Below, in pieces: positions 1 to 58,448 of a DNA stretch of 58,448 bases. The notes beneath the pieces were generated by a model. That model ran no database searches, had not been told where the DNA came from, and worked only from the letters and a program-made list of their open reading frames with translations. The translations under genes and the position numbers were made by a program. The stretch is from a virus, in the IMG/VR virus record IMGVR_UViG_3300029716_000017, positions 1 through 58,448 of that record. One strand, 5' to 3'. Positions within the stretch are counted from its first letter, which is position 1; the number at the start of each line of letters is the position of its first letter.

Positions 1-99
1 TTTTTTACCACTTTGCGTAACCACAACATTCATCTGTTTTTCCTCCGATACTCCGCCTTTGCCTTTAAACTTCTGTCTATCAGATACTTGTCAACCGCT
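1..99. repeat. Terminal direct repeat copy 1 (identical to 58350..58448); circular-assembly overlap
   Basis: Bases 1..99 (TTTTTTACCACTTTGCG...TGTCAACCGCT) recur exactly at 58350..58448, giving a unit length of 58349 bp. Confidence 0.95.
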
Positions 100-242
100 C
101 GGCTCTTCGACCTCTCGTTAAACACTTTGCTGTTCCATTCATCGTACACTTTTTTCCACGTTAGGTACCGCTCACAGTTTGAATGACAACCAACATATCT
201 ATCGGGGCAGTCTTTACACGGATTGTCTTTCTTCGTTGTCAT
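30..242 (-). CDS. Small Cys/His-rich phage protein
   Basis: 70-aa ORF with a CKDCPDRYVGCHSNCERY cluster. It is co-directional and overlaps the stop/start of its neighbour. Confidence 0.5.
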   Translation of the reverse strand: MTTKKDNPCKDCPDRYVGCHSNCERYLTWKKVYDEWNSKVFNERSKSRAVDKYLIDRSLKAKAEYRRKNR

Positions 243-867
243 TAGCCGCTCGCCTCCTTTGGCTTATCTGATACTGTCGCCTGTTATATGCACTCCTGTC
301 TGCCTTTGCCGAGTTGATAAGATTGAGCTGGTAGTGGTGCTCACATAACTTATACCCATCCTTAACAGGATTATTGCAAAATCGACATATACCCTTTTCG
401 TATCTTTCTTGTGCATTCAACCTTTTCTCTGCTCTCTTTCTTCGGTGATAAGCATTAGTTTTTTCAGCGCAATACACGCATGTGTGTGCACCATCTTTAG
501 CCGGTCGTTTTCCGCACCTAGTACAAAGGCCTTTTTCAACCCTTTCGGCATATTTGGTTTTCGCCCATTCCGCATGTTGTTTGTTGGTGTTTTCTCTGTC
601 TGACTCCCTTTTTCTTAGCTTCCACTCAGATTCTCGTGCGCGACACTCAGGGCAGTGCCTTTCAGTCCCCATTAATTTATTTATTCGGCATGTAGGGCAT
701 ATTCCATTATCGGCATACCAGTGTTTTTGTTGTATGGAGTCCTCGGTGTGTGCCTTGCAACATTTAACACAGTAAGCACCTATCCTGTCCAGCGGTTTTC
801 CACATTCGACACATAATCCAGCAGCTTTACGGCGGCGGTACTGTTTTGTTGATGCTCCCATAGTCAC
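214..867 (-). CDS. Multi zinc-ribbon protein (four CxxC...CxxC units)
   Basis: Four repeated units: GLCVECGK..YCVKCC, GICPTCR..HCPECR, GLCTRCGK..TCVYCA and GICRFCNN..LCEHH. Confidence 0.6.
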   Translation of the reverse strand: MTMGASTKQYRRRKAAGLCVECGKPLDRIGAYCVKCCKAHTEDSIQQKHWYADNGICPTCRINKLMGTERHCPECRARESEWKLRKRESDRENTNKQHAEWAKTKYAERVEKGLCTRCGKRPAKDGAHTCVYCAEKTNAYHRRKRAEKRLNAQERYEKGICRFCNNPVKDGYKLCEHHYQLNLINSAKADRSAYNRRQYQISQRRRAANDNEERQSV

Positions 868-920
868 TACTCTCTATTCAGTTTATAGTTTTTATCTTGA
901 GTAATCTCAGGCAGATTAGC

Positions 921-1460
921 CTATTTATCTTGAAGTAATTTAGAATTATTATTGACTTTATCAATCATCTGTCGTATCTCTGACGGCATTCTGTCTATCT
1001 CTCTCTGTCGTGCTATCTCTGTTCGATAGCACCGCATGAAGTTGCTGCTCACGACATTCTCATTAAACTCCGTGTCTTGCGCCCACATTCTCAGCTGTGA
1101 CGGTGAGCCCACGGCTCTCTGACATGCCGGCGGCAACTCGTTAAATCTTGCTGTTGCATTGTAGCCACTATCCGATATTGCCTTGCGGACCAGTGACCAC
1201 GCTTCGGCATCGGTCATTTGCCGAGGAGTAGTTATTGACTTTATTTTGTCTATAACCTGTCCTATCGCCGGGGCAAAGCCACTGGTGTCCGTTGATATAT
1301 ATGCCTTGATTGCCATGTCAACCTCTGAGTAAGAATAATCAGACAACATATCCGTCCAAACAGATACGGTAAAGTCAATGTTAATCGGCTTGTAGTTTGG
1401 ATAAGCAACCATCAATACCGCTATTATCTTACGTGTTTCTTTATCGGTCGTAATCACCAC
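921..1460 (-). CDS. G39P-like helicase loader/inhibitor family protein
   Basis: The N-terminal pattern IAVLMVAYPNYKP...VWTDMLSDYSYSEVDMAIKAY...FAPAIGQV resembles SPP1 G39P. It sits directly after the replisome organizer. Confidence 0.5.
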   Translation of the reverse strand: MVITTDKETRKIIAVLMVAYPNYKPINIDFTVSVWTDMLSDYSYSEVDMAIKAYISTDTSGFAPAIGQVIDKIKSITTPRQMTDAEAWSLVRKAISDSGYNATARFNELPPACQRAVGSPSQLRMWAQDTEFNENVVSSNFMRCYRTEIARQREIDRMPSEIRQMIDKVNNNSKLLQDK

Positions 1461-1926
1461 CGCCTATCAGTTCAAATCTGTACTTCTGCTTTGAATTTGG
1501 ATATTTATTTCTATCGACTTCGCTCATAAACATTCCAAGTGGTCTATTCCAGATAGTACCCTCATATTCGTATACAACCGATACTTCTTCGGTTTCTGTG
1601 TGCCTTGATATTCCTATAACCGTTACAACCTTTCCTATCTTAAAATGCCTGTACTTCTGCCCTGCTACTGGTAGCGGCCTATCAAAATCGTAATTAGACT
1701 CTTTCTTAAAATGCCTTGTCAGTAATGCAAGGTCACCATTTTCTTCCAGCTCTCCATCATTTGAAAAATCTTCGCTTTCCTCAATATGTAACTGCTGAAA
1801 CTTGCATATGGTGCTTTCACCTAATATGATTTCAGTCAATGCGCCTTTGAATCCCTCTACATCGTATTGGTTAATGTCTCCATCAACAAAATACCCGCTA
1901 AATCTAAATATTTTTGCCATCTTCAT
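1441..1926 (-). CDS. DUF1653-like protein
   Basis: The C-terminal YRHFKIGKVVTVIGISRHTETEEVSVVYEYEG..WNRPLGMF matches my recollection of the DUF1653 signature. Confidence 0.45.
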   Translation of the reverse strand: MKMAKIFRFSGYFVDGDINQYDVEGFKGALTEIILGESTICKFQQLHIEESEDFSNDGELEENGDLALLTRHFKKESNYDFDRPLPVAGQKYRHFKIGKVVTVIGISRHTETEEVSVVYEYEGTIWNRPLGMFMSEVDRNKYPNSKQKYRFELIGGGDYDR

Positions 1927-2755
1927 CTCTCCTTATCTGCTCCATGAGCCTATCAAACTGATCATTAGCACTCTGCCGTGACTTTGGTGGTTGAACTTTT
2001 TTTATTCTGTCCCAGGTTATCCCTTGATAGCCATTTCCAATACTCTCATCAATTATTGCGATGACAGCCTGCTCTCCATACTCATCAGCCTTGGCCTTAA
2101 TAGTCTTAACCAAGGTTCTCAATCCGCTCTCTTTGTATGTAAATCTCCGTTCTTTTTTATATTTAAGCCATGTATTGATACTATCTAATAAATAATTAGA
2201 TATATTAAACTCTGTAATTAATTCATCTAGTATATTATTATTTATATTAATATTCTCTGATGTATTAACTATATCTCTTTTATTATTAATATATATATTA
2301 TTAATATCAGTATCAGATACAGATGCTTGTATGGGGCATGTATGCCCCATAATAGGGGTATTACTTCTTATGCAGCTTACAACATCCAAAACATATTTTT
2401 TAAACATTTCCGACTTAATATGTTTTGCAACATTTTCAACCCCAGTAAGCGTTTTCTCGGACTTACTCCAGTTGTATTTATACCAATTCAGAATCAATAC
2501 CTCCTTGGTATTCTTATCAAATTTAATAATCTTGTGAACATTTTCAAAGCGCTCAAGCAACCTTATTATGGTGTCTTTATTGTATCCGGTATTTCTAGTC
2601 ATCTGAGAATAGCTAATCTCATAACAACCACAAATATTAGTCTGAGGGTTCGTCAGCAAATAAATATAAAAATACTTATCCTCTGGTGTAAAATCATCCT
2701 CAACCTTATTGTCCGTCCAAAATGATAAATGCACACTCCTGTATACCGCCATCAA
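1904..2755 (-). CDS. Phage replisome organizer / DnaD-like replication initiation protein
   Basis: The N-terminus SVHLSFWTDNKV..FTPEDKYFYIYLLTNPQTNICGCYEIS is typical of the phage replisome-organizer N-terminal domain. Confidence 0.6.
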   Translation of the reverse strand: MMAVYRSVHLSFWTDNKVEDDFTPEDKYFYIYLLTNPQTNICGCYEISYSQMTRNTGYNKDTIIRLLERFENVHKIIKFDKNTKEVLILNWYKYNWSKSEKTLTGVENVAKHIKSEMFKKYVLDVVSCIRSNTPIMGHTCPIQASVSDTDINNIYINNKRDIVNTSENININNNILDELITEFNISNYLLDSINTWLKYKKERRFTYKESGLRTLVKTIKAKADEYGEQAVIAIIDESIGNGYQGITWDRIKKVQPPKSRQSANDQFDRLMEQIRRDEDGKNI

Positions 2756-2874
2756 ACCTCACTCCTTATATAATTTTAGTCTTCGTCTTTTGTAATGCCT
2801 TTTTTAGAAATTTTGCTTGCACTGAACACTGTATTTATCGTCCAATGCACCAAATCTAAAAATTTTAGCAGAAC

Positions 2875-3072
2875 TCATAACGCCTCCTTTATCATATTTA
2901 CCGCATCTTCCCAGGCATGAATAAAACTTAATGCCCAAAGAACAGTGCCATCCTTAGATTTTAAATCATTTGCCATGGCACAAGCTCTTTCCCATTCAGG
3001 ATCAAGTTTTGCCTCTGCCGTTGCTCTAATTCTTTTTGCCAAAATATCCTCCTTTTTTAAATAAATATGCAA
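2875..3072 (-). CDS. Hypothetical protein
   Basis: 65-aa ORF, co-directional and tightly packed. Confidence 0.4.
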   Translation of the reverse strand: MHIYLKKEDILAKRIRATAEAKLDPEWERACAMANDLKSKDGTVLWALSFIHAWEDAVNMIKEAL

Positions 3073-3087
3073 CTATGTTTTGCATAT

Positions 3088-3294
3088 TTATTCATTTTCG
3101 TCAACCCATTCTACGCCACCTTTGTTACCTACATGAGTAACAATATTGGGGTATGCAGTTTTCAAATATTGCAAATCCGAACGCAATGTTCGTGTTGAGA
3201 CATTTAGTTCTTTACAAATAAAAGAAGTTGTCACAAACTTTTTCTCTTGCAATATTTTCACAATTCCCAGTTGCCTTTTATTTATATTATGCAT
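3088..3294 (-). CDS. Small HTH DNA-binding protein
   Basis: KRQLGIVKILQEKKFVTTSFICKELNVSTRTLRSDLQYL is a DeoR/HTH_11-like helix-turn-helix. Confidence 0.5.
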   Translation of the reverse strand: MHNINKRQLGIVKILQEKKFVTTSFICKELNVSTRTLRSDLQYLKTAYPNIVTHVGNKGGVEWVDENE

Positions 3295-4386
3295 TACTTA
3301 TTGTCCTCCTGTTGTATATTTAGATTTTTAAACATAGCGCACATAACATCAACCACTATGCTATTGCCAAATTGCTTATATAGTTGCGTATTACTGTTGA
3401 CTGCTGCCATTTTGTCAATATCATCATCAGATACGCCCATAAGCCGCCCACACTCTTTCGGTGTTAGCTTTCTGATACGATAGCCAACATTGTATAAATA
3501 CGAATTTCCACCAGTATTTCCAACGGGTTGAGCATTTAATGCCATAGCACAAGCATTAGAACTATACACTCTGTTTCCTTGTCTGTATTGTGAACCAAAT
3601 TCATTTTCTTTCCCAACACCACCTAACAATAAAGGCTTTTCAATTCTTACAACTTCTTGGTTTTGTGCGGTTAATGTAGGACAAGTATTGCCTTTGTCTT
3701 GCACTCTGCCTCTTCTGGTCTTGCTTTTCGGATAGCTTGCGTCGAAGCAACCACCTATTTCGCACTCAATAGAACCACCCTTTGTGGCTTGCCTGATTTT
3801 CACATTTTCAAGCAACAAATTATCTTTCTGCACTGTTGTCAGCGTATTAGACACATTATCTCGTCTAGGCTCCAACTCCGTCATATTATGTCTACTTTCT
3901 TGTATCTGTCCGCTTTCATATGCTTTCCGTATTTGCTTGCCATACTCTGTACGTTTAGGTGTTAATACTTGTGGTTCCATAACAAGATTATCTTTCTGTA
4001 CACTTGTTAAACAATTACTTGTGCCTTGCGTATTTACCTCTAATCTCTGTTCTGTCGGACTTCCAACAGTTCTATCTGACGGATTATCAGGATTTCTTCC
4101 ACGCATAGCAACTATCTGACTTTCGCACACTTTAATCTGTTGCGTACCGCCACCCTCAACCGTTGTAATGTTGGGACAAAGTGCATTTTCGTCATATACT
4201 GTGTTTGACTGGTGCTTGCCTGTGCCGTTATCCATAAATCCCAACTGTTTTGTTTCAAGAATTTTAGGCTCTTGATTACCACCTTGCATTGTACTCAATG
4301 TTGGACTACACCCCCCACACATCATAAATTCTGTTGGTGCTCTCAAATTTTGCTTCAAGAGAACCTACTACATTTACATCTGCCAT
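3294..4386 (-). pseudogene. C-terminal part of a multispecific DNA (cytosine-5) methyltransferase: TRD array plus motifs IX-X, frame-disrupted
   Basis: Motif IX (RKLTPKECGRLMG) and motif X (GNSIVV) are present, with repeated TRD-like segments (CSPTLST, CPNITTV, NCLTSV, NTLTTV, CPTLTA). The ATG at 4386 (MADVNVVGSLEAKFESTNRIYDVWG) is 1 nt out of frame with the rest at a G6 run. Confidence 0.6.
4311..4316 (-). repeat. G6 homopolymer at a frameshift point in the methyltransferase
   Basis: The plus strand reads CCCCCC. With G5 the reading would be ...NRIYDVWGCSPTLSTMQGG, which is continuous. Confidence 0.8.
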
Positions 4387-4500
4387 TACTTCAATCACTC
4401 CAATATCATTCTTGGTTCTTTATACTCTCTTGCGGTTATAGATGGAGCTGTGTCTTTGTATGTTCTTATTGCACCGCCCTCTAAACCGCTCATGCTTGTA

Positions 4501-5460
4501 TCAATACATATTTTCTGCGACAAGATTTCCGGCTTTTCTGCGTTTTGAAATTCCGTTATCGTACCTTGCTGGTATGCAGTTTGCAATTTCTCTCTGTTGT
4601 GGCTTATTGATTGTTCCGTCAATGCAAGTCTGCTCTGCTCTGCTCTGCTCTGCTCTGCTCTGCTCTGCTCTGCTCTGCTCTGCTCTGCTCTTAGAAATTG
4701 TATTTGGTAATGTGCCGTTGTCAATAAGCTGTTTTATCAGCTTGTCAGCCTTTTCATTGTTGATATAATACTTTTCATCTACACTGTCTTCCAAATAGTC
4801 CTTTAACTTCTTTTTGAGTGGTATAGGTTTTGGAAAATTATATGAATAATTTCCCAAGAATGAAAACATAAAACACCTGTTTCTGTTCTGTGCCACTCCA
4901 TAATTTTTAGCATTCAAATCTTGCCAATAATTTTTGTAACCTAAACTTTCCAAAAATTCCAACCACTTCTTGAAATCATAAATGTTTTTCTTACCATGTA
5001 CCTGTGGTACATTTTCCATGAATAATATCTGTGGCAACTCACCACCACTATCTCTGATTTCTGTTAGTATTCTTTCAACTTCCCACAAAAGCCCTGATCG
5101 TGTACCGCTACCCTTAGACATACCAGCTTGCTTCCCAGCAACAGACAGGTCCGTACACGGAAAAGAGTAAGTAAGTAAGTAAGTAAATGTTTTAGTGTCC
5201 GTAATGGCTAAATCCACAGCATGAACCTGTGTTATATCCATTGTTGAAAAATCAGTGCCATGCACAGCGTTATAACTTGCTATGGCATACTTATCAAACT
5301 CCACAACTCTGTAATGTTCAAAGTCTGCACCTATACGCCTTAATGCCATAGCCTGACTGCCATATCCAGCAAATAACTCTATAAGTCTGATAGGCTTAGT
5401 AATGCTGATAGGCTCTCGCAAATAATCAAAAATATTCATTTGTGACATTTTTATCACCAA
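4501..5460 (-). CDS. DNA (cytosine-5) methyltransferase, N-terminal catalytic part (motifs I-VIII) with an internal SSR
   Basis: Motif I ELFAGYGS, motif IV FPCTDLS, motif VI FMENVPQ and motif VIII QNRNR are present. These are followed by (SRAEQ)4 and a TRD-like segment ANCIPARYDNGISKRRKAGNLV before a TGA. Confidence 0.85.
   Translation of the reverse strand: MVIKMSQMNIFDYLREPISITKPIRLIELFAGYGSQAMALRRIGADFEHYRVVEFDKYAIASYNAVHGTDFSTMDITQVHAVDLAITDTKTFTYLLTYSFPCTDLSVAGKQAGMSKGSGTRSGLLWEVERILTEIRDSGGELPQILFMENVPQVHGKKNIYDFKKWLEFLESLGYKNYWQDLNAKNYGVAQNRNRCFMFSFLGNYSYNFPKPIPLKKKLKDYLEDSVDEKYYINNEKADKLIKQLIDNGTLPNTISKSRAEQSRAEQSRAEQSRAEQTCIDGTINKPQQREIANCIPARYDNGISKRRKAGNLVAENMY
4629..4691 (-). repeat. 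Pentanucleotide simple sequence repeat (GAGCA)x12 inside the methyltransferase ORF
   Basis: The plus strand has TGCTC x12 at 4631..4690, with partial units on both sides. Confidence 0.95.
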
Positions 5461-5509
5461 AAGGAAACCTCGGTTTCATGTGCGCACAACCTATTCCTTT
5501 CTTTGATTT

Positions 5510-5743
5510 TTAGTCCTCTCTTACTAAAAAGTTAATGACTATTTTATTGTGTACCAATGTATACAAAATGCCTTTTTCTACTTCAAAATTAAAAACAGCA
5601 CATTTTTCTCCGTCATTTTCGATTTCTTCAATACTGCTTACAAGTTGCATTTCTTTAATGCCCCTAGCCTCAAACGCATGTAATGCATTTAGTAAATCCT
5701 CAACTTCACTATAATTTCTGCCTACTGGTAATGCAATCCTCAT
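5510..5743 (-). CDS. Hypothetical protein
   Basis: 77-aa ORF in the co-directional early operon. Confidence 0.4.
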   Translation of the reverse strand: MRIALPVGRNYSEVEDLLNALHAFEARGIKEMQLVSSIEEIENDGEKCAVFNFEVEKGILYTLVHNKIVINFLVRED

Positions 5744-5744
5744 T

Positions 5745-6119
5745 CTACTTTGCTCCTTTCAACTGCTCGGCTATCTCAAAAACCTCTCCTGTTGTAATTA
5801 TGGTCGAGCCTCCATCCACATAATTCTCATCTAAGTCAATATGAGATTTTTGAGATATTAAGTCGGCAAAATCATTAACACCCTTGTTGTAGCCAAATTT
5901 ATAGCCACATCTATACACATTTTCTGACATTCCCTCATTTGCCCTGTACGCTTTCAATTCCTCTAACCATTCAGCTAAATGTTTGTTATCGTTTGAAATT
6001 CTAAGACAATCCAAACCATAGTACGGACTTCTCTTTTTTAATGTTAAATTTAGTTTATGATTGTTTTTGAAACTATTTTCATTATCTCTAGCTTTTTGTA
6101 TTGCTTCATCAATCGTCAT
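5745..6119 (-). CDS. Hypothetical protein
   Basis: The start is trimmed to MTIDEAIQ, preceded by AAGGAG. The upstream extension overlaps the neighbouring gene. Confidence 0.4.
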   Translation of the reverse strand: MTIDEAIQKARDNENSFKNNHKLNLTLKKRSPYYGLDCLRISNDNKHLAEWLEELKAYRANEGMSENVYRCGYKFGYNKGVNDFADLISQKSHIDLDENYVDGGSTIITTGEVFEIAEQLKGAK

Positions 6120-6124
6120 TATCA

Positions 6125-6310
6125 TCACTCCTTTATTTTTCGCCTGCAATGAGTAGCACCGAATTTTGATTTTCCAACATATTCGTAACAATCAACACAT
6201 TTCCATTTACCACTTTTTTTCGGTGTACCTGAGCATCCATAGTATTTATGATTCTCACTCGGATAATCGTTCCAACAATGGCAGTCATAGTCTTTACCGA
6301 TTATCTTCAC
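6125..6310 (-). CDS. Small Cys-rich hypothetical protein
   Basis: 61-aa ORF with a GTG start and Cys residues (CHCW..C..CVDC). Confidence 0.3.
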   Translation of the reverse strand: MKIIGKDYDCHCWNDYPSENHKYYGCSGTPKKSGKWKCVDCYEYVGKSKFGATHCRRKIKE

Positions 6311-6926
6311 CTACTTTCAACAAATCCATAAACTTCTCATACTGTTTCTGTGACACCTTATTATTAGTTTTATCCGCTCTAATTTCGATTTTAAGGTGTT
6401 TATTTGCAATAGAGGATAATTCCCTTGCAAGGTTTTTTCTACCTTGCTCTAAACCATCACGGTAGCCCCTAGATGGTTTAAATTCGTTTATCTTCTCCTT
6501 GCCCTCTCCTTGACCACCAGCTGTCTTGTTGTAACGACACTGGTAGCCTTTTTTCGTGTATTGCAATATCCAATACTGTTCCATCTGATCTAGTTCATTT
6601 TGGGGATAATGAATAAAATTAATCTGCCATCCATAGGGGTTATCCGCACTGTAAAACCCTCGTTTCTTCAATGATAGGTCTATATGCTGATATCCGGTAA
6701 GATGGCTACACATCCGCTGCAAAATTTTCACAGCTTGACCTATGTAAAAGTAAGATATGCCATCCTCATCCGTCCGGGTGAGAAAGTATATACCACTCTT
6801 GTCATCAAGGTTTGGATTAACTTTCAAAAGCCTTTCACGGTTGGATTTTTCTATGGCATATATTTTTTTGTAATTTAGCTTACTCGTTTTCTTCCACCTC
6901 TCAATCGTCATTGAGCTCTGCCCCAT
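6294..6926 (-). CDS. GIY-YIG domain protein (nuclease-like)
   Basis: GIYFLTRTDEDGISYFYIGQA...ILQRMCSH...QYWILQY matches a GIY-YIG core. The start codon is uncertain. Confidence 0.6.
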   Translation of the reverse strand: MGQSSMTIERWKKTSKLNYKKIYAIEKSNRERLLKVNPNLDDKSGIYFLTRTDEDGISYFYIGQAVKILQRMCSHLTGYQHIDLSLKKRGFYSADNPYGWQINFIHYPQNELDQMEQYWILQYTKKGYQCRYNKTAGGQGEGKEKINEFKPSRGYRDGLEQGRKNLARELSSIANKHLKIEIRADKTNNKVSQKQYEKFMDLLKVGEDNR

Positions 6927-7113
6927 CAAGAAAGCTTCGGAGCTTCTTCATGCAGTCCGGGCATAAGTCTCTTGATCCCGTCACATCTTCGAACATATCA
7001 AACATACTTGCCCTTATTGCTGCTCCGTGTTCAAACGGCAGGTCGTAGAACGCGCCGCATCTATCGCATTTGCTTGCGTATGCCATTCTATACACCCTCC
7101 TTCCTTGATTCAT
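6901..7113 (-). CDS. Small zinc-ribbon hypothetical protein
   Basis: CDRCGA...CPDC pair in a 70-aa ORF. Confidence 0.4.
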   Translation of the reverse strand: MNQGRRVYRMAYASKCDRCGAFYDLPFEHGAAIRASMFDMFEDVTGSRDLCPDCMKKLRSFLDGAELNDD

Positions 7114-7444
7114 AAGGTTTTGGCAGCTTTCTCCAGGCTACTACTTTGTCTGTAATCTTTGAGTATTCGTAATTATCACAATAATCATGCACTTCATACC
7201 AGCCCTGTGGAATCCACCAAGAAATACCGTCTTCTGTATACTCCCACCCATCTAAGATATCATCATCCACGTTCCATTCTAAATCTTCCAACGAACAATT
7301 GCGATGTGGGATATATACCGCCTTAACAACTCGACTGTATATTTCACCTGTTATTATTGAGGCTTTTTCTATCGTTACAAGAACCTCATCTGAAGTAGTT
7401 CCCTTTTCACATTTGGGAACTGTGTCTATATTCCATTTGACCAT
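7088..7444 (-). CDS. Hypothetical protein
   Basis: 118-aa ORF, co-directional. Confidence 0.4.
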   Translation of the reverse strand: MVKWNIDTVPKCEKGTTSDEVLVTIEKASIITGEIYSRVVKAVYIPHRNCSLEDLEWNVDDDILDGWEYTEDGISWWIPQGWYEVHDYCDNYEYSKITDKVVAWRKLPKPYESRKEGV

Positions 7445-7465
7445 TATGTATCACCTCTCCTTTAT

Positions 7466-7750
7466 TCAAGATTCAAACCTCATGTGTAGATATTTTCCCG
7501 TACATTCAGTTTCCCAATAATAATCTCCCGCATACCAATCTTCGCCTAGGCAAGTCTGATCACACCATTCCTTACACTCTTCTGTTCCTTGCTCGTTTCC
7601 AGTGTAATAATCAGCTATATTGGCACCATCAACATCCATGCCGTCAGGATCAAGATGTTCTTCCACCCATTCTCTTATCTCTTCATTAAGCCTATTTCTA
7701 AGTTCAATCTTATCAACTATATCTTTAGGAATTTTATTCATCCACTCCAC
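7466..7750 (-). CDS. Hypothetical acidic protein
   Basis: 94-aa ORF, co-directional. Confidence 0.4.
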   Translation of the reverse strand: MEWMNKIPKDIVDKIELRNRLNEEIREWVEEHLDPDGMDVDGANIADYYTGNEQGTEECKEWCDQTCLGEDWYAGDYYWETECTGKYLHMRFES

Positions 7751-8021
7751 CTCTCTTCACTATCTCGATTGCCTTTTGAATCGCACAATCTATGCAACCA
7801 ACATCATCAGACTTGTTACATCCACCTTTTGACACTCTGCAAAAATAAAGACCTTTTGGATGTATTATTTCTTCCAATTCTTCCACAACCTTATTCACAT
7901 CATAAGTTGTTGGGTATTTATCCAGTAATAGTAATACTGCATTTGTATTTACTAAAGTTCCATTGCTTAAAGTAACCGATTTTAAATCTTTCTTTAGTGC
8001 ATCGGCATCTATCAATCTCAT
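7734..8021 (-). CDS. Hypothetical protein
   Basis: 95-aa ORF, translationally coupled to its neighbours. Confidence 0.4.
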   Translation of the reverse strand: MRLIDADALKKDLKSVTLSNGTLVNTNAVLLLLDKYPTTYDVNKVVEELEEIIHPKGLYFCRVSKGGCNKSDDVGCIDCAIQKAIEIVKRGGVDE

Positions 8022-8320
8022 TCTTCATCACTCCAATCTAACCTACAACCGCACTTGCTACAGTAATTTGGCGCATTGTTGTTATTCATTATTCCTACAT
8101 CATGACTAACTTTGATTATGTTTCCACATTCACAATGGAATACCGAAAGAGTATCACTAAGATTATGATTAAATATGGGTTTCTTCGGAATTTGCTTTTC
8201 AAGCGCCTTAATTCCCATATTCAATGCTTCATTCATATATATGTATGGTTGAAAATTTGGTGTATTTCTGCATTCTTTAATTCTTTTAATTGCTTCACGC
8301 TCTGTCATATTATTCCTCAC
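8018..8320 (-). CDS. Hypothetical zinc-ribbon protein
   Basis: CECGN...CSKCGC in a 100-aa ORF. Confidence 0.4.
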   Translation of the reverse strand: MRNNMTEREAIKRIKECRNTPNFQPYIYMNEALNMGIKALEKQIPKKPIFNHNLSDTLSVFHCECGNIIKVSHDVGIMNNNNAPNYCSKCGCRLDWSDEE

Positions 8321-8747
8321 TTTCTAACAATTCTGGATTATCAAAGATGCTGCCGATAACTTCTATACCGTCTTGATAATCGTAAATATACTCTTCTTCA
8401 AATCTTCCATCTTCAAGCAATACATTAAAGTAAAAACCTGCTTCACTTTCATTCCAACCAATGCATCCGCGGCATTCTTCAGTAAGACAATTTACAATAT
8501 CATTCTCCCAGATCAGATTGCCGTTCTTGTCTTTCAAGCCTGTGCATTGGCAGATTGTGGATTTATCAACCTCGCAGAAACATGAACCAGAAATAGTCCA
8601 ATCATCACAAGCAGCCCCTGTGTATTTCTCAATAACAAGACCACCTATAAATACTCTTGCATTTTCAAATCCGTCATCAAACAAGTACCCCTGCACCCAT
8701 TCTCTGTTATCGGTTCTCTTTGCTTTGTACAAATATCTATCTTCCAT
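8310..8747 (-). CDS. YopX-family protein
   Basis: YKAKRTDNREWVQGYLF...QCTGLKDKNGNLIWENDIV is the typical YopX pattern. Confidence 0.65.
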   Translation of the reverse strand: MEDRYLYKAKRTDNREWVQGYLFDDGFENARVFIGGLVIEKYTGAACDDWTISGSCFCEVDKSTICQCTGLKDKNGNLIWENDIVNCLTEECRGCIGWNESEAGFYFNVLLEDGRFEEEYIYDYQDGIEVIGSIFDNPELLESEE

Positions 8748-8783
8748 ACTCTCTCCTATTCTTTTCTATTAGTACCAAATAAC

Positions 8784-9029
8784 CTATCTAAATTGATATG
8801 TCCGTTTATTTTTACAATAGATGCATAGGTGCTCCAAAATGGTCTGATACTCTTCTACAACCAGCGGTTTCTGTCCTATCTGCTTATTAACGCACGCTTG
8901 AGCGATTCTTAATGCATACCTGCTTGATATGTTCTTACATCTCGATGTAGCATCCTGTTCAAGTATACCTTCAAGTAATTCAAGTTGATTCTTCACCTGC
9001 TTTAGATTCATTCCTTTTCTTGTGCTCAT
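8784..9029 (-). CDS. Hypothetical protein
   Basis: 81-aa ORF. Confidence 0.4.
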   Translation of the reverse strand: MSTRKGMNLKQVKNQLELLEGILEQDATSRCKNISSRYALRIAQACVNKQIGQKPLVVEEYQTILEHLCIYCKNKRTYQFR

Positions 9030-9041
9030 CCGCTTTCACTC

Positions 9042-9482
9042 CTACTTAAATGGTAAATCATCCTCTATGCCCTCTGGTATGCTCATAAAGTCGTTTCCAG
9101 AACTTGGCTGATTGCTCGCATTTGCTGTATTGGACTGCTGACTATTGCTGTTATTCGCATTCTTACTCTCGCAAAATTCCTGTTCCTCAACAACAACATC
9201 AGTCGTATATACTTTATTGCCATCCTTATTTGTATAGCTACCAGTCTGGATTCTACCAGTTATGGCAATCTTAGTGCCCTGTTTAAGGTACTTCTCTGTA
9301 AACTCAGCGCTTTTGCCAAATGCAATGCAGTTGATAAAATCTGCTGTCTGTCCATCGCCCTGTTTCTTAAATTTGCGATCTACAGCCAATGTATATCTAG
9401 CTATACACATCTGATCGCCATTCTGTGAATATCTGATTTCTGGATCGCGGGTAAGCCTACCCATCATAATTACTTTGTTCAT
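9042..9482 (-). CDS. ssb: Single-stranded DNA-binding protein
   Basis: MNKVIMMGRLTRDPEIRY...ADFINCIAFGK..AE...YLKKG OB-fold, N/Q/S-rich linker and acidic DDLPF tail. GGAGAG lies 7 nt before the ATG. Confidence 0.85.
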   Translation of the reverse strand: MNKVIMMGRLTRDPEIRYSQNGDQMCIARYTLAVDRKFKKQGDGQTADFINCIAFGKSAEFTEKYLKQGTKIAITGRIQTGSYTNKDGNKVYTTDVVVEEQEFCESKNANNSNSQQSNTANASNQPSSGNDFMSIPEGIEDDLPFK

Positions 9483-9483
9483 A

Positions 9484-9876
9484 TTATTTCTCTCCATTCT
9501 CTCTAATTGTAAAGGTTATTCCAACCTCTTCCTGTAATGTATCTATATAGTCCTGCCACTTCACATCTTCGTCAGCAAGGCAAGAAGTTTTAAGCACAAA
9601 GCGCTCAATAAACCTACATAATCTATCATGTCCAAACCCAAATTCATCATGCAATGTTGCGCATGATAACAAGACCACTGTATCGATCGTGTTCCATTTA
9701 ACTTTTTGCTCATATTCACGCATCTTTGACGTTGGAATTTCAAGTGGAACAAAACATGCTCTACGTTTGACCAATTCCTTTTCTGCTTTCTCTATGCCCT
9801 CACGCTTGATAATCTCTAACAACCAAGCTGCACCGGACATTCTGTACTCATGTACTTTATCATTTGATTTTGCCAT
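9484..9876 (-). CDS. Hypothetical protein
   Basis: 130-aa ORF. Confidence 0.4.
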   Translation of the reverse strand: MAKSNDKVHEYRMSGAAWLLEIIKREGIEKAEKELVKRRACFVPLEIPTSKMREYEQKVKWNTIDTVVLLSCATLHDEFGFGHDRLCRFIERFVLKTSCLADEDVKWQDYIDTLQEEVGITFTIRENGEK

Positions 9877-9897
9877 ATCTTTTGTACTCCTTTCTGC

Positions 9898-10587
9898 TTA
9901 AAATGGACATTCATCCTTTGCTCTCAACTGCCATTCCACTCCGGCTCTTGCAACGTCCACATTTGCGTTTTTAGCCACTTCGCATATCTCAGCAACCATT
10001 CTGTCAGCATTGCTTGTATCAATGCCCAAATGGCACAATATGACGTTCTGTAGGTTATCTGTAGCATTTACCCTAACAAATTCCTTGCAAGTAGCTAATT
10101 CACAGTGGCCAAGTATCTTATGAGTGTAATTCGGAGCATCAGTATCGACCATATCTTTGATGTAATTACATTCGATTAACATATGGTCAATATTTTGCTT
10201 TTTAAATGTCATTGGGCAATACTCAAAATCCGTCATGTACAACATTTTTTGCCCATCAACCTTGATCAAAAAACCGTAATTGGGAGTGCCGTTGTGTGGG
10301 AGAGAAAAACAACGAATTGTAAACTCTCCCATTTTTACAGCCTTACTAACAGATTCAAATGGTTTCCACACTGATATACCCAGTTTTTTCAAATCAACTG
10401 CTGCCCTGATGTGGTCTCCATGAGCGTGACTTATAATGACACCAGCAACATCTTTAATATTGTAATCAAGACCTCTCTGTATATCTTTAATTGACACTCC
10501 ACAATCAAGGATAAGCGTTTGATTATTTGCATTTGTGAGTAAATAGCAGTTGCCAATGCTACCACTGGATATACATTTAAGCTTCAT
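9898..10587 (-). CDS. MBL-fold metallo-hydrolase (putative recombination-associated nuclease)
   Basis: HAHGDH motif. The start is trimmed to MKLKCISSGS. Confidence 0.7.
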   Translation of the reverse strand: MKLKCISSGSIGNCYLLTNANNQTLILDCGVSIKDIQRGLDYNIKDVAGVIISHAHGDHIRAAVDLKKLGISVWKPFESVSKAVKMGEFTIRCFSLPHNGTPNYGFLIKVDGQKMLYMTDFEYCPMTFKKQNIDHMLIECNYIKDMVDTDAPNYTHKILGHCELATCKEFVRVNATDNLQNVILCHLGIDTSNADRMVAEICEVAKNANVDVARAGVEWQLRAKDECPF

Positions 10588-10589
10588 TC

Positions 10590-10790
10590 CTACGCCTCGA
10601 TTTTTTCTAATGGGCATTTTTCATGTCTTTTGCCATCTCTAATCTCAAAAGATACGTCTGAACATTTGATCTGTTTCAATTCCATAAGTTTACATTTAAA
10701 ATCTAAAGAACACGGGGCAATATACCATGCCCTGCACTCCTGACAGTTACTAGGCATTTTGTCCCAATATATTTCACACTTTGCTTTCAT
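10590..10790 (-). CDS. Small Cys-rich hypothetical protein
   Basis: The start is trimmed to MKAKCEIYW, preceded by AAAGGAG. The longer track ORF overlaps the recT-like gene. Confidence 0.4.
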   Translation of the reverse strand: MKAKCEIYWDKMPSNCQECRAWYIAPCSLDFKCKLMELKQIKCSDVSFEIRDGKRHEKCPLEKIEA

Positions 10791-10806
10791 ACCAAAAACT
10801 CCTTTC

Positions 10807-11817
10807 TTACTTTGCAAACTCTGGTACTTCTTCGTCCTCAGCAAATTCCTGTGAATTGGCATTCTCAGCAATCTCAGCTTGCGCAACTTGATATACCTCG
10901 TCCATTTCAATCTGTGCCTGCCTTGCCATCGGATCATAATTCTTTGGATACTTTCTTATTGCATTGTTGCACATTTTTCTTTGAATCATGCTTTCCGGCG
11001 TATCAAGCCAAGCGCCACTGATAAACGGTCTCGCAAGCTCGCATTCCAACATTTCATCTACGGTTTTACAAGTTCTTAAGGCATTAAGCACTTCATCTTT
11101 TTTTGCCTTAATCTCTGACTTTTGTTTTTCTGTAGCCTTATATCTGTCGGCACAAATCCCAAATGTGCTATTCATCATATTTTGCTTAACATGTGCAAGC
11201 AAATTAACCTTAACACTATCCCTGTCTGCAGAAAGGTATGTCACTGTTCCGTCCAACAGTTTGACAGGATATACGACTCTTACTGCTTTACTTGATAGTC
11301 CCTTTTCTACCCATTCAGGCTCTGTAATCGACAACCCTTTATGCTTTGGTGGAATATATTCATCGCCCTCTTTGATTACCCAGTACGGGTAGACCTGTTC
11401 AACGTCTTTTCCATAGTTGGCAAGTAAGGAGTCGTAACCACTACCCTCGATTCCCATCTCAACCTGTTTCTGCCATATATCCTTGCCTGTCTGTGGATCG
11501 GTTCCTACCTTTACATTTCGTAGCTGGAAGTAACACTCCCTTGGATATGCGCTTGCATTTAATTTGAGACTTGCACATCGCTTCACAATTCCTCTCAAAT
11601 TGCTTGTATCAAGGTTGCCCATGTTAATCTTAGGGTCGTTCTTGACAAGGTTGAATATGCTTGTCATGGCTTCCATGGCGCACTCTTTGGCATAATCGTC
11701 CATATCCATGCCAACAGTTTTGTAATCATCAATAATAAGCCCTGTTATTGCATTGCTCCATTCACTTAATGAAGTAGTAAATGCTTTTTTTTCTGCAATT
11801 GTCGTACTATTTTCCAT
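10807..11817 (-). CDS. RecT-like single-strand annealing protein
   Basis: Size, an acidic C-terminal tail, internal patterns (LKLNASAYPRECYF, GIEGSGYDSLL, MIQRKMCNNAIRKYP) and its neighbourhood (SSB, ATPase, nuclease). Confidence 0.55.
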   Translation of the reverse strand: MENSTTIAEKKAFTTSLSEWSNAITGLIIDDYKTVGMDMDDYAKECAMEAMTSIFNLVKNDPKINMGNLDTSNLRGIVKRCASLKLNASAYPRECYFQLRNVKVGTDPQTGKDIWQKQVEMGIEGSGYDSLLANYGKDVEQVYPYWVIKEGDEYIPPKHKGLSITEPEWVEKGLSSKAVRVVYPVKLLDGTVTYLSADRDSVKVNLLAHVKQNMMNSTFGICADRYKATEKQKSEIKAKKDEVLNALRTCKTVDEMLECELARPFISGAWLDTPESMIQRKMCNNAIRKYPKNYDPMARQAQIEMDEVYQVAQAEIAENANSQEFAEDEEVPEFAK

Positions 11818-12051
11818 TTATTTATCCTCCTCATGTAGTACTTCTTTTAAAATTTCTGCAATAATTTTTTTCTTGACTTCCCTGGCTTCTGCCTCAATCT
11901 CATCATAAGTCTTTTTTGAGTTTTTAATAACCTCTTCAAACTCATCCTCGCTTATATGCTCACGTAAAGATTTAAGTAATACTGCTGTCTCAGCTGTAAC
12001 TTCATTCTTGGAACCATTGATTTCAACAAACCCTTTGTCGCACTTAACCAT
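11818..12051 (-). CDS. Hypothetical protein
   Basis: 77-aa charged ORF. Confidence 0.4.
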   Translation of the reverse strand: MVKCDKGFVEINGSKNEVTAETAVLLKSLREHISEDEFEEVIKNSKKTYDEIEAEAREVKKKIIAEILKEVLHEEDK

Positions 12052-13096
12052 ATTTATTTCTCCTTGTTTTACTTGATTTATTTAACAATTTCTCTACATA
12101 TTCATCCATGGAATGACACAATTTTACACAGTTACCATGTAGCATATGATTCTTCAAAGCACCATATTTTTCATAGAACTTTTTCTCTGTCATCTTGCCG
12201 TTATTAACAAGTTCTGCCCAGGCTTTTATTTTCTTATAGATTTTACGTTTACTTGTGCTATTTAATTTTCGTATATACTTTCCATCTTTCGTTACATAGT
12301 GATGGAAACCTGTAAATAAAATTCCGTTTTTAAATGGAACTATCTGTGTCTTGCCATTAAGTGATAATCCCAGGCTCGCTACAAATTGATTTATGCAATC
12401 CAGACAATGTTTCAAGTATTCTTTGCTTGGTGCAATCAGATAAAAATCATCCATGTATCTACCATACAATTCAATTCCCAGCTCACCTGTTATAAAATGA
12501 TCTAACCCATTTAGCATAAGCAACGCATATACTTGCGCAACCTGATTGCCAAGTGGCAGTCCTAAGCCATCAGTGCTGTCAATGTATAGATGATTCAACC
12601 ATTTTGTATATTCGTCATCAAAATAGTAATCGACTATATCTTTCAACACTTCATGATCTATCTGATAGAAAAATTTTGTAACATCACATTTCAAAATCCA
12701 ACCGTCAAGACCGTGCTCTTTATAAAATTCAAGCATGTGTTCTTTCAAACAATCCATGCCAAAGTGGGTTCCTTTGCCGAGTTGCCCTGCGTAGTTTGTT
12801 TTTATAAATTCATACTTCAACCTTGGGAGCAAAATATTGTCACATAAGCAATGCTGAACTACCTTATCTTTGAACGAACACGACTTAATCACTCTTTCTT
12901 TAGGTTCGTAGACCTTAAATTCATTATACGGATTCATCCGATATGTCTGATTTTCAAGTTGTTCTTTCAACATATGAAGTCCCTCAAGACTCATTGCTTC
13001 AAATTTTGCAGTGCTTGAATTATGTTTTTTGCCACTTTTAGCTTTTTTATATGCTTTATACAGGTTCCCATAATCACATATAATATCTTTATCCAT
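12044..13096 (-). CDS. DGR-type reverse transcriptase
   Basis: YMDDF catalytic box and a GLPLGNQVAQVYALLMLN motif (DGR-type LGNxxSQ-like). It lies adjacent to the TR and Avd. The ATG at 13096 is preferred over the GTG at 13141. Confidence 0.85.
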   Translation of the reverse strand: MDKDIICDYGNLYKAYKKAKSGKKHNSSTAKFEAMSLEGLHMLKEQLENQTYRMNPYNEFKVYEPKERVIKSCSFKDKVVQHCLCDNILLPRLKYEFIKTNYAGQLGKGTHFGMDCLKEHMLEFYKEHGLDGWILKCDVTKFFYQIDHEVLKDIVDYYFDDEYTKWLNHLYIDSTDGLGLPLGNQVAQVYALLMLNGLDHFITGELGIELYGRYMDDFYLIAPSKEYLKHCLDCINQFVASLGLSLNGKTQIVPFKNGILFTGFHHYVTKDGKYIRKLNSTSKRKIYKKIKAWAELVNNGKMTEKKFYEKYGALKNHMLHGNCVKLCHSMDEYVEKLLNKSSKTRRNKYG

Positions 13097-13194
13097 AGTA
13101 AAAATTCCTTTGTATTTATCCTTTCGGGAAAAGTCACACACTTTTTTGTATCTTTATCTGATTTCGGCTTAATGCCTACTCTTACTGTCTGTGT

Positions 13195-13271
13195 GATACA
13201 GAATGGGCGAACACCGTTGTTGTTGTTACAGTTGTTGTTGTTGATATTGCCAGCGGACGAAACAACGGTTT
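13195..13271 (-). repeat. DGR template repeat (TR), 77 nt
   Basis: Non-coding sequence between avd and the RT. The coding-sense sequence is AAACCGTTGTTTCGTCCGCTGGCAATATC(AAC)4TGT(AAC)4GGTGTTCGCCCATTCTGTATC, which matches the two VRs except at adenines. Confidence 0.9.
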
Positions 13272-13293
13272 ATACAGTGTGTAACCTATATTT

Positions 13294-13686
13294 TTATTTA
13301 CTGTCATTACTTGCCAATCTTTTCTTGTCGCCTGTTCTCCAAGCAATTGCCATATGCTTAACATCGGCTACCATTTTCGACCAGTATTCCATGCTTTTCA
13401 CATTGATAATGTTTAATTTCATTGATAATTCAATGTAAAACAAAAGTTCATCGCAATGCGTTATAGCTTTTGTTTGCAGTTCTGATCTCTCTTCAAGGCA
13501 AGTTTCCCAATTTGTCCTATTTGCTTCATACAAATATTCATATATTTCCAATGCCTTATTCTGCATTTTGTCAACAAGCGAAAATCTGTATTTCTTTGGG
13601 TATCTATTACAATTTGAAGTTATACGGAATGTGTGTTCAGCCAAATTCTTTGCCTGTGAAATCACTCCAAACTCTTTCTCTGCCAT
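13294..13686 (-). CDS. avd: DGR accessory variability determinant (Avd, four-helix-bundle family)
   Basis: 130 aa with FRITSNCNRYPKKYRFSLVDKMQNKALEIYEYLYEANR, typical of Avd. It sits between the target gene and the TR. Confidence 0.75.
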   Translation of the reverse strand: MAEKEFGVISQAKNLAEHTFRITSNCNRYPKKYRFSLVDKMQNKALEIYEYLYEANRTNWETCLEERSELQTKAITHCDELLFYIELSMKLNIINVKSMEYWSKMVADVKHMAIAWRTGDKKRLASNDSK

Positions 13687-13691
13687 ATCAT

Positions 13692-14300
13692 TTAATCTCC
13701 TGATTCAAAGATTGAAGATGAGAAGATACAAACTGGGCGAACACCGAAGTTGCAGTTACAGTAGTTGCTGCGGACATTGCCAGCGGACGAAACAACGGCA
13801 ACGGCTCTTTCGTAATCGTTGCATGGTGTACTCCAAGGACTGACAAGCCACCACCAATAATCTTCGGTGTTTGGTATGAGACTTCTATACTTTCTGTATT
13901 CGTCAACAGTAAGAAGAGAAACCTTATCCTCACACTTGCCATATTCTGTCTGACCGTCAAGAGATAAAAGATTTCTCTCAAACGAAATTATATTTTTCGA
14001 TCCTATTTCTGCAGCCATCTTCTCAAAAAACACTCCATTAAGATAGCCACGAAGATCACTGTTTTCCCAATTGTTTGAATCTGAATCAAACTCCATATCT
14101 TTAATGCTATCAGCCAGACAAATATATCCAACACCTGTGATGTCAAGAATCTTCCACGTTGTATCTACAAGTTCAAATGTATCTCCAATACCGAGTCCTT
14201 CCGGAAGATTGATTGACTTTGAAGTTGTCTTTAACACTGCAATCTCGTTTCTGAGATCATTAATCTGTTCCTGCAACCCTCTCATTGTTAATGTTGCCAT
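13692..14300 (-). CDS. DGR target protein B (C-terminal variable region)
   Basis: 202 aa. The C-terminus is ...DYWWWLVSPWST...AVVSSAGNVRSNYCNCNFGVRPVCIF. VR1 covers the last 24 or so codons before the tail. Confidence 0.8.
   Translation of the reverse strand: MATLTMRGLQEQINDLRNEIAVLKTTSKSINLPEGLGIGDTFELVDTTWKILDITGVGYICLADSIKDMEFDSDSNNWENSDLRGYLNGVFFEKMAAEIGSKNIISFERNLLSLDGQTEYGKCEDKVSLLTVDEYRKYRSLIPNTEDYWWWLVSPWSTPCNDYERAVAVVSSAGNVRSNYCNCNFGVRPVCIFSSSIFESGD
13725..13801 (-). repeat. DGR variable repeat VR1 (77 nt)
   Basis: It differs from the TR at 12 positions, all TR adenines, in the first 60 nt. There are also 2 non-A differences in the 3-prime 17 nt. Confidence 0.9.
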
Positions 14301-14302
14301 AA

Positions 14303-14911
14303 TTACTCTCCTTTCTTTGATACAAAGATATTAGATTTTAAGATACAAACTGGGCGAACACCGTCGTAGTCGTCGTAACAGTCGTTGTCGCCGAAATCGC
14401 CAGCGGACGAAACAACGGCGATGCTATAACTACAACCTCTTTCCTCAGTGCTCCAAGGAGTACATGTCCACCACCAATCGTCCAAGTCCTTATTAGGAAG
14501 TAAGTTGTTGTACTTCCTAGCCTCATCAAAAGTGATAGGTCTTACCTTGCATTTACAATCATCAAATTCATGCTGCATATCAACTGATGTTAACTCAACA
14601 GTATGCTCAACGAGATTGTTTTCCCCAACCTCTGACTCAATTATCGGCTGAATCTTATCTTCAATCATTTCCTTAAGATTAGATTTGTTGTAATCTCTTG
14701 ATGTCTCATCATAAACTACATTTTTGGCCATAAAGTTCTTAGAAATAATTTTGACCTCAGCCCCTATCTGTTCAAGCACAATAAAGTCATTCTTCCCAAT
14801 CTCAAACACATCTCCAGGTGCTAAGGTTGATAATTCTACCTTGTTCTTTCTTTCTGCTTCTTCAAGCTGCCTTACAAGTTCTCTTGCTACTTCTAATGCC
14901 TTACTCATCAC
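14303..14911 (-). CDS. DGR target protein A (paralog, C-terminal variable region)
   Basis: 202 aa. The C-terminus is ...DDWWWTCTPWST...AVVSSAGDFGDNDCYDDYDGVRPVCIL. Confidence 0.8.
   Translation of the reverse strand: MMSKALEVARELVRQLEEAERKNKVELSTLAPGDVFEIGKNDFIVLEQIGAEVKIISKNFMAKNVVYDETSRDYNKSNLKEMIEDKIQPIIESEVGENNLVEHTVELTSVDMQHEFDDCKCKVRPITFDEARKYNNLLPNKDLDDWWWTCTPWSTEERGCSYSIAVVSSAGDFGDNDCYDDYDGVRPVCILKSNIFVSKKGE
14342..14421 (-). repeat. DGR variable repeat VR2 (80 nt, one codon longer than the TR)
   Basis: 13 substitutions, all at TR adenines, plus one extra NAC codon after the conserved TGT. Confidence 0.85.
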
Positions 14912-16824
14912 ATTACCTCCAATTCCTCGTTGTCGTTTACGGCAAGCATTATTATCTGACCATCTACCATATCTACAGCTTTCTGCTGATTTGCAGAATC
15001 AAGACTCTCTGCATCATCAAGCCACATAGGACAAGCAACATTACTAATCTGTTGAATACTGTTGCAAATATCAATCCTACCAATAATCCTATTTCCCTTG
15101 TTACTCATCGTGGTAAGAATACTCTTCCCGTCTATAGTAGGAATACATGTTGACTTATATCCGCCGTTTTTAGCAAATTCAAATAGCTGCCACTTTACCA
15201 AATTAAAATGTTTGTTTATTTCATTTGTGAGAACTTCATTTTTAGCCTTATCAAGATCATCTAACAAATCAAGAATCTTCTGTGCATCCGTTTGAGCCTG
15301 TCCAAGATTGCGCTTATTAGCCAGCAACTCTTCAAGCCTTGTTTCGTCAGCTTCTGTATCAGACTTAGCGATCTTGGCTTCGCACTCAGCTAACTCCTGC
15401 CTGAGTGTGGTCTCTTCGGATTTTAGTCTCACCCTTGTGGCTGTTGTCTCCATACCAGCCATATTGATTTCAAGTGCTTCTATCTGCGCCATCACGCCGA
15501 TATATTCATCAGCACCCGATATGTCAATGCATAATGGAAGTGCGTTATATTCTTCTTCAAGCTTGGTAAGCTTTGCTCCTGTATCAGCAACAGTCTTTCG
15601 ATTGAATTCATTGCAATTTTTAAGTTTTTCTATGCGCTCCTCAATCTCCTTGATCTTCTGAGCTATGGCCTTGCCATCAGTCTCAATTACTGTCAGTCGC
15701 CCGGCTTGATTCTGTGCAAAATTACTCTTAAGTCTTTCGATATCTTCTGCCGGAAATTCTCTATGGCAAGTCGGACACACAGAAGTAAGTTCGTTAAATT
15801 TCTCAGCATTAACGGATTTCCATTCAGCAACAAGTTTTTCCTTCTTTGACCTTAAAATACCCAAAGTTCTTGTTGATTGGTCGATATCCCAATCGTTATC
15901 AGAAATTCCCTGGATTACACTCATCTGAGTAGTCTTGCAATCATCTATCGCACTTCTAAGTGCTGCTCTCTTGCAATCAAGATCCTCGTTCGCCTTATTC
16001 TGCATTGCGGATATTTTGAATTTTAACTTTAGAATCTTATCTGCAATTTTGTCATGTTCAGCAGCTACCTTATCCATGTCCAGCTGATCTTCCACAACTT
16101 TGCTCAACTTTTCTTTAATTGCATTTTTCTGCAATTCCAAGGCGGATATATCTAGTGACTGTTTGATCTGTATATCTCTTTCCTTTTCTGTTATCTGTCC
16201 GTCAAGAACTGGTAACTCCTTTGCAACTTTGGACTTTGTGGCTTTATTCATTGCTGAAAGCTCGTCTGCCGTATACTTCTCAAGGAGTGGAACAAGTTCA
16301 GTAAGTTCAACTTTGCTTTTTGCAACGTCAACGTCTGATATTCCATCTACCAATCCAAACAGAAACTCTCTCATTTCTGCCGGTTTCTTTGCTAAAAATG
16401 CATTGATGTTACTACACATCTTGAGGATAAACATATCAGCGCCAAGATATGCATTAAAATCCCTTAATGTCTTAGGCACATCATTGATTGAATAGGAATT
16501 ATCATCCTTGTAACTGCTGCCATCTTTGCTATATTTCCTCTTCTGAGACTTACGCATGACGACTTCCTTGCCGTCAACGTCAAACACAGCTGTGACCGAT
16601 ACGTCTGTGTCATCCACAGTTTTGCCACCAACCATACGACGAATAGGTGGATTATCGGCGAGCTGATAATCACAGTTGAATAACAGCCACATGTAAGCGT
16701 TAGTTATTGAGGATTTCCCTTTGCCATTGGAAGCGGCAATCTTAGTATTATCCCCAAAAATAATTTCCTTATGCGCATAACACATGAAGTTTTCTAAAAT
16801 TAACTTTTTCAAACTGATTCTCAT
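14908..16824 (-). CDS. Rad50/SbcC-like AAA ATPase with zinc hook
   Basis: Walker A SNGKGKSS, long coiled-coil, central CPTC hook and C-terminal WLDDAESLD. Confidence 0.7.
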   Translation of the reverse strand: MRISLKKLILENFMCYAHKEIIFGDNTKIAASNGKGKSSITNAYMWLLFNCDYQLADNPPIRRMVGGKTVDDTDVSVTAVFDVDGKEVVMRKSQKRKYSKDGSSYKDDNSYSINDVPKTLRDFNAYLGADMFILKMCSNINAFLAKKPAEMREFLFGLVDGISDVDVAKSKVELTELVPLLEKYTADELSAMNKATKSKVAKELPVLDGQITEKERDIQIKQSLDISALELQKNAIKEKLSKVVEDQLDMDKVAAEHDKIADKILKLKFKISAMQNKANEDLDCKRAALRSAIDDCKTTQMSVIQGISDNDWDIDQSTRTLGILRSKKEKLVAEWKSVNAEKFNELTSVCPTCHREFPAEDIERLKSNFAQNQAGRLTVIETDGKAIAQKIKEIEERIEKLKNCNEFNRKTVADTGAKLTKLEEEYNALPLCIDISGADEYIGVMAQIEALEINMAGMETTATRVRLKSEETTLRQELAECEAKIAKSDTEADETRLEELLANKRNLGQAQTDAQKILDLLDDLDKAKNEVLTNEINKHFNLVKWQLFEFAKNGGYKSTCIPTIDGKSILTTMSNKGNRIIGRIDICNSIQQISNVACPMWLDDAESLDSANQQKAVDMVDGQIIMLAVNDNEELEVM

Positions 16825-17021
16825 TTTTTATCTACCTCCAACGGTGACTCACCAAGTACAATAAGTAACGTGTTTACATCTATATATTTTTCTTTCCTTG
16901 TCATACTTATAATCACATCAGCTCTTGTCTCCATATCTATTAATTCCTCATATCTATCGCGAGGAATAGTCACACTGTCTGCGCCGCTGTTATTACATGT
17001 TCCTTCGCAACTAATTTCCAT
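16821..17021 (-). CDS. Hypothetical protein
   Basis: The start is trimmed to MEISCEGTC. The longer form overlaps the upstream gene. Confidence 0.35.
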   Translation of the reverse strand: MEISCEGTCNNSGADSVTIPRDRYEELIDMETRADVIISMTRKEKYIDVNTLLIVLGESPLEVDKK

Positions 17022-17655
17022 CTTTCTTTTCCTCTCTTTCTTCAAGCACTTTAAATTTTGAAACAGATACCTCGTAAGCTGTCTTTTTCTCTTCGGTGCC
17101 ATCCTCATAAAATTTGTTGTATTCCCTTGACTGAAATCTACCAGTTATGCCGACAATAGAGTTAAGTGGTATTCTTGCAAATAGTTCAGCATTGTTACTC
17201 CACAAAAGAATAGGAATCAGATTTCCAATCCTATTAGGAAGATTATTGATTACCCTAGTGTCACAAACCCTATATCCTCTAGGTGTTGCCCTGATCTCTA
17301 CATCGGCAAACTTGTGGGCAATAAAATCGACTCTGTTTTTATCACACGTATAGGGCTTGACCTCATGTACCTCTATATATACTTTTGTGTGATTTACACC
17401 TGTTGAATCGACAACATGCTTAGTGCGGATATGCCCGACTACCTCTACATAATCAAATTTGCTGATATATGAGACCTTACTATCTTCAATATAACAAGGC
17501 ACTAAATCCTCTGTTCCACTCAGTCGCCTTGCACTTATAATCACGCGATAATACGACTTATTACCTACTGAGAACTCATATATAGGTGTATCAACAACAC
17601 ATCCAGCGATCACCGCATTATTGTTTGACCAATCACTAATATTTTTTTCTCTCAT
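17011..17655 (-). CDS. Hypothetical protein with possible tandem OB-fold (SSB-like)
   Basis: Two segments resemble SSB OB-folds: VIAGCVVDTP...YYRVIISARR and IVGITGRFQSREY...TAYEVSVSKF. Confidence 0.35.
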   Translation of the reverse strand: MREKNISDWSNNNAVIAGCVVDTPIYEFSVGNKSYYRVIISARRLSGTEDLVPCYIEDSKVSYISKFDYVEVVGHIRTKHVVDSTGVNHTKVYIEVHEVKPYTCDKNRVDFIAHKFADVEIRATPRGYRVCDTRVINNLPNRIGNLIPILLWSNNAELFARIPLNSIVGITGRFQSREYNKFYEDGTEEKKTAYEVSVSKFKVLEEREEKKDGN

Positions 17656-17893
17656 TCCTTTCCTCCTCTATAGTTCCCATCTTTTGTTCAACTACCAGCA
17701 TTGTAAGAACCAGTCCTGCAAATGCCAAAATAATCAATATCTTTACCCAAATGGGTAAAGAAATGTTAAATAGTTCCAACCCTATAGGTACGCATATGAT
17801 GGCTATATAAAACATAATGGCCATCAGTGTGCACAAGACACGAATTATAATCGTGTCTAAATTTCTTCCCACGCAATCACCTCCTGGCATCAC
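17636..17893 (-). CDS. Small membrane protein
   Basis: Two hydrophobic helices. The start codon is uncertain. Confidence 0.35.
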   Translation of the reverse strand: MMPGGDCVGRNLDTIIIRVLCTLMAIMFYIAIICVPIGLELFNISLPIWVKILIILAFAGLVLTMLVVEQKMGTIEEERNERKKY

Positions 17894-18617
17894 AATACTG
17901 ACCCATATTCATCTGAGAATTAGCATTGTTTATCTGTTCGGCAAGTGCCGTGGGTGCTGAATAGCTACTGATAAAGTTCTGAACATCATCTATGTACCTA
18001 CGCTTGATACTCTTATAAGTAGAAACACAGCCAAATTCACGCTTAAGCTGACCATACATATCTCTAAATGTCTGGCTCCTTATGCTCCTATCGGCGTATG
18101 CCTCGCTATCTTTACCACCTAAGATTGATACCACCTTGCGCTTGACAAGTTTCTGAACCTCGTCTATTTCGCAGCCATATAAAGGCATATCGTTTTCAAG
18201 ACTGCCTATCTTGTCCTCAACCCTATCTACCCTCTCTGCAAGCTCTGTATTGCCCTGAGCAAGTAGCTGAATCTGCTCCAACGTTGTAAGTGGCTTATTG
18301 TAGCCACCTGTTTTGCGAATTGACGGCAAAACCTCGTTCATTACCCAGTTTTCAAATTTTTCAGCACTAGGCAACTTAGACTTCATAATAAGTCGGTACA
18401 AATCTCCCTCATTTATGTAAGACATTTGCTGTATACCACTAGATGTAGGGGTGTCACGTTTTGTTACTCCCTTACAATGGTCTTTTACTGCCTTGCGTGG
18501 GTTTGCATACCCTAGTGCCATTGCTACGTCAGTAGCAACAAAAAATGGCTTACCATCAATTTCTATAGTTCGGATTTCTCCAAACTCATTGCTACTGAAT
18601 ATCTGTAACTCGTTCAT
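17877..18617 (-). CDS. Antirepressor (Bro-N domain plus C-terminal domain)
   Basis: MNELQIFSSNEFGEIRTIEIDGKPFFVATDVAMALGYANPRKAV..H is a Bro-N signature. Confidence 0.75.
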   Translation of the reverse strand: MNELQIFSSNEFGEIRTIEIDGKPFFVATDVAMALGYANPRKAVKDHCKGVTKRDTPTSSGIQQMSYINEGDLYRLIMKSKLPSAEKFENWVMNEVLPSIRKTGGYNKPLTTLEQIQLLAQGNTELAERVDRVEDKIGSLENDMPLYGCEIDEVQKLVKRKVVSILGGKDSEAYADRSIRSQTFRDMYGQLKREFGCVSTYKSIKRRYIDDVQNFISSYSAPTALAEQINNANSQMNMGQYCDARR

Positions 18618-18667
18618 CGTTCTCCTTTCTATCTTGATATGATACAAGCTATCATTACATGATAGTT

Positions 18668-18868
18668 TTAATGTAAAAAAATATCTGATTTTTCTACATC
18701 AGTCATGCCAAGAAAATTTCCAAGGTCTTCAAGCTCGGTGATGGAAAAATCCGTTTTTCCATTCATCTTCGAATTGAATGTAGCAATGCTCTTATCAATA
18801 GCACTTGCACACTGGCAATAATTCTTTCCTTTCTCTCTTATCACGCCTTTAAGTTTTGGCAAGTTCAT
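18668..18868 (-). CDS. Cro-like early regulator
   Basis: 66-aa ORF divergent from the cI-like gene, preceded by GGAGGG, with P(cro) immediately upstream. Confidence 0.5.
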   Translation of the reverse strand: MNLPKLKGVIREKGKNYCQCASAIDKSIATFNSKMNGKTDFSITELEDLGNFLGMTDVEKSDIFLH

Positions 18869-18886
18869 ATTATACCCTCCTTTCTT

Positions 18887-18930
18887 TCATATTGTGATTA
18901 TAATATATCATATTGTGATTGTTCCGTCAA
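18887..18930 (-). promoter_or_regulatory. Early promoter with two operator direct repeats
   Basis: On the minus strand: TTGACG (18925..18930), a 17-nt spacer, then TATATT (18902..18907). TCATATTGTGATT is repeated at 18887..18899 and 18908..18920, 21 bp apart. One copy lies in the spacer and the other at the transcription start. Confidence 0.6.
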
Positions 18931-18960
18931 TCGTTTTATGAAAGTTTTTTACAATAAATG

Positions 18961-18989
18961 TTTACAATACTATCATAGTATGATAGTAT
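18961..18989 (+). promoter_or_regulatory. Candidate cI promoter overlapping a 23-bp palindromic operator
   Basis: TTTACA, a 17-nt spacer, then TAGTAT. The perfect palindrome ATACTATCATA-G-TATGATAGTAT lies at 18967..18989. Confidence 0.5.
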
Positions 18990-19021
18990 TATAGTATCAA
19001 ATAAGAAAGGAGGTAATCATC

Positions 19022-19357
19022 ATGGCTAGCCAGTTCGGATTGAGGGTTGGTAACAACATCCGCAATTATAGGTTAGCAAAAGGAATGAGTATGAGGGAAC
19101 TTGCTGGAAAGGTTGGTCTCACCGAGGCTACTATCCAGAAATATGAAACAGGTGCAATAAAAACACTTGATGTAAGCATGTTGATGAAGTTTGCAGAAGC
19201 CTTAAATATTCCACCAGAAGATGTTGTTGGTTGGGATAAGGTTGAGAAGAGAAACGATGAAAGCATGGAAGTAATGAAAAAGTACAACTTGCTTACAGAT
19301 GGTCATAAGAAAGCTGTACTTGATCTAATTAATAACCTTATACAATGTCAGAGCTAA
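19022..19357 (+). CDS. CI-like repressor (XRE-family HTH)
   Basis: IRNYRLAKGMSMRELAGKVGLTEATIQKYETG is an HTH. It is preceded by AAGGAGG and is divergent from the cro-like gene. Confidence 0.75.
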   Translation: MASQFGLRVGNNIRNYRLAKGMSMRELAGKVGLTEATIQKYETGAIKTLDVSMLMKFAEALNIPPEDVVGWDKVEKRNDESMEVMKKYNLLTDGHKKAVLDLINNLIQCQS

Positions 19358-19409
19358 GTGAAGTATAATTGATTTAGTATTTCATAGACTCTTTGACATT
19401 CCTTTTGGG

Positions 19410-19457
19410 GGAGAACTTGTAGGAGTTGGTCAATTTCCTTTACAAGTTCTCCTTTTT
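19410..19457 (+). terminator. Rho-independent terminator after the cI-like gene
   Basis: Perfect 12-bp stem GGAGAACTTGTA/TACAAGTTCTCC followed by TTTTT. Confidence 0.8.
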
Positions 19458-19645
19458 CTTTTAAAATCATGTTATTTCCCATATTTTTACCCCTCCCATA
19501 CAAATTTGCTATCATTTGTATACTTATATTATATGTGCAAATAAATTAAAATAGAAGTCTAATTTTTTGTCATAATATATGGTAATTTGGGGAAATACAT
19601 GGTACTATGACTGTAATATATACCACATGGGAGAGGTGAATACAA

Positions 19646-20317
19646 ATGAGTAACTTTTTAATTGTGTTTGGAGCAATAATAATGTTTTTAGGGGCTGGCA
19701 TATGTGTAGCATTGACTATAATATTATTATGTAAAAATAAAAAAGCTATGCCATTTATAATAGGCATCTTTGGTTCTATGATTGTTGGCGGAATATTACT
19801 TGGAATAGGTTGTGCAAGGCAACCTAAATCGGAGCATAAAGAAGTTGCATATAACACTACAGAAGCAGAGGTGACTGAAAAAACTACAACTGAAGATATT
19901 ACTGAGACACCAACCACAGAAGAAGCAACTGAGGAAGAAACAGAAACCGCTACCGAAGAGGTTAATGCAACGGATATTTCAGATATGCAGTTTCAGTCTT
20001 ATTGGGATATGGCAAAAGAAACTGTAGAAAGTTGCTTGAAAAATCCTAAGTCAGCAGATTTTCCATCTTCTGTTTTTAATCAGGGCAATATTGCCATGGA
20101 ACGAAAAGGACATCTTGTCGTAGTCCAAAGTTATGTATATAGCACAAATTCATTTGGAGCTGAGGTTAAAAGTGATTTTACTGTAGAAATGTTAGTATAT
20201 GATACTGACAATTTTATATATGATGTTGTCTATCTCAATATTGATGGAGAGACAAGTGGAGAATATGTGAGTCTTGACGAATGGGATGAAACAAATACAA
20301 GCGGAGAAAGTGAATAA
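19646..20317 (+). CDS. Membrane-anchored protein with acidic T/E-rich linker (lysogeny-expressed moron candidate)
   Basis: Two N-terminal TM helices, then a TEAEVTEKTTTEDITETPTTEEATEEETETATEE linker and a globular C-terminal domain. RBS GAGAGGTG. Confidence 0.6.
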   Translation: MSNFLIVFGAIIMFLGAGICVALTIILLCKNKKAMPFIIGIFGSMIVGGILLGIGCARQPKSEHKEVAYNTTEAEVTEKTTTEDITETPTTEEATEEETETATEEVNATDISDMQFQSYWDMAKETVESCLKNPKSADFPSSVFNQGNIAMERKGHLVVVQSYVYSTNSFGAEVKSDFTVEMLVYDTDNFIYDVVYLNIDGETSGEYVSLDEWDETNTSGESE

Positions 20318-20335
20318 TCACAATCTCCGCTTTTT
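20301..20335 (+). terminator. Terminator at the convergent junction
   Basis: Stem GCGGAGA...TCTCCGC followed by TTTTT. Confidence 0.6.
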
Positions 20336-20336
20336 C

Positions 20337-20825
20337 TTAATAATTTGTTCCTATGCAAAGGAAAATATAATCCACATCTGTTGATGACTTAGCATCTTTG
20401 GAATTAAACGCAAGTGTTAAGGTAAAATTATTATCACTGATTGTACCCCATGGGAAACTACTCGGAGTATGTACAAAAATCGGTTCACCTTGTGTTGACA
20501 TCATTATAGGCACTACTTCTTTTGTTCCTTCTGGTACGGCAATACTTATTGTTGCTTCTACATACTCATTGTTATTTGGCACGGTAAAAGAAGCTGATAA
20601 AACATCTATTAATGACTTTGTTTGCGACACAGGGATTAATTCGTTAATGTTTGATGTGATTGCATTAATAAGTCCTGCATTAAAATCGTCACCTGTTTGA
20701 TCATATTCTGTTACATCTTCAAAACTTACCGTACCATCGGAGTTGTGAATCATGTTGTATCTTCTTTTTCCATTCATTTCGGATGACAGTATATCATCTC
20801 TATAGTCATTATTTAATTCTTGCAT
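20337..20825 (-). CDS. Hypothetical distal tail/fibre-associated protein
   Basis: Last gene of the tail operon, preceded by GGAGGT. Confidence 0.4.
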   Translation of the reverse strand: MQELNNDYRDDILSSEMNGKRRYNMIHNSDGTVSFEDVTEYDQTGDDFNAGLINAITSNINELIPVSQTKSLIDVLSASFTVPNNNEYVEATISIAVPEGTKEVVPIMMSTQGEPIFVHTPSSFPWGTISDNNFTLTLAFNSKDAKSSTDVDYIFLCIGTNY

Positions 20826-20836
20826 AATATTACCTC

Positions 20837-21244
20837 CTATATTCTAATGTCTTTATATGCTCCCATTCTGAATGGAATGCGTTTCCTCGTTTGTCTTATT
20901 CTGTCAAGCATATCTTTTATTTTTTGGCAAGCATTTTCAAGTCGGCTTATCTCTTCGGAGCCAATAAATGCACCATTGTCATAGAATGTTTGCTTAACAC
21001 CTATATCTTGAGGGAATACAGTGTTATTAATTCGATCAAGATTGTTTTCAAATTTATTAAATTCATCTGCATAATAAAAATCTGTGTAAGTTTTATCTGC
21101 ACCCATATCTTCAAAGTTTACAACCGGTGCACACAAAAGTTCTGCTTGTTCCTTTAAATAATATATATTATTCTTAATTCTGTTGTAGTCGAAACATTCA
21201 AATACATCGCCGCTTTTCCAATTTGTCTTAGGTTCATTCCACAA
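20837..21244 (-). CDS. Tail-fibre-associated protein
   Basis: The N-terminal WNEPKTNWKSGDVFECFDYNRIKNNIYYL pattern is common in Firmicutes phage fibre proteins. TTG start. Confidence 0.45.
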   Translation of the reverse strand: MWNEPKTNWKSGDVFECFDYNRIKNNIYYLKEQAELLCAPVVNFEDMGADKTYTDFYYADEFNKFENNLDRINNTVFPQDIGVKQTFYDNGAFIGSEEISRLENACQKIKDMLDRIRQTRKRIPFRMGAYKDIRI

Positions 21245-22288
21245 TTAATCCACCGCCTTTCTAGCACTAAGTCTCCCACTCCATGCACCATTAAATGTAA
21301 GTTCATTTTGATAAGCCTTAATTTTTGCTGTTGAACTATTGGTTTTAATCAGATTGAATAAATCCCCAGCATCTACGCTAGGGTCTCCACGCCAACTTAT
21401 TGAATAATCAACTGCGCCTAGATAATAATTCGCTAACCAATCATCAAGCAAACTAGCTACTTCTGTGCTATCAACAAGTGGATTATTCCAATTAACTGTT
21501 TTAGTTCCGCTGCTATTGTATCTATGGGTTAATCCTTTAGCATCCACTACATATTCATATCCACTGACTGTGTACGTAAGTGTTGTATCTTTTTCAGTTA
21601 GACCATCAAATTTTAGCATGCAGTAATATGCACCGCTCTCTGTAACTGTAACTGTCACATTACTTGCATCGGTAACGGCAGTATAGCCATGACTAGGTGT
21701 AGTTATATCGACTTTTACAACATTATCGTTTGAATTGACAGTAATTTTTTCAGACACCAGTTCTTTTTTGCCAGTGCCAGGCTTATATGTCTGTTTTTGA
21801 ACAGTAATTGACTTTAGTTTATCTTGCATCGTAATGGTTGGTGCGTCAAACATATCATCTTCGGACAGTTCATAGTCGGTTGCATCACCAATTCCGATAT
21901 AGTCAACCGATACTCTTGCGTATGGTTCAGCTTTTGTAAACTCAACAACGACTCTATTTGCAGATCCATAGCGGTTGTAATTTTCCCAACTAAGGCTATC
22001 TACGTCAGTGACAATAACATTATCAACAAGCGTATCATTATCATAAGTTTTTATTGTAAACTCAAGAGGTTTACAGTTTCTAAAATTAATTATAAATCCA
22101 TACCAACTGTAAGATATATCTAAATTGAGAGTAATTGTAGGATTTGTAGAAAACTCACCAATGCCGTTTGCTATTTCCTTGCTTACATATCCTACTTCTT
22201 TATATATTTTGTTTTTAGGTAAAAAACAAAGGTTACCACTGTCAAGTCGTGAAAAACCCGTGCTGCACATTGCGTAAGCTGTTTTCAT
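21245..22288 (-). CDS. Putative tail fibre / receptor-binding protein
   Basis: About 347-aa beta-rich ORF in the distal tail block. Confidence 0.45.
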   Translation of the reverse strand: MKTAYAMCSTGFSRLDSGNLCFLPKNKIYKEVGYVSKEIANGIGEFSTNPTITLNLDISYSWYGFIINFRNCKPLEFTIKTYDNDTLVDNVIVTDVDSLSWENYNRYGSANRVVVEFTKAEPYARVSVDYIGIGDATDYELSEDDMFDAPTITMQDKLKSITVQKQTYKPGTGKKELVSEKITVNSNDNVVKVDITTPSHGYTAVTDASNVTVTVTESGAYYCMLKFDGLTEKDTTLTYTVSGYEYVVDAKGLTHRYNSSGTKTVNWNNPLVDSTEVASLLDDWLANYYLGAVDYSISWRGDPSVDAGDLFNLIKTNSSTAKIKAYQNELTFNGAWSGRLSARKAVD

Positions 22289-22303
22289 GCTCTGCACCTT
22301 CTC

Positions 22304-22795
22304 CTATTCTACGCATAAGTCCATCGTGAACGAGTGTTTTTCACCGGGCTGTAATGTTACCGGTTCAATAACCTCACGTGCCAACATTATTGCTCCCGTG
22401 AAAGCACTTGCATAACTCGCATATAATCCAACCTCTGATATGGTTAGTGGTGCATTGCCTGTGTTTCGAATGACTCTAGTTATGGTCATAATAGAGCTTG
22501 AGAATTTCAGTGGCACATCTTTAGTTTGTGTGATGATCTCATAGTCTTCTGTCACATTTTCAAGCTTTATATCTGCCGCTGTTGCTGGTGTTGTGCCTGC
22601 CCCTAACACTATATAAACTCCGGTTGTGGCTGAGCTAGGCGCATTTTTTAAAAGCAACGATGCACCAAACAGCTGTCTAAACCAAGAGTAACTTGCGCTA
22701 GCTGTTTTATTTTCTGTGGTTTTACACACAGTATAATTGCCTGAAACCAGTTGACAGTTTAGGCTGACAAGACCGGCGAAATTATTTGTCAACAT
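22304..22795 (-). CDS. Hypothetical tail protein
   Basis: 163-aa ORF preceded by GGAGGAAG. Confidence 0.4.
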   Translation of the reverse strand: MLTNNFAGLVSLNCQLVSGNYTVCKTTENKTASASYSWFRQLFGASLLLKNAPSSATTGVYIVLGAGTTPATAADIKLENVTEDYEIITQTKDVPLKFSSSIMTITRVIRNTGNAPLTISEVGLYASYASAFTGAIMLAREVIEPVTLQPGEKHSFTMDLCVE

Positions 22796-22811
22796 ATATA
22801 TACTTCCTCCT

Positions 22812-23168
22812 TTAATCCAATGTATTATCTATCTTGTGTGTCACTCGGCACTGCACCACACCGGATATCATTGTTGTGCTTAATATCTGAGAGTTCGATG
22901 TACCTGTCGGTATCTTTCCAATATTCTCCGCCATTGTGTCAAATGTATCTGTCGCCTCTGTCACTACGCCCTTATCAGTGATAGCACTGGCGACCTTTGA
23001 CTTGCCATCACTGACAGATTTTTTTACTTCTGCAATTTCATCTGATATTGTTTTTATACTTTTGTCTATCTTGTCCATGTCTCCTGTGTAATCTGTTCGC
23101 CAATCTGGAATATCATCATTACCGAATTGGCATAATCCAAGATTCTCCGTTTTATTTTGCGATGCCAA
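22812..23168 (-). CDS. Tail-fibre-like coiled-coil protein
   Basis: ENLGLCQFGNDDIPDW...MDKIDK and GKSKVASAITDKGVVTEATDTFDTMAENIGKI motifs, seen in phage fibre proteins. TTG start. Confidence 0.45.
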   Translation of the reverse strand: MASQNKTENLGLCQFGNDDIPDWRTDYTGDMDKIDKSIKTISDEIAEVKKSVSDGKSKVASAITDKGVVTEATDTFDTMAENIGKIPTGTSNSQILSTTMISGVVQCRVTHKIDNTLD

Positions 23169-23183
23169 AAAATCACCTCTCTA

Positions 23184-24476
23184 CTATTTAAGTTTAAATT
23201 TTGCTTGTGTAGCATACTCATAAGCTGTTAATTTATATGAATTATACTTGCTTGCTGTCAGCCTTAACATTGCGTATTGCTTGGCTGTCAATGCTCCGTC
23301 ATCGTCATGTAATACACTACCTATATCGCTATAATCCAACTGCCCATTTGATGATATTGTTTTTGTGGGTGTAATTGCGGACTGTATGTGAATCCTATTA
23401 TGCCTGTCAACAGACAAAGTACATCTACCGGCATTAGCAATAATTTGCAAACATTCCGCATGTGTAGCAACCGGTAACGGATTGTGTGTTACAGTATTTT
23501 TAAGAAAATTATCAAGAAAATAGTTACTACTGTCTGTAATTCCTGCATCTGCCAATACTAGCAGTGCCAAATCGTACAAGCTAATCCCATTTGCATAATA
23601 CTGACCTTTATAGTATTGCCCGGTTAACAATGTAAATCTATCTGTAGCATTAAATGTCGCTTCTCTACTATTTGCCGACCATTTTGACAGGTACGTTGTT
23701 TGTTCTGGTAGCCATTCAATGTTGCCCTGTCCGTCTACATCATAGCCAAACTGTACTTTAACCTCTTGACCAATTTCCATATACTGTATTGCGCTATCTG
23801 GATTGTCCGGATCGTAGTATTGATCTTGATTATCAACTTTAATCATAACATCCATTGATGGTATGGTTTCTGCTATTGGAGATACATATTCTTTGCTACT
23901 GTAGTCCATTACCTCTTCGTTGGTAAATGTTTTGGCAAGCCCACACTTAAATGAGTATATTCTTAATCTATTTTGTCCATAGCGCATTTGGGTTGGCTCG
24001 ATTGTTATAAAAGTTACGCCTGTAAAAACCTCTTCGGTTATCCATACTTCATCAGCGTTTCTATAATGACTCGTACCATTATTAGTAATAACATCAAATT
24101 CAGTTGGGTAGCATTCCCCAAAATTGATAGTTAACCCCTTGATAGTATGTGGATTAGCAAATGTCATTGTAACTATCCCTGTAATATCCGCAGTTACAAT
24201 ACCATTGTTATAGTAATCAGTACCAGTTCTAGGCAAGAAAAAAGCATTGCCATCAAGGACAGCAACGCCAGGTTCTGCTGTAGCATATATTCTAGTTACT
24301 TCTTCGCCATCAAAAGGAGCAGTATTGTTAGAATATGCCACTGTTTGTATTTGCTTATCTAGTTTTACCTCATTTTGAGCTTGAGAATTGACTAGTCCTA
24401 TTGTTGCCTTAATGTAACCCCTATTGCGGTTCATAGACTTCATAGATTTCTTATATTCATTGCTTACGTTCTGCAT
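23184..24476 (-). CDS. Tail tip / baseplate protein (Tal-position)
   Basis: 430 aa, second gene after the tape measure. Confidence 0.5.
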   Translation of the reverse strand: MQNVSNEYKKSMKSMNRNRGYIKATIGLVNSQAQNEVKLDKQIQTVAYSNNTAPFDGEEVTRIYATAEPGVAVLDGNAFFLPRTGTDYYNNGIVTADITGIVTMTFANPHTIKGLTINFGECYPTEFDVITNNGTSHYRNADEVWITEEVFTGVTFITIEPTQMRYGQNRLRIYSFKCGLAKTFTNEEVMDYSSKEYVSPIAETIPSMDVMIKVDNQDQYYDPDNPDSAIQYMEIGQEVKVQFGYDVDGQGNIEWLPEQTTYLSKWSANSREATFNATDRFTLLTGQYYKGQYYANGISLYDLALLVLADAGITDSSNYFLDNFLKNTVTHNPLPVATHAECLQIIANAGRCTLSVDRHNRIHIQSAITPTKTISSNGQLDYSDIGSVLHDDDGALTAKQYAMLRLTASKYNSYKLTAYEYATQAKFKLK

Positions 24477-24480
24477 TGTA

Positions 24481-24870
24481 TCACCTACCAGTGTCTATGA
24501 GATTGAATTGACAGTTACGATATTTAGTTACTATGTGCGATTTTGGACTTGCAAACAATGGTTCTGCTGTTCTGTCGCCTGGGTACATTATAATTGTTAT
24601 CGGTTTACCTGTGCGATAATCTTCAAATGTAACTGGAATATAAAATGGTTCAACCGCTTTTAACATTGCTTGCCAAATTTTTGGTTCAAGGCCGACCCAC
24701 TTCATGTTATCCAACTTGTATAAGTCTCTGCCAATCCTTTGACCGATAGTTACATTGTTAGCATTACGGCCGGCATTAACTGTCGTTGTAATAGTATAAG
24801 TAAAGCCAACAGCGGGACATGGAAAGTCCACACCGTTGACATTTAAAAAACTTGATAATCCTTGTGCCAT
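24481..24870 (-). CDS. Distal tail protein-position gene
   Basis: The start is trimmed to MAQGLSSF, preceded by AGAGGTG. It lies directly after the tape measure. Confidence 0.45.
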   Translation of the reverse strand: MAQGLSSFLNVNGVDFPCPAVGFTYTITTTVNAGRNANNVTIGQRIGRDLYKLDNMKWVGLEPKIWQAMLKAVEPFYIPVTFEDYRTGKPITIIMYPGDRTAEPLFASPKSHIVTKYRNCQFNLIDTGR

Positions 24871-24880
24871 ATTATCACCT

Positions 24881-27800
24881 CTATGCTGTTGTAAATTGAT
24901 GACCGTTACGTGATCTACGCCTATCCGTTTCACTGACAAGGGTTCGACCATCAATATTGATAGATGTATCTTTATCTGCTGTTTCCCTTGTATTCCGGGC
25001 AATTTGGGAGAGATAAGGCGTAAGTGCGTCATCAACTGCTTGCCTAACTCCACTTGCTATACCGGCGGTAATCTGTTCGTTGTTTGCAACGACAGACTTT
25101 CCGTTGTCAAACTTACCCATTATCTCACCTTGGTTTGCACGGAACCATCCGTCTTCTGGGAATCCTCCGGTTGCATAAGTTGGCATGAAACTAAAAGTAC
25201 CAGACATCGCTTGCTTAAGTGGGTCTGATGCTTGCTTAACATTGAATTTTATTTCTTTTTGGGACATACCCATGAAAATTTTGTTTGCGGCATTTTCACC
25301 AAGTTTTTTTAAGCCCTCATCTGTCTGCGTCTTAATATTGTACTGTACACTTTTGCCAGTAAAGTTCTTTTGCAATGTATCGTTAATTGACTTAACCGCA
25401 CTACCGCTAGTTGTTGGCTTGCCGTTAACAGCGGTATTTGCATTATACTTAACTGTTTTATCTTTCCAGTACCGACTGAAAATATTGGATATGCTAGAAA
25501 GTTTTTCACCTGTAGTTGCATTTTGACCGTTTATAGCGGTTTGCGCATCATACTTAGCACTCTTGCCTTTCCATACAGATGACCACCGATTAACTATTCC
25601 GGATAAGATGCTGCTACTTGGTGTATTTTGTCCATTTGTGGCGGTTTGCGCATCGTACCTAGCATTCTTGCCTCTCCAAGTATCGGCCCATAATTTTCCT
25701 ATATTTCTTATGGTCGCTACGTTGTCTGTCTTATTATCATTTACTGACGTGTCTACGTTGTAATCAACGTTTTTCCCACCAAAAATTGAGATTGCACCGC
25801 GAACTGATTTATTCAGTTTTTTATAGTCTTTATCAGTCTTTCCATTGGTGGTCGTATCAATATTAAACTTGCTGCTTATAATTCCTGATAATCCAACTAT
25901 AGGGCTTGTTTTCATTCCGAATTTTGCAACACTGCTTAATTTGTCCGCAATTTTCTTGAGATATCCCCAAAGCGTTTTCAATTTCTCGGTAATTGAATTT
26001 AAAACAGGCTTAATAATATCCCATGCAATTTGAACTTTTGCACTTATATCCGCAATTTTTTTAACAATCCAGTTACCAATTAATTGCCGAATAACTGAAC
26101 TAATTGCTGATGCAACAGCCAATATAGGTGAAAGCACAGTTTTTATTGAATTTAATGCCGGAGAAATTTTTTCACCTATTGCATTGGCAACTTTTGAAAT
26201 AACCGAATAAACCGTACTTAACAAATTTGAGACTGTGCTTAATGTGGGTTTTAATACTGTTACAACCTTATCTGTATATGGAGACAACTTGCCCACACCA
26301 GATTTGATCTTGTTGATTATATCTACAATTAAATTCATTGGTGCAATAATATATTCAAGTGCTTTTTTTATGCCCTTGAATAATTTGGAATTGGATATTT
26401 TGCTATATGCACCTTCTCCAAATACCTTATCAATTATTGCTTGGCCTACACCTTCATATATTTGCATTGGAATCTTAGGTATTTCCTTGGCCATAGTAAT
26501 AATCAAAGAACCAAGGTTCCAAACAAGGCTTCCCCAATTGATACCACATATAAAATCCACAACTTTTTGACCAAGTTTTTGCCAGATGCCGTCTTGATTA
26601 ATAGTCTCAAAAGCACTAACTATTGTCTTACTTATTCCTATTGCAAAGTTAGATAAGGTTGCTCCTGTAAGTCCAGCGTCCCATGTGTTAAGAAATCCAG
26701 TTATTGAAGATATAAGCGATTTACCCAAGTTTTTCCAATCAAAATTGATTGCAAAAGTATTTCCAGCAGTAAGCGCTGTATTTATTGCGCCGGCAATTGT
26801 TGAACCAAGATTAGAAAACAATCTCGGAGTAATGAGGCCATTCAAGAAGTCGGCAAGTCCTTTACCAAAATTTTTTGCCTTTTTGTATACCTTATTCCAC
26901 TTAATAGATTCCATTGCCTTAGACAAACTATCACTGATATACTTGCCTAATTGGTTAAGGTTCTTGATGCTAGACTTGTAAAGTCCCTCTGTTTCTTTTA
27001 TTTGGTATTTAAGTCCATTGTTGCCACCAGCACCGCTTACACCAGTGCCTCCACCAGAACCACCACCACCGTTTGTGCCTGTGTCTTTATCCGGTTCGAC
27101 CACGTTCAACTCATCAATACCAAGAAGATGTGTTTTTAAATCTTTGGCCGCTTTAGCGGCTTTTTTAGTTCCGCTTGCCATATCATCAGCAGCACCGGCA
27201 GCACCTTCAAAATCATCAGATATAGAACCCTTTTGTATCTCTAGTTTCCATCCAAAAATTGCACCAAGGGCATTTACAACTTTTTCGGAAAAAGTGTAAA
27301 CCGCCGATAAAGCCTTATTAAGAGCCTGTACAAGCGGTTTTAACATATTGACAAATGCATTACCCCATACGCCAGCAACTGCCTTTATTTGTTCCTGTAA
27401 GATACGTAACTGGTTAGCCCATGTCTGGCTAGTACGTGCAAAATCCCCTTGTACATTCTTGGTGTTATCCATGACATACTGGTATCTCAGCATCGTTTTT
27501 TCAAGCTGAGTCATAGAGGATATGTTGGCATCAAGACCTTTTTTCATTGCATACTCTTTGAGGGTTGCGTTAGTAAGGTCAATACCAAAAGCTCGCATAG
27601 GCTCTGTCTCGCCAGTAAAGATTGACCATAATTTACGAGAACTTTCTTCCTGTGAGATATTATAGAAAGAGGCTAAGTCTGCCGATAATGCAGTAAGCTG
27701 TATTGACATATCAGACATATCTTTAACAGGCGCACCCATAGCAAGTCCCATAGCCTGGAATCTGCCAGCTGTTTGCTTTGCAGATAATTCTGACATTCCA

Positions 27801-28885
27801 TACATCTTTATTGATGTTTTGGAGAATTGCTCCAATTTGTCTGTGTATTGACCGAACGTATTAACAACGACATTCTGCACTTCAGTAAGATCAGATGAAA
27901 TGTCTATGGCTTTTTTGAATCCACTTAATACTCTTTGTGCTGCCCAAAATGTTGCATACAGTTTTCCAACTGCTGAAGCAAGACTCCATATATGTTTTTT
28001 AGCGCTTTTAGCACTGCTGCCCATACCGGAAAAACTGTTTTGTATACCTCTGCTCGCACTTGCTGTCCTACTTCCTTGTGCTGCCAGATTTGCAAGTGCA
28101 TGAGTCATTTGTATTACATTCTGTGATACTTGTGGCGCTGTAGCCATAACTTGCATAAACTTCTTAAGTTCTGCTGCAAGTGCCCCCAGTCCACCTGCTG
28201 TTTGTGTGGCTTTTACGCCCACTGATGCAAGATTACCAAGTGCAGTGGTCATCTGTATTGTTCCAGCGGATAATTGTGGTGCAAGCGCCATGGTATTAAA
28301 CAGATTGCGAAGCGTAACGGACAACTGTGGCAATGCTGCTGATACGATACTTGCTTTTTGCCCAGAATTTGCAAGTCTACCAACTGCATTGGTGAGCTGT
28401 ATTACATTTGTGCTAACGTTCTGTGCACCCTGTAACGTGCTAGATAAGCCTACAATTGCATTTCCAAGTTGGCCTATAGCATTTATATTCATGCCGTTAA
28501 TGTTCGAATTAGACAGCCTTGTAATGGAATTAATGAAGTTCGTAAGGCCCTTGTTGTTGAACTGCATGTTTCCTAATACTGATATACTGGAGGCAAGTGG
28601 GCTTATGCTATTTGCAACCGCTGTAAGTTTTGCGCTGTTGATGTTTTCAAATTGCTTTATACCCTTGGCAGCTCTGTTAAAATCAGGCATTTTTACATTT
28701 TTTATTGCATTCATGCCCTGTGCAAGCTGGTTCATGCCCTGTGCAAACTTGGCTATACCATTACTATCAATTCCTTGCAATGTCTTAGACAGTGTGCCGA
28801 GCTTATTTGACAGTTTATCTACTGCATTAACTGCTTGAGTTGCACTTGCATGTATTTTAACTTCAAGATTATCTACTGTTGCCAT
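24881..28885 (-). CDS. Tail tape measure protein
   Basis: 1334 aa, helical and low-complexity, with a Gly-rich tract (GGGGSGGGTGVSGAGG) and tandem repeats of about 37 aa. It sits in the position after the chaperones. Confidence 0.85.
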   Translation of the reverse strand: MATVDNLEVKIHASATQAVNAVDKLSNKLGTLSKTLQGIDSNGIAKFAQGMNQLAQGMNAIKNVKMPDFNRAAKGIKQFENINSAKLTAVANSISPLASSISVLGNMQFNNKGLTNFINSITRLSNSNINGMNINAIGQLGNAIVGLSSTLQGAQNVSTNVIQLTNAVGRLANSGQKASIVSAALPQLSVTLRNLFNTMALAPQLSAGTIQMTTALGNLASVGVKATQTAGGLGALAAELKKFMQVMATAPQVSQNVIQMTHALANLAAQGSRTASASRGIQNSFSGMGSSAKSAKKHIWSLASAVGKLYATFWAAQRVLSGFKKAIDISSDLTEVQNVVVNTFGQYTDKLEQFSKTSIKMYGMSELSAKQTAGRFQAMGLAMGAPVKDMSDMSIQLTALSADLASFYNISQEESSRKLWSIFTGETEPMRAFGIDLTNATLKEYAMKKGLDANISSMTQLEKTMLRYQYVMDNTKNVQGDFARTSQTWANQLRILQEQIKAVAGVWGNAFVNMLKPLVQALNKALSAVYTFSEKVVNALGAIFGWKLEIQKGSISDDFEGAAGAADDMASGTKKAAKAAKDLKTHLLGIDELNVVEPDKDTGTNGGGGSGGGTGVSGAGGNNGLKYQIKETEGLYKSSIKNLNQLGKYISDSLSKAMESIKWNKVYKKAKNFGKGLADFLNGLITPRLFSNLGSTIAGAINTALTAGNTFAINFDWKNLGKSLISSITGFLNTWDAGLTGATLSNFAIGISKTIVSAFETINQDGIWQKLGQKVVDFICGINWGSLVWNLGSLIITMAKEIPKIPMQIYEGVGQAIIDKVFGEGAYSKISNSKLFKGIKKALEYIIAPMNLIVDIINKIKSGVGKLSPYTDKVVTVLKPTLSTVSNLLSTVYSVISKVANAIGEKISPALNSIKTVLSPILAVASAISSVIRQLIGNWIVKKIADISAKVQIAWDIIKPVLNSITEKLKTLWGYLKKIADKLSSVAKFGMKTSPIVGLSGIISSKFNIDTTTNGKTDKDYKKLNKSVRGAISIFGGKNVDYNVDTSVNDNKTDNVATIRNIGKLWADTWRGKNARYDAQTATNGQNTPSSSILSGIVNRWSSVWKGKSAKYDAQTAINGQNATTGEKLSSISNIFSRYWKDKTVKYNANTAVNGKPTTSGSAVKSINDTLQKNFTGKSVQYNIKTQTDEGLKKLGENAANKIFMGMSQKEIKFNVKQASDPLKQAMSGTFSFMPTYATGGFPEDGWFRANQGEIMGKFDNGKSVVANNEQITAGIASGVRQAVDDALTPYLSQIARNTRETADKDTSINIDGRTLVSETDRRRSRNGHQFTTA

Positions 28886-28905
28886 GTTTCACCGCCTTGT
28901 TGTAA

Positions 28906-28940
28906 TAAAAAAGACGGCAAAAACATCAGTCCTTGCCGTC
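28906..28940 (-). terminator. Hairpin plus T-run before the tape measure gene (attenuator/terminator-like)
   Basis: On the minus strand: GACGGCAA...TTGCCGTC followed by TTTTTT. Confidence 0.45.
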
Positions 28941-29387
28941 AATCATATTGTATGTCCTATCCCATTCTTGCTTTGCCTTTAATCGTTCTTCAATAAACTC
29001 ATTTCTAAGTCTATTTACCCTATCTTCTTCATTTTCCATAAGTGGAGCTTTAAGATACTCTGAACTTGCTTTCTTGCCGTTAAGGCAATGATCTATTGCA
29101 AAGCAAAGAGCAGACCTGATATACGTTCCTACCCACGCATAAATTTGAGAATCGTTTTCCTTTTCTGCCATATGGTAGGCTTTTTCGTATGGTTCAAGCT
29201 CTGCTGGGCAAGACTTGTCAATATCCTCAACTGTAAGTCCATAGCCTTTGGTCATCATTAACCAACGGGGGCGTATTTCATTACAGTAATTTTCGTAATT
29301 AAAGTCTTTGTTATCCTGTTCAAGGATTATTTCTGTGCCTGATTCTGCACTTTTGCTGTCTCTTCCTCGAACAGTTTCTTTAAAAAA
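28926..29387 (-). CDS. Tail assembly chaperone, -1 frame extension (T part of the G-T fusion)
   Basis: The -1 frame is open from just upstream of the slippery site through to 28926. This is the canonical position between the major tail and tape measure genes. Confidence 0.6.
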   Translation of the reverse strand, partial: FFKETVRGRDSKSAESGTEIILEQDNKDFNYENYCNEIRPRWLMMTKGYGLTVEDIDKSCPAELEPYEKAYHMAEKENDSQIYAWVGTYIRSALCFAIDHCLNGKKASSEYLKAPLMENEEDRVNRLRNEFIEERLKAKQEWDRTYNMIDGKD

Positions 29388-29740
29388 CCATTGTGAAGCA
29401 TCTCATTTGAGACATCCTCCTGAAGTTTAAGAAAATCTCCATTTTCCTCGTCTACAAAATGGTCAAGCATATCCTCAACCTTACTAAGCTGTTCGTCACG
29501 GCCTTTTCCTGTAGTTAAGTTGTAACCAAACTCATCTGAATGATTAGCCTGTAATCCGGCAAGTAAAATTTGTGGCATTAACAAATACATTTGCTCCATT
29601 CCCTCTATTGCCCCAACTCCATCGTCTGTACTTGACTGCATTACTCCAATCCTTGCCAGCTTGCTGATAAATCCTGCCCTAGCTACTGCCTTATTACCAA
29701 ACTTAATATTGTATTCCTTGCCATTCATTGTAATTGTCAT
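29327..29740 (-). CDS. Tail assembly chaperone (G-like)
   Basis: 137-aa ORF after the major tail gene, preceded by AGGAGG. Confidence 0.6.
   Translation of the reverse strand: MTITMNGKEYNIKFGNKAVARAGFISKLARIGVMQSSTDDGVGAIEGMEQMYLLMPQILLAGLQANHSDEFGYNLTTGKGRDEQLSKVEDMLDHFVDEENGDFLKLQEDVSNEMLHNGFLKKLFEEETAKVQNQAQK
29381..29387 (-). other. Slippery heptamer T_TTT_TTA for a programmed -1 frameshift
   Basis: The zero frame reads GGT TTT TTA AAG, so the heptamer fits X_XXY_YYZ. The -1 frame continues into 28926..29258. Confidence 0.6.
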
Positions 29741-29772
29741 AATATTTTCCTTTCCTCCTACTCTTAATAGGA

Positions 29773-29798
29773 AAGGGGCAGTCCGAAAACCGCCCCTT
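29773..29798 (-). terminator. GC-rich hairpin after the major tail gene
   Basis: On the minus strand: AAGGGGCGG...CTGCCCCTT followed by TCC. Attenuator-like. Confidence 0.4.
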
Positions 29799-29878
29799 GT
29801 TTGCTTAATACGTATAATCAGCCGATTTTATATCTTCTGTATCGTCATCGCTCAGCACGGCTGTATCTGAGCGGTTTG

Positions 29879-30358
29879 TTATTCCCCCGGTGTAAAAGCT
29901 ACCTTTGTATCAAAGCCAACAAGATCTTCGAGAATAAGGTTGATTTCAACTGTTAAAAGTTCATTCTGACCCTTTGAAGCCACTGGAAGAACTGATGGTG
30001 GCTGAGCCTTAATAAACTCTGCCTTGGTAAACCCAGGGGTGATCGTTTCAAACCACATAGATTTGCCTGTTCCCTCTAACTTTTTGTACTCTTCAAGTAC
30101 TTTCTCCCATTCTGCAAGTGTATCTGGTGTCCAGTTTACTGTTACTGTATATGTATCAGATACAGTAGTTCTACCAGATATGTTTCTTGTGTAAAAATCT
30201 TCAAGAGCAGATGCGTCAATAGCCTCTGGTTCTGCTGTAGCATCGCCAAGCTCATTGATTCTTGACAACTGAGTAAATGTTGTTGGCTTTTCTCCTGCGG
30301 TTGTTTCAACACCATAACCAAAAGTAATACCCAGTGTACTTAATCCTGGTACTGCCAT
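29879..30358 (-). CDS. Major tail protein
   Basis: 159 aa, strong RBS AAGGAGGT, position and composition (MAVPGLSTLGITFGYGVETTAGEKPT). Confidence 0.7.
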   Translation of the reverse strand: MAVPGLSTLGITFGYGVETTAGEKPTTFTQLSRINELGDATAEPEAIDASALEDFYTRNISGRTTVSDTYTVTVNWTPDTLAEWEKVLEEYKKLEGTGKSMWFETITPGFTKAEFIKAQPPSVLPVASKGQNELLTVEINLILEDLVGFDTKVAFTPGE

Positions 30359-30383
30359 GTCTTTACCTCCTTAAAAATGTGCA

Positions 30384-30406
30384 TAAAAAAAGAGCCACAT
30401 GGCTCT
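30384..30406 (-). terminator. Hairpin plus T7 upstream of the major tail gene
   Basis: On the minus strand: AGAGCCATGTGGCTCT followed by TTTTTTT. Confidence 0.5.
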
Positions 30407-30415
30407 AATTGCTAA

Positions 30416-30826
30416 CTATAATATTGTGTCGCCGGCCCCATACACACGGCTGAATCGCATGTTACATATATAGGTTCCACCATTAACACTGTATTGAGGT
30501 GTTCCGGCGACCGAAAATCTCATTTGTTTATATATGTCCGTTATTTTGGACACAATCTTTCTACATTCGCTGTGATTCTTGTTAGAAGTCACATCAACCT
30601 GTATTGTTTCTCTTACAGCGTTGATTGTCTGTCCCTCTAAATCTTGTCCCAACTCCATTCCAGGTAGTTCGTGAATATAGACTGTTGGGAACACTGCCGG
30701 TTGATCTGATTCACCTTTATCTGTAACGTTAAGCGTTGGGTATTTATCCTTAAGTTGTTCTGTTGCTTTGGCCTTAACAATGCTATATATTGTCGGGCCA
30801 AGTTCTATTGCCCATGCATTATCCAT
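30416..30826 (-). CDS. Tail completion / head-tail joining protein
   Basis: Position. The start is trimmed to MDNAWA, preceded by GAGGTG. Confidence 0.45.
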   Translation of the reverse strand: MDNAWAIELGPTIYSIVKAKATEQLKDKYPTLNVTDKGESDQPAVFPTVYIHELPGMELGQDLEGQTINAVRETIQVDVTSNKNHSECRKIVSKITDIYKQMRFSVAGTPQYSVNGGTYICNMRFSRVYGAGDTIL

Positions 30827-31349
30827 TGTCAAACACCTCTTTCACAACGTTCTTGACTTTTCTTTCAAGTTCACGAGCAGTATTGTACATATATGGTCTA
30901 GATGGCATACCCTCGGTGAACCACCAATGACCATTATCATCTTTGTAAAACCAGCCAATTCGACCATCTTTGAGTTGGTGGATTGTTTGACCGCTTGTAT
31001 ATTGCCAAGATACTCCCGGAGGTAATTCGCCTTTGTATGGTTTCTTTTGTCCTATCACGCCAGTTCCAAACTCAACAAATGCTGCGTGATCTGTTCCGGC
31101 TACAACCGCCCAAATATGACTACCCTTTGTATCTATAACGCATTCTGATTGTATACTTTCAATCAACTCGCCTTTAAAGATAGCATCTAAATTCGCCAAT
31201 TGCACTCTAGCAACTTCTACACCATCATCAGCCAATCTTTCAGCAATAACGGCGCATTTATGGTCAAGCCTTGTTTGATAGACTTTAAGCTCCTTGATTG
31301 CATTCTGTAAACTACTCACAGACAAAGATACATCTATTGTTTTTTTCAC
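30819..31349 (-). CDS. HK97 gp10-like tail component
   Basis: Position and pattern (LSVSSLQNAIKELKVYQ...VEFGTG). Confidence 0.5.
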   Translation of the reverse strand: MKKTIDVSLSVSSLQNAIKELKVYQTRLDHKCAVIAERLADDGVEVARVQLANLDAIFKGELIESIQSECVIDTKGSHIWAVVAGTDHAAFVEFGTGVIGQKKPYKGELPPGVSWQYTSGQTIHQLKDGRIGWFYKDDNGHWWFTEGMPSRPYMYNTARELERKVKNVVKEVFDNG

Positions 31350-31771
31350 TTGACCACCGCCTTGAGGACATATTTTGTTGACCGCAAAGCTGGCTTAACT
31401 CCTACAACGGTAAAATCAGCAGAAGTTTTATCAATATAGCCATCCTCTGTGTATTCAACTTTGCTATCAAGCCATATAATGTCACTTTTTTTGATAGGGT
31501 ATGCTCCTCTATCTGTAACTATGATTGCGTCAAAATCGTTGACGTCAAAGCCATATTCTTTTGCTTGTGCCTCACCGCCAGAGAAAGAGATATTAGCCCT
31601 AAATGATATAGGCTCTTCGTATGATATTTCTTTATGATCTATAAGAGGTATTTTTTGTCCCTCTTCTGTGATGAAATACTTTATATTGCCGTCATCATCT
31701 TTTTCGTATATCTCCACCTCTTTGCCGTAAGGAGCATACTTCATAGATTGTTTATTAATCTCAAGTGACAT
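31346..31771 (-). CDS. Head closure / adaptor-position protein
   Basis: The start MSLEINK overlaps the holin stop (TAATG). Confidence 0.45.
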   Translation of the reverse strand: MSLEINKQSMKYAPYGKEVEIYEKDDDGNIKYFITEEGQKIPLIDHKEISYEEPISFRANISFSGGEAQAKEYGFDVNDFDAIIVTDRGAYPIKKSDIIWLDSKVEYTEDGYIDKTSADFTVVGVKPALRSTKYVLKAVVK

Positions 31772-32097
31772 TACTTCACATCCTTGCCAAATCGCCGCCA
31801 AAGTTCAGACAGCTTTTCCCAACCGTACATTGCTACAAATGCAACTACAAATCCGGCTAGGATAGCTGCAAGAATCATATACCAAAGTATTGTCATATGT
31901 ATGTACTGCATATAAGCTATAAAAGCCACAACGGTAATACCTATGGACAGCACAAACACCAATATGTCGGTTGGTATCTTCTTAAATACACCAACGCCTT
32001 TGATTACTTGTGTAATTACCGCCACGACAAATGTAAGTGCGCCTATTACAGACACTATAATAGCCATGTTGGCTACAAGACTTTGTATAACATCCAT
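31771..32097 (-). CDS. Holin (three TM helices, charged C-terminus)
   Basis: 108 aa. TM1 is MAIIVSVIGALTFVVAVITQVIKGVG..KKIP, followed by TM2 and TM3 and an EKLSELWRRFGKDVK tail. Confidence 0.6.
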   Translation of the reverse strand: MDVIQSLVANMAIIVSVIGALTFVVAVITQVIKGVGVFKKIPTDILVFVLSIGITVVAFIAYMQYIHMTILWYMILAAILAGFVVAFVAMYGWEKLSELWRRFGKDVK

Positions 32098-32099
32098 TT

Positions 32100-32423
32100 T
32101 TACACCTCCTTGCTTTCGTTGAGTCGTGCCTCCATTCCATCTATGCGATGATGAAGTGACTTGACGCTTTCCTCAACTTTAATAATTCTATTGTCGTGGG
32201 AATTAAGCTCTTTTCTCATTTCCACAACTTCATCTTTTATTTCTTTAGTATTACTAGATATGGTATCTAATTTCATATTTATGCGGGTGTTTTCTCGGAC
32301 TCTATCCTCTAGGTCTGAGTTATCAGTTCTTCTATTATTCTTGATATTCAGCACAAGGCTGACAACTCCAAAAAAAATAGAGAAAGTAACCGATATGATG
32401 CTGATAATTATTGCTACTGGCAT
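32100..32423 (-). CDS. Membrane-anchored coiled-coil protein (holin-associated)
   Basis: N-terminal TM helix followed by a long heptad-like region. It is adjacent to the holin. Confidence 0.45.
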   Translation of the reverse strand: MPVAIIISIISVTFSIFFGVVSLVLNIKNNRRTDNSDLEDRVRENTRINMKLDTISSNTKEIKDEVVEMRKELNSHDNRIIKVEESVKSLHHRIDGMEARLNESKEV

Positions 32424-32511
32424 ATATCTACCGCCTTTCTCTTATGTTTGCATACCGCCCACCACCACCATAATGTATGCCCTCTGCTACCGTTGGGTAA
32501 CGCACAATCTT

Positions 32512-32865
32512 CTATAATATCTCAACAAATGGAAATACATCAGCTAGCAGCTTATTTCTGTCAATCCAACTACGACTGACTCCATTTTCGCCAAAACTTG
32601 CCATGTATTCCTCACCAGCTTGAGATAAGTCGTATACAACCAAACTTACTATATTGGTAGTATATCGTTTCATATCTTCTTCCATTTGCTCATCTGTGTA
32701 ATCAGATGGGTAATTACGCTTGTTGCGTATTTCCTGCTTAATTTCCTCAATATGTTGCTCTATTCTTGGATTATCCTGTAGATCAGTCCACTTGATAGAG
32801 CCATCGTCACCGACTTCATATTGACCTTTTCGTATTTTGACTTGCTCTACCAATGTGTATTCCAT
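32512..32865 (-). CDS. Head-tail connector protein (gp6-like position)
   Basis: 117-aa ORF downstream of the capsid block. Confidence 0.45.
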   Translation of the reverse strand: MEYTLVEQVKIRKGQYEVGDDGSIKWTDLQDNPRIEQHIEEIKQEIRNKRNYPSDYTDEQMEEDMKRYTTNIVSLVVYDLSQAGEEYMASFGENGVSRSWIDRNKLLADVFPFVEIL

Positions 32866-32874
32866 GACTACCTC

Positions 32875-33120
32875 CTACAAAGCAAAATGAGCTATAAGCA
32901 CTTCTTTTAATGCGCCACCTGTCATATTTTCGGCATTATCTATACCCTCTGATATTGCAAGTGCTTTTAGATCGTCTGTTGGCATTCTGTTGATCTCGGT
33001 CTTGGTATGAATAGCAACACCAGAATCAGTTTTTTCTGTTTCTGGTCTGCTTGTTTCCGGAACGTCATTTCCGGCATCATACCATACCCCATCTTTTACA
33101 ACGATATAGGGATATATCAT
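32875..33120 (-). CDS. Small protein with C-terminal HeH/Rho-N-like motif
   Basis: The start is trimmed to MIYPYIVV, preceded by AGGAGG. C-terminal TDDLKALAISEGIDNAENMTGGALKEVLIAH. Confidence 0.45.
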   Translation of the reverse strand: MIYPYIVVKDGVWYDAGNDVPETSRPETEKTDSGVAIHTKTEINRMPTDDLKALAISEGIDNAENMTGGALKEVLIAHFAL

Positions 33121-33130
33121 AAGCTGCCTC

Positions 33131-34201
33131 CTACTCGTGATGAACTTCAAGTACGGCAGTGCTATCCATATTCTCATAAGATGGCAAAACAACCTCAGAT
33201 GCAAATGTTGACATCTTCATTGGTGGGCCATACTCTGTCTTTGTAGCAACTGTAATTCCTGTACCATACTGAGTTACATCGACATCTGCCACCTGTCTTG
33301 CAGTTCTCTCTTCTGGTGTAGTACCGAACCATGTATTGCCAAGATTACCCTCTGGAAGAAGTGTAACCTTATTATCTGGATAGAAATACTGTTCCTTGCC
33401 CTCGTCATCAATGTACATCTTATCGTAAAGCACGATAGTAAGTTTGGTTCTCTTCTGCACTACTGAAATAACAGTATCATCGTCAACCTCAATAGTTGCT
33501 GTAAGGTTCTGTGCAAGGATTGAGTTTCTTATCTGTGCATTGTCAAGAAGATACTGGAATGTATTGCTGTTCATAAGCACATATCTAGCAATCTTGCCTT
33601 GCTTTTGTAACTTCTTTCTTGCATTGTTAAGGTCTGTAAGTGGCTTTGAATTAGCTGTATCACTCCACATGCTTGTTCCGTCAAGCTTGATATAATGATC
33701 CGTAGTGTATGACCCGTCAGAATCATAATCATAGGAATACTGAACGCCATCGCTCTTAATGGTGATAACAGGATGTCCATTTACTGTTGAAAGAAGAGCC
33801 ATTCTCATTCTCTCTGGAACAACCTCCGCACCGCTTACAAGTCTGCTTGTGTCGTCATATACCGCACTAAGAGCACTTGCAAGGTATGGATCATCAGCAG
33901 TGTTTGCTCTTTCTATTTCAAGCATTTCTGCTTCGCCTATGGTCATTCCCTCACGGAAAAATGCCATCTGTGTCTTTTCCTTAGAAAGTCCCTCTCTAGC
34001 TCTGATTGTTGGGATTGAATCAAAGTTTGATGGCGCAAGAGATACAGGAAGTCCCTTATGTGTTTTTATCCATTGCAGATCAAGTCCCTGTTTCTTTCTC
34101 TCTGGAAACCACTGTAATCCAAGATATGGAATCTGATTACTTGCGTTTTCTGTTGCTGACAGCGCAATTGACTTACTGTCAATAACTTCATTTACTAGCA
34201 T
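33131..34201 (-). CDS. Major capsid protein (protein E-like family)
   Basis: 356 aa with strong RBS AGGAGGT, following the scaffold and decoration genes. The pattern LQWFPERKKQGLDLQW...PTIRAREG...MAFFREG is capsid-E-like. Confidence 0.75.
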   Translation of the reverse strand: MLVNEVIDSKSIALSATENASNQIPYLGLQWFPERKKQGLDLQWIKTHKGLPVSLAPSNFDSIPTIRAREGLSKEKTQMAFFREGMTIGEAEMLEIERANTADDPYLASALSAVYDDTSRLVSGAEVVPERMRMALLSTVNGHPVITIKSDGVQYSYDYDSDGSYTTDHYIKLDGTSMWSDTANSKPLTDLNNARKKLQKQGKIARYVLMNSNTFQYLLDNAQIRNSILAQNLTATIEVDDDTVISVVQKRTKLTIVLYDKMYIDDEGKEQYFYPDNKVTLLPEGNLGNTWFGTTPEERTARQVADVDVTQYGTGITVATKTEYGPPMKMSTFASEVVLPSYENMDSTAVLEVHHE

Positions 34202-34220
34202 ATGTTTTTACCTCCTGTAA

Positions 34221-34568
34221 TTACTCAAATACGATCATTGGCAGAGCTGCCTTAACTGTTGCGTCATATGTAACGCCTGAGTGTGTTTCTGCTACCTTTG
34301 TGTTAAGATATGCTTTCTTAAGAAGAACTCCCTGTGGCCTGTCTTCTGTCACGTCAAATCGAAGTATGCCGACTACTGTTGCTGTGTTATCAGCCTTGCC
34401 ATCTTTACCAATTGGGGTTCCAGCTTTAACTATCTTTTTGCCATTCACCTTTGTTGTAACTTCTTCAAAATCCAAAGTAAGAGGTATAGCCTCGTTTGGC
34501 TCTCTCTTGAGAATTTGCACATCACCTGAGTATGTTGTTTTTTCGTACTGCATATTCATACTTGGCAT
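34221..34568 (-). CDS. Head decoration-like protein
   Basis: 115-aa ORF between the scaffold and capsid genes. Confidence 0.45.
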   Translation of the reverse strand: MPSMNMQYEKTTYSGDVQILKREPNEAIPLTLDFEEVTTKVNGKKIVKAGTPIGKDGKADNTATVVGILRFDVTEDRPQGVLLKKAYLNTKVAETHSGVTYDATVKAALPMIVFE

Positions 34569-34582
34569 CTATATTTTCCTCC

Positions 34583-35131
34583 TTAAATATAATGTTTCAA
34601 AATATCATTTTTTGTATTTTGATTTTCAATAAGACCGGCAGCTATTTTTTCTGCCTCCGTCTTTGTGTCACTTGAATTGCTACCTGTACCACCATTACCC
34701 GGCGGTGTTGAGCCATTGGCTATCTCCTTCTCTTTAGCCTGGGCAGCGGCAGTTTCTTTATCTGCGATAATCTTTCCAAGAGCGTCATAATCCATGGAAC
34801 CATCATCCTTAACCACTAGCTTTGCCTGTTCAGCGGAAATCTTGAATTTCTCGGCTACACTTGTTCTCTGGCTTGCAATTGCCTGTGTCTTTTCAAGCTC
34901 TGCTATCTTCTTCTGAGCATCTTCAAGAGCTTTGGCATTTCTTTCCGCCTCAGACATACTCTGCCCCTTTAAATCCTCATACTCTTTTTCGATAGCTTTG
35001 AGTCTTTCAAGTTCTGTGTTGTTCTTGTTTGCCTTTGCATTAGCAGATTGAACGTCCTTGCCATTTTCAGCCATGACTTTTTCGATCTGCTCATCGGTCA
35101 AACCCATTGACACTAAATCTTCTCTTTTCAT
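34583..35131 (-). CDS. Scaffolding protein (DUF4355-like)
   Basis: Charged coiled-coil, MGLTDEQIEKVMAENGKDV N-terminus, and position. Confidence 0.65.
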   Translation of the reverse strand: MKREDLVSMGLTDEQIEKVMAENGKDVQSANAKANKNNTELERLKAIEKEYEDLKGQSMSEAERNAKALEDAQKKIAELEKTQAIASQRTSVAEKFKISAEQAKLVVKDDGSMDYDALGKIIADKETAAAQAKEKEIANGSTPPGNGGTGSNSSDTKTEAEKIAAGLIENQNTKNDILKHYI

Positions 35132-35225
35132 TGATTACCTCCGTATGTCTACGTTTTTATACGGTGCAACGCCACCGATTGACATTGCCGTTTTCTACGC
35201 TCACGGCACTTGCGAAATTTTGTAT

Positions 35226-35253
35226 AAAAAAAGCAACCACAAACGTGATTGCT
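35226..35253 (-). terminator. Rho-independent terminator after the XkdX-like gene
   Basis: On the minus strand: AGCAATCAC GTTT GTGGTTGCT followed by TTTTTTT. Confidence 0.65.
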
Positions 35254-35374
35254 AATTTCCGATTATATTGTTGTATTGCTCTTCTGTTATCAGTTCTTTA
35301 TCACAGGCTTGCTTAACCATTTCAGCATTCCATATATGATAGACTTGATACCACTTTTTTATTTTTTCATACAT
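35252..35374 (-). CDS. XkdX-like small protein (40 aa, below the ORF-track cutoff)
   Basis: Hand translation gives MYEKIKKWYQVYHIWNAEMVKQACDKELITEEQYNNIIGN. The ...ITEEQY..I.G ending is typical of the XkdX family. Confidence 0.55.
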   Translation of the reverse strand: MYEKIKKWYQVYHIWNAEMVKQACDKELITEEQYNNIIGN

Positions 35375-35377
35375 AGG

Positions 35378-35707
35378 CTATTCCTTCGTCAGCAGTGTGT
35401 TAGTCATCATTGCTGTATATGTTACTTGTGCGTCTATACGTTCAATATCAGACGGTATTTTGGCTGGCTCATAGCCGTCATACTTCTGAGGATTGTTGTT
35501 GATGTCTTGGAGATCAAGACTTTCAACAGGAGCATGAAACTGTGTTCCATCATATTCATAGTAGGTATGTGTTTTTGACTGCTCTCCGGGTTCTGCATAT
35601 TCCTCTGTCTTAACTCTTTCATTAAGACATAAGTACACCCATGCTATTCCTTTGGTATCTATTTTTATGACAACTTCTTGCTGTGGTTCTTCTGCTCTTA
35701 CTATCAT
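35378..35707 (-). CDS. Hypothetical protein (XkdW-position)
   Basis: 109-aa ORF between the fibre-like gene and the XkdX-like gene. Confidence 0.4.
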   Translation of the reverse strand: MIVRAEEPQQEVVIKIDTKGIAWVYLCLNERVKTEEYAEPGEQSKTHTYYEYDGTQFHAPVESLDLQDINNNPQKYDGYEPAKIPSDIERIDAQVTYTAMMTNTLLTKE

Positions 35708-35795
35708 TGCTTATCACCTTCCATCCATATACATCTGTTATATATTTAAGGCTATGTTAAGGGGTGTTCCCCTTAACAATCCCCCTAAAAGCTTT

Positions 35796-37472
35796 TTAAT
35801 CGGCCGACAAGAAATTCCAGTACGCCCTGCCAAGCTCGAACCAGCAATACAAGGAACAAAAGCCCGCACGCGCGCCATCCCAGAGATAACCGCCCTGATA
35901 ATATTCTCTAGTTCCACTAGCGTTAGCACCACCGGCATAAAGAATATCCTTATTGCCTAGACCACTATTAGCCACTTGATTTGTAGGCAGCCATGCTCCA
36001 TAATTCTGCTCTACATCGCCTGTCCAATAATCTGAACCTTTGCCGTCTGTGCTTGCCGCAATATTTCCAACAAGCAAGTAGCTTGATTTTATAGTGCTTT
36101 CATCTGTAACATGCTTTATTCCCCTAGGAGCAACATACACATCCTTAGAATAATCAGATTTAAACACCATTACGGTGTCAGATGCTATTGTTCCACCACC
36201 AACCATATACTCAACACCCTGTATCCTGCAAGGATGTTTTCCGTCTGAATTGCTAGCAGGAGAACCATCATGGTGTCCAATTACGGTATCAGTATCACCA
36301 CTATGTGCGTGCATTGACGTCATGTATATCTGTCTTTCGCCAACCGGTAGAGTATCAAATGGTTGGCAGTCAAGATATACCGCCTTATTGCTATCATCAA
36401 GTGTTTCTATTGCTGTGATTTTTACATCATCAGCATAAGCATGAACACTTGATACACCTCTATCAAGTGAGCCAGAAGTATCAGCATATCCGACAGATGC
36501 GTATAATCCTACTTGCAAATTACCAGCCTGTGCATTTGTAACTGGGAAATAATTATGCTTATCTGCTGATTGCACGCTTGCTGGATATTGTATATTCCAA
36601 CTTGTTACACCCGCCATGCTATCTTGACTTGACTTGTTTGCATACTTGATAAGGTTAAATATCTGTGCAAATGTATATCTGTCTGAGCCAGCTCCGGTAT
36701 AGCCGGTGCCTTTCTTGCCATAGTTGGTTATCATGTTTTGATAACTTTGATTTCTTGTGACTTTGCCTCGCTGAGAATGCAGTAACCCATCTGAGCCTGT
36801 AACACTTAAATATCTTGACTGAATGAAATAAGGCATTATCGTGCCATCTGCACGTACCGCTTGTTCCCATGGTTTAAGTCCAAGTTCTTCGTGCGGTGTG
36901 TCGGATATAACAAGCTCTCTGTACTCGTCTGACACGTCAAGCCAAGCGTAGTAAAATGTCATTTGCATGGCGCCCATGTCTGCATCGCCATCTGTTTTGT
37001 AGGTGCTGTCGCCCACAAATGCCGTAGGGTATGCAAAGCCATCATCGTATCGCTTATAATTGACTTCATACCATTTGAATAATGGTATGTTTTCGTAATC
37101 ATCTTGATTTTCTACTGTGTCCGTAGACGGTACGCAAACAAGACTTTTATTATCCCTTGTTTTTTCACACAAAGATGTAGGATTTGATGCTGACTTCGGA
37201 ACTTTAACTCCATATATTTTGCCTGTTCTTTGCAAAGAAAAGAACTTGTCAAGTAATATGTCATTAAGATTATCCACAGTGTCCTTAATTGCATTTATAG
37301 CATCACCAGTTGCTTTTGCATCTGCCGGTGTATCTTCAATAGTCAAGGTCTTGTCCGTAGGCACTGGATTATCCTTAAAATACTGCTCTACGATCTGCCT
37401 TATCTGGTCATCGGTAATACCACCCTTTTTAATTTTCTTATTGAGTAATGCGTATACTTCATCTGCATTCAT
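35796..37472 (-). CDS. Fibre-like structural protein located in the head module
   Basis: 558 aa. The N-terminal DKTLTIEDTPADAKATGDAINAIK motif is of the kind seen in phage fibre proteins, and the rest is beta-rich. Confidence 0.45.
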   Translation of the reverse strand: MNADEVYALLNKKIKKGGITDDQIRQIVEQYFKDNPVPTDKTLTIEDTPADAKATGDAINAIKDTVDNLNDILLDKFFSLQRTGKIYGVKVPKSASNPTSLCEKTRDNKSLVCVPSTDTVENQDDYENIPLFKWYEVNYKRYDDGFAYPTAFVGDSTYKTDGDADMGAMQMTFYYAWLDVSDEYRELVISDTPHEELGLKPWEQAVRADGTIMPYFIQSRYLSVTGSDGLLHSQRGKVTRNQSYQNMITNYGKKGTGYTGAGSDRYTFAQIFNLIKYANKSSQDSMAGVTSWNIQYPASVQSADKHNYFPVTNAQAGNLQVGLYASVGYADTSGSLDRGVSSVHAYADDVKITAIETLDDSNKAVYLDCQPFDTLPVGERQIYMTSMHAHSGDTDTVIGHHDGSPASNSDGKHPCRIQGVEYMVGGGTIASDTVMVFKSDYSKDVYVAPRGIKHVTDESTIKSSYLLVGNIAASTDGKGSDYWTGDVEQNYGAWLPTNQVANSGLGNKDILYAGGANASGTREYYQGGYLWDGARAGFCSLYCWFELGRAYWNFLSAD

Positions 37473-37484
37473 CTGCGCACCTCT

Positions 37485-37721
37485 CTATTCCTGTTTTATC
37501 CAACTCTCGCCGTCAAACTTATATAAGTCTGTCGTGTCTATCATGTAGCACGAGCTACCAAGTGACACATATGTTGGTAGCTTATCTATATCCTTAGACA
37601 AAGCGTTATATTCTCTGTAATTTCCTTTAGACTCTAATGCGGTAATGCTACCCATATCAGGTACATCATCGCCCGGTTCATACACTTGTCCGTCTTGGAC
37701 TACTGTATATCTAGTCACCAT
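37485..37721 (-). CDS. Hypothetical protein
   Basis: The start is trimmed to MVTRYTVV, preceded by GGAGGT. Confidence 0.4.
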   Translation of the reverse strand: MVTRYTVVQDGQVYEPGDDVPDMGSITALESKGNYREYNALSKDIDKLPTYVSLGSSCYMIDTTDLYKFDGESWIKQE

Positions 37722-39144
37722 TGTTATTACCTCCGTTGCCAAGATTATCTACTATTTCTTGTGCTTTTTGTTCCTGTTGCTCTACGTTATCTATAGTTAG
37801 ATATATCTTATCCAAGTATTTTTTAGACAGTAAGAATGTCTTTTCTGCGTCTCCCCACAATCCAACAGTTTTGATTGCGACAAGCGGATGTATTCCAGCC
37901 TGCAGTAGAACAACCAGAGTCTGAGCTTTGGTGTACATATTATCTTGTGGGCTATGGTTTATCTGCACTGAAAAATCTCTAACCGTCAGTTTTAAATCTT
38001 CTGCATACAGCCTAATTGCATTAAGTGCAAGTTTAGCAAGCCGTTTTTCCGATGTTGCAACAAGAGGGTCTTTTAACTTTGTCCGTGTCTTGCTAAAATC
38101 CCAGCCGTTTCTTAACTCGACAGCTCCTTGCGTATCTCCACCTGTGTTGCCTTGCTTAGTTGGAATTGCAAGGATGGTCTGTACGTTATCCCACAAATCG
38201 TCTTTGGCAACCTGAGTCTGAGATTGATTAAGCTCTTGCGACATAACATCTACATCAGCGTTGTTGACACTGTTAGTTGATTTTACGACTAAGGCACCCA
38301 TTTCTTTCATGGCTTTAAATTTGTCCTTGTCAACATCACAATTAACAAACTTAATCCAAGACTGCACAAACTGTTCTATGCTATCCATTCTGTTGGATTG
38401 CATATTGTTGATTGCATCAAGCATATCTATTACAAGCTCAATATCACTTATTCTTTCGTGGTTATTAGGGTACTCAACAATCGGTATATCTCCGTAAGCG
38501 TGTAATTTCCAGTCTGTGACCGTGCTGTTATATATCTTGCACTCATGCGTGACTGTGTAACACTGCTTATACCACTTGCCATCACTATCTTTAAGTTCCG
38601 TGACGGCAACCATCGGTTCTTCTGTGTTACTGTTGTATATGATAAAGGTATTGAGTGGGCAAGGTGTAACAATCCTAAACGGCACATCACCGTTTGGATT
38701 AAATTGGATAGCTTTAAATGCTGTACCAGTGGCAGATTGCCATTCGCCAGCCTTTATGTCCTTGTCTTGCTTACAGGCGTCTACCATGTAGTCATTCAGA
38801 TCATCAACTGCATTATTGATCGCGTCATCATCTTTACGGCTGATATACTGTACTGGTTCCCCGTATGTCTGTCCGACCTTGAACTGCACAATTTCATATG
38901 CATGATTTTCTACGATGTAATTGATTACATCATCACGAATTACTTTAGTTCTGTACCTTATTGGTTGGTCGCCTTTGTAATAATTCCATAAATACTTTAT
39001 AATTGGCTTATTCCAGTTAAATACTCCTATGCACTCACCGACTACATTCACAATATTATCCGGTGTAATGGTGTCTACATTGGTATATGCTATTTTTCTA
39101 CCGTAGTGGCCTCTTACAAGGTCTTGCAAATGTAATCTGTTCAT
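37711..39144 (-). CDS. Portal protein (SPP1 gp6-like)
   Basis: 477 aa, by position and size, preceded by GGAG. Confidence 0.75.
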   Translation of the reverse strand: MNRLHLQDLVRGHYGRKIAYTNVDTITPDNIVNVVGECIGVFNWNKPIIKYLWNYYKGDQPIRYRTKVIRDDVINYIVENHAYEIVQFKVGQTYGEPVQYISRKDDDAINNAVDDLNDYMVDACKQDKDIKAGEWQSATGTAFKAIQFNPNGDVPFRIVTPCPLNTFIIYNSNTEEPMVAVTELKDSDGKWYKQCYTVTHECKIYNSTVTDWKLHAYGDIPIVEYPNNHERISDIELVIDMLDAINNMQSNRMDSIEQFVQSWIKFVNCDVDKDKFKAMKEMGALVVKSTNSVNNADVDVMSQELNQSQTQVAKDDLWDNVQTILAIPTKQGNTGGDTQGAVELRNGWDFSKTRTKLKDPLVATSEKRLAKLALNAIRLYAEDLKLTVRDFSVQINHSPQDNMYTKAQTLVVLLQAGIHPLVAIKTVGLWGDAEKTFLLSKKYLDKIYLTIDNVEQQEQKAQEIVDNLGNGGNNNGD

Positions 39145-39152
39145 GTTAACTC

Positions 39153-40073
39153 CTACTTCATGAGTTCATTTACTCTCTTTTGAATCTTATCAGGATCATA
39201 GCCTGCCGCCTTAAGCCTATCGATACGTTCCTGTCCGTTGCCCCAGCGACCAGCAATGACCTCATGTGCAACCGCATTGATGATCTTATCCTGTGTCATC
39301 TGTGATGCCTTAACGAGCTTGTTTACTGCAGCCTGTACCTTGTTGTAGTCATAACCAGCCTTGGTGAGCCTTGCCTTGCGATCAGCACCATTGCCCCACT
39401 TGCCGGCAAGCACTTCCCTTGCGATCGTATTAACACTCTTCTTTACCGGCTTAATAGTGGCAATCTTCACAGCCTTAGTAGCCAGCTTGCGCCATGATGC
39501 TGCACTTATGTATGCTTTGTTGAGGTCAAGGCTGCCGTTATAGCCAGAGAGTTTGCCAACTGATGTGTACTGTCTGAGTAAACAGTTATAAGCTCCCTCG
39601 TTCCACGGATGCTCCTGATAACCAGTCTCAACATAGTCTGGGTACTGAGCCACCCACAGGCCATATCCAGCCTTTTTTACGGCGTTCATAGCACTCTTCT
39701 GGATGTATATCAGTGGCTTAATACCTGTCTTTTTCTGCACATAACTGCACCACTGCAAGCACCACTCCAGATCCTTGACACCAAATAGATGGTTGTTTTT
39801 TGCTTCCCAATCAAGTACGAGGATTGCTTTGCCGATGTACTTCTTTGCATATGCAAGGAAGTAGTCAGCCTCTTTCTGGGGATTTCCGCCGTTGGCATAG
39901 TGATATGCCCCCAGCAGCTTCTTTCTACTCAGGACCTTATCACAATGCGCTGTAAAGTATCTGTTCTTATAGCTTGTTCCCTCAGTTGCTTTGACAATAC
40001 AAAAATCAAAAGGAACTTTGCTTAAATCTATATTTTCGTCGCCTTGCCAGGCACTAATATCTATTCCGTTCAT
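39153..40073 (-). CDS. Endolysin: GH25 muramidase with two Cpl-7-like cell-wall-binding repeats
   Basis: GIDISAWQG...CIVKATEG..Y...F is the GH25 N-terminus. Tandem C-terminal repeats IAREVLAGKWGNGADRKARLTKAGYDYNKVQAAVNKL and VAHEVIAGRWGNGQERIDRLKAAGYDPDKIQKRVNEL. Confidence 0.85.
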   Translation of the reverse strand: MNGIDISAWQGDENIDLSKVPFDFCIVKATEGTSYKNRYFTAHCDKVLSRKKLLGAYHYANGGNPQKEADYFLAYAKKYIGKAILVLDWEAKNNHLFGVKDLEWCLQWCSYVQKKTGIKPLIYIQKSAMNAVKKAGYGLWVAQYPDYVETGYQEHPWNEGAYNCLLRQYTSVGKLSGYNGSLDLNKAYISAASWRKLATKAVKIATIKPVKKSVNTIAREVLAGKWGNGADRKARLTKAGYDYNKVQAAVNKLVKASQMTQDKIINAVAHEVIAGRWGNGQERIDRLKAAGYDPDKIQKRVNELMK

Positions 40074-40095
40074 TGTTTGTACCTCCTTTTACATT

Positions 40096-40123
40096 AAAAA
40101 AGCACCAGTAAAGCTACTGGTGC
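40096..40123 (-). terminator. Rho-independent terminator immediately upstream of the endolysin gene
   Basis: On the minus strand: GCACCAGTA GCTT TACTGGTGC followed by TTTTTT. Confidence 0.65.
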
Positions 40124-40240
40124 CTCTAAAGGGTTTATGAGGTTTGAAAAAGTATGAGAAAAAACAAAGTGTTTATCAATCAACTTGTTCATGATATATT
40201 ATATAATATGTTTTATGGGACATTCTAGGACATTTAAGGA

Positions 40241-40663
40241 CTACTTATATGTGTTTCCCCATTTTTGTTCAAATTCTTGTAATGCTTTACCATGTCTTCG
40301 TATAATCTGTTTGTAACAATAATTCATCTCTATTGCCATTTTTTCAAAAGTCTTTTGCTCAACGTATCTCGAAAATAAAATCTGATAAGTCATTTCATCC
40401 GACATGCCATCTATCTGGGATATAATTATTCGCTTGTTGTCAATGTATCTATCAACAAGCGTATCTATTTCATTTTCCATCTGCTCAATCTTAGACACAA
40501 TCTTGTCCATTGTGTCATAGCTAGGTGATGACTGCACTCTTTCATCATTTTTGACTGCTGATACGCTACAAGCCATAGATCTGTACTGTGCAAGCTCCAC
40601 TAGCTTATTATTGATAAGTCGGTCATATCTGCCTATTTGTTGCAAGTATTCCTTTGTTTCCAC
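40241..40663 (-). CDS. DUF1492-like / sigma region-4-like phage regulator
   Basis: The C-terminal MTYQILFSRYVEQKTFEKMAIEMNYCYKQIIRRHGKALQEF resembles a sigma-70 region 4 HTH. Confidence 0.45.
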   Translation of the reverse strand: METKEYLQQIGRYDRLINNKLVELAQYRSMACSVSAVKNDERVQSSPSYDTMDKIVSKIEQMENEIDTLVDRYIDNKRIIISQIDGMSDEMTYQILFSRYVEQKTFEKMAIEMNYCYKQIIRRHGKALQEFEQKWGNTYK

Positions 40664-40666
40664 TAA

Positions 40667-42439
40667 TCAATACCTCCTAAATGGATTTAATGTTGCCTCT
40701 GCTACTGCTGTATTTTCTGGATTTTCGATAAACATTTCCAACTGAGTGATTCCGTCTGCTGCATCATCATGCTCATTGCCACCAATGCTAACAAACATTG
40801 TCAGCTCATCCATAGCAGCTTGATATTCGTCATCTCTGTAATACCTCTTTATTCCAAGTTCTGCATCTTTTTGCATCTGCTCTTGGGTTCTTCTATGTGT
40901 GTCCAAAAATATAAATTTACGTTTTACATCGCCAGAATAGGCTATTATCTTTGCTAACTTTTCAACTTTGTTTGGTGCTTTGCGACTTGAACATGAGCAT
41001 TTATAACCCTGTTCTTGTAGTTTTTCATCTACATATTGGCAGTAAAGATCGCCACCAACATTACCCTCAAATCTAGTTTGCCTTATTCCATTTTCAATAA
41101 TTCGACCTACAACAAGTGGCACTGTAACCTCTTTTGTACCCTTATTAAACACCCAACCTATGATATACACATCACCGTTGTCATATTCAACACCAATAGG
41201 CATTGATAAGCTATCGCCTCCACCCCAGGCTATATCTGTAACACCGATGTACCTACAATCTCCGTCTGGTAAAACTCCGTTAAAATATCTAAGATTATCT
41301 GTTGGGAATAGCAATCCCTCACGGACGTAAGGCTTTTGCATGAACTTAGCCATCCATTCAGCGTTTTCCAATTTGTCTCGCATATCCCTATAGTATTCCG
41401 TGGAAAATCCGTTTATTTCATAGTTGAAATTACTTTCGTCGTTCTCATTAAGTGCCGGTATTTGCCTGAATCTATATTGAGGGTCTTTTTCATATTGTTT
41501 TCTGAGACGTTCCAGTGGGTCTAGGACATTCCAAAGAGTACCAACCATCAATTCTCTTGCACCGTCGTTTTTACGGTCTACCATTTTGTTAAGGTATTCC
41601 TGATAAGTATTCTCCATACGTGTAGGCGACAGAGAATGTTCACGATCACGCACAAGGTCATCGACATACAGATATCCGTCCGCTGATACATCAACGGCAC
41701 CTGTCCATGTGCCATCAATACCCCTACAAGTAATTGTTGCAAATCTGTCCGGATCGCCAAGCGTAATCGTAAATTCGTCCGCACTTTTATCCGTAACAAC
41801 TGATTTGTATTTTGGGTGATAATAACCAAACAATTCTCCAAATGTGTACTCAGGCGTTGATACAAGATTCATAAGTTCTTTGTAAAATCCCTTAGCAAGT
41901 ATTCCTGAATGTCCACCCATTGCTGAATGGCTATTTGGTCTGCGTAGCATAATCCACGCAAGGAAAAAAATACAAATCGTACTCTTTCCAACACGGGACG
42001 GCATAGACAAGCCATAGAACTTGATTTTGCGTTGCTCCAAATCTTCCAAATCTTGCGCAACAACATTTAAGGTTTTTCTCCTAGGCTGGTAAAATCTCTT
42101 CTGCCAAGCTCTATTCTTCTCCATGTAAAAAATAAAACTTTCAAATTTATCATAAGATTCAAGTTTCAGAATTTGATAATATTGATTGACAAGCTCTATC
42201 TCTGTATTGTTTGCCTGGGCGAATTTCTCTATTTCCCAGATGTCCATGCCGAATTGTTTCAAACAAAATTGATTTACGATTGTCTTCGATCTTGCCGTGC
42301 ATTCAAGCATTGTAGTGATATCACCATCATTTTGGGCTAGTTGGCAAGTATCAAGATAGGCATTGATGATTGTTTCGTCTATGCCCCGAATATCTATGTA
42401 CTTTTCACAATCCTTAATCAAATTCTGTAATTCAGACAT
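40667..42439 (-). CDS. terL: Terminase large subunit
   Basis: About 590 aa with Walker A-like PSRVGKST and nuclease-half patterns. The start MSELQNL is preceded by GAGGTG. Confidence 0.8.
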   Translation of the reverse strand: MSELQNLIKDCEKYIDIRGIDETIINAYLDTCQLAQNDGDITTMLECTARSKTIVNQFCLKQFGMDIWEIEKFAQANNTEIELVNQYYQILKLESYDKFESFIFYMEKNRAWQKRFYQPRRKTLNVVAQDLEDLEQRKIKFYGLSMPSRVGKSTICIFFLAWIMLRRPNSHSAMGGHSGILAKGFYKELMNLVSTPEYTFGELFGYYHPKYKSVVTDKSADEFTITLGDPDRFATITCRGIDGTWTGAVDVSADGYLYVDDLVRDREHSLSPTRMENTYQEYLNKMVDRKNDGARELMVGTLWNVLDPLERLRKQYEKDPQYRFRQIPALNENDESNFNYEINGFSTEYYRDMRDKLENAEWMAKFMQKPYVREGLLFPTDNLRYFNGVLPDGDCRYIGVTDIAWGGGDSLSMPIGVEYDNGDVYIIGWVFNKGTKEVTVPLVVGRIIENGIRQTRFEGNVGGDLYCQYVDEKLQEQGYKCSCSSRKAPNKVEKLAKIIAYSGDVKRKFIFLDTHRRTQEQMQKDAELGIKRYYRDDEYQAAMDELTMFVSIGGNEHDDAADGITQLEMFIENPENTAVAEATLNPFRRY

Positions 42440-42536
42440 AAAAAATAGCACCTCGCTAAAAAGCAGAGGTGCTATGGCCTCTGCCTATAATTTTTCTAGG
42501 GTAGCGGCTACAATCAATCTGTAGCCGGTAATATAT

Positions 42537-42908
42537 TTATTTGCCAATTCCTACAGTTCCTAAGTATTCAACACTGTCTTTTGAAGTATAGACGATGATT
42601 TTATCGTTGCGAACCATATTGGGTTTTTCTGTAACTTCGATTTTGTTCTCATCTTCTGTAAAAATAAATTCAACACTTCCATTGTAGGTTATCAGTTGTC
42701 TGTTTATACAAACTGTAATTATCTCATAGTTGTAAGCAGGGGCGCGTGAAACTGTACTTTGGTATCTAGCGTAAATTCCACTTTGTATCTCTTCTATTTC
42801 GCATTCGTATTTTTCGGTTTTATTAACCCAATTTAAAAATAATATCAGTGCAACAATGCTAATAACAATAACAATAGTGGGAATAATGATTTTAAAAAAT
42901 TTTTTCAT
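42537..42908 (-). CDS. Membrane-anchored hypothetical protein
   Basis: N-terminal TM helix (IIIPTIVIVISIVALILFL). Confidence 0.4.
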   Translation of the reverse strand: MKKFFKIIIPTIVIVISIVALILFLNWVNKTEKYECEIEEIQSGIYARYQSTVSRAPAYNYEIITVCINRQLITYNGSVEFIFTEDENKIEVTEKPNMVRNDKIIVYTSKDSVEYLGTVGIGK

Positions 42909-42937
42909 AAAAATTCCTTTCCACTGATAATCAATAA

Positions 42938-43129
42938 CTAAACATTTACTAATTCATCTGCATACCTTGTCATTTCAATTTGAGTTCCATTATCATCTTT
43001 TGTGCAAACAGTCACATATCTACTGAAGATGCTTTTAATATCTCCTATGCGGATTTCTGTTTCATCATCTTTAAATTTGTAACACTCACGCATTTTCTCA
43101 ATACAGTTATTCATCTCTGATATTTTCAT
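42938..43129 (-). CDS. Hypothetical protein
   Basis: 63-aa ORF. Confidence 0.35.
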   Translation of the reverse strand: MKISEMNNCIEKMRECYKFKDDETEIRIGDIKSIFSRYVTVCTKDDNGTQIEMTRYADELVNV

Positions 43130-43139
43130 AATATCACTC

Positions 43140-43604
43140 CTAACAATTTATCTTTATTCCCTCTGTCAATATGGCGGTTTTATCCTCATTCAGAATTGTG
43201 TTTCCGTTTTCATCCGTTTTATGCCATCGTGCATTAACTTTAATCATTGGACTTTGGTTTGCATGACCAATAAAATGTAACTCCATGTCCGTGCAATTTA
43301 CTTTTTTGCCGTCAATAAACACTTGTGCAGTTTCGCCATTGGATTTTATCATAATTTTTTCTTCTGCCGTCTCAAATGGTTCACATTTATACATAGATTT
43401 CCAACTATCTTCATACCACCTATCCATTTGAGCAATAACACTTTTTGCATAATATGTAGGTTTGCTCATCGTCTTTGTACGGTTGCATAAAACTTCTTGA
43501 TAGTTCTCAATTATAAATCGACAAACATTGCCATCGTATTCATAATCTCTGTAAAATTGATAAAATGTTTTTAAATTTTTAACAAAATCAATTAGTGTTT
43601 TCAT
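43140..43604 (-). CDS. Hypothetical protein
   Basis: 154-aa ORF. Confidence 0.4.
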   Translation of the reverse strand: MKTLIDFVKNLKTFYQFYRDYEYDGNVCRFIIENYQEVLCNRTKTMSKPTYYAKSVIAQMDRWYEDSWKSMYKCEPFETAEEKIMIKSNGETAQVFIDGKKVNCTDMELHFIGHANQSPMIKVNARWHKTDENGNTILNEDKTAILTEGIKINC

Positions 43605-43836
43605 TTCTCATAAACCTCTTAAAATCTTTCCTACACTTAGGGCACAAATCATATTTGTGTTCGTTTCTCCATATAGCCATTGGGAGTGTTTGTTTTGCTA
43701 AATCTTCTGTCGTGTATATAGTTTTCTTGTGTAAAGGTTCTAATTCTTCTGTTTTGAAATGAGCGTATTTCTCATTGTAAAATGTCATTTCTTTTCCGCA
43801 CCTGTCGCAAGTGTACCATTCTCTTTCATGTTTCAT
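43588..43836 (-). CDS. Zinc-ribbon hypothetical protein
   Basis: The start is trimmed to MKHEREWYTCDRCGK...CPKCRK, preceded by GGGAGAG. Confidence 0.4.
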   Translation of the reverse strand: MKHEREWYTCDRCGKEMTFYNEKYAHFKTEELEPLHKKTIYTTEDLAKQTLPMAIWRNEHKYDLCPKCRKDFKRFMRNENTN

Positions 43837-44032
43837 TGAATCTCTCCCATGATTGTGGCAAATACTCCACAGTTCCATCATTTTCCGACTTTTGCCATCC
43901 ACTATCGCTACTGTAGTTATCACGGCAAATAGCACCTGTGCGTGATACCACAATATAATTGCCACCTTTTTCAGGATTGCCACGTCTAAAGTGCTCTTCT
44001 GTGTATTCTTGTTTACGATTGTCCACCGTCAT
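43826..44032 (-). CDS. Hypothetical protein
   Basis: The hydrophilic frame starting MTVDNRKQEYTEEHF is preferred over the overlapping hydrophobic frame. Confidence 0.35.
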   Translation of the reverse strand: MTVDNRKQEYTEEHFRRGNPEKGGNYIVVSRTGAICRDNYSSDSGWQKSENDGTVEYLPQSWERFNET

Positions 44033-44255
44033 TATTATTCTCATTCCAATACACCTTAAACCCATGCTTTTTATATTCTGCAACTGCATTTTTAAGACTG
44101 CCTATATCTTCATATTTCTCGTTTAGCATAATTGCTTTGTCATCCTTAACTACGGCATATATGCCAAATTTAACAGCCTTTGACGCTATTTTGAGAACTC
44201 CTCTGAAACCTTTTCTATTCATCGTGTATACGCTAGCATCAATATTAACTATCAT
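44013..44255 (-). CDS. Hypothetical protein
   Basis: The start is trimmed to MIVNIDAS, preceded by GGTGGAGG. Confidence 0.4.
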   Translation of the reverse strand: MIVNIDASVYTMNRKGFRGVLKIASKAVKFGIYAVVKDDKAIMLNEKYEDIGSLKNAVAEYKKHGFKVYWNENNNDGGQS

Positions 44256-44437
44256 TCCTCCACCAACTTTCTGCCACAGATAGGGCAATAATTTATGTCA
44301 AACTGCCCCGACCCATATTCGTTTCCACTATTGTCGTAGGACAGATGTCAGTTATGTGTATCGCCAACTATCATTGCATTTCCGTATGTATAACCATTTT
44401 CTATCTTTTGACGTTTGCCATTGCAAAATCTACACAC
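44252..44437 (-). pseudogene. Small zinc-ribbon ORF interrupted by an in-frame TGA
   Basis: The GTG start has GAGGAG 8 nt upstream. The ORF reads (M)CRFCNGKRQKIENGYTYGNAMIVGDTHN-TGA-HLSYDNSGNEYGSGQFDINYCPICGRKLVEE. The two CxxC pairs lie on opposite sides of the stop at 44348..44350. Confidence 0.45.
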
Positions 44438-44439
44438 TT

Positions 44440-44640
44440 TTACTTCTCCTCATCTTCAAAAACAAACAACGTGTCCGGAAATGGTTCTCCGCTAAATAGC
44501 ATATTGAGGTATTTCAAAAAGGTCGGAGTACTCATTCCGGCTATTCGTGCAGCTTTAGCCTGTGTAACTCTACCAGCCATATATTCTGCTACTGCCTCCG
44601 AAAACTTATCCGGATCACATCTATGTGTGCCTTTAGCCAT
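44440..44640 (-). CDS. Small HTH protein
   Basis: The start is trimmed to MAKGTHRC, preceded by GAGGTG. VTQAKAARIAGMSTPTFLKYL is HTH-like. Confidence 0.5.
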   Translation of the reverse strand: MAKGTHRCDPDKFSEAVAEYMAGRVTQAKAARIAGMSTPTFLKYLNMLFSGEPFPDTLFVFEDEEK

Positions 44641-44669
44641 ATTTTCACCTCGTAATAACATTTAACAAA

Positions 44670-44743
44670 TGGCAGAGATGGGATTTGAACCCATGACCTC
44701 TAGCTTATGAGGCTAGCGAGCTGCCAGACTGCTCTACTCCGCG
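44670..44743 (-). tRNA. tRNA-Met (anticodon CAT), initiator-like acceptor and D-stem features
   Basis: Hand-folded: CGCGGAG TA GAGC AGTCTGGC AGCTC G CTAGC CTCATAA GCTAG AGGTC ATGGG TTCAAAT CCCAT CTCTGCC A. No CCA is encoded. Confidence 0.85.
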
Positions 44744-44981
44744 TCATTATACATACGGCATACTATATAGCCGCATGCCGGGGCTTGTGATTATTTACTC
44801 TGGGAGGAGTATTCGACCGCCTATACGGCTACAGTTGGCATTCTGTAGGCTGATTTTCGCAAAACACTCACCGGATCTGGTGACGGTCCTTTATTCAGCA
44901 TTCCGCTAGTGAGTGAAAGGAGCACAAATGAAACAAACATTTGTCCGGTCAAGGTAAAAGAATTTGAAAACCTTAACCGCA

Positions 44982-45054
44982 TGAACGATATGGGACTCGA
45001 ACCCATGGCCCATAGATTAAAAGTCTATTGCTCTCCCAACTGAGCTAATCATTC
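44982..45054 (-). tRNA. tRNA-Lys (anticodon TTT)
   Basis: Hand-folded: GAATGAT TA GCTC AGTTGGG AGAGC A ATAGA CTTTTAA TCTAT GGGCC ATGGG TTCGAGT CCCAT ATCGTTC A. Confidence 0.9.
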
Positions 45055-45149
45055 ACATTCGCCTTGTATGGTCTCAAGGCTCCCATGGTTAGTCATGGTG
45101 GACTGTATAGGTGGAAAGGCTACTTGCGACAACTGCCTATACTCAGTAG

Positions 45150-45221
45150 CGGGGCTAGTGGGATTTGAACCCACGGATGCAGGAGTCAAAGTCCTGTGCC
45201 TTACCACTTGGCGATAACCCT
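45150..45221 (-). tRNA. tRNA-Gln (anticodon TTG)
   Basis: Hand-folded: AGGGTTA TC GCC AAGTGGTAA GGC A CAGGA CTTTGAC TCCTG CATCC GTGGG TTCAAAT CCCAC TAGCCCC G. There is a 1-72 A/C mismatch. Confidence 0.85.
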
Positions 45222-45546
45222 ATTTGTATTTCTCCATTTCATTAACACTCATACCGACTATTCCGGCTGATTCATCACTGTCAGTATGCTTAAAGTATTC
45301 TCCTCTTTGCGGCCACATATATCTGAATATAGCATAATTGGCAACATCAAGAAGATATTCCGTATTTCCTGTCTCCTTAAACTTTGCAAGGCATTTTTCA
45401 AGGCTGCCTATTGCGTCAACATTGCCTGTGGCAAAATTTCTTCCGGCTCTGCCATACTTATAATGACTTTGAACCACTAAAGCCTTGCGTTTTTCATCAA
45501 ATTGTAAACTATAGTCAGTTTTCAGAATATCATCAGTCACACTCAT
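45220..45546 (-). CDS. Hypothetical protein (next to MazG)
   Basis: The start is trimmed to MSVTDDIL, preceded by GAGGG. 108 aa. Confidence 0.45.
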   Translation of the reverse strand: MSVTDDILKTDYSLQFDEKRKALVVQSHYKYGRAGRNFATGNVDAIGSLEKCLAKFKETGNTEYLLDVANYAIFRYMWPQRGEYFKHTDSDESAGIVGMSVNEMEKYK

Positions 45547-45685
45547 TATTTCTGCCCTCATAATCCAAACATACATGTCTAGGTTCAACGTAATCTGAAT
45601 AATATTCGCTATTCTGATTGTTACAAACCTTATCACCATCTTCTGTTATGCAGTATTCACAATTGCTGCATTTATCTTTCGCCAT
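45533..45685 (-). CDS. Small Cys-rich protein (50 aa, below the track cutoff)
   Basis: Hand translation gives MAKDKCSNCEYCITEDGDKVCNNQNSEYYSDYVEPRHVCLDYEGRNNECD. Preceded by GGGAGGT. Confidence 0.4.
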   Translation of the reverse strand: MAKDKCSNCEYCITEDGDKVCNNQNSEYYSDYVEPRHVCLDYEGRNNECD

Positions 45686-45704
45686 AGTGATTACCTCCCA
45701 ATGT

Positions 45705-45836
45705 TTAGTTATCCTTACTGAGATTTATTCCAAACGCCACGGCCTTAATTAAAGCAATTATGCCCAACAATATGTATATCCAAACAGGGGCATTAAGTTT
45801 TATGGCAATCCAAAGCAAAATGATAAGTTCAATCAT
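45705..45836 (-). CDS. Small membrane protein (43 aa, below the track cutoff)
   Basis: Hand translation gives MIELIILLWIAIKLNAPVWIYILLGIIALIKAVAFGINLSKDN. ATGA overlap with the MazG stop. Confidence 0.4.
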   Translation of the reverse strand: MIELIILLWIAIKLNAPVWIYILLGIIALIKAVAFGINLSKDN

Positions 45837-46207
45837 ATGTCGCCCTCCTGTTTGTGGTTGGCTCTCCACGTATCAAATCCATCTGGATATCTGTTTTCAA
45901 GTTTTTCTTTGTTCGTCTGCATAACATCATCAAGGGTAAATCCGCTTGCATCACAGATCATGGCAACATACCACATTACATCGCCACATTCTTTCTTCAA
46001 GTGATTTATGTCTATGCCTTTTTCGTGAAATATGCCCTTTTTAACAAGATCAGCAACTTCTCCTGACTCGCCTGTAAGGCCTATAACGCCATTAAGCAGT
46101 TCAGCAACGTCCATTCCATTTGTTGTTGAAACAGCATTAAGAAGTCTATCTCTATTTCTGCCATCATTTGTACGCATGGCAGCCATTTGATATTCAATTC
46201 CGTTCAT
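45833..46207 (-). CDS. MazG-like nucleoside triphosphate pyrophosphohydrolase
   Basis: GLTGESGEVADLVKKGIFH...ECGDVMWYVAMI...NKEKLENRYPDGF. Confidence 0.8.
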   Translation of the reverse strand: MNGIEYQMAAMRTNDGRNRDRLLNAVSTTNGMDVAELLNGVIGLTGESGEVADLVKKGIFHEKGIDINHLKKECGDVMWYVAMICDASGFTLDDVMQTNKEKLENRYPDGFDTWRANHKQEGDI

Positions 46208-46322
46208 TTTATTCCTTTTAGGTTAGGGATTTTATAGTTTTGTCTGATGTGATTAAAGAATATCTATCTGACCGATAGATAACTGTTATGTATGCATTAT
46301 ATACACATTATTTAAATTTTGT

Positions 46323-46559
46323 CTATATTTTTTTCTGAATTGCGATTATATCTTCTATTGGGACTTTAAACAGTGCTGATAAAATTATCAGATTGTCAAC
46401 TGTAGGTATTGATCTTCCTTTTTGCCACTTGTATATCGCATTTGGATTTGTAAATCTAAGTATGTTTTGTAAATCCTTAACACTTAGTCCTTGTTGTTTT
46501 CGATAATGTACTATGTTTTGACCTGTTTTACACATGTCTATAACAGGTATATCAATCAT
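46323..46559 (-). CDS. XRE-family HTH regulator
   Basis: IVHYRKQQGLSVKDLQNILRFTNPNAIYKWQKG. Preceded by GGTGAG. Confidence 0.65.
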   Translation of the reverse strand: MIDIPVIDMCKTGQNIVHYRKQQGLSVKDLQNILRFTNPNAIYKWQKGRSIPTVDNLIILSALFKVPIEDIIAIQKKI

Positions 46560-46845
46560 GTATTCTCACCAACCCTATGTTTATTTGTTTTGTCGTTATG
46601 TGTAGGTTTATACTTGATATATTTATATGTGGCTGATAAGGCCTTTTTTATTTTAAAAATATTTGGGGGGCTTAGTAGGGGCTCTCCTGGGGTCCTGTCA
46701 GACCCCCACCCCCTCCAATGATCTTTTTTAGCACTCGTTTTGTCTAAATGCTAATATTGTTTTAATTGTTCGCGCAATTTGCTATTATGTCGCTTATGCC
46801 TTTGTATCTATTCGCAAAACCCACGTTTCACGCACAGTTATGTAT

Positions 46846-47568
46846 TTATTCCGTGTTGTTACCGTCAAAAAGTGCCTTATTTCCTACGTTTTCAGCCTGT
46901 CCTAAATTGTTTGAATTGTTCGTACAATTTGACATGGTGCAGTCAACCTCTATAGCCTCCGCCTGTGCTGAATTGTCTGGAAGTTTGGCACAATTTGACT
47001 CTAACAATTTGCGCACATCTGAGGCAGTTAGTGCGATTGTGGCACCTCCGGCAGTAGCTCCGTCGGCATCGTTCCAGCCGTATTCCCTGTTTTGTATTGC
47101 AATTAAGCCAACCGCCTGTTTTGTGTCAATTAGCCGATTTGTCAGACAATTTTCACGAAAACCGCGAAGTTTTTTGTAAATTCTTGTCCGCGGGTGGCTT
47201 GGCTTATCCTTTCCCCACTCCGTTATTGTGTCGTTGTCAATACCTGTCAAGTGGCAATAGTCTATTATTGATGGCACTTTATTATATAAACCACAAATAT
47301 ATATATAATACTCGCATATATCTAAACATTTATTATAATCATACATATTTGAATATATAGCACCCTTAGACATATATATATTATTATTATTCAATAATCT
47401 ATCTGTACCTTTGAACATACGTCTATATATATACATCATAGCACCAGACCACAAATTCTGTGGACAGTTTGTGAGATCATCAATAGGCGGCTTGTGAATG
47501 TCGCAAAACTCTTGTAAATACATATCTATCTCATTGTCAAATATTTCTACCTCCTGGCTATTCTCCAT
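46846..47568 (-). CDS. Candidate terminase small subunit
   Basis: IDYCHLTGIDNDTITEWGKD and AVGLIAIQNREYGWND resemble TerS patterns. Strong RBS AGGAGG, and the gene follows two terminators. Confidence 0.45.
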   Translation of the reverse strand: MENSQEVEIFDNEIDMYLQEFCDIHKPPIDDLTNCPQNLWSGAMMYIYRRMFKGTDRLLNNNNIYMSKGAIYSNMYDYNKCLDICEYYIYICGLYNKVPSIIDYCHLTGIDNDTITEWGKDKPSHPRTRIYKKLRGFRENCLTNRLIDTKQAVGLIAIQNREYGWNDADGATAGGATIALTASDVRKLLESNCAKLPDNSAQAEAIEVDCTMSNCTNNSNNLGQAENVGNKALFDGNNTE

Positions 47569-47616
47569 GTCTCCGCCTCCTCTCTAGCTATATATTATTA
47601 TATATACATATACAAC

Positions 47617-47654
47617 AAAACCGCATAGAATACAGTTAAATATACTCTATGCGG
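47617..47654 (-). terminator. Rho-independent terminator (second of a tandem pair) upstream of the candidate terS
   Basis: On the minus strand: CCGCATAGA...TCTATGCGG (9 bp) followed by TTTT. Confidence 0.6.
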
Positions 47655-47682
47655 AATACCTCTTTAGTGTTTAGATATGAAT

Positions 47683-47721
47683 AAAAAACATCAATAAAAC
47701 ATATACCATTGTTTTATTGAT
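47683..47721 (-). terminator. Rho-independent terminator (first of a tandem pair)
   Basis: On the minus strand: 12-bp stem ATCAATAAAACA/TGTTTTATTGAT followed by GTTTTTT. Confidence 0.65.
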
Positions 47722-47737
47722 TTGTCAATGCTGATTT

Positions 47738-48076
47738 TTATGGCCAGTTTGCGACCTGATCCCACATTCTGTTATATTCCTTTATCGCCTCTCGCTCTGA
47801 CAGATCAAACAATGTTGGATAGTTCCAGCTCCTGTCATTCTGTCGCCCGGCTTTGTGCTGCTCAAGCTGATCTATGCAGACGCTAACACATATATGCGCA
47901 CAAGGTCCAAAATCCAACATGCAGCGCACCCGACCGTTTCCCTCTTCAAAAATCGCGAATATGTCACACATAGACGCCGGGGGCAGTCCTTTTTTCTGTG
48001 CTGCTCTGTTATACTCCTTTATCATTGCTTGACGGCTATTTATATTTAACTTATAACAATAACCACGTTTCAACAC
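47738..48076 (-). CDS. Hypothetical protein
   Basis: 112-aa ORF. Confidence 0.4.
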   Translation of the reverse strand: MLKRGYCYKLNINSRQAMIKEYNRAAQKKGLPPASMCDIFAIFEEGNGRVRCMLDFGPCAHICVSVCIDQLEQHKAGRQNDRSWNYPTLFDLSEREAIKEYNRMWDQVANWP

Positions 48077-48165
48077 TTTTTACACCTCCAGAATTGATAT
48101 AATAAGCATAAAAAAACACGGCTATTATATCAATAATAACCGTGTGACAAAGTTCGACAAAGTTT

Positions 48166-48414
48166 TTACTTGTTGTAAAAATCATTAGCGGCATTAGCCA
48201 TAATTCTAGCCGTGTTGTATTTTCCATCTGCTCCAGATGCCCAATCAAAATAAGCGTCCGTGACCTCGCAATAATCGCCCGGGTTATTATATATTCCTGC
48301 CGGCATAGCCGCGCCGCTTGTATGTATTACAAGATCACCATTTTCTTTTATCCAAACTTTGTTTACATTATTCTTTTTTTCTAACTGCTCATTTACCTTT
48401 TTAATTGTTACCAT
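48166..48414 (-). CDS. Hypothetical protein
   Basis: 82-aa ORF. Confidence 0.4.
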   Translation of the reverse strand: MVTIKKVNEQLEKKNNVNKVWIKENGDLVIHTSGAAMPAGIYNNPGDYCEVTDAYFDWASGADGKYNTARIMANAANDFYNK

Positions 48415-48495
48415 TGTTTATTCTCCTTTGCTTATAAAATATACTCTATCACGTATCTGTCACCCTCAAAAGTGACTAGATCCATATCCCAGTTT

Positions 48496-48723
48496 TTAGA
48501 CTTCGACGTATTCATTGAAGTCTTCAACGCTGGCAAACGTGTTGCCAACCTCCAGACCATCTAGGCAGTCTGTGCCGCTACAACCGCGGCGGCAACGGCA
48601 AGTTCTGCCGTGTGCCTCTTCACCGTTGTCAAAAACAACGGTGTAACGAGGATAATTGCCATTATTACAGCCTTCGTTTTCGAGTTCTTCAATTATTATT
48701 TTTTTAATTTCCATCTTCCTCAC
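48496..48723 (-). CDS. Hypothetical Cys-rich protein
   Basis: 75-aa ORF (GRTCRCRRGCSGTDC). Confidence 0.4.
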   Translation of the reverse strand: MRKMEIKKIIIEELENEGCNNGNYPRYTVVFDNGEEAHGRTCRCRRGCSGTDCLDGLEVGNTFASVEDFNEYVEV

Positions 48724-48764
48724 CTTTCCGCCCCTTGGGCGTCCTTTCCTTATCTGATGTATAC

Positions 48765-48793
48765 ATCATATCATTTTGTGCCTTATGTGTCAA
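48765..48793 (-). promoter_or_regulatory. Sigma-70-type promoter with an 11-mer repeat in the spacer
   Basis: On the minus strand: TTGACA, the 17-nt spacer CATAAGGCACAAAATGA, then TATGAT. Confidence 0.6.
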
Positions 48794-48808
48794 CGTTTAT
48801 TTTGTGCC

Positions 48809-48997
48809 TTATTTTAATATTTTTTCTTCGCGCTCTAATTTTTCGGCAACCGCTAACTTTATAAAGTTATTTGACGTATACCCGAGTTTTTCAATTCTGC
48901 TCTTTGTCCCCGCGGTGAGGCGGCAGTTAATGCGTTCAAATTTATCATCATATTTATATATTGCTTTGCGCTGTGCTTCTGTAGTTTTCTGCTTCAT
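48809..48997 (-). CDS. Small RHH-like (CopG/Arc-type) DNA-binding protein candidate
   Basis: The 62-aa protein MKQKTTEAQRKAIYKYDDKFERINCRLTAGTKSRIEKLGYTSNNFIKLAVAEKL has a beta-alpha-alpha-like layout. It is flanked by the 11-mer repeats. Confidence 0.4.
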   Translation of the reverse strand: MKQKTTEAQRKAIYKYDDKFERINCRLTAGTKSRIEKLGYTSNNFIKLAVAEKLEREEKILK

Positions 48998-49029
48998 TTA
49001 CTCCATCTCCTTTACATATTGATATATCT

Positions 49030-49058
49030 AATATATATCATTGTGCCTTATATGTCAA
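49030..49058 (-). promoter_or_regulatory. Sigma-70-type promoter of the RHH-like gene with an 11-mer repeat in the spacer
   Basis: On the minus strand: TTGACA, the 17-nt spacer TATAAGGCACAATGATA, then TATATT. Confidence 0.6.
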
Positions 49059-49323
49059 CATTGATCTTTTATATCTGATCTGTTGTAGCTTTGTATTTTG
49101 ATTATTTTGTGCCTTATACACATTATACAATTTATAAGCTGTTTTGTGCCTTATATTTGTGTATTATTCCATCTTGTTTTGTGCCTTATATCGTAGTATC
49201 ATTTAACCATAGCAAAGAGATAGCGCCTTGACAATTCCACACGGCAGACATTGACGACTTGCAAGAGCTTGCCGCCGGTGTCTGGTGGATAGCAAGGCAG
49301 GAAATACAAAGGAGATAAAAAAG

Positions 49324-49437
49324 ATGAGAAACTACACAATTAAGGACAAGACAACAAGGAACTATATAGGAACTGTAAGAATGACGCCAGATCAGGCAAA
49401 GAAAGCCCAGGCAGATTTTATTGTTAAGGAGGTATAA
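49324..49437 (+). CDS. Small hypothetical protein (37 aa, below the track cutoff)
   Basis: MRNYTIKDKTTRNYIGTVRMTPDQAKKAQADFIVKEV, preceded by AAGGAG. Its first 15 nt are identical to the start of 51289..51633. Confidence 0.35.
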   Translation: MRNYTIKDKTTRNYIGTVRMTPDQAKKAQADFIVKEV

Positions 49438-49441
49438 AAAC

Positions 49442-49741
49442 ATGAGATATTATCACAACGTTCCAACAGGATGTGCCCCAAAATGGGAGCAGATCAGCAA
49501 GACAACATATAACATTTTGTTAGACTGCTACAAAGCAGCCGAGGCAACACCGGAGCAGATCGCACAAAGAATAAAAAAAGAATGTGATCCCGGCGATCCG
49601 ATTATATATGGCCCCGGCGATCCAAAAAACGCCGTGACATGTGAATTTTACATGTCATTTGAAAAAGGCAGGGAATGTCTCATATATGCTAAGTGCGCCG
49701 GTGGTTCAATTCTTGCACCGGCGGACATGTTCAAATTTTAG
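49442..49741 (+). CDS. Hypothetical protein
   Basis: The ATG follows AAGGAGG (MRYYHNVPTG...). Confidence 0.5.
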   Translation: MRYYHNVPTGCAPKWEQISKTTYNILLDCYKAAEATPEQIAQRIKKECDPGDPIIYGPGDPKNAVTCEFYMSFEKGRECLIYAKCAGGSILAPADMFKF

Positions 49742-49802
49742 CCGAAACGCTCCAACTTTCGGAGCGTCAGCCGGGGACGGTCTCCCGGCTCTGACGTATA
49801 AT

Positions 49803-49828
49803 AAAAACCGGATTTATTCCGGTTTTTT
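49803..49828. terminator. Bidirectional terminator between convergent genes
   Basis: AAAAACCGGA TTTAT TCCGGTTTTTT. Confidence 0.7.
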
Positions 49829-50524
49829 CTTTGTGTTTCTCTTATTATTTGCTTGCGTCTTCATATCAACCCACCTGCAATTAGAAGGTTCGTAATTTCC
49901 ATTTACGTCTATGCGGTCAATCGTGCATTCTCCACGCTCTGCATTTTCATCATAACCGTTATTATATGCCCACTTGTAAAAATTTTCTATTTTGTGCCAC
50001 TCTTGGCAAACTTTAATTCCCCTACCACCATAATCTTTAAATGCTTTAGAATTTTGATTTTCGCATCTTTGAAGCATTCCATTCCATACATGATATATAC
50101 GTTCGTTACATAAGCCATGAACTATGTTATTTTTGTGTAAATCATCAAGAAAAGTTTTTACGTGGCATCCACAAGAAACAACACGACCGCTTTTTAAATC
50201 CCCTGCTGTCATTGTTTTAATATTTCCACAATCACATTTACACTCATACAACGCTTTTCCGTTCTTATTGCTTCCAACTCTTTTTATCACGGTAAGCATA
50301 TTTATTTTCTTACCCGTCAAATCATTTTTGATTTTAGCAGTACAACCGCAACTTTTAGTTTCTCCGTTCTTTAATCTATCACCCCTTATTTCTTTTATTC
50401 TTCCACAATCGCATTTACAGACCCATTTTATAGCACCGTTCGATGCTCTCGAACCAGCACGCAAGACAACCAGCTTTTCAAACTTCTTACCGGTCAAATC
50501 CGTTGAATTATATAACTCTCCCAT
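49814..50524 (-). CDS. DNA-binding protein with duplicated Cys-repeat modules and a C-terminal AP2-like domain
   Basis: Two copies of LTGKK...W.CKCDCG....G..L..G...SCGC. C-terminal YGGRGIKVCQEW...IDRIDVNGNYEPSNCRW. The start MGELYN is preceded by AAAGGTGG. Confidence 0.55.
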   Translation of the reverse strand: MGELYNSTDLTGKKFEKLVVLRAGSRASNGAIKWVCKCDCGRIKEIRGDRLKNGETKSCGCTAKIKNDLTGKKINMLTVIKRVGSNKNGKALYECKCDCGNIKTMTAGDLKSGRVVSCGCHVKTFLDDLHKNNIVHGLCNERIYHVWNGMLQRCENQNSKAFKDYGGRGIKVCQEWHKIENFYKWAYNNGYDENAERGECTIDRIDVNGNYEPSNCRWVDMKTQANNKRNTKKKPE

Positions 50525-50599
50525 AATATAGCCACCTTTCAATATCAATTATGACTATATTATAAACCGTAAATGGTTTTATTTCAAGATATAGCTAAA

Positions 50600-50818
50600 T
50601 CATTTTTGGTTTATTTTATCATCTACATATTTTATAATATTCCCAGGTTGCATATCAAGCAATTTACACAACTGTTCTAATGTTTTGATGCCAACCATTT
50701 CTCCATTTCTAAATTTTTGCATTGCTGATTGGCTTATTATTCGATTTTTTAATATGTTTGTGCTATTATACCCAGCTTCTTTTAGTGTCTCAATCACATC
50801 TATTTTATATTTAAGCAT
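50600..50818 (-). CDS. XRE/Cro-type HTH protein
   Basis: IISQSAMQKFRNGEMVGIKTLEQLCKLLDMQPGNII. Confidence 0.6.
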   Translation of the reverse strand: MLKYKIDVIETLKEAGYNSTNILKNRIISQSAMQKFRNGEMVGIKTLEQLCKLLDMQPGNIIKYVDDKINQK

Positions 50819-50989
50819 AGTTAAAACCTCCTTATGGTAATTATATAAATTTGTATATTCTAAGTCAATAAAATAATCTAAAAAAAGTTTAATTCATATA
50901 TTGACATTAAACCATATTTGGTTTAATATAATGACATAGAAAACAAATAAATTATAGGTTCTGATAATGGCAGACCAGAAAGGGAAAAT

Positions 50990-51205
50990 ATGAAAAATTT
51001 AAGCGAATGCAAAGAATACTATAAAGATTTATACATGAATTGTTTAGAAAATGATTCGTTTGAAAAAAGCATTTTTGAAAGCACTGAAAAAGCCCGGTAT
51101 GAAACTTTTTGCGAAACATTAAAATTCATCTATGGCGAAGATTTTAAAAACATTATGCCGAACTGGTCAAGTGATGCATCGAAAGAATTTTATTCAAGAA
51201 AATAG
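50990..51205 (+). CDS. Hypothetical protein
   Basis: 71-aa ORF followed by a GC hairpin. Confidence 0.45.
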   Translation: MKNLSECKEYYKDLYMNCLENDSFEKSIFESTEKARYETFCETLKFIYGEDFKNIMPNWSSDASKEFYSRK

Positions 51206-51288
51206 TCGAAACCGCCGCCCCGGCGGTCTGCAGGAACTGCCCCACCTGCACCGATGAGACAGGGCGCAATAAAACAGGAGGTAACAAC

Positions 51289-51633
51289 ATGAGAAACTAC
51301 ACAGAGGAAATAAGAGCGCAGCACGACGGCAAAATTTACAGAGAGGTAATAACTTTTACTGATCTGGATAAGAACGGCAACAAGATAATTGTTGAGCTGT
51401 CAAGAGGATACAGAGGAAAGGCGGGATATATCGCCGTTGATGTTACAAGGCTGGACGGCGAAGGTGTTTACACTGGTGCGATGGATCTTAACCCGCAGGT
51501 GGAGAGACAGGAAAGGAGCATAAACGGCGTTAAATGTGTTAATTATGTTATTGTTCCGGGTTGGCTTCTTGCTCCAACGGATGACAATAAAAATAAAATA
51601 TTAGACGAGATAGCCCGCCGGGCATTCTCATAA
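51289..51633 (+). CDS. Hypothetical protein
   Basis: 114-aa ORF preceded by AGGAGG. Confidence 0.5.
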   Translation: MRNYTEEIRAQHDGKIYREVITFTDLDKNGNKIIVELSRGYRGKAGYIAVDVTRLDGEGVYTGAMDLNPQVERQERSINGVKCVNYVIVPGWLLAPTDDNKNKILDEIARRAFS

Positions 51634-51729
51634 AATCGGCAAGAATTAAAGGAATTCCGGGCGGTTCGATTCCCCGGCTTGCCTTTGCCGGAATGACCGG
51701 GAAATTTAATTATAGAAAGGGTGGTTTTT

Positions 51730-51894
51730 ATGAATTACAAAAAGCACGTAAAACACATTTTGCGCCAGATAGAAAAGGCATTTGACAAGGCAGACAGCAT
51801 AAAAGAATATGAAGAATTATGTGAATGTATTTACTTGTCAGACTGTAAACTTGATTACAATACATTTTTGAAGCTTAAAAATCTTGTTTTTTAG
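51730..51894 (+). CDS. Small hypothetical protein (54 aa, below the track cutoff)
   Basis: MNYKKHVKHILRQIEKAFDKADSIKEYEELCECIYLSDCKLDYNTFLKLKNLVF, followed by a GC hairpin. Confidence 0.4.
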   Translation: MNYKKHVKHILRQIEKAFDKADSIKEYEELCECIYLSDCKLDYNTFLKLKNLVF

Positions 51895-51979
51895 CCGCCG
51901 TAGAGGATGTCAGCCGGACCGATATCGGCGGCGGTTTTTCCCGCAAGGGATAAAATTAAAATATGGAGGTATTGAGATT

Positions 51980-52249
51980 ATGACACTTTACGAAAAATTA
52001 GACACTTTAACCGCTGGGGAAATCCGCGGAAACCTGGAAAGATTTATATTTATTTATGGGAAAATGGCTGTTGAAACTTTAGGGCTTGAAAAAATAAAAG
52101 ATTTTTCTTTTTGGGATAATGGGCGAAGTGTAATTATATACACAGGCGCACAAACGGTTTTTGATTGTAATTATGATTTTTTCTATGGGTTGAAAAGACT
52201 CACAACTTGTTATAATAAAAGCGGTTTGTTTTTCAAATTTAATAATTAA
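51980..52249 (+). CDS. Hypothetical protein
   Basis: The start is trimmed to MTLYEKLDTL, preceded by TGGAGG. Confidence 0.45.
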   Translation: MTLYEKLDTLTAGEIRGNLERFIFIYGKMAVETLGLEKIKDFSFWDNGRSVIIYTGAQTVFDCNYDFFYGLKRLTTCYNKSGLFFKFNN

Positions 52250-52260
52250 TATTTTTGATT

Positions 52261-52285
52261 AAGGGCGTACGGGTTGCGCCCTTTT
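52261..52285 (+). terminator. Terminator after the plus-strand island
   Basis: AAGGGCG...CGCCCTT followed by TT. Confidence 0.55.
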
Positions 52286-53025
52286 GCCGTTCCTGGTGGG
52301 CTGTGGTTGGTTCAATTCCAGCCGGGCGGCTTTCTGATCTTTGATAATATAATATTGCTATGTCGGCGCCTGTGTGCTATGCTGTTCATGTATAGCCTTA
52401 TTAACTATATATTTATATCTAATTGTGTGAATTGTTTGTGCAATTCTATACAATTATATTATTTATGGCGGTTTATTAATTGCGCCTGTCTGCTGCCGTT
52501 TTTGGCGGTAGATCTCGCCCGGTTTATATTGCTGTTGTATGAGTAAAAATAACAACGTGTTTATTTGCGTTTTAAGGCTTTTTGAGTGTGCGAGCGTGTA
52601 AATCTATTAACAGCGACACGCAAAGCAGTAAGCAAAAAACTATCGCGGAGACAATGGCATATTATAAGCACTGTCGGTGGTGTTCTTTTGCCGTGTGGCT
52701 GGTCCCGGTTTGGGTTATGCCTTACTTTGCCACGTTGAAGTGTTTCAATTCTGTCCAAAAATCTGAGCAAAACTCGCATGAAATTGAGAAAAAGTTGAGA
52801 AAAAATTTTTTGACCGTCCGAAATTTTCAGAATTATTTGATAGGGGGGTATACATTAATCCGAATATTTTTTTATAAGAATTTTTGAAAAATTAATTTTT
52901 ATTTTTGATTTGATACAATAACAAGAGCTTTGGCAAGATAGTGCGATTGCCCTAACTCTTCTATCAGCTTTTGCCGGGTCATGTCCGGATTGGTTCGTCT
53001 TATATATTTTAATATCTTATCTATG

Positions 53026-53415
53026 TTATCCATACATTCTATCTCCCATATATCCTGTTAATATATCAACAATTTCAAATACTTGATCGCCGTATGTAGC
53101 AACAAAGTCGCACAGCATCTCTTCCTGTTCTATCGGCATATATATGTCATACGACATGCAGACGCAATGACACAGTTCGTGTATAATCACTTTACGTAAA
53201 AATGCACCATGTAAACTTTTAGCCAAGTATATGCAGTGGGTATTCATGTCTGTTACTCCCACGCTCATAGAGCCATCTGTGCGGCTCAATAACGAGCTTT
53301 TATTGTCTACCCATACAATTTGCCATTGAATACTATTTAATTCAAAATTCAATCTATATGCCCCCTTAAAACGCAAGAGAGCGACTTTGCACTCCCTCAC
53401 GCTTATATACATCAT
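53026..53415 (-). CDS. Small HExxH metallopeptidase (ImmA/IrrE- or SprT-like)
   Basis: VIIHELCHCV motif preceded by GVTDMNTHCIYLAKSL. Confidence 0.5.
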   Translation of the reverse strand: MMYISVRECKVALLRFKGAYRLNFELNSIQWQIVWVDNKSSLLSRTDGSMSVGVTDMNTHCIYLAKSLHGAFLRKVIIHELCHCVCMSYDIYMPIEQEEMLCDFVATYGDQVFEIVDILTGYMGDRMYG

Positions 53416-53424
53416 GTGTAATTG

Positions 53425-54078
53425 TTACAGTTTTGTTACAAGTGTAGACATTTTTGATTTGAGCATCGACCGCTCTTCCGGGGTCATGCTGCCGATCACA
53501 TCTGTAATGTCCTCACTAACTCCTTTGAGGTACTTCTCAAGTTCCTGCATAGTTGTGTCTTTATCTTTATGCATTTCTTTCGCTTCGATGTATGATCTCC
53601 TCATCATGCCACTTTTGCCTTCTCTGCTGTCTCTTGTAGCAGTTGTTGGCTCTGTATAGTGCATTCTACCACTCATGCGGTCAAGGTCTCTCATTCTTTC
53701 CTGCATTGGCTTATCTTCCCATGTCCTATAATCGTCTGGCATTTGATGATAGTAAGGAGGCTCTATATATCCGCGTCTTGTTCCTCTGCCTTTCGGCGCA
53801 AATCTGCCATTAGCATAGCGGTAGTTATCATAGAATCTTCTATCTGGATAATCTTCGTACTGTTCAACCATACGCATAATGTCCTCATTATCTTCTGATT
53901 TTTCCATAGCTTCAACAATTCTGTAATCCTTGTCAAAGCAAGCTATGTTCTTCGCTATTTCTGTAAAATCTTTTAAATCGTCAAGGTTTTGCCCCTCAAA
54001 GTTATCCAATCCGATTGATTCAACCTTTGCTTTTAAGCACTCCATTATTTGTTTTGCCCATCTATGCATAATCCTCAC
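53425..54078 (-). CDS. Hypothetical charged R/D/E/Y/M-rich protein
   Basis: 217-aa ORF. Low complexity in the middle (RFYDNYRYANGRFAPKGRGTRRGYIEPPYYHQMPDDY). Confidence 0.45.
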   Translation of the reverse strand: MRIMHRWAKQIMECLKAKVESIGLDNFEGQNLDDLKDFTEIAKNIACFDKDYRIVEAMEKSEDNEDIMRMVEQYEDYPDRRFYDNYRYANGRFAPKGRGTRRGYIEPPYYHQMPDDYRTWEDKPMQERMRDLDRMSGRMHYTEPTTATRDSREGKSGMMRRSYIEAKEMHKDKDTTMQELEKYLKGVSEDITDVIGSMTPEERSMLKSKMSTLVTKL

Positions 54079-54081
54079 CCC

Positions 54082-54510
54082 CTATGCTAAACGCTCAATC
54101 GTTATATTTGCGTTTGCAACATTGACAGCCTGTGATGATGTATTCTTAACAGATACTGCCATGCAACAACCACAAGGAATCCATACGTCTGTTGCCATAG
54201 CTACATTGTTAAATTCATCAACCGCAGCTGGTGTTGATATTGCAAGCGTTGATAAGTCCGGCTCGCCCTCTATCGCTATTGCTAATGAAATTGTTCCAGC
54301 CGTTCCGCCTGTAGGCACTGCTATATTGCCGGAAAATGATACTCTATACTTGGCGCGGCGGTTATTTGTTGCACCTTTAAGATTAATAAGTCCACTACCT
54401 GTCCTATGTGTTATTATTCCTCTGTTGCACACTGACGTTGGTGTGTCGGTGAACAAGACATTCCCATTTGCGGCTACTTCCTGAGTAGCCACGTTGCTAT
54501 ATTCAGCCAT
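54082..54510 (-). CDS. Beta-rich protein resembling a BclA C-terminal / C1q-TNF-like domain
   Basis: The start is trimmed to MAEYSNV, preceded by GAGAGGT. It has the pattern NGNVLFTD...GIITH..GSGLINLKG...YRVSFSGNI...ISLAIAIEG...NVANANITIERLA and a CGCC motif. Confidence 0.4.
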   Translation of the reverse strand: MAEYSNVATQEVAANGNVLFTDTPTSVCNRGIITHRTGSGLINLKGATNNRRAKYRVSFSGNIAVPTGGTAGTISLAIAIEGEPDLSTLAISTPAAVDEFNNVAMATDVWIPCGCCMAVSVKNTSSQAVNVANANITIERLA

Positions 54511-54690
54511 TTTCTTTACCTCTCTTTCACAAAATAAGGGCAAACATATTTCAGTCTGCCCTTGGGTTAAAAAGTAATACTGCATAGCAGACATAATCAT
54601 GTTCAATCGGTTAAAACCGGTTAAATCGGTTAAAATCGAGTTCAACTCAATTAAGATACTCAATTATTCGTTTTTACGTAGCTGCTACTT

Positions 54691-55461
54691 TTAGCAGCCA
54701 CAGCCTGCATTGCAACCACATCCATAAGCATAAGCATTAGGATTAGGCACAACATAAGCTGGAATAGCTGTAGGATTTACAGAGTTGACAATCTGCTGTG
54801 TTTGTGCTGTCATTGCAGTAGTCAGAAGTGCATTCTGTCTATCCTGTGATGCGGCGAGCCTTAAGCTATTGTTTTCTGCCTGCAATGTGGCTATCTTGTC
54901 CTGAGTCAGGAAATCAAGGATGCTTCTCGTGCTGTTCTCGATAGCCTGTCTTGTCTCACAAGCCTGTGTAGCCATGTTGTAGTTGGTGTCGCAGAAACCT
55001 CTCTCAATCTGTCTCTGAGTCTCACAGCAACAAGCGGCATTCTGAGCAGCCATGTTGTTAAGGGTTGCCTGAATAGCATTTGTGTTCTGCATACCGGCTA
55101 CAGTGTCAGCGTTGATCGCCTGTTGTATGCCATAGCCTGTCTGCATGATATTTGTGTTAATGCTGTTGTTCATGGCATAAAATCCATCACAAAGTCCGTT
55201 AGAAATGCCGTCTAACTTGCTGATAACTGCTGAATTATCAAATCCTCTCTGAATATCAGCTTGTGTAGCTGCTGTTGCAACATAGCCACCGCCATTGTTG
55301 CCGCCAAAACCGCCAAATCCACCATTGCCCCATCCAAAGAGCAAGGCAAATACAACGATTATCCAAAGCCATCCGCCGTCAGCCCAACCACCATTGTTAT
55401 TGCCATTACCATCAATGTTAGCCACTAAAGGTACGCTGGCACAATTTGAGTTTGAAAACAT
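54691..55461 (-). CDS. Gly-rich TM protein with N/Q/A/T-rich repeats and a Cys-rich C-terminus
   Basis: The start is trimmed to MFSNSNC, preceded by AGGAGGT. Features are GGWADGGWLWIIVVFALLFGWGNGGFGGFGGNNGGG, repeats TQADIQRGF / TQRQIERGF / TRQAIENS, and the tail YGCGCNAGCGC. Confidence 0.5.
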   Translation of the reverse strand: MFSNSNCASVPLVANIDGNGNNNGGWADGGWLWIIVVFALLFGWGNGGFGGFGGNNGGGYVATAATQADIQRGFDNSAVISKLDGISNGLCDGFYAMNNSINTNIMQTGYGIQQAINADTVAGMQNTNAIQATLNNMAAQNAACCCETQRQIERGFCDTNYNMATQACETRQAIENSTRSILDFLTQDKIATLQAENNSLRLAASQDRQNALLTTAMTAQTQQIVNSVNPTAIPAYVVPNPNAYAYGCGCNAGCGC

Positions 55462-55531
55462 ATTGTTACCTCCTGAAAATATATTCATAAAGATGTCACC
55501 TAGGTAATTTGCAAAGACATCTAATATGCTA

Positions 55532-55762
55532 CTAATTACCAAATCTACTTTTTATCTGATTAAATACATCATCTGCATTTAATCCCTTTTCTTTGCACAA
55601 ATTTCTCGCCATTTGCTCTATACCCTGTACGTTGCCTTGTTGTGCCATATTGATAGTATTTTTCATCATAGGATTACTCATAATCTGATTATTTCCCATC
55701 ATCTGCTGTATAAACTGTTGTGGGCCAGCTTTCATCATTTGAAAAATGTTAATTGGGTTCAT
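55532..55762 (-). CDS. Small M/Q/N-rich protein
   Basis: 76 aa: MNPINIFQMMKAGPQQFIQQMMGNNQIMSNPMMKNTINMAQQGNVQG... Confidence 0.45.
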   Translation of the reverse strand: MNPINIFQMMKAGPQQFIQQMMGNNQIMSNPMMKNTINMAQQGNVQGIEQMARNLCKEKGLNADDVFNQIKSRFGN

Positions 55763-56277
55763 TCTTCGTCACCACCTTTACTTTGTGATCGCGAATTTTT
55801 TCTTTGAGAACTTGTTAGTTTGCTTTCAATTTCTTCAATTTTTGAATACAGATTATCCAATCTTGTTGTAATACCCTCTGTAACGCTTTCTGATAGGTCT
55901 ATTTTAAATTTTTCTGCATCAAAAGTATTATTTACTGCCTGTGTCGGTTTTGTGTCTCTAACAGGCTTATACACGATTGTTTCAATTTGCCCTTCTGCGT
56001 TCCATCCTTTAACATAAATCTCGGACAAATCTTGTTTAGGGAAAAAAGCAGCGGTGCCATCCATTGGAACATCATTTGCCGTTATTGCTTCTAAAGTCTG
56101 AACAACCTTACCTGTAAGTGGCTTTACTTGCGGCTGCATTACTTGTTGAGGTTGCTCTACTGGCATAGGCTGAACCTGAGATTGTGGTCTAGTTGTCCAT
56201 GGATTGTACATTTGGGGTGTATAAGCCATTTGCGGCTGACTATAAATCATATTTTGATAAGGTGTCTGTGCTATCAT
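55759..56277 (-). CDS. Protein with a Q/P/M/Y-rich N-terminus and globular C-terminal half
   Basis: The start is trimmed to MIAQTPYQNMIYSQPQMAYTPQMYNPW..., preceded by AAGGAG. Confidence 0.5.
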   Translation of the reverse strand: MIAQTPYQNMIYSQPQMAYTPQMYNPWTTRPQSQVQPMPVEQPQQVMQPQVKPLTGKVVQTLEAITANDVPMDGTAAFFPKQDLSEIYVKGWNAEGQIETIVYKPVRDTKPTQAVNNTFDAEKFKIDLSESVTEGITTRLDNLYSKIEEIESKLTSSQRKNSRSQSKGGDEE

Positions 56278-56398
56278 CCGTTTTCTCCTTTTCAAGTTCT
56301 TCGTCAATTGCGTGTATCATTGTCGATTGATATATAAGTGGCACTTTTGCCACATCTTCCCTAGAAAAAATACGTTCCAATATTTCATCGGTAATCAT
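56240..56398 (-). CDS. Small acidic hypothetical protein (52 aa, below the track cutoff)
   Basis: MITDEILERIFSREDVAKVPLIYQSTMIHAIDEELEKEK..., preceded by AGGAGGTGG. It overlaps the next gene by 38 nt. Confidence 0.3.
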   Translation of the reverse strand: MITDEILERIFSREDVAKVPLIYQSTMIHAIDEELEKEKTDDSTDTLSKYDL

Positions 56399-56428
56399 AA
56401 GCCACCTCCTATAACTCTATTTTTGCAT

Positions 56429-56462
56429 AAAAAAAGAGCGGTAACGAGTTCGTTATCCGCTC
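56429..56462 (-). terminator. Rho-independent terminator after the integrase/HTH operon
   Basis: On the minus strand: GAGCGGATAAC...GTTACCGCTC (one bulge) followed by TTTTTTT. Confidence 0.65.
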
Positions 56463-56485
56463 ATAATCAGCTCACCAAAGTGTCA

Positions 56486-56692
56486 TTATTGTATCACCCG
56501 GTTTATCTTTCGGTCTACCTGATGTGCTATCCGTTTTATTGTCGACACACTCATATTCATCAACTCGGCGCACATTTCATATGTGTATTGTTTGTTGCGC
56601 AACTCATACAGTTCTAATTCTCGCTCTGTGAAGTTGGCATTAAATCTTATGTACTCATATTCAGCCTTTATCAGCTTAGATATATCAATCAT
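56486..56692 (-). CDS. Small sigma-70 region-4 / LuxR-type HTH protein downstream of the integrase
   Basis: The start is trimmed to MIDISKL, preceded by AGGAGG. FTERELELYELRNKQYTYEMCAELMNMSVSTIKRIAHQV. Confidence 0.5.
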   Translation of the reverse strand: MIDISKLIKAEYEYIRFNANFTERELELYELRNKQYTYEMCAELMNMSVSTIKRIAHQVDRKINRVIQ

Positions 56693-56779
56693 CAATATAC
56701 CTCCTAAGTACACAATCAACATAACATATAGCCTAAAAAATAGCAATAAAAAAGACGCATAATGCATCATGTGTTAAAA

Positions 56780-56799
56780 AGAATGTAGTGTATATGCGG
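56780..56799. repeat. Left arm of a perfect 20-bp inverted repeat flanking the integrase gene
   Basis: AGAATGTAGTGTATATGCGG is the exact reverse complement of 58232..58251. Confidence 0.95.
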
Positions 56800-56842
56800 T
56801 ATAGCACCACCTCAATGCCATAGGAACTGTATTATGTAGGTG

Positions 56843-58204
56843 CTAAAAGTTTTTTAACTGAATTTCTATATCGTCCTTGCCTACAATCACTTTATCAATT
56901 ATAGTTTTGAGTATAGAGTTTTTTTGAGACTTGCTGATACCATCCCAGATGTCGGCAAGTTTTTTTATATTCTCATAGACAAATTCTTTTTTCTGCTCAT
57001 GCTGGCCATTTTTTCTTTCAGTTGAAATCTTTTCGGTAGTCTCTCTGATCTCAGTCTCCAAAGTCTTAATCATATCCAAAACCATGTCGTTTCCCTCTGC
57101 ATACAGGGTGTATAACCGTTTTAGCTTTGCTTTTTGTTTTTCAAGCTGGTTAGTCAGTATTTGCAACTTTGTTTCTTTTGCCTTTGGCTTGTATTGTGAT
57201 AGATTTATTGAGATGTCAAGTATTTCATGCTCAAATGCTTTTTCAATATCGCTTGCCCATGCTCCGGGGTTGTCGCAATCTGCATTGTAGTTCGGCAAGT
57301 AGTCCAAGTATTTGTCGTGTGAGCAACAATATATCTTGTGAATCCCCATGCCGGTTATCTTCTGGTATCGCATCTTGCAACCACAGGTTTTGCAATAACA
57401 CAAACCTGTAAGCAAATGTGGCTCGGTAAAACTGTATACATGTTGTTTACGTCTACTTTTTCTCAACTCCTGAGCAAGATAAAATTTGTCACGCTCAAAT
57501 ATCGGCTCATGCAATCCTTTATATGTGCCGCCCTTGTATGGGATATAACCGATATTAACAACCCCTGTGAGGATATTTCTCACAACAAATTCACTCTTAT
57601 AGCCAAGTAGTCTCTGAATTTTTACGTCGGACATACCGTCAATAAACAAATCCATAGCTCTATTAGCCTGTTCGGCACGTTCTGGAATCGGTACAAGATA
57701 GCCAAGGTTTTTATCATATCGGTAACAGTATGGTGTATTGCCGCCGCCCATCCAGTAGCCATTTTTAACTCTCTCCAGCATACCGCCGCGCATTCTCAGC
57801 AACATTGTGTTTCTATCGTATTCGGCAACTGCCGCCATAATATGTGTTTGAAACTTGTCTTGCGGTGTTTCATACCTGGCAAAATCGTGTACGCTATTAA
57901 CTCTGACACCTTTCGGTGTAAAGAGTTTTTCAATCATGTATAATGCATCTACTGAATCCCTTGCTAGCCTGTCCAGCTTATATACTACTATGTTGTTTAT
58001 TTTCGATATGTCCGATATAAGCCGTTGCAGTTCAACACGCTTGCTCATGTCCATCCCAGATAGTCCAGCATCAATATACCAATCAGTGATTAGCATTTCA
58101 TTTTTCTTACAATATTCTTCGATATCTCTTTTTTGACTTTCAAGGCCGTAACCCTCTTCAACCTGTCTTTCTGTTGACACTCTTATATATGCCACACATT
58201 CCAT
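56843..58204 (-). CDS. Large serine recombinase (integrase)
   Basis: The N-terminal resolvase domain is MECVAYIRVSTERQ...YKLDRLARD, followed by a recombinase domain, a Cys-rich zinc-ribbon region (CYCKTCGC...CC) and a coiled-coil. AGGAGG lies 9 nt before the ATG. Confidence 0.9.
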   Translation of the reverse strand: MECVAYIRVSTERQVEEGYGLESQKRDIEEYCKKNEMLITDWYIDAGLSGMDMSKRVELQRLISDISKINNIVVYKLDRLARDSVDALYMIEKLFTPKGVRVNSVHDFARYETPQDKFQTHIMAAVAEYDRNTMLLRMRGGMLERVKNGYWMGGGNTPYCYRYDKNLGYLVPIPERAEQANRAMDLFIDGMSDVKIQRLLGYKSEFVVRNILTGVVNIGYIPYKGGTYKGLHEPIFERDKFYLAQELRKSRRKQHVYSFTEPHLLTGLCYCKTCGCKMRYQKITGMGIHKIYCCSHDKYLDYLPNYNADCDNPGAWASDIEKAFEHEILDISINLSQYKPKAKETKLQILTNQLEKQKAKLKRLYTLYAEGNDMVLDMIKTLETEIRETTEKISTERKNGQHEQKKEFVYENIKKLADIWDGISKSQKNSILKTIIDKVIVGKDDIEIQLKNF

Positions 58205-58231
58205 TTCTATTATCCTCCTACGTAAAATGTG

Positions 58232-58251
58232 CCGCATATACACTACATTCT
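58232..58251. repeat. Right arm of the perfect 20-bp inverted repeat flanking the integrase gene
   Basis: CCGCATATACACTACATTCT. It is embedded in a local palindrome at 58226..58261. Confidence 0.95.
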
Positions 58252-58258
58252 ACGGCAC

Positions 58259-58287
58259 ATTCTACTTGTCATTTATTTACTTGTCAA
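58259..58287 (-). promoter_or_regulatory. Near-consensus sigma-70 promoter reading into the integrase gene
   Basis: On the minus strand: TTGACA (58282..58287), the 17-nt spacer AGTAAATAAATGACAAG, then TAGAAT (58259..58264). It lies just outside the right IR arm. Confidence 0.6.
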
Positions 58288-58349
58288 CCAATCATGCTAG
58301 CTATTGTTCTTGCCACATCATCAGGCAAAACAATATCAGCAATATTCAC

Positions 58350-58448
58350 TTTTTTACCACTTTGCGTAACCACAACATTCATCTGTTTTTCCTCCGATAC
58401 TCCGCCTTTGCCTTTAAACTTCTGTCTATCAGATACTTGTCAACCGCT
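58350..58448. repeat. Terminal direct repeat copy 2 (identical to 1..99)
   Basis: Exact 99-nt match to the window start. Confidence 0.95.

Follow-up and report, generated by a model that had tools for sequence, protein, structure and literature searches.

Bacterial pathogens are known to carry phase-variable methyltransferases, and in the known phase-variable mod genes a repeat switches one open reading frame (ORF) ON or OFF. Silencing is not the only outcome, since in the Type I system NgoAV a poly-G tract in hsdS reportedly gives rise to a truncated specificity subunit and an altered specificity. Among phages, poly-G tracts occur in the receptor-binding genes of Campylobacter phages, and Trautner and co-workers are said to have described multispecific C5 methyltransferases in the Bacillus phages SPR, phi3T, rho11s, and H2.

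Intragenic simple sequence repeats (SSRs) with a non-triplet unit, at which slipped-strand mispairing shifts the reading frame and whose unit number is polymorphic among strains, have been documented in Type III mod genes (tetra- and pentanucleotide units) and in the Type I genes hsdS and hsdM (PMC7383803, PMC4417156). M.AquI and M.EcoHK31I are natural two-subunit C5 methyltransferases; M.SssI, when broken in the proximal variable region, yields fragments that complement each other, and fragments of M.BspRI also complement (PMC3404938). Phage contingency loci, first described in a 2025 preprint by Gomez, Barrick, and Waters, are short homopolymers of at least 6 nt in T-even and other phages (PMC12633550). 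The literature found thus concerned phase-variable Type I and Type III methyltransferases and phage homopolymer contingency loci. In a search with thin coverage of subscription journals, such that an earlier description is possible, no report was found of a phage-borne phase-variable C5 or multispecific methyltransferase, of phage C5 methyltransferases switched by tetra- or pentanucleotide repeats, or of alternative target recognition (TRD) modules in overlapping frames.

The DNA analyzed here, referred to as the window, is a viral stretch of 58,448 nucleotides (IMG/VR record IMGVR_UViG_3300029716_000017). It is the genome of a temperate siphophage, with genes for a serine integrase, large terminase, portal, tape-measure protein, and DnaD-like replication protein; the temperate assignment follows from the large serine recombinase/integrase at 56843-58243 (PHROG 95, E-value 4e-98). 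Some related contigs are 125-170 kb long, consistent with integrated prophages. Three tRNA genes (Met-CAT, Lys-TTT, and Gln-TTG) are clustered on the minus strand at 44670-45221. A 190-aa ORF at 24481-25053 shares about 170 nt with the beginning of the 1334-aa tape-measure gene (24881-28885), which could reflect either an arrangement of the tail-assembly-chaperone type or start-site ambiguity.

Inspection of the minus strand reveals an ORF at 4501-5460 that contains the C5-methyltransferase motifs I, IV, VI, and VIII in order. The ORF matches PF00145 with an E-value of 1.8e-58 (Pfam) and the solved structures M.HhaI and 4dkj (“Cytosine-specific methyltransferase”) at 1e-30 to 1e-35. No exact protein match to it is on record. 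The longest form of the ORF opens at a TTG at 5460, but translation probably begins at the ATG at 5448, and the coding region from this ATG to the TGA at 4501-4503 (4501..5448, minus strand) is termed alpha. It comprises motif I (FAGYGSQ, 5353-5373), motif IV (SFPCTDLS, 5143-5166), motif VI (MENVPQ, 5002-5019), and motif VIII (QNRNRCF, 4870-4890), followed by a linker, a repeat tract (SSR1), and a TRD module designated A'. A second, perfect repeat, (TTAC)5 on the minus strand at 5166-5186 and (AGTA)5.2 on the plus strand, encodes TYLLTYS just before motif IV; it was considered as a switch and rejected, because its unit number is constant in relatives and only substitutions occur.

The original prediction had placed 12 units of TGCTC, translated as (SRAEQ)4, at 4629-4691, between motif VIII and the target-recognition region. 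Both the repeat and its site were confirmed. TRF returned a period of 5, 12.6 copies, 100% matches, and a score of 126 across 4629-4691, partial units included. On the coding (minus) strand, the tract consists of 12 exact GAGCA units running from 4690 to 4631, encodes the peptide SRAEQ four times, and is situated 180 nt downstream of motif VIII in the PF00145 ORF. The longest period-5 run in the window was 63 nt, compared with a maximum of 17 nt in 100 shuffles, and it is on this difference and on the TRF score that SSR1 is taken to be real and non-random.

As the unit length of SSR1 is not a multiple of three, the number of units sets the reading frame of the sequence that follows, and in-silico editing of the tract reproduced exactly the outcomes that had been proposed for 12, 13 or 10, and 11 or 14 units. 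With 12, 9, or 15 units (state X, the assembled state), alpha ends in ...AENMY at the TGA at 4501. With 13, 10, or 7 units (state Y), it ends in ...EPRMILE at a TGA at 4395. With 11, 14, or 8 units (state Z), it ends in ...ADLH at a TGA at 4619..4621. None of the SSR1 unit numbers yielded a single full-length ORF in the window. Recoding of the TGA at 4395 was rejected as an explanation, since several stops of all kinds occur further on in that frame.

A three-frame reading of the DNA downstream of SSR1 revealed an ordered series of modules distributed over two frames. In frame X, the catalytic N-terminal half and SSR1 are followed by TRD-A' at 4504..4629 (minus strand; NCIPARYDNGIS, TCIDGTINKPQQREIANCIPARYDNGISKRRKAGNLVAENMY), and then by the stop; this TRD type is also found in-frame within single-ORF homologues such as P0019, P0045, and P0094. 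In frame Y (4395..4628, minus strand), the DNA of TRD-A' is translated in the +1 frame and serves as a linker, beyond which lies TRD-K (APSITAREYKEP, GGAIRTYKDTAPSITAREYKEPRMILE) and the TGA at 4395-4397. The reading then returns to frame X for the first half of TRD-D (STNRIYDVWG), up to a run of six G residues, and passes again to frame Y for the remainder of TRD-D, for TRD-E, F, G, H, and J, and for motifs IX and X. In total, eight TRD-like cores (A', K, D, E, F, G, H, and J) extend from 4581 to 3507, and the gene as assembled in the window is in four pieces.

The repeat differs in several respects from those of the mod and hsd genes, with which it shares a non-triplet unit within a coding sequence. 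Those genes are chromosomal, encode N6-adenine methyltransferases, carry the repeat near the 5' end, and are switched ON or OFF. By contrast, the window encodes a phage-borne, Type II-like orphan C5-cytosine enzyme in which the repeat separates the catalytic core from the TRDs and the three frames give three defined products. NgoAV is reportedly similar in that an SSR frameshift alters the specificity part and does not merely silence the gene; the enzyme class is different, however, and the single truncation reported for NgoAV is replaced here by alternative TRDs in overlapping frames.

The modules that no form of alpha includes are encoded by a second region, termed beta (3294..4398, minus strand), which carries TRD-D, E, F, G, H, and J, motif IX (RKLTPKECGRLMG, 3435-3473), and motif X (QFGNSIVV, 3351-3374). 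Motifs IX and X are thus located in a different ORF and frame from motifs I-VIII. The putative start region of beta (4384..4401, minus strand) contains a GGAG at 4398-4401, a GTG at 4396-4398 that overlaps the frame-Y TGA as GTGA, and an ATG at 4384-4386 located 11 nt after the GGAG. This start is less canonical than that of most relatives, in which the sequence is mostly GGAGTRATTGA-ATG, a Shine-Dalgarno (SD) motif followed after 7 nt by an ATG that opens an ORF with the remaining TRDs and motifs IX-X. In these relatives the frame-Y stop of alpha falls 6-9 nt past the ATG.

As assembled, beta is itself divided into 4306-4398 and 3294-4358. The break occurs at the G6 tract (C6 on the plus strand) at 4311..4316 in TRD-D, between RIYDVWG and CSPTL, which varies from G3 to G9 in relatives. 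In-silico translation from the GTG at 4398 gave a product truncated at 30 aa with G6, whereas G5 or G8 gave 367-368 aa reaching motif X, such that deletion of one G or addition of two restored beta. The tract is the only plus-strand C run of at least 6 nt in the 58 kb of the window, and one of three G/C runs this long when both strands are considered. GGG accounts for 55 of the 729 glycine codons elsewhere in the window, and GGGGGG for none of the 48 other Gly-Gly pairs. With alpha in state X and beta switched off by the G6 tract, the assembled genotype probably yields no complete enzyme.

Additional poly-G tracts were seen in other TRD modules. One, in a module reading EKVLGG/ICPTL, varies from G7 to G9 among relatives (at about 5085-5100 in L001), and a further one lies in the module ECKIGG/VADLSFP of L086, at about 5500. 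Their presence suggests that several modules may be gated individually, each by its own poly-G.

The single continuous polypeptide that is usual for C5 methyltransferases was not found in the window, and the two-ORF organization into alpha and beta was shared by 61 of 63 relatives. The layout corresponds to that of M.AquI and M.EcoHK31I, in which motifs I-VIII and a portion of the variable region belong to alpha, the remainder of that region and motifs IX-X belong to beta, and the ORFs abut or overlap (PMC3404938). In the window, likewise, motifs I-VIII and the proximal variable region adjoin an ORF with the distal variable region and motifs IX-X. The two described enzymes are monospecific, chromosomal, and lack a repeat, whereas joint activity of alpha and beta in the phage is a prediction from sequence.

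The multispecific Bacillus phage enzymes represent the second close layout, being reportedly phage-borne with a single core and several tandem TRDs between motifs VIII and IX. The window likewise holds a phage-encoded enzyme with an enlarged variable region of several tandem TRD modules, and the reconstructed protein is 27.5-27.8% identical to the H2 and rho11s enzymes over 86-87% of the length. The Bacillus phage enzymes are said to be single polypeptides and have no reported SSR; here there are about eight TRD-like cores, two ORFs, and mutable tracts.

To place the locus among related phages, the N-terminal half of the protein (248 aa) was used as a query against IMG/VR, which returned 440 relatives. 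Among the best 80 of these 440 (87-92% identical), 67 had a repeat at the same linker site, after LIDNGTLP, comprising 46 with (GACA)n, of 2 to >19 units, and 21 with (GAGCA)n, of 2 to 13 units. Scans for exact flanks extended the set by 28 IMG/VR contigs, which have (GAGCA)2-12, and by 65 contigs from human-gut metagenomes, which have (GAGCA)2-15. Overall, a tract of (GAGCA)n, (GACA)n, or poly-G occupies this linker in more than 170 related contigs of human-gut phages, with 1 to >23 units; the ranges at the site are (GAGCA)1-15, (GACA)1-23+, and poly-G11. Homologues only 67-73% identical retain a mutable tract there, namely (GAGCA)5 in L085, (GAGCA)3 in L086, (GACA)~20 in L093, and G11 in L090. 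That three repeat chemistries occupy one position argues that mutability itself is under selection at the linker.

In a scan of species-representative genomes, relatives were mostly found in Lachnospiraceae and Roseburia metagenome-assembled genomes. The closest relative, L055 (58,438 bp), has every junction and the G6 in common with the window but has 8 units in place of 12. The exact left flank of the window had no match in the metagenome contigs, and the exact lineage was otherwise represented only by L055; the sole match from megablast against GenBank phages was one of 130 nt to Dulem virus 39. The Streptococcus phages Javan179 (L206) and Javan129 (L207), prophages from cultured strains of Streptococcus equi and S. 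dysgalactiae, have homologous alpha-like and beta-like ORFs that are annotated as a pair of genes and lack a repeat, and these prophages could serve as tractable models for split-enzyme activity.

Constancy of unit number among relatives had been named beforehand as evidence against a switch, and the opposite was observed. In pairs of contigs selected for at least 98.5% identity in the flanks of the tract (700 nt upstream, 220 nt downstream), most of which were 100% identical there, tract length differed in 35 of 42. Five contigs with 100% identical flanks carried tracts of 33 (L033), 48 (L034), 43 (L046), 8 (L067), and 38 nt (L069). The linker tract is thus hypermutable and polymorphic among near-identical relatives, although differences in length between contigs could have built up over longer periods than switching within a population would take.

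About 20 contigs begin or end within the tract, and poly-G length calls can be error-prone, as would be expected if low-complexity sequence had misled assembly or sequencing and the repeat were an artefact. The tract nevertheless recurs with consistent flanks across independent assemblies and collections, in more than 170 contigs, and in the window its 60 nt are bordered by unique sequence on both sides, leaving the probability of an artefact close to nil. Nine contigs ending in the tract were recognized by the automated census, and L040 and L065 were added upon inspection of the sequences; the contigs that start or stop inside the linker repeat include L004, L014, L019, L030, L040, L048, L059, L065, L071, L074, L075, and L081, as well as several of L141-L205. 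Several of these contigs break at the same 67 nt of pure repeat. Because contigs break there, true tracts probably often exceed the k-mer of the assembler in length and are hence undercounted. With regard to reversible switching within a clonal population, such breaks are at most suggestive.

The tract might alternatively act mainly as a recombination or deletion junction for TRD shuffling, or as an in-frame linker of variable length, with no frame switch. TRD modules are indeed mosaic between phages, and in the single-ORF homologues P0015 (SRAEQ/RLEV) and P0032/P0033 (DRQTDRQTD/NPSDRT) the repeat is joined to internal microhomologies with deletion of the intervening TRDs, from which it follows that the repeat may also mediate deletions. 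As the principal role this is highly improbable, since unit numbers are not limited to multiples of three, all three frames are populated, and tract length changes while the 920 nt of flank stay identical.

The consequences of each frame were examined at 63 loci. In 63 of 63 loci, TRD-A was closed by the frame-X stop, 120-147 nt beyond the repeat, and the frame-Z stop was located at +8 nt, likewise in 63 of 63. The frame-Y (+1) stop was located at 223-259 nt, past the linker and a second TRD, with the exception of L072 and L076, in which frame Y runs to the end of the gene. All three states occurred naturally, with X, Y, and Z represented by 23, 29, and 11 loci in the IMG/VR and genome set and by 23, 14, and 14 in the metagenome set, tallies that overstate the number of independent observations owing to kinship among the relatives. 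Beta was intact from its SD-ATG in 20 of 63 loci and was broken at a poly-G in the remainder.

The entropy at each codon position was determined for 49 distinct sequences. In the first 120 nt after the repeat (nt 0-120), values of 0.33/0.29/0.59 were obtained, the peak falling on the third position of frame X, whereas at nt 135-225 the values were 1.04/0.53/0.56 and the peak fell on the third position of frame Y. Adjoining modules are therefore under purifying selection in different frames, TRD-A in frame X and the next TRD in frame Y. Since TRD modules recombine between phages, part of the TRD-A signal could stem from genomes that use TRD-A in a single ORF. The openness of frame Y across TRD-A was assessed by resampling the synonymous codons of each TRD-A peptide with the codon usage of the window. 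Frame Y was open in 62 of 63 distinct variants, a count also inflated by kinship, compared with an expected mean of 3.6% and a maximum of 9.5%, which argues that the TRD-A DNA is built for reading in both frames.

These data bear directly on whether the locus is merely decaying, with a methyltransferase that no longer works in this lineage and with neutral drift of the repeat and the poly-G tracts. The four pieces of the assembled gene could be read in this way, as could the single ORF found in only 1 of ~68 complete relatives. Decay is very unlikely, however, when the modules lack internal in-frame stops, codon periodicity is evident in both frames, frame Y is kept open against the 3.6% expectation, the SD-ATG of beta is conserved, and three different repeat types are found at one site. 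The frame junctions are also preserved down to 70-82% identity; that of the window is kept in L055 and in the 82%-identical L083.

A more substantial alternative is a plain ON/OFF switch, in which only a continuous or Y-coupled enzyme is active, states X and Z are both OFF, and TRD-A is a relic. Known phase-variable mod genes behave in this manner, and fused single-ORF homologues are common in other lineages. Within the family, L076 is fused, and full-length ORFs would result from a single tract change in L072 (in unit number) and L090 (in G number). It may even be that the alpha-beta complex is inactive and that only these rare fused forms (L076, and L072 and L090 after tract change) work. 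A plain switch is nonetheless unlikely, as it does not account for purifying selection on TRD-A in frame X in the repeat-bearing family, for a frame-X stop in 63 of 63 loci, or for a state X as common as state Y, and it leaves the maintenance of an open frame Y unexplained. In addition, frame Y ends ahead of motifs IX-X in 61 of 63 loci, so a split enzyme would be needed in any case. The original prediction of a phase-variable phage methyltransferase accordingly stands insofar as the gene contains a hypermutable, frame-shifting intragenic SSR. Its simple ON/OFF component, the switching of one ORF, was not upheld, given the alpha/beta split in 61 of 63 relatives, the three frames with conserved and distinct outcomes, two of which encode selected alternative TRDs, and the separate poly-G gate of beta.

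The locus is thus best explained, with fairly good confidence, as a split, M.AquI-like, multi-TRD phage C5 methyltransferase whose composition would be set by slipped-strand mutation at a contingency locus, the phage being temperate and of a Lachnospiraceae type from the gut. Slipped-strand mispairing at (GAGCA)12 would change the unit number and thereby move alpha, with motifs I-VIII, among three frames. In state X, alpha would be fused to TRD-A' and stop; in state Y, the same DNA would serve as a linker, and alpha would gain TRD-K and terminate on top of the beta start; in state Z, alpha would carry no TRD and stop within four codons. Beta, with six more TRD-like modules and motifs IX-X, would be translated separately, as in M.AquI, and would be gated on or off by slippage at its poly-G, the G6 of the window corresponding to the off state. 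Alpha and beta would presumably assemble into an active enzyme, the TRDs would differ in specificity, and switching would be fast within a population. The locus would then probably vary both whether the phage methylates and which targets it methylates. The presumed benefit is a bet-hedge between hosts whose restriction is blocked by methylation and hosts whose restriction is triggered by it.

A stronger form of this model can be put forward only tentatively, as somewhat more apt to be wrong than right. In it, the three-frame repeat switch and independent poly-G gates in beta would together act as a combinatorial specificity selector that provides several methylation repertoires per phage population, a design conserved across hundreds of phages of human-gut Lachnospiraceae.

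The proposed switch has features in common with phage contingency loci and with the poly-G tracts of Campylobacter phages, namely hypermutable repeats within ORFs, reversible frameshifts, and bet-hedging against host defence. The described phage contingency loci lack tetra- or pentanucleotide arrays, a switch of methyltransferase specificity, and a gut-phage family (PMC12633550). The locus would extend both phase-variable methyltransferases and phage contingency loci, in that long tetra- or pentanucleotide arrays would here switch an anti-restriction methyltransferase of a phage. The combination of a split enzyme, TRDs in overlapping frames, and secondary poly-G gates points to variation of specificity over on/off control, and, if true, alternative TRDs in overlapping reading frames would constitute a new way to switch DNA-recognition specificity. 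Annotation will mistake genes of this kind for pseudogenes or fragments, and assemblies will have contig breaks in them.

The switch is widespread in the temperate phages of the human gut. It could explain how these phages hedge between hosts with methylation-sensitive and hosts with methylation-dependent restriction, and in lysogens it could render the epigenetic state of the host heterogeneous.

Follow-up and report, generated by a model that had tools for sequence, protein, structure and literature searches.

Evidence for a complete diversity-generating retroelement with two tandem DUF6273 targets in a tailed gut phage

The stretch of viral DNA analysed here (58,448 nucleotides, referred to below as the window) very probably carries a complete diversity-generating retroelement (DGR) belonging to a temperate-type tailed phage of gut, Lachnospiraceae-like hosts. 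The cassette lies on the minus strand, and all five of the parts proposed for it in the initial annotation were found at the coordinates given there; each of them, when tested, behaved as expected of a DGR. In coding order these are two tandem target genes, A (14303..14911) and B (13692..14300), with one variable repeat each (VR2 at 14342..14420 in A, VR1 at 13725..13800 in B), a gene for an Avd-like accessory protein of 130 residues (13294..13686), a non-coding template repeat (TR, 13195..13270, with boundaries set from relatives) and, beyond a spacer RNA (13097..13194), a DGR-type reverse transcriptase (RT) of 350 residues (12044..13096).

Three copies of the repeat, one TR and two VRs, were recovered mechanically, and the anchors GTTGTTTCGTCCGCTGGC and GGTGTTCGCCCAGTTTGTATC each occur three times in the window, the expectation from shuffled sequence being 0.03 and 0.00 respectively. 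The TR body reads ACC..GGC AAT ATC (AAC)4 TGT (AAC)4 GGT.., and its first 60 bases contain 22 adenines, as originally counted. A recount also agreed with the 12 adenine differences reported for VR1 and with the lack of any other difference ahead of the last 17 nt, within which VR1 departs from the TR at two non-adenines (T to G and C to T). For VR2 the 13 adenine differences reported could be reproduced, but only by introducing a 3-nt gap that had gone unmentioned; this is needed because VR2, with the boundaries then used, is 80 nt long and the TR 77 nt, the central TGT being followed by five NAC-type codons in VR2 and by four AAC codons in the TR. It had further been suggested that three adenines at the 5' boundary might lie outside the TR. 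This is so for 13271, where the VRs carry T or C without exception, but 13270 and 13269 are inside and of the mutagenised type, all four bases occurring there in the VRs of relatives; the 5' boundary of the TR is thus at 13270. Over the interval thus refined (13270..13204, comprising 22 adenines and 45 other bases) VR1, which has the same length as the TR, differs at 11 adenines (Fisher p = 5e-7) and VR2, with its one 3-nt insertion, at 12 (p = 1e-7), while neither differs at any of the 45 non-adenines.

A family comparison covering 135 TR-VR pairs from 74 related loci, 8582 positions in all, gives the same picture: 1419 of 2565 adenine positions differ (55%) as against 40 of 6017 non-adenine positions (0.66%), so that the VR differences are adenine-specific. 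It might be argued that no retroelement was involved at all, and that the repeats are a motif of paralogous genes together with a pseudogene fragment, shaped by ordinary mutation and diversifying selection. The two targets are indeed paralogues, being 33% identical, and nothing further speaks for such an origin, which is wildly improbable given the restriction of differences to template adenines (odds ratio 185 over the 8582 positions), the position of the non-coding TR between Avd and a DGR-type RT, and its conservation in the face of VR variation: loci L001-L027 have the same TR, or very nearly, whereas each VR is different. In addition, non-adenine substitutions in the TR reappear in the cognate VRs, for instance GTTGCCCCGGCTGGC in L028-L031. 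Taken with the turnover of VRs in close relatives described below, the conservation of the TR and the confinement to adenines effectively refute a non-retroelement origin of the repeats.

At their 3' ends the repeats show an asymmetry of the IMH/IMH* kind, the last 9 nt forming the IMH*-type end of the TR (13203..13195) and the IMH-type ends of VR1 (13733..13725) and VR2 (14350..14342). The initial annotation had placed this difference at two sites, of which 13201 stands as near-fixed (C in 72 of 74 TRs, T in 127 of 135 VRs), but 13203 is G, T or C among the VRs. Downstream homology between TR and VR stops after TGTATC, and no GC-only segment of 14 bp of the BPP-1 type is present at the repeat end. 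Since A13204 is a variable adenine site in VRs, C13201 is near-fixed and A13197 is never mutated in any VR of the related loci, the copied information can be taken to end, on the 3' side, no more than 3 nt from the base predicted to be templated first.

The length of the VRs also varies. In 18 of the 135 it departs from that of the TR, by multiples of 3 nt that always fall within the AAC blocks, and such VRs, which are dispersed across the family, still show differences at A sites only; an extra codon like that of VR2 is thus a recurrent feature among these relatives. The same phenomenon was reported by Wu, Zimmerly et al. in 2018 (PMC5758913), who proposed template slippage, and as here their indels of multiples of 3 nt lie beside AAC repeats and in one target only. 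What differs is that the frequency can here be measured within one lineage (18/135 VRs, with a span of -2 to +3 codons) and that one of the cases, L018, falls among near-identical relatives and has an unchanged TR. Slippage on (AAC)n tracts, occasionally gaining or losing whole codons, would account for VR2 being one codon longer than the TR. A different source of the length variants, namely changes in AAC copy number in the TR itself (by replication slippage, followed by homing and later reversion) or misaligned 5' integration of cDNA, has perhaps one chance in four of being correct: TRs of unusual length do exist, with (AAC)6 in block 1 of L020 and (AAC)5 in L047, whose VR matches it in length. 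Against this, the TR layout is 4+4 in 72 of 74 TRs whereas the VRs span -2, -1, +1, +2 and +3 codons in either block, VR1 of L018 gained a codon while its TR is the same as in relatives at 0.4% divergence, and both VRs of L020 are one codon short of their own TR.

Both VRs have recently turned over in close relatives. Loci L017, L019 and L022, which share the architecture described here, show 5-6 differences in 2759 flanking positions and 26-29 in 92 positions of the VR zones, in both targets; divergence is thus 0.2% in the flanks and about 30% in the variable zones of near-identical relatives. For the clone itself, six assemblies with an identical RT are available from different samples and projects, and they are identical over the 2868 nt of the cassette, both VRs included. 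No VR turnover is therefore seen in this clone at the consensus level among the six, and current activity here is unproven. These identical contigs, together with the unequal lengths of VR2 and TR, would fit a cassette that is a DGR by descent but is now dormant or only very rarely active, its VRs being frozen products of the past and VR2 perhaps no longer an efficient acceptor. We consider this rather unlikely, as all the parts are intact (the catalytic motif of the RT, Avd, the A-rich TR, in-frame VRs and IMH-type ends), minority variants would be hidden in consensus assemblies, VRs of altered length, found here and there in the family, still differ at A sites only, and the close relatives turned over both VRs at so small a flank divergence. 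We infer that the cassette of this particular clone is active at the present day.

The RT contains the YMDD and LGNQVAQ motifs that had been read from its translation, and matches Pfam RVT_1 and PHROG 1423 (E = 4e-102). The initial annotation would have counted an RT outside the DGR clade against its proposal; as it turns out, the best relative of known structure is the DGR enzyme of Bordetella phage BPP-1 (bRT, PDB 8ub7, E = 3e-35 over residues 5-291), group II intron RTs following at about 7e-9 and group II intron and retron RTs at about 1e-8, and on sequence similarity the RT may be assigned to the DGR clade. In LGNQVAQ an alanine takes the place of the serine of the canonical motif 4, [LIV]GxxxSQ, with the glutamine kept. 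The motif is conserved in 79 viral relatives, all of which have this alanine, while in more distant genome relatives the position is occupied by N (47), S (23), A (7) or G (1), and it is therefore variable in this branch. The Avd-like gene was correctly identified, matching PHROG 3206 (‘Avd protein of DGR’) with E = 1e-19; scores against NCBIfam DivGenRetAVD (44.6 bits, cut-off 80) and Pfam bAvd (24.9 bits, cut-off 40) stay below threshold and, like the alanine in the RT motif, tell against the reading proposed here. An Avd homologue stands beside the RT in 74 of 80 distant genome loci.

Covariation among the relatives reveals an ordered RNA around the TR. A long-range stem, whose 5' strand (GGTTACACACT, 13276..13286) lies just upstream of the TR and whose 3' strand (13142..13132) lies in the spacer, encloses the TR and comprises 11 pairs, 8 of them with compensatory changes and 99.6% of cells paired. 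Within it, the end of the TR, TGTATC (13200..13195), and its complement in the spacer, GATACA (13152..13147), form a helix of 6 bp that is 98.6% paired with little variation. The observed pairing values were reached in 0 of 500 shuffles. The spacer contains in addition an invariant hairpin, GGC-loop-GCC (13176..13166), with GAAATCAG after it, and, beyond the long-range stem, a small covarying hairpin (13129..13119) that precedes an A-rich tail and the ribosome-binding site of the RT. By analogy with BPP-1, GATACA/TGTATC may be the template:primer duplex, with A13147 as the putative priming nucleotide. Downstream of the VRs, no stable GC-rich hairpin or cruciform was found (DNA folding z-scores +0.57 for VR1 and -0.15 for VR2); there are only weak AT-rich stems, one of which (TCTTTG/CAAAGA, 6 bp, following VR2) is missing from some relatives.

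The spacer resembles the Rfam RNA RT-2 (RF03077) at 23.6 bits (E = 0.0012), short of the gathering score of 40, a level that was reached at none of 11 related loci. Both RNAs lie between the repeat and the RT gene, and both have AGUAGGC-loop-GCCGAAAUCA as well as a small hairpin with UAAAUA after it; the Rfam model, however, has no counterpart of the long-range stem formed here with sequence upstream of the TR. Weinberg et al. (2017), in whose RT-motif series RT-10 is the BPP-1 spacer, speculated that such RNA motifs are part of DGRs.

The cassette anatomy, the RNA covariation and the boundaries of information transfer are established directly by this analysis, and a mechanism can be proposed on the basis of homology with BPP-1. 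The RNA running from the end of avd through the TR and spacer would fold so that the 11-bp stem closes round the TR and the TR 3' end pairs with GATACA. The RT-Avd complex would then prime cDNA from the spacer adenosine beside this duplex and copy the TR with misincorporation opposite adenines, after which the cDNA would supplant the homologous VR in one or other of the tandem paralogous target genes, at the gene's 3' end. Some 6e11 different peptides would be possible per target, the diversity presumably being confined to a beta-hairpin of 12 residues, on a C-type-lectin-like domain, round a fixed cysteine.

Each target consists of some 200 residues, with the VR at the C-terminus. Target A has 201-202 (gene callers start it at ATG 14908, giving 201) and an N-terminal helix, and matches Pfam DUF6273 at 29.1 bits (E = 1e-6; cut-off 23.5) and PHROG 9958 with E = 3e-32; for target B, of 202 residues, the corresponding figures are 42.3 bits (E = 9e-11, same cut-off) and 1e-46. 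The DUF6273 matches end in both at residues 192-193 of 202, the VR being C-terminal. In the AlphaFold2 model of target B (pLDDT 86) VR residues 175-186 are predicted to form a surface beta-hairpin (strands 176-180 and 184-187). Foldseek searches with this model found DUF6273 phage proteins (E = 1e-8) and DUF1566 (2e-3) in BFVD; in the PDB a domain of the T. ramosa IgA peptidase came first (E = 1.7e-6), C-type lectins were matched only at E = 0.03-1, and Mtd did not appear among the best matches. These lectin matches are weak. Assignment of the C-type-lectin fold leans mainly on the literature.

The targets probably act in binding a ligand or receptor, but position lends no support to a receptor-binding role on the virion, since the genes around the cassette are those of recombination and replication rather than of the tail: an SbcC-like gene lies to one side of it and RecT, MBL and SSB genes to the other, the lysogeny switch is about 5 kb away and the tail module far off. 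Two unrelated prophage backbones have the same two-target cassette, likewise in their early or replication regions, and in the targets no virion-anchoring domain can be recognised, the only other feature being the N-terminal helix. It is accordingly conceivable, though we think it improbable, that neither diversified protein is a virion receptor-binding protein and that both are non-structural, early-expressed binders, giving the DGR a function other than tropism switching. That they might act, for example, on factors of host defence, on those of the host surface or on competing elements is a shade less likely again. If true, this would mean that a phage DGR is used for something besides receptor switching. 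DUF6273 domains are known, however, in annotated receptor-binding, tail-fibre and Hoc-like proteins, the literature reads small DUF6273 targets as Mtd-like binders, and, DGR cassettes being mobile modules, the place where one sits does not have to mirror its function.

The unit of two tandem small targets of putative lectin fold, Avd, TR and RT is conserved across unrelated Clostridia prophages, among which, as far as examined here, no cassette was located in a tail module. Its occurrence in the early or replication region of three different phage backbones is the one mildly unusual feature. The initial annotation over-stated the novelty, as this type of cassette is abundant (547 RT relatives in IMG/VR) and present in the literature; it illustrates cleanly a kind of DGR already described from gut phages, and both tandem small DUF6273 targets and their C-type-lectin-like fold have already been published.

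Compared with the prototype, the mtd-avd-TR-brt cassette of BPP-1, whose RT is the closest solved relative, the order of target, avd, TR, spacer and RT is the same; A-to-N differences are likewise found at TR adenines only, the target carries its VR C-terminally, and the repeats end with an IMH/IMH*-type mismatch. The order of RNA elements known from cryo-EM work (primer duplex, 11-bp stop duplex, short hairpin, adenosines) is matched as well, the long-range stem being the counterpart of the avd:Sp ‘cPRT Stop’ duplex. The differences are that there are two targets in tandem rather than one, that TR and spacer are shorter (76 against 134 nt and 98 against 140 nt), that the GC-rich IMH segment and the stable post-VR hairpin are both absent, that the target is a 202-residue DUF6273 protein outside the Mtd fold family at sequence level, that the RT motif is LGNQVAQ instead of IGSLTSQ, and that the cassette sits in an early or recombination region instead of at the end of the tail operon.

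Closer parallels are the gut-phage DGRs with DUF6273 targets, namely the nd4/nd12 ‘tgt2’ proteins and tentaclins (Baykov et al. 2023, PMC10743442), the Faecalibacterium prophages Lelie, CP11, Roos and Pioen (PMC11792537) and the Toutatisvirus hotspot (bioRxiv 10.1101/2024.10.15.618418). The portions of these sources consulted contain no discussion of a position in a recombination module. They describe, as here, a VR at the C-terminal end of the DUF6273 domain, two targets per TR, and phages of human-gut Bacillota, and also a C-type-lectin-like fold on whose surface the VR forms a beta-hairpin, as is predicted for the present targets. In them, however, one target is large (an Ig-domain ‘tentaclin’ or Hoc-like) and the other small or distant, whereas in the present cassette both are small single-domain paralogues that directly follow one another ahead of avd.

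The initial annotation had laid the cassette out in five parts on the minus strand, and this layout was reproduced by reading the minus strand of 11800..15200 together with the ORF list: target A (14911..14303, 202 aa), target B (14300..13692, 202 aa), Avd (13686..13294, 130 aa), the template repeat (TR), and a reverse transcriptase (RT) carrying YMDD and LGNQVAQ motifs (13096..12044, 350 aa). The 197-nt gap between the Avd and RT ORFs holds no credible gene. The RT matches Pfam RVT_1 and PHROG 1423 (4e-102), and its best relative among all solved structures is the enzyme of the diversity-generating retroelement (DGR) of Bordetella phage BPP-1 (8ub7, E = 3e-35, residues 5-291), with group II intron and retron RTs at 1e-8 to 1e-9. 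NCBIfam is without a DGR-RT model, and its best match to the RT, a group II model, lies far under the cut-off (92/300 bits). The LGNQVAQ motif aligns with IGSLTSQ of the BPP-1 enzyme, bRT; the Ser-to-Ala difference is present in 79/79 viral relatives, while in more distant genome relatives the same position may be N, S, A or G, so that it is variable in this branch. Among species-representative genomes the closest RT is that of an Agathobacter MAG (79% identity), followed by those of other Lachnospiraceae. Avd matches PHROG 3206, “Avd protein of DGR” (1e-19), and also NCBIfam DivGenRetAVD and Pfam bAvd, in both cases under the cut-off; a PDB sequence search with Avd alone gave no match.

A mechanical repeat search found a single three-copy family, comprising the TR (13195-13268) and the variable repeats of target B (VR1, 13725-13798) and target A (VR2, 14345-14418). 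Each of the two conserved anchors within the repeat is present in exactly three copies over the 58 kb (shuffled expectation 0.03 and 0.00), so there are no further VR copies or targets in the window. The adenine-difference counts of the initial annotation were recovered, and once the repeat boundaries are adjusted according to relatives, the differences from the TR come to 11/22 adenines and 0/45 other positions for VR1 (Fisher p = 5e-7), and to 12/22 and 0/45 for VR2 (p = 1e-7). Both repeat sequences had been written out, but the difference in length between VR2 (80 nt) and the TR (77 nt) had been passed over: 3′ of the central TGT, four AAC codons in the TR correspond to five codons of NAC type in VR2 (TAC GAC GAC TAC GAC). 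As to the 5′ edge, where some boundary adenines were thought possibly to lie outside the TR, the 61 loci with two VRs bear this out for 13271, which is A in every TR and T or C in every VR, but not for 13270 and 13269, directly before CCG, which carry all four bases in VRs; 13269 encodes the Ala/Thr/Ser position preceding VVSSAG in the target protein. At the 3′ end, A13204 is variable in VRs (A 46, G 75, T 14) and A13197 is invariant. One of the two differences proposed to separate IMH from IMH* is near-fixed, 13201 being C in 72/74 TRs and T in 127/135 VRs, but the other, 13203, is polymorphic among VRs and hence unreliable as an IMH marker. All this confirms that the window carries a clean, complete DGR, as originally proposed.

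The RT has 547 relatives in IMG/VR, of which 80 loci were fetched for comparison, and almost all of these share one arrangement, in which the TR precedes the RT by about 120 nt and two VRs lie another 530 and 1150 nt or so upstream. Over 135 TR-VR pairs, adenine positions differ in 1419/2565 cases (55%) and non-adenine positions in 40/6017 (0.66%), an odds ratio of 185, the changes comprising 760 A>G, 529 A>T and 130 A>C. Non-A substitutions in a TR are mirrored in its cognate VRs (e.g. in L028-L031), and across L001-L027 the TR is identical or one base off, while every VR is different. In three close relatives (L017, L019 and L022) the flanks differ at 5-6 of 2759 positions and the VR zones at 26-29 of 92, in both targets; judged from sequence, the VRs have been rewritten recently, repeatedly and specifically at adenines, which is the hallmark of mutagenic retrohoming. 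The exact RT of the window is encoded by six contigs of different sample origin, and their cassettes are identical over all 2868 nt, VRs included. On this comparative evidence DGR activity demonstrably belongs to the lineage, and given the six identical assemblies it is not extended to the window's own clone.

In one of the fetched loci, L040:190-300 (IMGVR_UViG_3300029480_000186), the repeat that occupies the place of the TR is bordered by TR-type flanks and has an IMH*-type end but seven A-to-N changes, reading AAT GTC AGC ATC AAC AAC TGT TAC TAC GAC ATC; apparently the template has itself undergone adenine mutagenesis, or a VR has been copied over it. Another, L001:1-1800 (IMGVR_UViG_3300045988_056330), contains three VR copies 617 nt apart plus the TR, and the number of tandem targets is therefore three or more. 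In the middle target the upstream sequence is of target-B type and the downstream sequence of target-A type, and its VR is one position off the next copy, which suggests a recent duplication or gene conversion.

Differences in length of the kind seen in VR2 recur in the lineage, where 18/135 VRs (about 13%) are off the length of their own TR by −6, −3, +3, +6 or +9 nt, three outliers being 5′-anchoring artefacts or a probable frameshift. Without exception the change lies inside the first or the second AAC block, and every other difference is still at an A site. The TR itself has a 4+4 layout in 72/74 cases, the exceptions being (AAC)6 in L020 and (AAC)5 in L047. Such a length change could arise in the TR or in the copying from it, and the locus L018 bears on the choice: its VR1 is longer by one codon, yet its TR is that of L017, L019 and L022, from which its flanks diverge by only 0.4%. 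An unchanged TR among near-identical relatives makes a change of the TR the less favoured explanation, and these sequences favour an error in reverse transcription or integration. Wu et al. (2018; PMC5758913) reported that TR and VR differ in length in 7% of DGRs and that 74% of these indels adjoin AAC, most in-frame indels falling in their “Lineage 4-related” group, and proposed template slippage, a model also cited in a 2026 study; the lineage-level data support this published idea. In a separate case, L052, VR-A and VR-B have a common mutated 5′ half (CTT ATC TGC TTC AAC) and differ in the 3′ half, one of them being a codon short, a pattern that 3′-to-5′ partial conversion following target duplication would give.

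The RNA around the TR was analysed in an alignment of the region from the end of avd to the start of the RT gene in 23 loci of the window's own RT clade. It contains an 11-bp long-range stem between GGTTACACACT (13286..13276, just upstream of the TR) and AGTGTGTGACT (13142..13132, in the spacer), with compensatory changes in 8/11 pairs and 99.6% of cells paired (counted for this named structure over the 23 loci); no shuffle equals the observed values, and slid controls fall to 29-46% pairing. TGTATC at the end of the TR (13200..13195) forms a 6-bp helix with GATACA of the spacer (13152..13147), with 98.6% pairing and little variation. An invariant GGC-loop-GCC hairpin, then GAAATCAG, lies at 13176..13158, and a covarying small hairpin at 13129..13119 precedes an A-rich stretch and the RT ribosome-binding site. 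For the AAGG of that site, CCTT (13133..13130) was considered as a pairing partner and set aside, as this pairing competes with the well-supported long-range stem. In the cryo-EM structure of the BPP-1 RNA there are a duplex of TR end and spacer (the template:primer duplex), an 11-bp duplex of upstream sequence and spacer (“cPRT Stop”), a short hairpin and adenosines, and the elements in the window come in the same order; the covariation lends support to a BPP-1-type RNA architecture in the DGR of a Bacillota phage. If priming proceeds as in BPP-1, it would start from A13147, and the first base to be templated would be at about C13201, in agreement with the 3′ limit seen for the transferred information (between 13204 and 13201). 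The spacer also has a sub-threshold match (23.6 bits, E = 0.0012) to the Rfam RT-2 RNA, which is among the RT-associated motifs described by Weinberg et al. (2017) and speculatively placed by them in DGRs; since this match is sub-threshold and none at gathering level was found in 11 relatives, the spacer is not assigned to RT-2.

Both targets, which are 33% identical to one another and have more than 4,400 homologues, score above the Pfam gathering threshold for DUF6273, the matches stopping at the VR. An earlier AlphaFold2 model of a target was discarded (pLDDT 54, from a shallow alignment of 32 sequences, mostly ≥86% identical); with a more diverse alignment the model of target B reached pLDDT 86, and has an N-terminal helix (residues 6-26) and a compact alpha/beta domain in which the variable residues 175-186 form a beta-hairpin around the invariant Cys181. 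In Foldseek searches with this model the viral library returned DUF6273 phage proteins (E down to 1e-8) and DUF1566 proteins (2e-3), while the best PDB match was a Thomasclavelia ramosa IgA peptidase domain (9qa6, E = 1.7e-6, TM 0.57), many C-type lectins ranking behind it at only E = 0.03-1. PDB sequence searches, with target B alone and with a family profile, gave no meaningful match. The model data are compatible with a lectin-like fold, for which the case comes mainly from published analyses of DUF6273 (PMC10743442 among them).

The window derives from a tailed phage with nearly all genes on the minus strand. The cassette is flanked by an SbcC-like gene (16824..14908, minus strand, from domain and PHROG searches); downstream of it come a 77-aa ORF, a RecT-like gene, an MBL-fold hydrolase and an SSB, and a Bro-N/ORF6C gene and a divergently oriented HTH gene are a few kb away. 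Candidate tail genes (21245..24476; PHROG 13879, function unknown) and a 1334-aa ORF (24881..28885) are far from the cassette. Homologues of target B on contigs of 0.4-0.56 Mb suggest prophage integration. Tblastn against 80 distant genome loci found Avd with the RT in 74/80 and DUF6273 targets in 70/80, and the SbcC-like gene in 0/80, the 77-aa ORF in 0/80 and RecT in 1/80; Avd and the targets accompany the RT and the neighbours do not, and the cassette is thus a self-contained module. The 77-aa ORF (11818..12051, minus strand), which overlaps the RT stop codon by 8 nt and is kept in close relatives, was rejected as a DGR accessory gene on account of this absence from the distant loci, and is part of the RecT backbone. 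The same unit recurs in two prophages with unrelated backbones (L167:9001-11759 and L168:9001-11760), of which one has a portal of P22 type and the other a portal of SPP1 type; there two tandem DUF6273 genes (about 200 and 170 aa), Avd (124 aa) and RT (342 aa) lie among early/replication genes, upstream of the packaging genes. The two-target cassette occupies early/replication regions in three different backbones. On the usual assumption its two small, tandem, lectin-fold targets would bind a receptor or ligand on the virion; with lower probability, these early-region proteins may have a non-structural role. In the GenBank phage collection a single distant fragment, MT839962, resembles the cassette (69% identity).

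Some other features of the window may be recorded here. The MBL-fold hydrolase (9898..10617, minus strand) is found three genes downstream from the cassette, at a distance of about 1.4 kb; PF23023 (Anti-Pycsar_Apyc1) is in the precomputed Pfam list for the identical gene of related contigs, and a Pfam scan of the window's own gene gave only Lactamase_B families at E ≤ 0.001. On the plus strand, opposite to nearly all the phage genes, 49740..49807 matches the type II hammerhead ribozyme (RF02276, 48 bits against a gathering score of 37, E = 8e-7), and a tRNA cluster of Met(CAT), Lys(TTT) and Gln(TTG) is at 44670..45221 on the minus strand.

AAC-linked in-frame indels (PMC5758913) and the surrounding RNA elements are already published, and the general picture of what DGRs are is unchanged by this cassette. 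What is gained is a clean, complete example in an abundant gut-phage lineage and, for specialists, a measured frequency of VR codon-length change within one lineage and, alongside the covariation support for the RNA architecture, a testable prediction of which adenosine primes (13147) and where templating begins (about 13201). Relative to BPP-1, the TR and spacer are shorter, the two targets are in tandem and the cassette is outside the tail operon; BPP-1 has a GC-only IMH segment whereas these repeats have none, and no significant BPP-1-like hairpin was found downstream of either VR. DGRs with DUF6273 targets have been reported before from human-gut phages, namely nd4/nd12 (PMC10743442), Faecalibacterium prophages (PMC11792537) and Toutatisvirus (10.1101/2024.10.15.618418), with a lectin-like fold, a VR forming a beta-hairpin and one TR serving two targets.
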